Assembly (NCBI RefSeq): GCF_009914755.1
Contig: NC_060927.1
Length of the DNA stretch: 64,000 nucleotides
Strand: one strand, 5' to 3'
Source of the DNA: the human T2T-CHM13v2.0 reference genome, Homo sapiens
A program made the translations under genes and the position numbers. Below the pieces are notes generated by a model that was not told the DNA's origin, did no database searches, and saw nothing but the letters and a program-made list of their open reading frames with translations. Positions 1-64,000 of the stretch are shown here, piece after piece (position 1 is the first letter of the stretch; each line of letters opens with the position of its first letter).

Positions 1-1630
<1,630 letters not shown>

Positions 1631-2269
1631 GAACAGAATAATAGCAATATTTGTTTGCTCAGTGTTCAGATGGGATGTCTAGCTATACATCAATGATTGT
1701 TCAAAATATGCTCAGGGGCACAGATGCCGGTACTATCCTAAATTCAGGAGAACAGAACCACAGGGATTTGCAAAGTGATATTAGAGGAAAACAGTTGGTT
1801 GCTTTTACCAACACTTTCTATTAAAAGCATGGTCATGTTTTAAGAGTTTATAAAGATGTTAAAGACACCTGGGCCACCTGTTTCTTCTGGCCACAGACAA
1901 GCTATTTGAAGTGGGCTATACTGCTTACATGCTTTCCTCACTTTCCGCCCTCAGTAATTCTCCAATTTTAATTTCAACCTGCATTTCTGCCCATGCTGAG
2001 GACATGTAGGAATTCCTTGACTGCCAGCCTGAGGCGTGGCGTGGGGCACTTCAGTCTGCAGTCTGACTACATTTGGCTCTGTGTTAATGCAGCCCGAGCC
2101 CTGAACCAGAGGTCTGGACACTGACTTTCATCTCCATCTGTGGAGCTTTGTTCTCTTAAATTGGCAGTCACATACATCCTTGTCAGCATGAAATCAGGGC
2201 TTGCAGGAGTTAAATCTGCTTGAAACATCTGACACCACTTTAACAGAACAACCAAACCTGGTTAATCCA

Positions 2270-4967
2270 AATCACTTTGCAAACTCTGTATTTATTTGGA
2301 TTAAAAAGCTTTAGATGAACAACAAAAAAAAGATACATACATGTTATAAGACTAGTTACCACGTAAACCTCAGATGATATGATACAGAAATTAGAATAAA
2401 CCAAGTTTTAATCAGGTATGAAAACATTCAAGCTCAAAATCATCAACACCAATTTGGGGATTTTACAGAAATAGGTGCCCCTCTCAATTCTTCCTCATAG
2501 GAAGGGGAGAGTGGCTTAAAAAAAAAACAACAACCAAAACAGTTAAAGGCCTTTTAAATCAGTTGGCTGACAAACATACTGTTTTAAACCTACAGGTTCC
2601 CCTCAGTCCCCCCATTTGCAATATAAACAATTCTTCTCCACAGGAACTTACATTTTGAAAACATTTAGGCCATTATACTTTCTAAGCCACATTACTACAG
2701 TTCCTAAAACTTATGAAAAAAAGGTGTATAGTTTACTTGTACTTTCTTGAGTCAATTTTTTTTTCTTTTTTGAAGATGGCTGACCTCAAATCTTATATCC
2801 TAAATATTAACGATATCCCCCAAGTTAATATACAGAAAAACATGATTCTAAAATAAATACACAGGCTTTTTAAAAAAAACTTAATTAGGGCCTGTCTAGT
2901 GATGCCCTGGGCCGGTGCTGCACTGCTTTAGGGAAGCCCCTGGCTGGATCTATGTTTCCTATAGCACCTCTAGGCACTGGGAAGGAGCCTGGAGGAGAGC
3001 TCTGGCTTCTAATGACCCACGTGGCCCCCAGTGAAAAATTTTTTTAGAGGCTCCCCAAAGAAGTCTCATCCAGACCTTAAGGGAAATAAAATGAATGCAT
3101 GAAATAAATAAATAATTTAACCACAACTAAATTTCATGTTCTTTGGTGTAATTCAAGGATGTCTAGAAACAAAATAATCTGATTGCATTATACAGTCCAT
3201 GATGATTCAATTGCCCAAATAGCCAGGAATTGAAGATTTATCTGACTCACTTTAACAATAAGGTACTGACACACTACTGCAATACATTTTTTTAAATTCA
3301 ATATTATTTAAAATACTTGATGCAAATTCAAATCCAGTGGTTGACTAAAGGCAATTAAGTTAAAGGGCCTCCCATATTTAAAGTATCTAGATACAAGAGA
3401 CTTTTTTCCATTCTACACTCTTTTGCCCTCATGATTTAATAAGTACAGTAATTAAACATCTGGGTACTGATTCATAGCAGATTAAAAGGAAAAAAGCATC
3501 CTCTGAGATTAACTCTCTCAGATTATAAACAGCAGTGGAAGCTCTACCACAATGGCAATCACCCAGTTACTATAAAGCAGGTTTCAAAAACATGCCGCCA
3601 AGTGAAACAATGTTCCTACTGTCTGCCATCCTATGCTGCCTTCAAATGTTTATTGTAGGGTCATATAAGAAAGACAGGGTCACCAAACCCAAGTGTTTGG
3701 GATCTGTAATGGTCTTTCTAGTAAGCGTTTTATTAAATTATGATTCCCTTCTCCTGTAATTCAAAAGCACAAGCTAAATTTAAAAAATATTTTAGAAAGT
3801 ATTAAATTTCTGGTTGAGAATTATAACAACATTGAAACTTAAAAGAAAAAATACATCTGATAATAAGGAAATAAGGAATACTAAAACATACTTGTATATG
3901 AAGGCAATCAATCTACTTGTTCACAATTATGCTTCTTATACAGCTCATATCTAGTTCCATACTCTCTTACCCATGTTAGGTTAGGTGTTATGTTTAAAAA
4001 TAAATCACCTCCATGCATACCTTAATGCTTTCTTCAAGACGAACTTCAATGTTTTTCAATGTAACAGGTTTAAAATTTTAAATCATCTGAAATTTATAGG
4101 CATAAATTGTGAATTCATTATAAATAGATCAAAATATCCTTAAACGTACCTGCCTAGATTAAACATACCTCAGGGTTGTGCACGTGTTCTGCAAAAATCA
4201 CTGACACCATAGTCTAACTCACAGATGTCTAACTCAGCACAATTGAAAAAGTGCTTTTTCCCCTCCTGGTGTCCAGGAGGTACATTAGCTGCAGACAGAT
4301 GCACAGCACTGATTACATATTTCTGTAGTGAGCCTCTGAGTTAATAGAGCAAATGTGCTGTGTCTATTAAACATCTAAAACCTAAATAACCACCTTTCAA
4401 AGAAAGCACTTCATCTGTAAGAAACAGCTTTTGCAGAAAGTGGCTTAAGATATTCAGGCACATGAAACAAACACAAGTATACTCCCCTCTCTAAGATGTA
4501 AACTAGGACAAACTTCACATTTCATTATCAATTTAAACTAATCTGTAAACTCTTGTGTGTGTGTGTTTTTTTTCATTTTGTTCTTTTATATATATATATA
4601 AAAAAACCCAAAACCAAGAAAACAAAAACCCCAAGCCAAGACAAAAACCTCTAATGGTTTCAGTTCCATGGCAACAAGTAAAAAGATAAAACTCCAAGTC
4701 TACATATACAACCAATTATGAAACTGGTTTTAAACGAAGGAAACATATGCAAAAAAATCTTTGTGTATTTGATAAAGTCAACTTAATATAACAAACAAAT
4801 TGAAATAGCTTATTAAAAGTGTCCGTATATAAAAATGGCCTTGTGATGTACAGTAAAATGCAATAAAAATTATCCTCCTTTGTTCCTTCCCCCCACCCCC
4901 AGTAACTAAAATGGCTACTGATCCACAACTCTTTATGCTTCTATATAAAAGAAACGTAATGATGTGA
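2270..4967 (-). other. PBRM1: PBRM1 3'UTR (~2.7 kb, repeat-free, AU-rich); distal end approximate
   Basis: Follows the stop codon; no Alu between ~1630 and ~5330; ends near AATAAA with a downstream GU-rich tract. Confidence 0.8.
2291..2296 (-). terminator. Distal polyadenylation signal AATAAA
   Basis: + strand tttatt; downstream on - strand ggtttggttgttctgtt is a GU-rich element (~2240-2262). Confidence 0.75.
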
Positions 4968-5140
4968 TTAAACATTTTCTAGGTTGTATGCTTGGCGAAT
5001 GTTGAGGGTGTCCCGGAGCATCAAATCTCGAAGGCGCCAGAGGGCATCTGCCATGGTGGTGTGGGCCCCTTTGCTTTTCAGCCAGTGAGAGGGTAGGCGG
5101 CTCTCCTGTTCTTTCGACAAATGGACGTCGCGTCTTCGAG
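4968..5140 (-). CDS. PBRM1: PBRM1 last exon E30, coding part with stop
   Basis: ttttcag|CT CGA AGA..., (A)RRRDVHLSKEQESRLPSHWLKSKGAHTTMADALWRLRDLMLRDTLNIRQAYNLENV then TAA (4968-4970). Confidence 0.97.
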
Positions 5141-5268
5141 CTGAAAATTAAAGTACAGAGAGACAGAAATTAGAATTTTAAGTTGGCAAAATTTCCCTCA
5201 GTTCTAAGGTCTGACGAACTTATTAAAACACAAAACATTGAATATTTATTAAATATTATGAATTTTAA

Positions 5269-6355
<1,087 letters not shown>

Positions 6356-6526
6356 AATAATTTTTAATTTACCCAATGCATCTATACTAATGTCCAAATG
6401 CCTGAAAAACAAAACAAAACAAAACAAAACAACAAACAAAAAACAATGTACTTAAAAAGATGGCAGTGATGTTTATGAGAAAACTAGGCTTTGAAATTTG
6501 GCAAAAAAAACCACAACAACACTTTT

Positions 6527-7160
<634 letters not shown>

Positions 7161-7325
7161 TTACGTAAACATGCAAAGAAACTCCAAACCATTTATGAAA
7201 TATATAATTTATTTTAATTGTATAAGAAAAAGGGGTGTTTATTGTATGATATACTATGCTAACAGCAGTAAGACAGCTTTGAGGAAGCATGTATTTCACA
7301 AAGGCTTATTTAGAAGGAATCTTAC

Positions 7326-7542
7326 CTGCCAGTGTCTGATCCCACTTGCTAATGCTGTTGGACTCCGCACTGAGTCCTTCAATGTATTTCAGGTAGGCCT
7401 CTGAGTGAAGAAGCCGCTGGGTCTTTGGTGGGGGAGCTACAAACATGGGTGTTGTTGGCTGCTGTATGACAGGGGGTCCAGCTGGATGTGGGCCGGGATA
7501 TGGAGGTGGTGCCTGCTGCCCTGGAGGCCCCAAAACTCCCAC
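7326..7542 (-). CDS. PBRM1: PBRM1 exon E29 (217 nt)
   Basis: ctttcag|GTG GGA..., VGVLGPPGQQAPPPYPGPHPAGPPVIQQPTTPMFVAPPPKTQRLLHSEAYLKYIEGLSAESNSISKWDQTLA; donor CAG|gtaaga. Confidence 0.96.
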
Positions 7543-7651
7543 CTGAAAGAGCACAGGACCACATGGTGAGGCAAAAAGAGACTCTGCACATGTTCTGAGA
7601 AGGATAACTCGAATTCTGTCAAGTCCTAGAAAATCAAACTGGGAGGCTCAC

Positions 7652-7722
7652 CTGTTGTCCATATGGACTTCCACCTGGTGCTGGAGTCCCTACCATAGGG
7701 GCCACTCCTTGGTTCATCACAC
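7652..7722 (-). CDS. PBRM1: PBRM1 exon E28 (71 nt)
   Basis: attatag|GT GTG ATG..., (G)VMNQGVAPMVGTPAPGGSPYGQQ; donor CAG|gtgagc. Confidence 0.95.
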
Positions 7723-8765
7723 CTATAATTCAGAATGCAATGGCACAGTTAGAGGCTCTGGGTTGAAATGACTGAAAAACTACTGTCTGATAAGAAATGA
7801 TGCCATTCATAATTCAAACCTATGTACCTCTGCCCTTGAATCTTTGTGGCTAGGAATCTTAAGCACCCCAATAGGATTTGAATAGAAAGTTGTTTTGTTT
7901 CTAGGTACTTAAAGTATAATACTAGAACAATCTGTCAGATGTACATCAATTATGGCTTAGAAATGATTTGAACCTTGCATAAAATTCTAGTATTTCTCTA
8001 GGTAAGCTATTGTCAGAATATACCTCTACATTCAAGGTGTTTTTCTTCTGACAACACATTCTCCTGCAACTGAAGCCTGTATTTAATTTAAGCAGGAATG
8101 GCACTGGAATCAGGCTCAGCAGTAAGCAATGTGCTAGGACAGCAGGGACACAAGGGAAGAGGCTGTGGAAGTGCATAGTTAAATGAGCTTTGTGAAGGCT
8201 GAAGGCACAGCCTTGCTATCCCCTCCCAGACCATCAGCAGCTGGTTCTAACTGGAGTCACTAGTGCTGGCAGGGAGAGAACACTTCCATCTGATAGAGTA
8301 GCACTCTGAAAAGGAATCATCTGAAGTGAAGTAACCTTGTTGCTATTGCTTTATATGCAAAATGACAAAGGAACAGAGAGACTTCATGGCCCTACTAGAT
8401 TTGTACTATGTCCCTGATAATAATTTTGTAAGCTTCCCTCAGTGAATGCTCACGAGCAATTGTTGTCTCACAGGCACAGCTGATAATAATGAGATGTCCT
8501 AAATTTAGTGTCAGAGGCTCTTTTGATTTCAGGGTGCATATTTGCTATTCTGATAAAATACAGAAATAGGCAAGGGACCCAGTTCATTAAAATCAAATAA
8601 ACCTAAAACTGTGGTGAACTGTTCTTGAAAACTTAAACAAATCCTGCTGGCTGTGTAGAAGAATCGAGAGGAGGTATAACTTCATAGTGTATAGTCCCTT
8701 CGGATTAAAAATCGTAATATTTTGTCCAGGCAGAAGCAGCTCCTCATTCTAAAGTTCAGAACTGT

Positions 8766-8848
8766 TTCATGAATTTGCATGTCATCCTTGTGCCATGCTC
8801 AACTCCATATTGTTCCAATTTTAGTGTATGTGCTGCTGAAGCGAGCAC
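8766..8848 (-). pseudogene. RNU6-856P: U6 snRNA retropseudogene, 3'-truncated, no poly(A)
   Basis: Reverse complement GTGCTCGCTTCAGCAGCACATACACTAAAATTGGAAC...CAAGGATGACATGCAAATTCATGAA matches U6; flanked by taaagttcagaactgtt / taaggttcagaattgtt repeats; symbol from recollection of the locus. Confidence 0.9.
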
Positions 8849-9359
8849 TAAGGTTCAGAATTGTTAAATGCCACTTCCAGGAAGCATAAGAGAGCCTCTT
8901 ATTTGTTAGAAAATAACAAGTAAAAAAGCTTCTGTTTAAAAAGCAGGGAGTTTTATATTCCAAGTACCCAGAAGTCCACCCGGATCACCAAAGTAGGATC
9001 CTGATGATTATTCGTGAATGAATGAAGAGGTTGTGGTGGGTAAGCTGGTGCCCCAGCAATATATTATTAACCTCTGTGCCCATCACCTCCCTGTGCCCTG
9101 GGACACTCACCCACCTTAGATTCCAGAACACGGTGTGGCTCCCTAAACTGTGTAAATCATTGCTTTGCAGGGCAGCACAAATCAGCAAACTCTTCTGCTT
9201 CCTCTATTGACAAATGCCATACTTGGGCAGCCGGTGAGAATCTGAGCTGAGTCACCAAAAGAGCTCAATGAATCCCCTACTCCTCTAAGCCTGCTCAGAC
9301 ATGTGCATTTGTAGGCACTAAGAGGGGGTCTTCCCTGACTCCTGGCTTCTTTTTTAATT

Positions 9360-9485
9360 AAATAAAATAGATATGGGGTTTCACCATGTTGCCCACTGGT
9401 CTTGAACTGCTGAGCTCAAAGCAATCCTCCCACCTCAGCCTCACAAAGTGCTGGGATTACAGGATTGAGTCACTGTGTCCGGCCC
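9360..9485 (-). mobile_element. Alu monomer (FLAM/left arm)
   Basis: ggggtttcaccatgttgccc...gtgctgggattacagg. Confidence 0.8.
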
Positions 9486-10393
9486 TGTCTCCTCAATTCT
9501 AAGCAGGTGTGTTGGGCTTCCCTCCAGTTGAATTTAGGATTTCAGGAAGGTGGAAAGGAAGACAGCTATGTCCCAACACCCACCAAAAGACATCTGCAAC
9601 CTAGAGGGTACTGGCATTAGACATGGATCCCACTAAGTGCACCTAGAAGGTGTAAACTCCAGCCTGGTCTTATTGGCTCAGTGATACCCTGTATCAAGGT
9701 GAGAGGGCAAAAAATTAAGGCCAAGTCTACCTGCCACATGGGAACATTTACCTTATGACTGACTCCTGCTGCAACAGCAATTCACACAGTCCACTGTTTT
9801 CATATGAAGCACCTAACCCTACAAACACTTCCTCCTCTGGCAATACCTGGAGCAAATGCTTCTGTGGAATTATGGCCATATTCTAAGCAACTCTCACAAA
9901 GAGTGTGGCTGGAGGCTCCAGGCCAGGCCACCAAGTTTGCTCACTCTGCACACTGCTGGGTGCACCCTCCAAAGCATCATTTGGTACCCTGCAAAACCCT
10001 ATCACTGGTAGGTCCAACACTGGTACAAGCAAATTTAACAAGTTTCCAACCACATTTTACCATTTGGGTTGGGCCCTTAGCTGATGTTGTAGGTAATGGA
10101 CCAAATGCTTTCCGAGTCTTCCAAAGGTCACATTCCCTCCATCCAGATTACAGCTAAGAGTTCTTTTGCATATGATGGCAATTAATATGGGAACATGTGA
10201 TTTTCCTTTCATTTAGGTTTTCTTTAAAATAATCTTTCAACTTGCTAATTCACATTTTAAAGTGAAAATGAATGTAGCTATTTCTGGAATCCATTTATAT
10301 ATTTCTATATAAAAGAACTTCTAAGCTTCTGTTGACAGACAAACCAGTATCTACAGCTAGGAGGGTAGGCTAGGCTGTTCTTTAATGTCAGGC

Positions 10394-11047
<654 letters not shown>

Positions 11048-11628
11048 TGAAAATGCATTCCCTCCCTGCTTTTTGTTCTAAGACAGACTGAGTGAAAGAT
11101 TTCTGAAGAGTTCTACCTTAGCAGCTCTGCAATCCCCTTAGAAAGGCTGCTTGAGGAGAAGTAGGAGATGGAACAGATACTCTATACCCTGTGAGATAAG
11201 AATTGCACCAGAGGGAGAAATGCAACTCAGGGGCAAAAAATGCTTTTACATGTTACTCTGAACTAGCAATTTGGGAAACTTCATTCACTGATAAGAGGAC
11301 ACAGCCTTCTAGGCTGTCTGGCTTTTCAAGGACATGTCAAATTAGTTGAGTGATTATCGATAGAGTATGCCTCTTGTCCCTTGGTTTGCTGAGTCTGGCC
11401 TCTGCCATGTGTGCTGTGCTGCTGCCAGCAGCCAGGTGCACAAGGGCACAAGTGCTGGGCCACCTGCTGAATGCACAAGACATGCCCTGCTGCTGACAAC
11501 CTTTGGATTCTCAGGGAGGGAAGGCCTGGCCACAATGGGCCACGGGTGCCTCCTGGAACAACTGGTTGAAAGCGGAAAAAGAGAATATGAAGATGAGATT
11601 AATGAGTGAATGAGGATGAAGTTCTTAC

Positions 11629-11784
11629 CCGGTGGTGGGATGCCCGGGAGGCCAGGCACACCTGGCGGAAGATGGTGGGGTGGAGGCCCCCCAGGGTGAA
11701 GTGGCTGCATGCTGCCCATGCTAACAAGGCCATCAACTGGGCCCTGCAAAGGTGGAAGGCCTGGCGGATAGCCACCCATCATGC
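11629..11784 (-). CDS. PBRM1: PBRM1 exon E27 (156 nt, phase 1-1 cassette)
   Basis: cttcaag|GC ATG ATG..., (G)MMGGYPPGLPPLQGPVDGLVSMGSMQPLHPGGPPPHHLPPGVPGLPGIPPP; donor CGG|gtaaga; 52 codons. Confidence 0.93.
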
Positions 11785-11809
11785 CTTGAAGGACACAACA
11801 AATTTCAGA

Positions 11810-11865
11810 CATGCATCATTAACATGCAACATGAGCTAAGTAATAACAACCAACCCCCACATGCA
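11810..11865 (-). promoter_or_regulatory. Three RBFOX elements (UGCAUG) just upstream of the E27 3' splice site
   Basis: + strand catgca at 11810-11815, 11823-11828, 11860-11865. Confidence 0.75.
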
Positions 11866-14800
11866 CTACCAATGAATAAAGCACCCTTAGTACTGCATGA
11901 TATAACAGCAATTAGTGCAATTATTTTGCTGCAATAATGAACAAAATAAAAAGTTACAAATATGAGACCCAACATTTTGGGATGAATTAGTACTTAGTAC
12001 ACTATTATTTGTAGTTATTTTCCCTGGGGTAAATATGCTGCATGTTTTCAGTTAAATAATAGTAAAGAGTTCTAGTAACAGCCTTCCCAAGGAAATAATT
12101 ATTGCAAGCTGTTCAAACAGAGTGACCAGTTCTGCTGACTGCAATTCTAACTGAATAGTATAAACCCCATCATTCCACTCTGCCCACACTCATATGCCTA
12201 TCATGGGTACACATGAGGGGAAATAGGAAGGGAGGGAAATGAGCGCATAGTCCTGATCACAAAGCATGGTTCTCCAGCTTTGGGGCAGGAATTGTTCAAG
12301 ACTTCTACATCTACTCCTCCTTTCTAGCCTTACCACTGCTGGTAAGAATGGATTGTGCTTGGGCTTGAGTTGGGGAACAGCTTCTAAGAACCATCACAGT
12401 GAATGATATTTCCTTCTTTAGATCTAAAAATGTGATAAAGATAAAACCTAAACACTCCCAACCAAGCCAACCAAGTCCAGGTCACTCAGGAGCCTACACA
12501 CAGACTTTACGGAGGAATGGCTGGAGAATTGGGCTCTGCTGATATGAGAAAATGCCAAATGCCATCAGTCTCCAAGCTCAAATGTCCTCATATAAACCTT
12601 AACAGGGAGCATTTTAATTTGAGGTACACAATTTCTGTGAACAGAGGCTTTTATTCCTTTATTTTCAAAGTGTACCTACACATGACAAAATATTTTCTAC
12701 TGGCTAGAGAAGAGTTTCAGCAAACAAGTATTTTTGGCAGAAGGAATAAATGTAAGAAAAAAAATTCAAAATGTCAAGGACTCACCTATCAAAAGACCTT
12801 TAAAACCACATGGCATTTTTTTAAAACAAGAAAAACAACTTGACTTTTCTGGGATTTGTAATGATCATGATGAATAAGAACACAAAGCTCCCCCCAAAAT
12901 GCAGTCACCTTTGGTCACAGCTTCTTGCAAAGGGAGGGTTGAGGGACTGGTGCCAAACCTCATTTTTATAAAATACTCTTTGCAGAGGGACTCTGTCAAA
13001 TAGTGGAAAACTTCAGATTCTGAGAATTTTACTCTTGGACTTTCCCTGAAGATTTCAAACATATTTATTTATAAAAGTTTAGTCTTTTAAGGCTATGAAA
13101 TTACTAAAAATTCTGAGGTCGATTCACCCTGCTTCACTAGTCATACCTAAGCTGACTAACTTACAATTACATAAACCGAATGACAAAAATTTGAATAATA
13201 ATCTCTCTATACATAAGATTATGAGTTTTCATTTTTTTTTAAATGAAGAGTTCAGAAAGTAAAAACTACTTTTGAACAGACACCATCATCTTAATTAAAC
13301 ATGAAGAGATCCAATGCTACCAATCTTTTAACCACACCACCAGTTATAGCATTTAGGGTTAAGTAGGCGGGAAATTTAAGGATGTTAAGAGGCTTTGCTT
13401 TCAATTACAAAAGCCCATCTGAACGCAGCCTTCATGGGCTGTGGTTGAGGAAATTATTAAGAACTGAAAGACATGACACTTGTCTTCATTAAACTGTACT
13501 TTGGCATTTATTATCCCAGTCACATGTGTTCAAATGAGCTTCAATGCTTGTAAGCAAAGCTGGTCTCAAGACAGCAACAAGGCTAATAAGTAAGACTCAG
13601 GCCCTAAGAAACCTGTAAAACCATGAAAAATCACCCTCTTAGCTGCAGGGTTCCCCATGAGGACCAAAGAGTGGTTACTGCAGAGAATGCTTGCTTTTCA
13701 CTCCCAGGGCCCAGAAGTCTAGCCAGCACACCCTAAATAATGGAGCAGGGGCTTTCTAGAGGGACCACCTTCCTCATCCATAGAGTTCTATAATGTTCTT
13801 CCCCAACAGGGAGCTAAAATGCTGCAGCTGCTGTTTTTTTTTTTTTTTTAATTGTTTTTAGCTGTTTGTATTCATTTTGTTAATGTGCCCCTGGGTTTTG
13901 AAGTCAAGGGCACAGTGCCACAACGTCACACATCAAATAGAACAAAACACAATGTCAACGAGGGAATTCTAACTTTCAAAGTCCCCATGTTCAAGGCCTG
14001 ATTTCTAAAAACCTCTGGAACCCCATTAACCAAAATGGGCCATGGAATAGAGCAGGCGATTATGAGATTTGTTAGATCAACATCAGTTACACTGAAAGCA
14101 CTGAAAGCCATGATTCAGATGTGCTTTGGCGAGTGCAACTGCTGAGTTCAGCGACAGTGCATTTGAGAACTTGCCATCACAAAAGTTAGGAGCGACAATG
14201 GAAAAGTTATCCTATGCTACTCTTCCTTAAAAAGCAAAAACGAAACAGCAAAAACAGCATCCCAACAAGCCTGCCTTGAACAACACTATTTTGGACTCCC
14301 TGTGAAAGAGGTCAGACTGCTTGCTTAAGAAGAAACACAGGTGGCTTGTACAGACCTCACCAGGACTGGAGAGATCTCAAAGAAGGGGCCCGAGAAGTGG
14401 TCTGCAGACTTCTCATTGGAGACATGTCAGACAAAGATATTCAATTCAAGAACAGTCAAATTTGCTATGGCTACCAGAACCAGAGACAACACACACAGAC
14501 AAACCACATTCATCATTTTCTTTTTCTTTTTTTTTTTCTTAAATATGTGACTGGGATACTAACAGAAAATGCAGTTTAATGTAATTAAATAGAAAAGCAT
14601 TACAGAGTGGGCACAATGAATTGAATAAGGACTTTGTATTCTATTTAGCAGTCATGCACATTGGTGACCAAGAAAGGATTTACAATTCATTGTCAAAAAA
14701 TCCTTTTAAACGGTCAGTCTTTTAAGGATGGCTGCAGCAGAACAAGGCAAACTGAATACTGGAATGAGATGGGAAAATCAACACCACCTAAAGACTAGTT

Positions 14801-15153
14801 TTGTGTTTTCTCTTGGGAGTCCCTCTAGAACAGAATTCAGGGTCTACTTTCATATTTTCTGCTATAGTGCTCTATCAAGAGCAGGCTGGGGTGGAGAACA
14901 TCACCAGACCATGCCCACAGCCAGGGAAGAGCTGCTCCCTACCAATTACCAGGGTTGGGCCCAGGGCCCATTTCTGGGGCAGAAGGGAGGCATTGCCCAT
15001 ATGGGAAAGGCAATATAGGACAACATGGATGACTTCAAACTTTGAATCTGTCATGAGAAAAGGCAATAGACTGTGGCCTACTCCTTATTGGAGAAAAAAA
15101 AAATGAAGGAATTTCTTAAAGTGGAAAAAAATGGTCTTAGCTCCTGTTTTTAC

Positions 15154-15318
15154 CTGCAACAGGTGTCAACTGCTGATTGAGCATCCCCATTGGTGTTGGT
15201 GGTGGCACCACCCCCATGAGAGCCCCCACAGGGGTGCCTGCTCGGGGAGAAGCACTCGGCTGCTGTTGCTGTGCTGCTCGCTCTCTCTCCTGCTGCTCAG
15301 CAACTTTAGCTGCCCGCT
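15154..15318 (-). CDS. PBRM1: PBRM1 exon E26 (165 nt, phase 1-1 cassette)
   Basis: tttacag|AG CGG GCA..., (E)RAAKVAEQQERERAAQQQQPSASPRAGTPVGALMGVVPPPTPMGMLNQQLTPVA; donor CAG|gtaaaa; 55 codons, skippable in frame. Confidence 0.93.
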
Positions 15319-17474
15319 CTGTAAAGGCATTTCAGATTTTCAATTCTGTTTTTAACCCAGGAATTCAAAATACCATCCATTGCATTCAACAGGACTAGTA
15401 AAAACACAGGCAACAGTTCTGTCTCAATGGAAGGAACAGTAGATGACTAGTCTCAACACAGGAGGAGTCGGGCCGATTTCACTTGGTAACCTAGAGTCCA
15501 GCTTTCCTATCCCATCTTGAGAACTGGTCTGCAAAGATTTCAAGAATGTTAAGACTGCAACACACATTCAGAAAGCACAGGTTTTATGTAAACACGTCAC
15601 CAGCATAACCACCATGGTTAATCTCACGAGGCACCCTGAAGATGAGAAGCGCTACCATTATTCTAGTATTAATAGCATTACAGATTATTTATAATTTCAA
15701 TATGAAGCAATTCCATGGCCCATTATAATTTTTGGTACAATTGTTACTTACTATATATATTTCCTGATTCTTTGTACCCAATTTTACTAAGATTTGAGGA
15801 CTCATCACGAGTGTCATGGAGTTTAGCAGCTGAAGAAAATTAACTCTGTAAGGGAAAAGTAGCTGACTGCCTCCTTCAGAAGGTTTTAGGGAAACAACTA
15901 ATTTCTACATTCTAATGAAGCAAAGAAGTCATGTTTAATAAACCCCAAAGGAAAAAAATGCATTATACTTCAGGCTACAATCATCAGAAGCAGAGAATTA
16001 AATAAACACGTATGTAGCAATGGACAATGTACTGAAAGAACCAGGTTTCCTGAAGCTGAGCAGTTCAATACTGACCATAAACCACCCTAAATCAATGAAA
16101 ATTCCAGAATCCCTCTTACTTCATTCAAAATGCAAAAAGAGCATTTGCTGTGGCAGTTCTGGGCCGTAGAATACATCCTGCTACCTCCCCACTCCCCGGC
16201 CCTGAGCTACTCTGCATCTCCAGAGCCGGGAGCTCCAATGATCATGTTTCCAGTCTTTTTGTGAGCTAGCAGACTGAACCCCTACTGAAGAACTCCTGAA
16301 ATGCTGTATTTCCAAAGCTCCCACCATACAGGGTTTCTTGTCTCACCATTCATAAATAGAAGATCCCCCCACTCATCACATAGGCAAATGGAGGCTGGGA
16401 GACAGGCAGTCACTTGTCCAAGGATAGAGAGAACCAGCAACCCTATGGCCCTAACTCCTGATATCACACTCCAACTGCCACACATAAACCCTTTAACATG
16501 GAACTCAACACCACTGATTTCAGGAGGGGGAAAATAGCTCGAGGTCATATGGCTTTACAGAGAATCAAGAAGCTACAGCTCCAGTCCTCCTTTAAGAATA
16601 TGAAAGTCAAGCAATCAAAGGCCTCTTGGCTGTGACAGAGTTGCCTGCATAGCCTTATCATCACTAAGACTGTCCTAGTTTACAGACCCTTTGTACAATG
16701 AGTATGAGAAACGAAGGCCATTTGAACAAACTATTTACTTGAGCTAGCAGTAAAAAAAAAAAAAAAAATCGACCTAGGGTTCCACTTCAAATTCTAGTAT
16801 TTTCATTATACAAGTGACACAGTAAAGTGGGAAAGCAAAAAAATGAAATGGAAAAAAAAAAATAAGGCCTGTGGATTGAATATTGGACTGGCTACCCAAA
16901 CTCTAAACTTTGGGCTTTGAATTCAATGAGAGAAAACATCAAAAGTTCAGATTTTATGTCTCAGGTAGATGCTGCTGAGTCATATAACTCCCCCCTCACT
17001 AGGTTCTCACTCACTTTCAGACTCCCCTTTGAATTTGGAAGGATGTTCCAGACGCCATCACCTCTCCCTCTCTTCATTCCTACTCCAGTGTTTTTACCTT
17101 CACAGTGTCTTCAGGTATCTCTCTCCTGCTCACACTCTAAATAACCAGCCATCCAGCACTGGCTCCATTTGCCTTGCTGCTGCTGCTGTGCTGCTCGCTC
17201 AGCAATATTCATGTGAGCTTGATTTTCAACACTCCTCCAGCTCAGTGGTGTAGTAGGTCTTAACTTTCAATAAGGTCAGAAATATCAAAGCTCCACAAAG
17301 TTCTAGGTTCTTATGGAACTGACTAGGGTTTTCCAAAGAATATTCTGCAAAATGTTAGTTCTTTAGGGTATTCATAGGTACTACATAAATACCTGGTCAA
17401 ATTTCAGAAAATGCCAGATAATATAAAACAGCTTATTTACTGGTGGTCTTAAAGCCTTTAATATGGGAATATGC

Positions 17475-17555
17475 ATGCTGTATGAAAGGAGAAAAGGTTA
17501 GCACTCCCCTTGATAAGGACAGAGGAGGCCCTTGGGCCTGACAACACACATACGG
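17475..17555 (+). pseudogene. RNU6ATAC16P: U6atac snRNA retropseudogene, 3'-truncated, no poly(A)
   Basis: atgctgtatgaaaggagaaaaggttagcactccccttgataaggacagaggaggcccttgggcctgacaacacacatacgg matches the 5' ~80 nt of U6atac; flanking repeat atatgggaatatgca / atacgggaatatgca; symbol from recollection. Confidence 0.9.
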
Positions 17556-18671
17556 GAATATGCACCATAAGTTTCCAAGAGAGAGAGTTTGGAATGCTTC
17601 TCAAACTGGTTTTGCCACAAAATGTTTTTTGGCTAAACATCTTGCAGGATTAGGATTCTTTGCAGAAGATCCTTGGGGAAGCCTGTCAGATAATTTCATA
17701 GTAATCAAATAATTATAATAAATGACCTTTTTTTTTTTAAAGAAGTTTCTTTGGAGACTTCAAAAATTTTAATAAAAGGGGCAGCCTAAATAATTAATGT
17801 TTGCCAGAAAATAATAGAACTGTACCCACCTAAGAAGAGTAGTGGTTGACCATTGTAGAGAGGAGCTCTAAACTGGCAAAATGAACCAATATATAAAATT
17901 CCAGATGGAAAAAATATAGCTCAAAGGGCAACAGTACTGCCTAATCTAATGCTTACTACTAATTTCTTTACTAAGTCCATGTCTGATATTTAAAAAAAAC
18001 CCACAAAAACAAAAACCCAACAACAAAAAACAAAAAATCTCAAGTATTTGTCTCTAAATGGCTAAGAACCACCAAATTCTTGAATGACAGCTCACTGCCC
18101 AAAGTGATTTAATTAGAATAAAAGGAAAATAAAGGCAGTTGAGCTTTATAAAAAAGACCCAAATACCTTAGAAGTAGCTATGAATACAGACACAGTATAG
18201 GCCAGGACTGACCTAGGAAACCAAGCACTTTAGCAAAGACTCAGCCTGAAGTTTAAATATATGGCTTACCAAGAGCTGTAACACAAGATCACTGATTTTA
18301 AGAGGCCCTTTTCAGACGAATTTTAATTAAAATTATATTTAACATCATTGTACAATAATTCCCTAGCTCAACATGTGTGCTTACAGGGCTCAATGAAAGA
18401 AAAAAATCATGCAATTTTTAGTAGCAAAATATTTTGGAGAAATTTGCAGGGGAAAATACAACACCAGGATCAGAGGCCAAGTCAGGGGCAGTGCTCTGCT
18501 CAGTCAGGACAAGGCTAGCATCTAAAATACTGGTTGGGTGCCATTTGGAACAGTCCCCAAAATAAAAGTTCATGTGCAAGTGGTAAGAACAAGAGTAAAA
18601 CCTGTCTGTGCGCGTGCATTCCTGAAACACCCCCTTGCTTCGAAAGACAGTTGTGCCTAGGCTCTATTTAC

Positions 18672-18873
18672 CTTCATATTCTGCTTTCTTGGCTGTCTCA
18701 AGATTTCTCCATTCTGTCCCCACCAGGCGGCTGAGCTCCCCGAAAGAGTAGTCTGGGTGTTGGGCCTTAATCACAGCCCTCATCTCACTGCTGAACAGGA
18801 TGTAGCCACTCATGTTGATTTTCCGTTTGGAGCCTTCCTTCTTTGCACTGCCTTTGGCAGACTTTGGGGTAGA
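18672..18873 (-). CDS. PBRM1: PBRM1 exon E25 (202 nt): HMG box
   Basis: cttacag|TCT ACC..., STPKSAKGSAKKEGSKRKINMSGYILFSSEMRAVIKAQHPDYSFGELSRLVGTEWRNLETAKKAEYE; donor AAG|gtaaat. Confidence 0.97.
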
Positions 18874-18944
18874 CTGTAAGACAGAAAGGTCTTATGGTGC
18901 ATCAAAACATTACATTTGGTTAACTGCTCAAAATTTCAGAAGCC

Positions 18945-19238
18945 AGCCGGGCGCGGTGGCTCACACCTGTAATCCCAGCACTTTGGGGGGCCGAGACAGG
19001 TGGATCACAAGGTCAGGAGATTGAGACCATCCTGGCTGACACAGTGAAACCCCGTTTCTACTAAAAAAAAAAATACAAAAAATTAGCCAGGCGTGGTGGC
19101 GGGCGCCTGTAGTCCCAGCTACTCAGGAGGCTGAGGCAGGAGAATGGCGTGAACCCGGGAGACGGAGCTTGCATTAAGCCAAGACGGCGCCACTGCACTC
19201 CAGCCTGGGCGACAGAGCAAGACTCTGTCTCAAAAAAA
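18945..19238 (+). mobile_element. AluY-like element
   Basis: Full Alu with ggagaatggcgtgaacccggg; TSD-like ttcagaagcc on both sides. Confidence 0.9.
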
Positions 19239-19433
19239 AAAAAAAAAATTTTTCAGAAGCCAGGAACACGTGATTCACTAGTTACTGCTTTATTGACACG
19301 TTTGGTTTATAGCTGGCTATTTTCTTGGTCAAAACACACCTCTTCCTTATCTATTACAAGTAAAAAAGAAATGAAAGTTTCACTGAATTCCATGGGTGCA
19401 ATCTGTAATGGTGACCTCACAATTAAGTCTTGA

Positions 19434-19802
<369 letters not shown>

Positions 19803-20186
19803 TGAGGTCCTACATAAGGAGAGATTAAAAAGACACGGGTAATAAAAGCTAAAGACAAACAGGGTGATGTTGCTCCTTACTGCTTTTCTTCAGCACAAGG
19901 AAGAGTCTTCTAACTAAGCCCACCATTAAAATAGCTATGAAATTTTAAAGATATTAATTTTAAATTATTAATGGTATTAATATAAATTATTAATGGGATG
20001 ACATATAATTTTTGTCAATCAAAAATAAATGAATAAATCATGGCACTGACAAAATCTGTTCCTTCCTGCAGAATTCTAAGTTAAAGCTCACATATGGAGG
20101 GGCTGGATGTCACTTTACTTTGGTTTTGAGTCTGCTGCAAACCAAAGGTGGTAATAAGATAAGTAACAGGAACCTGTCACCTTCAC

Positions 20187-20397
20187 CTGTGGGGGTGTGT
20201 AGGGCATGAGGTCCAGCTCACTGGCCAGGGGGGTCTGAAGCTGAGGTAGAGAAGGAGGTTCAATGACCTCACTATCTTCTTCTCCCATCTCTTCAATATC
20301 ATCATCTCCACCTTCTAACTCGGCAAATTTAGCTTCTAGCAACTGGATCTTCTTTTCCAGCAAAGGTGATGGCTCCTTCTGAGGAACAATTGGTTTT
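20187..20397 (-). CDS. PBRM1: PBRM1 exon E24 (211 nt): BAH2-HMG linker
   Basis: ttttcag|A AAA CCA..., KPIVPQKEPSPLLEKKIQLLEAKFAELEGGDDDIEEMGEEDSEVIEPPSLPQLQTPLASELDLMPYTPPQ; donor CAG|gtgaag. Confidence 0.95.
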
Positions 20398-20953
20398 CTG
20401 AAAAAAGTGACATAAAAAACCTAAAATCACCTAATGCCCCTCCAGAATAAGCCGGAAAGCAGTGTTCCACCTTAACAACTAGAAGTGACTTCCTGCAATC
20501 TGCAATATATGCTCTAAAGGCAGCATGGAAAGAGTTTAAATGTGTATTTATGAAATTACTTGTACTTAGAGATGCTTGTTTTTAAATAATTATGCTGAAT
20601 ATCCACAAAAGTATTGTGTCCAAAGTTGGGATCTAGTTGCCTATACACAGCAAAAAGAGTTTTCATAATCTGTGGAACTGAGAAATCTCCTGACAGGATA
20701 TAAACCAGAACCAAGTGTTTCTGCCTCATTCCACAATTATTGGAGTCTACGCCAAGGGCACTATTAGAGCAGCCACCAGGTCCCAGCAGATTATGAAGTC
20801 TTTCCTTTAATCTTTAAGTGAATAAATATTTTCTATTTGAAATATTTACTACTCTAGTTTAAGATCTAATAAAAAATTAAAAACACTGGACTACACTATG
20901 TTGCTATCAGTTAATGGAAGTGCTCTTTTTTCCTTAAGTTTTTCAAGCTTTAC

Positions 20954-21137
20954 CTGAAGTAGTAAATTTCATCATCTACCACTTTAGCAGAGAGTGAAAA
21001 CCTCTTCAATCCTTTGAATTTCTTCATCTGCTTGTCGCTCTCATTGTAGCGGCTCTCACAAAGCAGAATGTCATTTTCTGGTATTTCAGTTGGCCTGCAG
21101 GAGAGGAAGTCCTTGAATGACAACACAGCACACTTTC
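20954..21137 (-). CDS. PBRM1: PBRM1 exon E23 (184 nt): end of BAH2
   Basis: ctttcag|GA AAG TGT..., KCAVLSFKDFLSCRPTEIPENDILLCESRYNESDKQMKKFKGLKRFSLSAKVVDDEIYYF; donor CAG|gtaaag. Confidence 0.96.
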
Positions 21138-21262
21138 CTGAAAGAGAAAATTAGAAAGAAATTAAAGGAGTAAACTGTGGTCATAGTTACTAACTGTTTT
21201 AACATTTTATTATTTTTGGATGAATACATTCATATAATTAACAATTTTAAAGATATGAAAGG

Positions 21263-24040
<2,778 letters not shown>

Positions 24041-24599
24041 ATAAATGGTAGCATATCACTTAAAACTGTTTTGCATCTGAATTTTGTCACAAAATAATAT
24101 GTCTTGGAGGTCACGGCTTGTATGAATGTACTAAGTTTATTCAACTAGTTCCCTATTGATGGGTATCTATGTTGTTTCCCAATGTTTGCTCTTCTGCTGA
24201 CGCTAAATAATGCTGAAATAAATAATTTAAGACATATCAATTTGCACGTAGGTGAATACATCTGAAGCATAAATTTCTAGAACTATAAAAGCTGGGTTAA
24301 AGGGTATGTATACACTTTTTAAATTTTTGTAGGTATTATCAAACTGCCTTCCATAAAGGGTGTCCTAATTCACAGACTACCCACAAAGTAGGTAAATACC
24401 ATTTCCTCATGCTCTTGTCAACTAGTGAGAAATGTCTTCTGGATCTTTGACAATTTGATAGGTAATCTCAAAAAAAAAAAAAAAAGAAAAAAGAAAAAAA
24501 GAAAAATGAAAAAGAAAAGAAGAAAAGCACCTGGGTAGCTTTAACTAGCATTTCTCTAATGGCCAAGGTTGGGTATATTTTCTTTTCTTTTCTTTTTTG

Positions 24600-27925
<3,326 letters not shown>

Positions 27926-27945
27926 ATCTTTTAAAGATTTATTCC

Positions 27946-28968
<1,023 letters not shown>

Positions 28969-29283
28969 TCATTTACTAATTTTAATAGTTTATCTGAATA
29001 TCTCTTGGATTTTCTACATACCTAATATTTTTGAAAAAAAAAAAAAAGGCCCTTTTGTTTTTCCTTTCAAATCTTTAGATCTTTTATCTTCCTTGCCTTA
29101 CTGAGGACAGTTTTTAAATTAATGAAACGTTATAAAAATCTACTGTGAAGGGAACAAAACCTGCAAATAAATTAGGAATCGGCATGTTTCAAGAGCCCAG
29201 GTTCCTGGAAATTTTATCACCTAAGGGGTTAAGGGTAGAGGTACTGTCTGCCACATGTGGCCATCTGATTACTGTTTAAGTTC

Positions 29284-30498
<1,215 letters not shown>

Positions 30499-30977
30499 AG
30501 AATGTAACACATTCTAACAGGCATCTTTAGAAAGAAATTACTCCAAGTTATGTCAGTGAATATGGAGGAGTAGTGAGCTCTAAGGGCCATTACTTCACAG
30601 AAACAGTGAAAAAAGCAGAATAAACTTTATTGGAATTCTGTAAGATAGTCAAAGGTTTACAGCAACCAAGCAAATGCTTAATTAAGAAAAAAAGTGACTG
30701 AAACTTGGCAGGAAAGCTCTGTGGCATTTTAACTTACCCTCACTCCATTCCTTACTTTCTGTCTCAGTGGCAGCCTTGAAGATGGCAGCCTCTATTCCTG
30801 GTGTAAGATTGTGGTGATAGAGGAAGCAAAACAGCTCCATGCTCCAAGAACTGTGGTCATCTGTTTTGACCTGTCAGGCAGCTTTCTAAACACTAATGCA
30901 AAGTGCTTGCCTTTATTGTGCTTAGCTTGGAATTCCCTTGGTGGAGAAGTGTCTAGGTTTTTTTGTCAAAAACATTT

Positions 30978-31344
30978 TGTCTTAGTTTGTTTGTGCTGCT
31001 ATAACAGAATACCACAGACTGGGTAATTTATAAAGAACAGTTTTCTCACAGTTCTGGAGGCTGGAAAGTCCAAGATAAAGGTGCCAGCATCTGGCAAGGG
31101 CTTTCTTGCTATGTCATCATATTTCAGAAGGCAGAGGGCAAGAGTGTAAGAGACAGCAAACCCATTCAGACAGAGCAGACCCATTTACATGAGCCCTTTT
31201 TATAAAAGCAATATTGTATTCACGAGGACAAGCCCTCATGACCTAAACATCTCCTAAAAGTCCCCACTTCCCAACACTGTTGCACTAGGGATTACACTTT
31301 AAGTCATGAATTTCGAAGGGGGCACAAACATTCAAATCACAGCA
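30978..31344 (-). mobile_element. ERVL-MaLR solo LTR (MST/MLT1A-like)
   Basis: TG...CA termini, perfect 5-bp TSD cattt (30973-30977, 31345-31349), MaLR motifs tctcacagttctggaggctggaaagtccaagat. Confidence 0.88.
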
Positions 31345-33175
<1,831 letters not shown>

Positions 33176-33446
33176 AGCTCAGTGCGGTGGTGCATGCCTA
33201 TAGTCCCAGCAACTTGGAAGGCTGAGGTGAAAGGTTTGGTTGTGCCCTAATTACCACCTGATATTCTATATATTTATTTTTTAATTTATCGACTGACTCC
33301 CCAATCTCTGCCCCAACATAAGAGAACAGAGATTTGGATTTGGGCACTGCTCTATACCTAACACCTAGAACAGTGCCCCACAGAAGTAGTATTCCATCAA
33401 TTTTGATGGAATAAACACGATTAAATAAAAAAGCACAAATACCTAC

Positions 33447-33604
33447 CGAGAATACATGTCATGGGGCAGGTTTCTTCCAGATTACTCAGAAATACTTCTT
33501 TTTTGTAGAACATTTTTGTGGGCTCATGCTCTGTTTCTTCTGGGTGAATGAAGATGGGGCCATAAAAATATGCAGCTCCATCTCGAACCCATACTTTTTC
33601 AATT
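33447..33604 (-). CDS. PBRM1: PBRM1 exon E22 (158 nt): BAH2
   Basis: cccaag|A ATT GAA..., IEKVWVRDGAAYFYGPIFIHPEETEHEPTKMFYKKEVFLSNLEETCPMTCIL; donor TCG|gtaggt. Confidence 0.96.
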
Positions 33605-34008
33605 CTTGGGGAGGAAAATATATAAATTACATTAAAATAGTTTCCTTCTTGAAGGATTAATCTAACAAAAATCGCATTAACCAAAAACTTAGTAATGTGT
33701 ACCATTCAGAGGAGTTTCACTGGCTGTTTTGGTAAGACAACTTCATTAATTTTTTCCCCCATTAAACACATGAAAAGATACTTAGAAAAAGAGAAAGGAA
33801 CATTTGACTATTTTTCCAAGTGAAAAAAATTTTTTAACTTAATATCAAGGCACAAAACTTAATAGTTTTATCTAATGACCAGGTTTTCTTCCTGAGACGT
33901 TCATGATGAAAACAGAACTAAGCATTTGTCATTGGACTTGTGAACCAAACAAAGACATAAAACATCAATATTTGGGGTCAGATCACATGAGTGGCAGACA
34001 TTCCTTTA

Positions 34009-34377
<369 letters not shown>

Positions 34378-34499
34378 TCACCCCTTCAGAATTTGATGAA
34401 AGCCATTATTCTTGACAACTAACCCATAAAGCTGACATTATTATTGCTCCATATTATCGTGATTCCTGACCTGAAGTATCATACTTATTTCAGTTAATG

Positions 34500-35310
34500 G
34501 TAACTGCAACCTTCCTGTTCCTCAGGCTTACACACAGGAGTCATCCTTGACTTTTTTATCTTTCTCAGACCCCACACTCCATTTATCAAGAATACTATTA
34601 ATTTGACCTTCAAAATACTATCTTTTGCAATCACCCTGGTCTGAAGCATGATTGTTCTTGCCTGGATTATTGCAACAGCATCCTAGGCGGTGGATCTCCT
34701 TGCTTCTGCCTTGACTTTTTACAGTCTATTCTCAACAACCAATAGGCAGAGCAATCCTATTAAGATCTAAACCAAATGTCACTCTGTGCTTGAAACAATC
34801 GATGGCACTCCATTAACTCAGTAAAAACCCAAATCCCTATAATGGTCTCTGAGGCCCTATGTGATATGCACCCTACCCCTGGCACTTATCTCTTACTAAC
34901 TCATTAATGGCTCACTCTCCTACTAACAAACAGGCCTGGCATGTTTCTCCTCAGGTGTTTATACTGGCTGTTCCCACTGCCTGGAATCCTTTCTCCCTGG
35001 ATATTCACATTATTCACTTTCTCAGTTTCTTCAAGTGTTGGTTCAGCTGCCGACTTCTCAGTGAGGCCTATATAAACCATTCTCCCTGCTCTGACCATGG
35101 GACCCCCTTCTCCCCTTGTTCTCCTCTATTTTTTCTACGGCACGTATCATGACCTAACATACTATACACTTTACTTATTCAAGATGTTGTTTGTCTTCAC
35201 ACTAGAAAAAAGCTCCCCAGGAAAAAGAATATTTGTCTGTTTTATTCACTAATGTATCCACAGAGCCTGGTAAATAGTAGGTATAATAAATGCTTACTGA
35301 ATGATGAACA
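34500..35310 (+). mobile_element. L2 fragment
   Basis: ggagtcatccttgac..., 3' end tttgtctgttttattcact...aataaatgcttactgaatgatgaa typical of L2. Confidence 0.7.
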
Positions 35311-35961
35311 GATATAAACTGAAGCCTAGAGGGCTAAATCATTCACCTAAGGACCTACAACTAACAGAGCTGGGACTCAGGGAATGAACTACTGTTCTTA
35401 GCCACTATCCTCTCCTACCCAACCCTATACCAGACTCTGCTGTGTTTGCCATTCAACCATACTGTCATCCTTTTGTCATTTACTTGTTCATCAAATATCT
35501 GAGGCCCTACTATGTTTCATGCACTATGATTTGAGCAGGGAATACAAGGGTGAAACCTGACAATAACACAATGAACACCGATATGTGATATATACGCTAA
35601 GGAGAAGGAAATATGTGGTGCTTTGAGAGTGTGCAACAGGGAGACTTAACCCATTCTGCAGTGGACAGGAAAGACTTCCTTTTAAGAAAGTGTCACTTCA
35701 AATTTATGCTAAAGGAGTTTACTGTATGAAGTAGGCAGGGAGATTTCTGAGCTGAAAGTTCTGTAAATAGTGGAAGAAAACAAAAGAGCCCAAAGGGATA
35801 ATTTAAGGAAGAAAGTGTGGTTGGAGGGGAACATGGTGTGAGAAGAAGCTGGAGAAACTGCCAGGGGAAGGACTTTTGTCTTCATCCGAAGGGTGACTAA
35901 TTTCTACTGGTTCCAAATTTCTCAGATTCAACCTCATCTTCCCTAATTCAATGACACTCAC

Positions 35962-36107
35962 CTGCCCACACGAGGACGCACCAGGCCATGGGACTTGATG
36001 AAGACACAGTCGCCAACCTTCAGCCACATGTCATTGTAATGGAGCTGCTCAAAGTAGTGGCAACCTGGTTCACCATTGGACATTTCCACAGGGACATCTT
36101 CTTTTTC
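35962..36107 (-). CDS. PBRM1: PBRM1 exon E21 (146 nt): start of BAH2
   Basis: acaacag|GAA AAA GAA..., EKEDVPVEMSNGEPGCHYFEQLHYNDMWLKVGDCVFIKSHGLVRPRVG; donor CAG|gtgagt. Confidence 0.96.
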
Positions 36108-36221
36108 CTGTTGTAAAGAAAACTGGCTGAAGAAAGGTAGTTGATAATCAAGGAATAGAGAAGGTAAGAAACGAAAGCAGACTTTTCTTTCACATTAACT
36201 TAAAAGAAAAAACCACCATTG

Positions 36222-43143
<6,922 letters not shown>

Positions 43144-43333
43144 GATTTACTTTTAAATTATAATGTACAGTTTTGAAAGTGTAAATTTCTTTCTGTTATA
43201 GTTTCCTTCTTCCTGTTTGGCTAAGGTTTTGTGTTGTTGCTCTTTTTCTAAGTTTGAATACTTTATTCATTTATTTTCTGGAATAGGTGTTTTGAGATGT
43301 AAAATTTTTTCTGTGTGGCTATTATCTGCATAC

Positions 43334-43597
43334 CTTTTCCAAGTTAAAATTGTCTTCAGCTCGACTGTCCTCTGAGTTGTCTGTATTCTTCTCATCATCA
43401 CCTTTATCTGCATTTGCAAATACAGAGGCCACGCGAACCACAGGCAGAGGCACATCCCGAGGGACAAACCTGACTGAGCTGATGGGCATGGTCCACAGTT
43501 TAATTTTCTTAAAAGATTTGGTTTTGGCAGAATACCGTGATTCACAGACAAAAACATCCTCATCTCGGAAGTTTTCTGGGCATAACTTAAAGTATTC
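43334..43597 (-). CDS. PBRM1: PBRM1 exon E20 (264 nt): end of BAH1 and linker
   Basis: ccccag|GAA TAC TTT..., EYFKLCPENFRDEDVFVCESRYSAKTKSFKKIKLWTMP...AEDNFNLEK; donor AAG|gtatgc. Confidence 0.96.
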
Positions 43598-44261
43598 CTG
43601 GGGGGTGGGGAGGGCATAAGAATAAAACTAGTTAGGTGAATTTTCTGAAAATCAATCAAAAAAAAAAAAAAAAAAAGCAAATAACCAACCAACCAAACAA
43701 AAGCTGAACTGATTACAGACTTTCTGGCAGTTAACAAAAAATAATAAATGACCAGAGATTTAGAAGTATTTCTTTGGCTACGGAATGGACTTATTATATA
43801 CACACCCTTTAAATTATAAAAACAAATAATTCCATTTAGCTTACAATTGCTCTTTGAAAACATATGAACATTTCATATAGCTATAATGTTCCTTAAAGCT
43901 TTGAAGAGGGCTTGTGTGTGTGTATCAGACAGACACACAAAAGCACACATTATTACCTAAAAAACAAACTGAAAATTTGTAATGATTATCCTTAAAAAAA
44001 CATCATACTTAAAAATTAGCCTGGCAATATTAAAAACTTAACCTAACTGCATTATAGCCAAATAGTGTAAGCAGCAAGTGGTCTTTCACAACGAAGTTCA
44101 GGTTAATTTCTTCCCAAATCTTTTCATATAGCTATATAGACACGGCTTAAAAAATAGCTTAAAACAGAGTTCCTAATTTTGTAAACATCGATTATTTTCT
44201 GTGTTTTAAAATTTTATTCCTAGGGAATGAGTGAGACTTTGGGATTTAATGAGTTTCTTAC

Positions 44262-44419
44262 CTTGACAAACATGACCACACACTTGCCTAGAATTTTACT
44301 AACTGGAACTTTGTTGTAATAGTCACTCTTAAAAACTTCTTTTTCTAGAAATTTTCGTGTAGCCAGGTGGAATGTTTCATTTGGTCGGTAAAACCAACAG
44401 CCATACAACCATTTTTCAC
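44262..44419 (-). CDS. PBRM1: PBRM1 exon E19 (158 nt): BAH1
   Basis: ttttgag|GT GAA AAA TGG..., (G)EKWLYGCWFYRPNETFHLATRKFLEKEVFKSDYYNKVPVSKILGKCVVMFVK; donor AAG|gtaaga. Confidence 0.95.
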
Positions 44420-44479
44420 CTCAAAAATGGGGGGTGGGGGAAGGGGAAGAGAAAGAGAATCATTGTTAACAGAAATCAC

Positions 44480-47673
<3,194 letters not shown>

Positions 47674-47679
47674 TATCTA

Positions 47680-52280
<4,601 letters not shown>

Positions 52281-52282
52281 TT

Positions 52283-54290
<2,008 letters not shown>

Positions 54291-54442
54291 AATTCTCCTA
54301 TTTCTTGGTATTAGATATGTAATTTTTAAAAGTTCTGCCAATTTTGGTGAAAACTGTTATCTAGCAATTGATTAATCAAGTGAATCCCTGTGTAATACAC
54401 AGCAGATCTATAAGGTTCTTGAGAATTTTATACCAGCAGTAA

Positions 54443-57848
<3,406 letters not shown>

Positions 57849-58169
57849 GCTAAATTACTTATCGACTGAAATCTATTGCTAGAGAATTACTGGGTTCTTT
57901 TGGAGGTGTAATTATTTCCTTGCTTTTTCTTGATTCCTGTGTCCTTACTTACATTGATATTATATGTGTGTCTAGTACAACAGTCACTTCTTCCAGTGTT
58001 CTGAATTTACTTTCGTAGAAGAGGACTTCTCCCTGAAGATGTATCTGTGGTGTTCGTTGGGCAGGATACTTTGGTTTTGAATCTGGGTTTGTACAGTAGT
58101 GTAATCTCTGTATGATTCCTTCTACTGTAAACAGTATCAGTGGTATCCATGACTTCCTCAGTGGCTTAG

Positions 58170-58490
58170 GGCGGCAGCCCCCAACGTTTTTGGCACCAGG
58201 GACCAGTTTCGTGGAAGATAATTTTTCCACAGACAGGGATGGGGTTTGTGTGGGTAAGAGATGAGGGTTGGGTGGGATGGTTTCAGGATGAAACTGTTCC
58301 ATCTCAGATCATCAGGCATTAAGAGTTTCATAAGCAGTGCACAACCTAGATCCCTCACATACACAGTCCACAATAGGGTTCATGCTCCTATGAGAATCTA
58401 ATGCCACCACTGATCTAACAGGAAGCGGAGCTCAGGGGGTAATGTTTGCTTGCCTGCCACTCACCGGCTCCTGTGGAGCCCAGTTCCTAA
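58170..58490 (+). mobile_element. MER1B-like hAT-Charlie DNA transposon
   Basis: ccccaacgtttttggcaccagggaccagtttcgtggaagataatttttccacagac matches the MER1 terminus. Confidence 0.85.
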
Positions 58491-60432
58491 GTAATGTGGG
58501 GGGTGGGGAGGAGGTGGGGGTGCCTGGCTTGAGGTGCATAAAGTACTGCTGGGGACTGGGCTGTCAAGGGGGCCATGCTTTGGGCCCCAGAGTGGTGTAT
58601 ACTGGCACTGGTGTTAGCAGGTCCAGGCAGGCCAATTCCTGGGACTCCAGCTGGCTTGCTGGAGTGCCAGGAATGGCAGCAGTGGATCGAGCAGGTGGGT
58701 GGGTTCCCGAGCCCTTGGGCAGTGGATGTGGCAAGGGTGAAAGCAGTAGCAGTGCTGGGCCAACTCTCTGGGACCCAAGTGTTCTGCACCAGTGCTGGCA
58801 ATGGCTATGATAGGTGAGCTAGTACCCGGACCGACAGGTAACACATGAAGATGGGTGCCAGTTGTCGTGGTAGTGACAGATTGAGTGGCCCTGACCCCAC
58901 ATGCTGGGAAAAGTGCTCAGGTATCACTAATTGTCAATTGGGCTGGACAATCCCCAGGCCCCTGGATGGAATGTGCAGATAATTACATGTACGTGATCAA
59001 TCAGTTGCTGCTTTTAAGATTTTCATCGGTTTGATGATGATGTATCTAAATGGGGCTCTCTTTGTGATTATCTTACTTGAAATTCTTGGAGCTGTTTTTC
59101 ATCAATTTGAGAGGTTTTCAGCATTATGTCTTCAAATCTTTTTTCTCTCCCTTTCTCTTCTCTCCTCTGGAGCTCCCACTATAGGTCTGCAAGGAAACCT
59201 GACACTAGGGGTTGCTCCTCTCTTTCTATAGCCAATGACTTAGGTGAAGTTTGTACTTAACTACCTCAAGCCCGTAAGGATGTACCATGTGCTGACAGAT
59301 CTGTGTATAGGTTGGGGGATGCACTCAAAGTTGCAGCCAATTTTCAAGTATCCTTTGGATTCTGCTCTTCACCAGGTTCTTTTGCATCTTCCCCCACAGC
59401 ATGTGTAGGTTTTCCAGCTGGCTGGGAATGTGTGGAGAGCTTATCTCAGTCCTTTTATAGATGTCTAATTTTCAGAATATTCTTTAACTTGGATCGTCAC
59501 CTTGGGCCATCAAAGTTGCAGCTTTACTCCATGCATTTCTGCATCAACCACTTTTAGCTGGCAAAGTCATAGATTCCCCTCTCCCCTAAACCCCACACAT
59601 ATATATTCACTATCTTCCTGAATGAGTATATCATATATCTCCTTTGGTGACAAAGCTGTTGGTTTTGCAGTTAGTTCTATGCTGGCAAAATTACTATTCT
59701 CACCAACCAAGTCTCTTTCCCTTCTTTTTGGGGTTTGCCATCGCTTATAAGAATTTGCTTCAAATCAATCTATTTTGTTTTCTTGCCTAAGGGAAAAAAA
59801 TCTACGGAGGAGATTTGATGCCAAAGATTAACATAACTTAGAGTCACACATTCTAGGAATCTATGTGAACTTGAACTTTAACAGAAATGATCCAATTTGT
59901 AATCATAAGGTCCTGTTATCAAAATATTTCTAAATTCTGGCAAGTGACCCAAAGTAACATTTTATAGTTTGATACAATTAAAATAAAACTTTTCTCCAGG
60001 TATGTGATTCAACCAAAATATCATCTACTTGTCTGGTCCAAAGTATCTATGAGGAAAGCAATGCTACTGCATGATGTGGCAAAAACTTCATGGACTCACT
60101 GTTGAGAATGCTTTCTAGTTCTAGCTGGCCTGCTTAGGTTTTGATCTACCAATAATATAAAGAGGCATTAAGCCCCCACACTTGTGAATTAACTGACTCT
60201 TTTCCTGGAATGCTAGGATAACAGCTGTGTCACAGGTAACTTTTAATCTTTCCCAGGTCTGATGACCAAATTGATAACTATAAAAATATTTCCATCTCAT
60301 TGCGTCTACTCTAATATAGTCAATACCCTGAGTTTTCATTCATACAAACAGGACTCTTTTCCACAGCTAATTATGAGAACACCTAGAAGACAGTGCATTT
60401 TTTCATATTCAATAAAATGAAAAGAAACCAAC

Positions 60433-60644
60433 CTCTTTTTTCTTCTTCTCGTTTTAGTTTATCTTCCTCTATTTCTTTTGGCAATTTTTCCTTTCTCTCT
60501 TTCTCCACATCATTATGCAAATGTTTTGTGGTATAGCTGAGTGCCGGTGAAAGAAGAATCTCTCCATTTTTGCAGAGTTCATCACGAATTTTAATAAAAA
60601 ACTGCTGAAGTTCTACTGCATCTTCATATATTTCTGAATCTGTC
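60433..60644 (-). CDS. PBRM1: PBRM1 exon E17 (212 nt): end of bromodomain 6 and charged linker
   Basis: gttatag|G ACA GAT... translates TDSEIYEDAVELQQFFIKIRDELCKNGEILLSPALSYTTKHLHNDVEKERKEKLPKEIEEDKLKREEEKR; donor AGAG|gttggt. Confidence 0.96.
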
Positions 60645-61330
60645 CTATAACAGCATCAAGAGTATCCATTGACATACAAGCTGTTTCTTTTAAACACCTC
60701 AATTATATGTTAAATTCTATTAAATGCTTCTTTAATTGATATAGTGGTATTTCTGTACAGGTCTATGAAGAGTATCTTTCCGAAGTTTGTTAGAACAAAA
60801 TCCAAAGTGTCATTTTACCATGGTAAGCCCCATGCCCACCATTTTCCTTTACTTCAAGGCTCACTTCTTGTACAGCTCATGAAAAACGAAAGGCCTCATG
60901 TATTTTCTCTTGGAGATATATGGCACACGCATCAATCGATTCTGGCAGGGGAAGGTGGCTGCCAGAACCAAGAATTGTACCAAGGCTCCACAATATGTTC
61001 AACACTTACTCGTATCTATTCTTTGAATTTTTACTTTCTCTTAATAGCAGACCGATGTGTTACATAATAGGCTCTATTTTCTTCCTTTTGGTCCTACATC
61101 ATGGTTGCCTAGGCTAGTGAGACCCTGTGAATATCGGAACCTAAAGCAAAGCCATGAAAGTATTCTATAATGGTTACAGGCCTCAGAGTTAATGTTCATT
61201 TTAGTTTCCCAGAAATAACTGTGTAATTCTGGGGAACCAGCAAAGGCAACATAGTGAAAGATGGAAAAAAGATTATGTATGTCATACCCAGAACTTTTCT
61301 GAGTCTCCTTCCTCATTTATGAAATAAAGC

Positions 61331-63220
<1,890 letters not shown>

Positions 63221-64000
63221 CCTAAAACATAATTTTATGTTTGTTTTCTGAATGAAGATATTTGAATTCTGTTCACTTGAAATTAAAGTTCATTTTATAA
63301 TAGTGTACAATTTTAAGTATAAAAAGTGAAAATTTCTGTAAATTAAAAGTAAAAAATTTTTGTAAAATTTTTGTAAATACCTTTCATGGTATACTAAAAG
63401 GGCAGATCATAATTCCATCATATCGCATGGTTTAGAAATGAACATTCTGTACAAGAGTCACTAAACACCTAGTATATGCTTTTGTTTATTCAAAGCATTA
63501 TAAAGAATTTATTAGTCTACGAGGTCAGGTATTCATTGAATGTGCAGGAACATAAACGCAAGCTGGAAAAAGAACTCTAAATTCCCCTCAATTGGTAATC
63601 TTTTTATATAAGGCAGACATTCAGCAAAAGGAAATAATTAAGAATACAGGAGGCTCTTAATGCTTCCCTTGTTCATCTTCCCACAGGTCTCTTTTACCTG
63701 CAAGGGGATCAGAGTGTTTAGTCTGGGAATACTGCCAGCAGTTTAGGAAAGCCAGCAGCCAACTGGCATGAGTCAGCACTGTGCTGTTACTAAATACTGT
63801 TGATGGACAAACTATTGTCACCTGAGTGAATTTTTCTCTTGTTACGTCTCACTGTTCAGATTCCTTCTATTTTAGCCTGTGAAGTCCTAGGTGATGTTGG
63901 GTAGCAGTGGTGGGTAGGGGTAGGGGTAAATGGTGATGAAGCATGAAGACTCTTAGAGATCAACATGGAAATCTACGGTATGTAGACTTCATTGAATTTA

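What the first reader, a model, noticed from the sequence alone, without database searches (positions are those of the whole stretch)
12780..12840. Candidate 12-nt neural-type microexon (or recursive splice site) between E26 and E27
Seen (sense): gttgtttttcttgttttaaaaaaaTGCcatgtggttttaaag|GTCTTTTGATAG|gtgagt. The exon is 12786-12797, with a near-consensus donor, a displaced pyrimidine tract and UGC at -16 to -18. In phase 1 it adds GLLI (…VA-GLLI-GMM…) without frameshift. Established: this architecture matches SRRM4/SRRM3-dependent microexons. Alternative: tttgatag|gtgagt is a back-to-back 3'ss/5'ss ratchet point.
Basis: partly seen in the sequence, partly recalled or inferred. Interest (0 to 1): 0.72.

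Follow-up and report, generated by a model that had tools for sequence, protein, structure and literature searches.

The report
Unannotated 12-base pseudo-microexon in PBRM1
A 12-base stretch inside a PBRM1 intron looks much like a brain-type microexon, but nothing available shows that cells use it, so it is most likely an unused look-alike.

Summary
TGC lies at -18..-16, a U-rich tract at -41..-26, and the insertion reads VA-GLLI-GMM in frame.

Loosely defined, such arrangements are common: about 3 per 64-kb strand in simulations, and 3 on the gene-less strand. Matched to the candidate on every feature they are rare, about 0.007 per 64-kb strand. That still means roughly 700 chance sites genome-wide, against 180 UGC-bearing neural microexons in the human catalogue one preprint used.

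The acceptor closely resembles the validated 12-nt LSD1/KDM1A neuronal microexon. It lacks a UCUC element and has no consensus branch point in its AG-free zone.

None of the 171 RefSeq PBRM1 transcripts contains this exon. The supplements I could read list only a 156-nt and a 45-nt PBRM1 event. Conservation and RNA-seq could not be tested here.

Odds:
- About 70%: a latent, non-selected splice-site pair.
- About 6%: a real microexon.
- About 7%: a recursive splice site.
- About 10%: a U1 decoy.

The parts
12786..12797 (-). Candidate 12-nt exon GTCTTTTGATAG. In phase 1 it would insert Gly-Leu-Leu-Ile.
12798..12799 (-). Candidate acceptor AG, in the context ttttaAAG|G with A at -3. It is the first AG after a 40-nt AG-free zone.
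12780..12785 (-). Donor GTGAGT. With the exon end it reads TAG|GTGAGT, 8 of 9 consensus positions. Joined to the upstream exon end it would read CAG|GTGAGT, 9 of 9, as the recursive reading requires.
12813..12815 (-). TGC (UGC) at -18..-16, the SRRM3/4-associated motif. It is the only TGC within -100..-1.
12816..12822 (-). A7 run at -25..-19, between the pyrimidine tract and the UGC. It is a possible weak branch region.
   Evidence: for the position; the branch-region reading is inference
12823..12838 (-). Displaced U-rich tract UUGUUUUUCUUGUUUU at -41..-26, 14 of 16 pyrimidines, with no UCUC.
12839..12850 (-). Three AG dinucleotides (G at -42, -47, -52). They separate the tract from the only yUnAy branch-point matches.
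12869..12877 (-). The only yUnAy matches in -110..-1: CTTAT with A at -78, and TTCAT with A at -74. Three YCAY (TCAT) motifs overlap them at -76, -73 and -67.
15154..15318 (-). Upstream 165-nt exon (exon 28 of 32). It ends ...GTTGCAG in phase 1 and has weak splice sites.
   Evidence: hub annotation
11629..11784 (-). Downstream 156-nt exon (exon 29 of 32). It is the alternative VastDB event HsaEX0045733.
   Evidence: hub annotation

Best explanation
This is a latent pseudo-microexon. A strong U1-type 5' splice-site consensus (TAG|GTGAGT) happens to lie 12 nt downstream of a weak AAG acceptor, and that acceptor happens to carry a UGC and an upstream U-rich tract. The pair sits deep in the 3.4-kb intron between two alternative PBRM1 exons.

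Shown: the sequence, its frame, its resemblance to real microexon acceptors, and its absence from the annotation and from the tables I could read.

Inferred: it arose without selection. It is not included in mature PBRM1 mRNA at levels that matter. At most it binds U1 snRNP, or is spliced at trace level or under forced SRRM3/4 expression, like the 'cryptic microexons' already catalogued in VastDB.
For: 1. No exon at 12786-12797 appears among the exons of the 171 RefSeq PBRM1 transcripts in the hub's table. That table does list ten other alternative exon forms in this window.

2. In Head et al. 2021 (PMC7935315; the tool reports 19 supplement files searched, file 16 unreadable) the only PBRM1 splicing events are a 156-nt exon and a 45-nt exon.

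3. The 12-mer is absent in both orientations from the supplement of an SRRM4-overexpression HEK293 study, PMC7697094.

4. No PBRM1 entry was found in the readable supplements of Li 2015 or Quesnel-Vallieres 2015.

5. The published neuron-specific PBRM1 event (Porter 2025, PMC11864812) lies elsewhere. None of its 6 PBRM1 primers maps in the window.

6. Base rate:
- The acceptor context alone passes at 47 of 9,039 AGs in the window. On the sense strand 19 pass, and only 1 is an annotated acceptor.
- AG-N10-AGGTRAGT occurs 15,298 times in the genome, fewer than its reversed control at 24,436.
- This gives about 80 chance sites for 12 nt and about 700 for the nine in-frame lengths.
- The comparison set is 180 UGC-bearing neural microexons in the human catalogue used in PMC12871342.

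7. No UCUC element and no yUnAy in the AG-free zone.

8. The insert would be hydrophobic (GLLI) in a Pro/Gly/Met-rich low-complexity stretch.
Against: - On the strict filter the arrangement is rare at window scale: 1 hit in 600 Markov simulations, and 0 on the antisense strand.
- The acceptor closely mirrors a validated SRRM4-dependent 12-nt exon. LSD1/KDM1A E8a also has TGC at -18 and an AAG acceptor.
- The donor is among the strongest in the window.
- The 141-nt surround folds less stably than 194 of 200 shuffles (z = +1.93). That agrees with the accessible branch-to-3'ss region reported for neural microexons.
- The flanking intron parts are short, 2.4 and 1.0 kb.
- All the negative expression evidence is indirect. 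Short-read aligners and annotation pipelines are known (recalled) to miss exons this small. I could not query VastDB, GTEx or any alignment.
- The tables I read list only differential or circRNA-overlapping events, not every event.
Confidence: 0.7

Rival explanations
1. It is a genuine SRRM3/4-dependent microexon that is still unannotated. In neurons, photoreceptors or endocrine cells, SRRM4 or SRRM3 would bind the UGC at -18..-16 and help U2AF and U2 engage the distant U-rich tract. The strong donor would recruit U1. The 12 nt would then be included, adding GLLI to the C-terminal low-complexity region of PBRM1/BAF180.
For: - Testable architecture features are met: length, frame, strong donor, a UGC between tract and AG, and a 40-nt AG-free zone.
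- The acceptor is close to that of the validated LSD1 E8a exon.
- The strict architecture is rare per window.
- The local RNA is poorly structured.
- PBRM1 does undergo neuron-specific splicing elsewhere in the gene.
Against: - It is absent from the 171 RefSeq transcripts in the hub's table and from every PBRM1 entry in the supplements read.
- There is no UCUC and no consensus branch point in the right zone.
- An estimated 700 chance sites exist genome-wide with equal or better features.
- The hydrophobic insert is atypical for the class; that judgement is recalled, not tested.
- Conservation is untested.
Confidence: 0.06
2. It is a recursive splice site, that is, a zero-length exon. The upstream exon would first be joined to the second AG (gatAG|GTGAGT at 12786/12785). 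That join regenerates a perfect CAG|GTGAGT donor, which is then spliced to exon 11784. The intron would leave in two pieces of 2,368 and 1,001 nt, with no trace in the mRNA.
For: - The site matches the minimal motif Y5+N0-4YAGGT (CTTTT-GA-TAGGT) used in PMC10156609.
- It is the only one of 21 sense-strand motif sites in the window that is followed by GTRAGT. None of the 27 antisense sites is.
- The regenerated donor would match 9 of 9 positions.
- Lariat-supported recursive sites in that study sit in introns with a median length of 3.4 kb.
- UAG is generally a better acceptor than the AAG 12 nt upstream; this is recalled.
Against: - That study supported only 100 of 202,395 motif sites, and for small introns it describes recursion as stochastic and infrequent.
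- Classic sawtooth-supported vertebrate sites lie in introns of 170 kb or more.
- The first AG after the tract is the AAG, which a scanning spliceosome would normally take; this is recalled.
- The proximal pyrimidine run is only 5 nt.
- No paper links recursive splicing to this PBRM1 intron. Of the 2 papers holding both terms I saw only the listing.
Confidence: 0.07
3. It is an unspliced U1-binding or decoy site with a regulatory side effect. U1 snRNP bound at TAG|GTGAGT, perhaps with U2AF at the upstream tract, would form a non-productive exon-definition-like complex. That complex could slow removal of this intron, bias the choice between the two alternative flanking exons, or suppress nearby cryptic poly(A) signals.
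For: - The donor consensus is strong.
- Both flanking exons are alternative. For 15154-15318 the only evidence is an extended form, 14557-15318, in the hub's table and its weak splice sites. The 156-nt exon has a PSI of 56-84% in healthy tissues.
- AATAAA lies at +123 and +131 and ATTAAA at +168 downstream of the donor.
- Decoy exons are a described mechanism; I saw only the abstract of PMC7373989 in a search listing.
Against: - AATAAA is common here, at 75 copies per 64 kb on this strand.
- There is no evidence of intron retention or of intronic polyadenylation at this spot.
- Any strong intronic 5'ss consensus would invite the same story.
- Nothing here shows selection.
Confidence: 0.1

Closest known systems
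SRRM3/SRRM4 (nSR100)-dependent neural microexons, for example the 12-nt LSD1/KDM1A exon E8a
   Same: - 12 nt and frame-preserving.
- An AAG acceptor, and a UGC at -18.
- A pyrimidine tract pushed upstream, with an AG-free stretch between the tract and the AG.
- A strong donor, as described for the class.
   Different: - LSD1 E8a has a UCUCUCUC run abutting two UGCs, and yUnAy matches at -29 and -36. The candidate has neither.
- LSD1 E8a is experimentally validated and annotated. The candidate has no expression support in anything I could read.
- Conservation is untested.
Cryptic microexons in VastDB (PSI under 10 in over 90% of samples), used as controls in bioRxiv 10.1101/2024.09.17.613571
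   Same: They are short AG...GT-flanked intronic segments, some with UGC or UCUC motifs, that are essentially never included. This is the category the candidate most likely belongs to.
   Different: I could not check whether this site is one of the catalogued cryptic events.
Vertebrate recursive splice sites (Sibley 2015, Zhang 2018, Wan 2021, and the lariat study PMC10156609)
   Same: A juxtaposed 3'ss and 5'ss, YAG|GT, with an upstream pyrimidine run. The site matches Y5+N0-4YAGGT and would regenerate a consensus donor.
   Different: There is no lariat, sawtooth or junction evidence. The intron is short by the classic criteria. A competing AG lies 12 nt upstream.
Known PBRM1 alternative events: the 156-nt exon HsaEX0045733 and the 45-nt exon HsaEX0045736
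   Same: They are in the same gene. The 156-nt exon is the immediate downstream neighbour, 11629-11784.
   Different: - Both are longer than the 27-nt microexon limit, and both are annotated.
- By the coordinate offset, the 45-nt exon lies outside the window at about 81,800.
- It may be the neuron-specific PBRM1 event of Porter 2025, but I could not confirm that.

Membership tests
SRRM3/4-dependent neural microexon | Exon of 3-27 nt that preserves the reading frame | tested here: met
   12 nt. In phase 1 it gives VA-GLLI-GMM with no stop.
SRRM3/4-dependent neural microexon | Strong 5' splice site | tested here: met
   TAG|GTGAGT matches 8 of 9 positions. Among the 14 annotated exons in the window that have a donor, one matches 9 of 9. 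No MaxEnt score could be computed.
SRRM3/4-dependent neural microexon | UGC between the branch point or pyrimidine tract and the AG | tested here: met
   TGC at -18..-16. The feature is present in 74-79% of SRRM3/4-dependent microexons.
SRRM3/4-dependent neural microexon | Pyrimidine tract and branch point displaced upstream, both strong, with a long BP-AG distance | tested here: inconclusive
   The tract at -41..-26 is 14 of 16 pyrimidines and the AG-free zone runs -41..-2. No yUnAy lies inside that zone; matches occur only at -78 and -74, beyond three AGs. SVM-BPfinder was not available.
SRRM3/4-dependent neural microexon | UCUC half of the bipartite intronic enhancer UCUCUC-N(1-50)-UGC | tested here: not met
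   0 TCTC/CTCT in -110..-1. The LSD1 control has six overlapping matches at -26..-21. The motif is described.
SRRM3/4-dependent neural microexon | Inclusion in neural or endocrine RNA that depends on SRRM3/4 | not testable with these tools
   No RNA-seq access. The indirect evidence is negative: the hub's table of 171 RefSeq transcripts.
SRRM3/4-dependent neural microexon | High conservation of the exon and its flanking intron across vertebrates | not testable with these tools
   No other vertebrate genome is held ('It has no relatives here'). The 301-nt and 1,001-nt surrounds are single-copy in the human assembly at the tool's sensitivity.
Recursive splice site | Motif Y5+N0-4YAGGT | tested here: met
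   CTTTT-GA-TAGGT. It is 1 of 21 sense-strand matches in the window.
Recursive splice site | A functional 5' splice site is regenerated after ligation to the upstream exon | tested here: met
   GTTGCAG joined to GTGAGT gives CAG|GTGAGT, 9 of 9, by sequence only.
Recursive splice site | Splicing intermediates: lariats, a sawtooth read profile, or exon-to-site junction reads | not testable with these tools
   No nascent or total RNA data are available here.
Recursive splice site | Located in a very long intron (the classic vertebrate criterion) | tested here: not met
   The intron is 3,369 nt. Sawtooth sets have medians of about 550 kb, with minima of 170 kb or more. The lariat study does find sites in introns with a 3.4-kb median.

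The most novel reading that the evidence does not exclude
PBRM1/BAF180 has an undiscovered 12-nt microexon, switched on by SRRM3/4. In neurons, photoreceptors or endocrine cells it would insert Gly-Leu-Leu-Ile between the two alternative C-terminal exons, giving the PBAF chromatin remodeller a cell-type-specific tail. When the second AG is chosen instead, the same site would act as a recursive ratchet.
Probability: 0.06. Interest if true: 0.5.

Novelty: not a real feature. Interest (0 to 1): 0.15.

Why it matters
If it were real, it would add a cell-type-specific isoform to a major tumour-suppressor and chromatin-remodelling subunit. PBRM1 is already on a published list of chromatin regulators with neuron-specific splicing.

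As it stands, the case is mainly a calibration. A sequence-only match to the microexon layout can be close enough to resemble the validated LSD1 exon, yet several hundred such matches are still expected by chance in a 3-Gb genome. Calls of this kind therefore need junction reads or conservation before they count.

Tried and rejected
- **Published PBRM1 neuronal event.** I asked whether the event in Porter 2025 is this exon. It is not: 0 of 6 PBRM1 primers map in the window, even with 4 mismatches or as 14-nt halves with 1 mismatch. The paper's two supplement files hold no 'PBRM1' text. The event's position appears only in a figure that I cannot see.
- **Irimia 2014 tables.** The paper is not held under the PubMed id or the PMC id I recalled.
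- **Supplement of PMC12871342 (human microexon sets).** The file is too large to read.
- **Li 2015 and Quesnel-Vallieres 2015 supplements.** No PBRM1 entry was found. One file of each was not searched, and the readable text is small (69 k and 43 k characters), so the full event tables were probably not covered.
- **Repeat origin.** The 301-nt and 1,001-nt surrounds match only themselves in the assembly. The tool skips common words, so an old diverged repeat is not excluded.
- **Whole-genome pattern with a run of 10 pyrimidines.** It returned 370 overlapping matches against 88 for the control. The candidate's longest run is 8, so the pattern does not describe it, and I did not use the count.
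- **Protein search for an isoform carrying the 4-residue insert.** Not run. The database is clustered at 90% identity, so such an isoform would be hidden, and the query would have had to be a joined sequence.
- **Rbfox reading of the TGC.** Rejected: the context is TGCCATG, not TGCATG.
- **Literature.** These searches found nothing about a 12-nt PBRM1 exon:
  - 'PBRM1' + 'microexon': 5 papers.
  - 'PBRM1' + 'SRRM4': 6 papers.
  - 'PBRM1' + 'recursive splicing': 2 papers.
  - 'PBRM1' with cryptic, pseudo or poison exon terms: top 15 of 335 seen.
  - One search was uninformative, because none of its 15 listed papers holds PBRM1.
Full report
**What is there**

On the minus strand, which is the PBRM1 sense strand, the window reads gttgtttttcttgttttaaaaaaatgccatgtggttttaaag|GTCTTTTGATAG|gtgagt.

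- The 12-mer occupies 12797..12786.
- The acceptor AG is at 12799-12798 and GTGAGT at 12785..12780.
- The site lies in the 3,369-nt intron between the 165-nt exon 15154-15318 and the 156-nt exon 11629-11784. It is 2,356 nt from the first and 1,001 nt from the second.
- The upstream exon ends in phase 1. Splicing the 12-mer in gives ...TPVA-GLLI-GMMGG... with no stop. The other two phases give VF** and SFD.
- TGC sits at -18..-16.
- A U-rich tract, 14 of 16 pyrimidines, sits at -41..-26, followed by an A7 run at -25..-19.
- The nearest upstream AGs have their G at -42, -47 and -52, so the AG-free zone is 40 nt long.

**Is it more than chance?**

The answer depends on the definition. I used a loose filter and a strict one.

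The loose filter asks for a GTRAGT donor, an AG 3-27 nt upstream, a TGC at -5..-40, and a 12-nt window with at least 10 pyrimidines.

| Sequence | Sites passing | In-frame length |
|---|---|---|
| Sense strand | 2 | 1 |
| Antisense strand, no gene | 3 | 3 |
| 200 Markov simulations per order | 8.9-9.2 (mean) | 3.0-3.3 (mean) |

About 92% of the simulations contain at least one in-frame site.

The strict filter asks for features as good as the candidate's on each count:
- an AG|GTRAGT donor;
- an in-frame length of 3-27 nt;
- a TGC at -8..-30;
- at least 11 of 12 pyrimidines upstream of that TGC;
- no AG in between.

Only the candidate passes on the sense strand, and nothing passes on the antisense strand. 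In 300 simulations per Markov order the means are 0 and 0.003.

Markov sequence under-represents pyrimidine tracts, so I also made a real-sequence estimate.
- The acceptor context alone passes at 47 of 9,039 AGs in the window, both strands counted. On the sense strand 19 pass, and only one (7542) is an annotated acceptor.
- AG-N10-AGGTRAGT occurs 15,298 times in the whole assembly, fewer than its reversed control at 24,436.
- Multiplying gives about 80 chance sites for a 12-nt exon.
- If the other eight in-frame lengths behave alike, that is about 700 sites, or about 0.007 per 64-kb strand.

The arrangement is therefore unusual for one window but expected hundreds of times in the genome. The strict thresholds were set after seeing the candidate, which flatters it.

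**Comparison with the real class**

Passages of two preprints describe SRRM3/4-dependent microexons as follows (PMC12871342; bioRxiv 10.1101/2024.09.17.613571).
- They are 3-27 nt long and usually frame-preserving.
- They have strong 5' splice sites.
- Their pyrimidine tract and branch point are strong but displaced upstream. The median predicted branch-point distance is 45 nt, against 34 nt.
- They carry a bipartite enhancer, UCUCUC-N(1-50)-UGC.
- 74-79% have a UGC between the branch point and the AG.
- The branch-to-3'ss region is accessible.
- The exon and its flanks are highly conserved.

The candidate compares as follows.

| Feature | Candidate |
|---|---|
| Length and frame | Met |
| Strong donor | Met (8 of 9; one annotated exon in the window has 9 of 9) |
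| UGC position | Met |
| Displaced tract | Met |
| UCUC element | Not met (no TCTC/CTCT in -110..-1) |
| Branch point in the usable zone | Not met (yUnAy only at -78 and -74, beyond three AGs) |

The 141-nt surround folds worse than 194 of 200 dinucleotide shuffles (z = +1.93). That agrees with accessibility but is weak evidence.

**Positive control**

I located the 12-nt LSD1/KDM1A neuronal exon as a positive control.
- I derived its 12-mer from the isoform-specific primer of Porter 2025. It encodes DTVK, as that paper's Figure 5 legend states.
- I searched the assembly for it.
- One of three matches is on chromosome 1. I take that one to be KDM1A; the chromosomal assignment is recalled.
- Its acceptor has TGC at -18 and -15 and an AAG acceptor, much like the candidate's, and it passes my acceptor filter. 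The two chance matches fail it.
- Unlike the candidate, it has a UCUCUCUC run and yUnAy matches at -29 and -36. Its donor (gtattt) is weak.

The resemblance is real but incomplete, and this is one control only.

**Evidence on use**

I found none in favour.
- The hub's table of 171 RefSeq transcripts lists ten other alternative exon forms in the window, but nothing at 12786-12797.
- Head 2021 (PMC7935315) lists two PBRM1 splicing events. The tool reports 19 supplement files searched, with file 16 unreadable.
  - HsaEX0045733 is the 156-nt exon, with a PSI of 56-84% in healthy tissue.
  - HsaEX0045736 is a 45-nt exon that falls outside the window.
- The supplement of an SRRM4-overexpression HEK293 study (PMC7697094) holds the 12-mer in neither orientation.
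- The readable supplements of Li 2015 and Quesnel-Vallieres 2015 hold no PBRM1 row.

These tables list differential or circRNA-overlapping events only, and some files were unreadable, so the negative evidence is indirect.

Porter 2025 counts PBRM1 among 14 chromatin regulators with neuron-specific splicing (the PBRM1 primers are). None of its six PBRM1 primers maps in the window, so that event lies elsewhere in the gene.

RNA-seq, VastDB and cross-species alignments could not be consulted. No other vertebrate genome is held.

**Weighing**

The catalogue used in PMC12871342 holds 276 neural and 554 non-neural human microexons, 180 of the neural ones with a UGC. Only a fraction of these would also pass my donor and tract thresholds; LSD1 E8a itself fails the donor test.

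About 700 chance sites are expected. I estimate that perhaps a fifth lie in the sense strand of introns, using a recalled figure for how much of the genome is intronic.

Before looking at annotation, a strict-architecture site might therefore be real with a probability of the order of 10-20%. Real microexons in a well-expressed gene that carries 171 transcript models are mostly annotated already. Absence from the annotation and from the tables brings this down to roughly 6%.

**The recursive alternative**

The site matches the minimal motif Y5+N0-4YAGGT (CTTTT-GA-TAGGT). It is the only one of 21 sense-strand and 27 antisense motif sites in the window that is followed by GTRAGT. Joining it to the upstream exon would regenerate CAG|GTGAGT.

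The lariat study PMC10156609 found supported sites in introns with a median length of 3.4 kb, so intron length does not exclude recursion. That study confirmed only 100 of 202,395 motif sites, and it describes recursion in small introns as stochastic. The AAG 12 nt upstream is the first AG after the tract. I give this reading about 7%.

**Conclusion**

The most likely reading, at about 70%, is a latent, non-selected splice-site pair. It probably binds U1, and it might be spliced at trace level or under forced SRRM4 expression, like the 'cryptic microexons' already catalogued in VastDB. I give a regulatory decoy role about 10%. Junction-read counts and conservation at the coordinates given under next steps would settle the matter quickly.

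Noticed in passing
window 11815-11870, minus strand: Three of the 12 sense-strand TGCATG (Rbfox-type) hexamers in the whole window cluster at 11865, 11828 and 11815. That is 31-81 nt upstream of the alternative 156-nt exon 11629-11784 (VastDB HsaEX0045733), and it is the only such cluster. A position upstream of the exon would fit Rbfox-mediated repression. One preprint reports a radial-glia-enriched Pbrm1 exon in an Rbfox study, and a review cites Pbrm1 as an additive NOVA/RBFOX target. I could not confirm that either refers to this exon.
   Followed up: partly
window 15154-15318, minus strand: The 165-nt exon has the weakest splice signals among the annotated exons of the window. Its acceptor has 9 of 17 pyrimidines at -20..-4, and its donor CAG|gtaaaa matches 7 of 9. 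This fits an alternative exon. The hub's table also lists an extended form, 14557-15318, that runs into the intron.
   Followed up: no
window 42878-42890, minus strand: A second site passes the loose microexon filter: a 13-nt segment, ccag|CCTGGGCAACAGA|gtgagtct, which looks like the 3' part of an Alu. It is out of frame.
   Followed up: no
window 12612-12663, minus strand: AATAAA lies at +123 and +131 and ATTAAA at +168 downstream of the candidate's donor. AATAAA is frequent on this strand, at 75 copies per 64 kb, so this is probably chance.
   Followed up: no
window 12864-12876, minus strand: Three YCAY (TCAT) motifs lie at -76, -73 and -67 upstream of the candidate, overlapping the only yUnAy matches. 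This is a NOVA-type cluster by motif only.
   Followed up: no
L002 (G000:C1:22891726-22891737): The LSD1/KDM1A 12-nt neuronal exon has a weak donor (AAG|gtattt). This departs from the general statement that microexons have strong 5' splice sites.
   Followed up: no
whole assembly G000: AG-N10-AGGTRAGT occurs 15,298 times. The same pattern read backwards occurs 24,436 times, so the splice-like string is under-represented relative to its reversed control.
   Followed up: no

What the first reader, a model, noticed from the sequence alone, without database searches (positions are those of the whole stretch)
17089..17229. 'Shadow' copy of exon E26 ~1.9 kb upstream, keeping its 5' splice site: decoy or poison exon
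Seen: several blocks match E26 on the same strand. 17176-17200 gctgctgctgctgtgctgctcgctc equals 15259-15283 at 24/25, CpG retained, and continues into agcaa. 17118-17130 tctctctcctgct equals 15282-15294 (13/13, displaced). Donor tgtttttacct 17089-17099 equals 15145-15155 (sense GACACTGTGAAG|gtaaaaacactggag vs GACACCTGTTGCAG|gtaaaaacaggag). agcactggct matches agcactcggct, and upstream gattttcaa 17221-17229 equals 15335-15343. Using the weak acceptor caag| gives a 120-nt phase-1 exon (17098-17217) reading AHMNIAERAAQQQQQGKWSQCWMAGYLECEQERDT*, with TGA at 17111-17113. Inference: an old tandem exon duplication, now a decoy competing with E26 or an NMD-inducing poison exon, possibly a mutually exclusive exon in other lineages.
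Basis: partly seen in the sequence, partly recalled or inferred. Interest (0 to 1): 0.8.

Follow-up and report, generated by a model that had tools for sequence, protein, structure and literature searches.

The report
Decayed partial copy of PBRM1 exon
An intron of the human tumour-suppressor gene PBRM1 holds a real but broken, patchy copy of the neighbouring alternatively spliced 165-base exon; it is most likely a dead relic and not a working decoy or poison exon.

Summary

**The similarity is not chance.**
- The 25-mer of E26 (15259-15283), allowing up to 2 mismatches, occurs in the 3.1 Gb genome only at E26 and at 17176-17200, 1.9 kb away on the same strand.
- The donor block is separately significant, p about 0.001.

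**The copy is a mosaic.**
- Two blocks are 93-96% identical to E26: a core and the 5' splice site.
- The sequence between them is no more E26-like than random intron.
- Flanking intron shows no homology.

**Age.** Past the donor the copy reads G-K-N, as human-like E26 does. 24 of 29 more divergent vertebrate E26 ORFs read G-N there. It was therefore copied from a mammalian-type exon, not an ancient vertebrate one.

**Splicing capacity.**
- It has an in-frame TGA.
- Its acceptor has almost no pyrimidine tract: 7/20, against 9-18/20 for annotated exons.
- Its donor is no better than 12 other GT sites in the intron.
- It is absent from the hub's RefSeq table, and no database protein carries its peptide.

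**Verdict:** a real exon-derived pseudoexon relic. Decoy or poison function is unsupported and could not be tested here.

The parts
15154..15318 (-). Parent exon E26 of PBRM1. It is 165 nt (55 codons) and a cassette exon, and it encodes RAAKVAEQQERERAAQQQQPSASPRAG...LTPVA.
   Evidence: The hub annotation gives the exon. and one search give the frame. PMC11574163 (passages read) says E26 (165 nt) and E27 (156 nt) are cassette exons. The 54 aa are 100% identical in the best 120 database hits, all named ones mammalian.
17176..17209 (-). Core homology block. 17176-17200 matches 15259-15283 at 24/25. After a 15-nt gap relative to E26 it continues as AGCAA..TT, matching 15299-15307. In sense it reads ATTGCTGAG[15-nt gap]CGAGCAGCACAGCAGCAGCAGC, which translates as I-A-E-R-A-A-Q-Q-Q-Q.
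   Evidence: It is direct-repeat family D1.
17083..17110 (-). Donor homology block. In sense it reads GACAC-TGT-GAAG|gtaaaaaca(ct)ggag, against E26's GACACCTGTTGCAG|gtaaaaacaggag. The 5' splice-site-like junction lies between 17098 and 17097.
   Evidence: 24 identities in 29 columns, local score 13.5, p=0.001 against 3000 random intronic segments; 20/23; family D10.
17098..17217 (-). In T2T-CHM13 it is chr3:52,593,098-52,593,217.
   Evidence: One search gives the translation, with one in-frame stop. Coordinates were cross-checked.
17111..17113 (-). In-frame TGA. Any inclusion of this exon would place a premature stop far upstream of the last exon junction.
   Evidence: All alternative acceptors tried also give stops.
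17218..17240 (-). Proposed acceptor region, ctggaggagtgttgaaaatcaag|. It is purine-rich and has no polypyrimidine tract. Several AGs lie upstream of the proposed one.
   Evidence: 7/20 pyrimidines at -23..-4, against 9-18/20 for the 14 annotated exons. One search gives the minus-strand view.
17118..17130 (-). Displaced exact 13-mer, equal to 15282-15294. This is roughly the piece missing at the 15-nt gap of the core, found 46 nt nearer the donor. It may be a rearranged patch or may be chance.
   Evidence: 13/13. One search gives p=0.055; it is one of only 6 hits of the 401-nt region in the whole window.
17221..17229 (-). 9-mer TTGAAAATC (sense) just upstream of the proposed acceptor. The same 9-mer lies 17 nt upstream of the E26 acceptor. 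If the two are homologous, the E26 pyrimidine tract and branch region is deleted in the copy.
   Evidence: It is not significant alone (p=0.09-0.28).

Best explanation
The stretch at about 17083-17229 (minus strand, PBRM1 intron 25) is a genuine but fragmentary DNA-level copy of cassette exon E26 (15154-15318) together with its 5' splice site. It was made within the mammalian lineage from an E26 that already had its present-day sequence.

Only two blocks are still recognisable: a 33-nt core and a 29-column donor block, together about 93% identical to E26. The rest was either never copied or has been replaced by insertions and deletions.

The copy has lost, or never had, a usable 3' splice site, and it carries an in-frame stop. 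It is therefore most likely an inert intronic pseudoexon. Its GT is just one more moderate U1-type site in a 3.35-kb intron. If it is occasionally spliced in from some upstream AG, it yields a transcript with a premature stop, which is noise and not regulation.

Shown: the homology, the mosaic structure, the weak acceptor, the stop codon, and the absence from the annotation and protein databases searched.
Inferred: the age and the lack of function.
For: - **Homology is real.**
  - The E26 25-mer with up to 2 mismatches is found only at E26 and at the shadow in 3.1 Gb; the reversed-pattern control gives 0.
  - With up to 3 mismatches there are 4 hits, and the 2 others each have 3 mismatches.
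  - The 17-mer occurs exactly 3 times genome-wide.
  - The donor flank has p=0.001.
  - The shadow is the top hit of E26 in the window and has the highest z (9.0) among 15 exons scanned the same way.
- **The copy came from DNA, not cDNA.** The match runs 13 nt into intron 26.
- **The copy is a mosaic.** Inter-block segments are no better than random intron (p=0.74 and 0.28). No intronic homology sits at offset about 1900. Of the 17 nine-mer pairs in the 1900-1999 offset bin, 13 lie inside the E26 region.
- **The age is mammalian.**
  - Read-through of the donor gives GKN in the shadow and GKNRS in human E26 and in the 2 human-like ORFs.
  - 24 of 29 short vertebrate E26 ORFs read GN(P/T/A) instead; 3 are uninformative.
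- **It is not a working exon.**
  - There is an in-frame TGA.
  - The acceptor has 7/20 pyrimidines against 9-18/20 for annotated exons.
  - The donor scores 7/9, as do 12 other GT sites among the 194 in the intron.
  - None of the alternative exons in the hub's RefSeq table lies in 15319-18295.
  - 119 of 120 mammalian PBRM1 proteins join E25 directly to E26.
  - No protein shares the shadow peptide.
  - The 201-nt stretch is single-copy, so it is not a transposon.
Against: - Uneven decay is odd for a neutral relic. The 5' splice site and a CAG/GAR-rich block that could act as an enhancer, the two best-kept parts, are what a regulatory pseudoexon would be expected to keep. One CpG also survives in the core.
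- E26 is itself a regulated cassette exon with weak sites: acceptor 9/20 pyrimidines, donor CAG|gtaaaa. A nearby competitor could therefore matter.
- Better acceptors exist upstream, at 17263 and 17477, so a poison exon using this donor is not physically excluded.
- I could not examine cross-species DNA alignments, RNA-seq junctions, GENCODE or long-read annotation, or CLIP data.
- The protein searches are weak negatives. A stop-containing exon would rarely appear in predicted proteins.
- The dating rests on a few nucleotides and on unnamed database ORFs.
Confidence: 0.72

Rival explanations
1. Functional decoy or poison exon. The retained 5' splice site and the CAG-rich block bind U1 and SR-type factors. 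They then either compete with E26 and its weak sites, or are spliced in to give a transcript targeted by nonsense-mediated decay. Either way they tune PBRM1 isoform output.
For: - The two blocks that remain about 93-96% identical are the donor and a purine/CAG-rich exonic block.
- The donor is as good as E26's own, 7/9.
- E26 is a cassette exon (PMC11574163, passages).
- Any inclusion gives a premature stop.
- Plausible alternative acceptors lie at 17263 and 17477.
- RefSeq lists an E25 extension into this intron (18296-18873, hub table). Partial retention or intronic polyadenylation therefore occurs here, which is the setting of decoy exons (PMC6097662, passages).
Against: - Decoy exons as described need both splice sites and are highly conserved (PMC6097662). 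Here the homologous acceptor has 7/20 pyrimidines.
- The donor is one of 13 comparable GT sites in the intron.
- No annotated transcript uses it (hub table).
- No paper naming a PBRM1 poison, cryptic or pseudo-exon at this place turned up (passages read).
- The copy looks too young and too scrambled to be a conserved element.
Confidence: 0.1
2. Relic of an ancient (vertebrate-age) tandem exon duplication. It was once a mutually exclusive partner of E26 and is now decayed in the human lineage.
For: - It lies on the same strand and in the same intron phase, and its length is a multiple of 3 (120 nt).
- The 15-nt gap in the core is in frame.
- E26 itself is ancient, with the same boundaries in diverse vertebrate ORFs.
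- Tandem exon duplicates hidden in introns are a known class (PMC9013439, abstract and passages).
Against: - An ancient duplicate would be saturated at synonymous sites. Here third-codon positions in the core are 7/8 identical.
- The intronic part of the donor block matches the human-type junction (GKN), not the GN type seen in 24 of 29 divergent ORFs.
- No protein carries a shadow-like segment.
- 119 of 120 mammalian isoforms have nothing between E25 and E26.
- PBRM1 is absent from the text and from the 3 held supplement files of the human mutually-exclusive-exon survey PMC5740500.
Confidence: 0.06
3. An origin variant, compatible with the best explanation's view that the copy has no function. 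This is not a contiguous duplication that later decayed. It is a patchwork laid down in one error-prone, template-switching replication or repair event, which copied two to four short pieces of E26 (donor block, core, perhaps the 13-mer and GCCAGTGCT) into the intron 1.9 kb away.
For: - Blocks with 93-96% identity sit beside segments with no similarity at all.
- One piece, the 13-mer, is out of order and corresponds to the 15-nt gap of the core.
- There are many indels relative to very few substitutions (alignments).
- There is no flanking homology of the kind a segmental tandem duplication would leave at this age.
Against: - The main blocks are collinear, with spacing roughly like E26 (77 vs 104 nt). 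That also fits a contiguous copy with later indels.
- The 13-mer is only marginal (p=0.055).
- The mechanism is inferred from general knowledge, not from any test here.
Confidence: 0.3
4. Chance resemblance of low-complexity GCT/CAG-rich sequence.
For: - The core contains (GCT)n.
- Two other exons reach similar raw local scores elsewhere in the window (22.5 and 24.5).
- The exact 17-mer also occurs once on another chromosome.
Against: - Genome-wide, the only near-match of the 25-mer lies 1.9 kb away on the same strand.
- A second, independent, collinear block is significant.
- The comparable raw scores of the other exons are long AT-rich or poly-pyrimidine alignments of about 60-70% identity.
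Confidence: 0.02

Closest known systems
Unannotated intronic copies of neighbouring exons (tandem exon duplication relics). Catalogued genome-wide by Ivanov & Pervouchine 2022 (PMC9013439; abstract and passages read). That paper cites a 2002 survey reporting over 2,000 candidates.
   Same: An intronic, same-strand, single-copy stretch homologous to an adjacent exon of the same gene. It is not a transposon, and it keeps a splice-site-like junction.
   Different: The homology is far shorter and patchier than their criteria: two blocks of about 30 nt, where they describe query-target pairs reported at 80% identity or more. The frame is closed and the acceptor is eroded. PBRM1 is not mentioned in their main text, and their supplements could not be opened.
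Decoy exons in retained introns, such as SF3B1 intron 4 and OGT (Parra et al. 2018, PMC6097662; passages read).
   Same: A non-coding, stop-containing exon-like element inside an intron longer than 1 kb, next to regulated splicing events.
   Different: Those decoys are highly conserved, have both 3' and 5' splice sites (mutating them abolishes activity), and show junction reads under NMD inhibition. Here the 3' site is poor and the other features are untested.
Mutually exclusive exon pairs born by tandem exon duplication (surveys PMC5740500 and PMC8373072; main texts searched for PBRM1 only).
   Same: Origin from an exon copy in the adjacent intron, on the same strand and in the same phase.
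   Different: Lengths differ (120 vs 165 nt), the frame is closed by TGA, and only about 60 nt are alignable. PBRM1 is not in these papers' texts, nor in the 3 supplement files of PMC5740500.
Ordinary intronic pseudoexons, meaning chance or relic splice-site pairs that are not used.
   Same: A moderate 5' splice site, no convincing 3' splice site, stops in frame, and no annotation.
   Different: Its donor and part of its body are demonstrably inherited from a real exon and did not arise by chance.

Membership tests
Exon-derived intronic duplicate (tandem exon duplication relic) | Statistically significant homology to a neighbouring exon of the same gene, on the same strand | tested here: met
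Exon-derived intronic duplicate (tandem exon duplication relic) | Not explained by an interspersed repeat or a simple repeat | tested here: met
   The 201-nt stretch is single-copy in the genome. The less repetitive 17-mer is nearly unique. No repeat-family annotation was available to me.
Exon-derived intronic duplicate (tandem exon duplication relic) | Homology covers the exon end to end, with both splice sites | tested here: not met
   Only the core and donor blocks align. The middle segment (p=0.74) and the acceptor side (p=0.28) are not distinguishable from random intron.
Poison (NMD) exon | Inclusion introduces a premature stop codon | tested here: met
   TGA lies at 17111-17113 in frame. 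Every alternative acceptor tried also gives stops.
Poison (NMD) exon | The exon is actually spliced into transcripts (junction reads, enriched when NMD is blocked) | not testable with these tools
   No RNA-seq access. It is absent from the alternative exons of the hub's RefSeq table, and no paper was found.
Poison (NMD) exon | Functional 3' splice site (branch point, pyrimidine tract, AG) | tested here: not met
This is a crude count, not a trained splice-site model. A better AG exists at 17263 (12/18) and a strong one at 17477 (15/18).
Decoy exon (Parra et al. 2018) | High cross-species conservation of the cryptic exon | not testable with these tools
   No vertebrate genome alignments were available. 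Indirect protein searches for orthologous ORFs found nothing.
Decoy exon (Parra et al. 2018) | Both splice sites present and required | tested here: inconclusive
   The donor is present (7/9 to the recalled consensus). The homologous acceptor is poor. Requirement can only be shown by mutagenesis.
Mutually exclusive exon pair | Open frame, same phase and near-equal length, giving an alternative homologous peptide | tested here: not met
   Lengths are 120 vs 165 nt and there is an in-frame TGA. No protein has the alternative peptide.

The most novel reading that the evidence does not exclude
The relic is not inert. Its inherited 5' splice site and CAG/GAR-rich block were kept because they bind U1 and enhancer proteins inside intron 25. 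Acting as a half-exon decoy, they would set how often the weak cassette exon E26 is included, or how often the transcript ends early in intron 25 (the annotated 18296-18873 extension). This would be an exon copy recruited as a regulator of its own parent exon in a major tumour-suppressor gene.
Probability: 0.07. Interest if true: 0.6.

Novelty: new member of a known kind. Interest (0 to 1): 0.27.

Why it matters
PBRM1 is one of the most often mutated genes in kidney cancer. Splicing of its C-terminal cassette exons has been tied to clinical behaviour, in published work that focused on E27 (PMC11574163).

A demonstrable exon-derived pseudoexon 1.9 kb upstream of E26 is worth recording for three reasons:
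- It is a candidate site where deep-intronic variants could create a full pseudoexon. The donor already exists, so only an acceptor is missing.
- It is a small, datable example of how exon fragments get copied inside genes.
- It is a cheap minigene test of whether exon relics influence their parent exon.

As it stands it is an ordinary relic and changes nothing about how PBRM1 is understood.

Tried and rejected
- **1.9-kb tandem duplication unit.** I looked for residual intron homology at an offset of about 1900 using blastn with word size 9 and a 9-mer offset histogram. Outside the exon region there is none above background, so this was rejected.
- **Transposon or retro-copy.** The stretch is single-copy, and the match includes intron sequence, so it is not cDNA-derived.
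- **Orthologous copies through protein databases.** Neither query gave a hit: the shadow frame extended into the intron (P0121, longer proteins) and the 94-aa plus-strand ORF over the stretch. This says little, because such ORFs are rarely predicted.
- **RNA pairing idea.** Inverted repeats link the E25 5' splice site (18667-18682) and the E26 3' splice site (15317-15330) to one intronic spot at 16549-16610.
  - The E25 duplex energy at that spot is only nominally best of 322 windows (-23.8 vs -23.7 and -23.2).
  - The E26 site pairs better elsewhere.
  - I dropped the idea.
- **Raw score as evidence.** In the baseline over 15 exons, raw local score alone does not single out E26; two other exons reach 22.5 and 24.5. 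One search shows those are long low-complexity alignments.
- **Literature.** Searches for a PBRM1 poison, cryptic or pseudo-exon and for PBRM1 exon 27 splicing gave nothing about this place.
Full report
**Setting.** The window is human chr3 (T2T-CHM13), and PBRM1 lies on the minus strand. In the gene's frame it encodes RAAKVAEQQERERAAQQQQPSASPRAGTPVGALMGVVPPPTPMGMLNQQLTPVA. It follows the exon that ends the HMG box (…TAKKAEYE). A published study states that E26 (165 nt) and E27 (156 nt) are both cassette exons of PBRM1 (PMC11574163, passages read). The 54 residues are 100% identical in the best 120 of 682 database hits, and all named ones are mammals.

- 24/25 at 17176-17200 against 15259-15283.
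- The exact 13-mer at 17118-17130, equal to 15282-15294 and out of order.
- The donor, 20/23 with two gaps at 17089-17109 against 15145-15167.
- AGCACT(C)GGCT.
- GATTTTCAA at 17221-17229, equal to 15335-15343.

The minus-strand frame gives HMNIAERAAQQQQQGKWSQCWMAGYLECEQERDT*, and the TGA lies at 17111-17113.

**Is it more than chance?**
- The local score of 23 was reached by 0 of 1000 dinucleotide shuffles (mean 12.3, sd 2.0, maximum 21.5).
- It is the best of 1264 window/strand comparisons of E26 against the rest of the window; the next best scores 16.
- The core is GCT/CAG-rich, so I also asked the whole genome.
  - The E26 25-mer with up to 2 mismatches occurs only at E26 and at the shadow (reversed-pattern control 0).
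  - With up to 3 mismatches there are 4 hits. The other two lie on other chromosomes with 3 mismatches each.
  - The least repetitive 17 bases occur exactly three times in 3.1 Gb, two of them here.
  - It is not credible that the only close match in the genome lands 1.9 kb away on the same strand by chance.
- A caution. When all 15 exons in the window are scanned the same way, E26 has the highest z (9.0, others 3.7-7.5). Two other exons reach similar raw scores, 22.5 and 24.5. Those are long AT-rich or poly-pyrimidine alignments of roughly 60-70% identity.
- Independently of the core, the donor-side flank aligns to the E26 donor region with score 13.5. That gives p=0.001 against 3000 random intronic segments of the window.

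Pieces that are not significant alone:
- The acceptor-side flank (p=0.065; p=0.09-0.28).
- The displaced 13-mer (p=0.055).
- The stretch between donor and core (p=0.74).

**Anatomy.** Reading the sense strand, the copy compares with E26 piece by piece as follows.

| Order | Shadow | Counterpart in E26 |
|---|---|---|
| 1 | TTGAAAATC | The same 9-mer, but 17 nt upstream of E26's acceptor |
| 2 | aag\| plus 11 unrelated bases | tgaaatgcctttacag\|AGCGGGCAGCTAAAG |
| 3 | ATTGCTGAG | GTTGCTGAG |
| 4 | 15-nt in-frame gap | CAGCAGGAGAGAGAG |
| 5 | CGAGCAGCACAGCAGCAGCAGC | 21 of 22 identical |
| 6 | About 66 nt with no significant likeness | About 91 nt |
| 7 | GACAC-TGT-GAAG\|gtaaaaaca(ct)ggag | GACACCTGTTGCAG\|gtaaaaacaggag |

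- The match runs into intron 26, so the source was genomic DNA, not a cDNA.
- The 201-nt stretch is single-copy in the genome, so it is not a transposon.
- No homology of the surrounding intron is detectable at the same offset. One search shows this, and so does. There the 1900-1999 offset bin holds 17 nine-mer pairs against 0-9 in the other bins, but 13 of the 17 lie inside the E26 region.

**Age.**
- E26 itself is old. A full HMMER scan of 1.84 billion representatives returned 33 hits, and 29 of them are short ORFs that read across the exon in genomic DNA of diverse vertebrates.
  - After the exon's last G, the two human-like ORFs and human E26 read GKNRS.
  - 24 of the 29 read GN(P/T/A)…, and 3 are uninformative.
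- The shadow reads GKN. It carries the human-type state at the exon-intron junction.
- In the core, 7 of 8 third-codon positions equal human E26, which is not what an ancient paralogue would show.
- I therefore infer a copy made within mammals from an E26 already in its present form. The ORFs are unnamed and the argument rests on few bases, so this is an inference and not a dating.
- At such an age a contiguous 200-nt duplicate should still align throughout, and it does not. Either several insertions and deletions followed, or the copy was patchy from the start through a template-switching repair or replication event. The out-of-place 13-mer, which corresponds to the 15-nt gap of the core, hints at the second possibility but is only marginally significant.

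**Could it work as an exon?**
- The donor AAG|gtaaaa matches the recalled consensus MAG|GTRAGT at 7 of 9 positions, exactly like E26's CAG|gtaaaa. However, 13 of the 194 GT sites in intron 25 score 7 or more.
- The proposed acceptor, ctggaggagtgttgaaaatcaag|, has 7 pyrimidines in 20. That is below all 14 annotated exons (9-18; E26 itself is 9). Several AGs also precede it.
- If the shared TTGAAAATC is homologous, the copy has lost exactly the stretch that carries E26's pyrimidine tract.
- Other AGs could serve:
  - 17263 gives a 166-nt exon with 12/18 pyrimidines.
  - 17477 gives a 380-nt exon. There the antisense of the U6atac pseudogene (17475-17612 +, Rfam 78 bits) supplies gctaac…ccttttctcctttcatacag|.
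- Every version contains stops, so any inclusion would be 'poisonous' by default, as for most pseudoexons.

**Evidence on use.**
- None of the alternative exons in the hub's RefSeq table lies between 15319 and 18295.
- Among 120 mammalian PBRM1 proteins, 119 join E25 directly to E26. The remaining one is an ORF that starts in the intron.
- No protein of 82-2000 residues shares words with the shadow peptide.
- No predicted ORF matches the 94-aa plus-strand ORF over the stretch.
- Full-text searches for a PBRM1 poison, cryptic or pseudo-exon found nothing about this place (passages).
- PBRM1 does not appear in the main texts of three surveys of exon duplication and mutually exclusive exons, nor in the 3 held supplement files of one of them.

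**Comparison with known classes.**
- The stretch is a member of the known class of exon-derived sequences hidden in introns (PMC9013439).
- It fails the tests for a mutually exclusive exon, because the frame is closed and the length differs.
- Under a crude test, it fails the 3' splice-site requirement of poison exons and of decoy exons. Decoy exons are described as highly conserved and dependent on both splice sites (PMC6097662, passages).
- Conservation, junction reads and protein binding could not be examined here. These would decide the matter.

**Verdict.** Decoy or poison function is unsupported, and I put it at about 10%. Interest is low to moderate.

Noticed in passing
window 17475-17612 (+) and 17393-17502 (-): The U6atac pseudogene (Rfam RF00619, 78 bits) lies antisense to PBRM1. 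Its reverse complement gives the PBRM1 pre-mRNA a near-ideal 3' splice site, gctaac…ccttttctcctttcatacag|, at 17477. With the CAG|gtattt donor at 17393 this would define an 85-nt pseudoexon. With the shadow donor at 17098 it would define a 380-nt one. The hub table lists no exon there.
   Followed up: partly
window 15136-15153 (-), downstream of E26: Reading through the weak E26 donor gives GKNRS* at once. 17 of 120 mammalian PBRM1 proteins end this way, matching the RefSeq alternative terminal exon 14557-15318. The donor region therefore doubles as coding sequence and stop in one isoform. More divergent vertebrates read GN(P/T/A)… there.
   Followed up: partly
window 16549-16610 with 15317-15330 and 18667-18682: One intronic spot is complementary both to the E26 3' splice site (13/14) and to the E25 5' splice site (14/16). 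Duplex energies are not clear outliers among 322 intronic windows, so this is probably chance.
   Followed up: yes
window 33447-33604 and 44262-44419 (-): These two exons have the identical length of 158 nt, one from each of PBRM1's two BAH domains (domain assignment recalled). They find each other in the exon-versus-window scan (score 20.5). This is the trace of an old internal domain duplication, which is already known in principle.
   Followed up: no
window 15319-15400 (-), intron just upstream of E26: Database ORFs from other mammals (P0001, P0122, P0142) read MQWMVFWIPGLKTELKIWNAF(T/A)E straight into E26. The last 70 nt or so of intron 25 are therefore nearly unchanged among those species, as is usual for regulated cassette exons. 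In human the same frame has a stop.
   Followed up: no
protein P0123 (representative library): This is an E26-containing ORF, 98% identical from residue 5. Its upstream part is unrelated to the usual intron, and it starts the exon at …LAEQQ. It could be a rearranged or second E26 copy in some unnamed mammal, or an assembly artefact.
   Followed up: no
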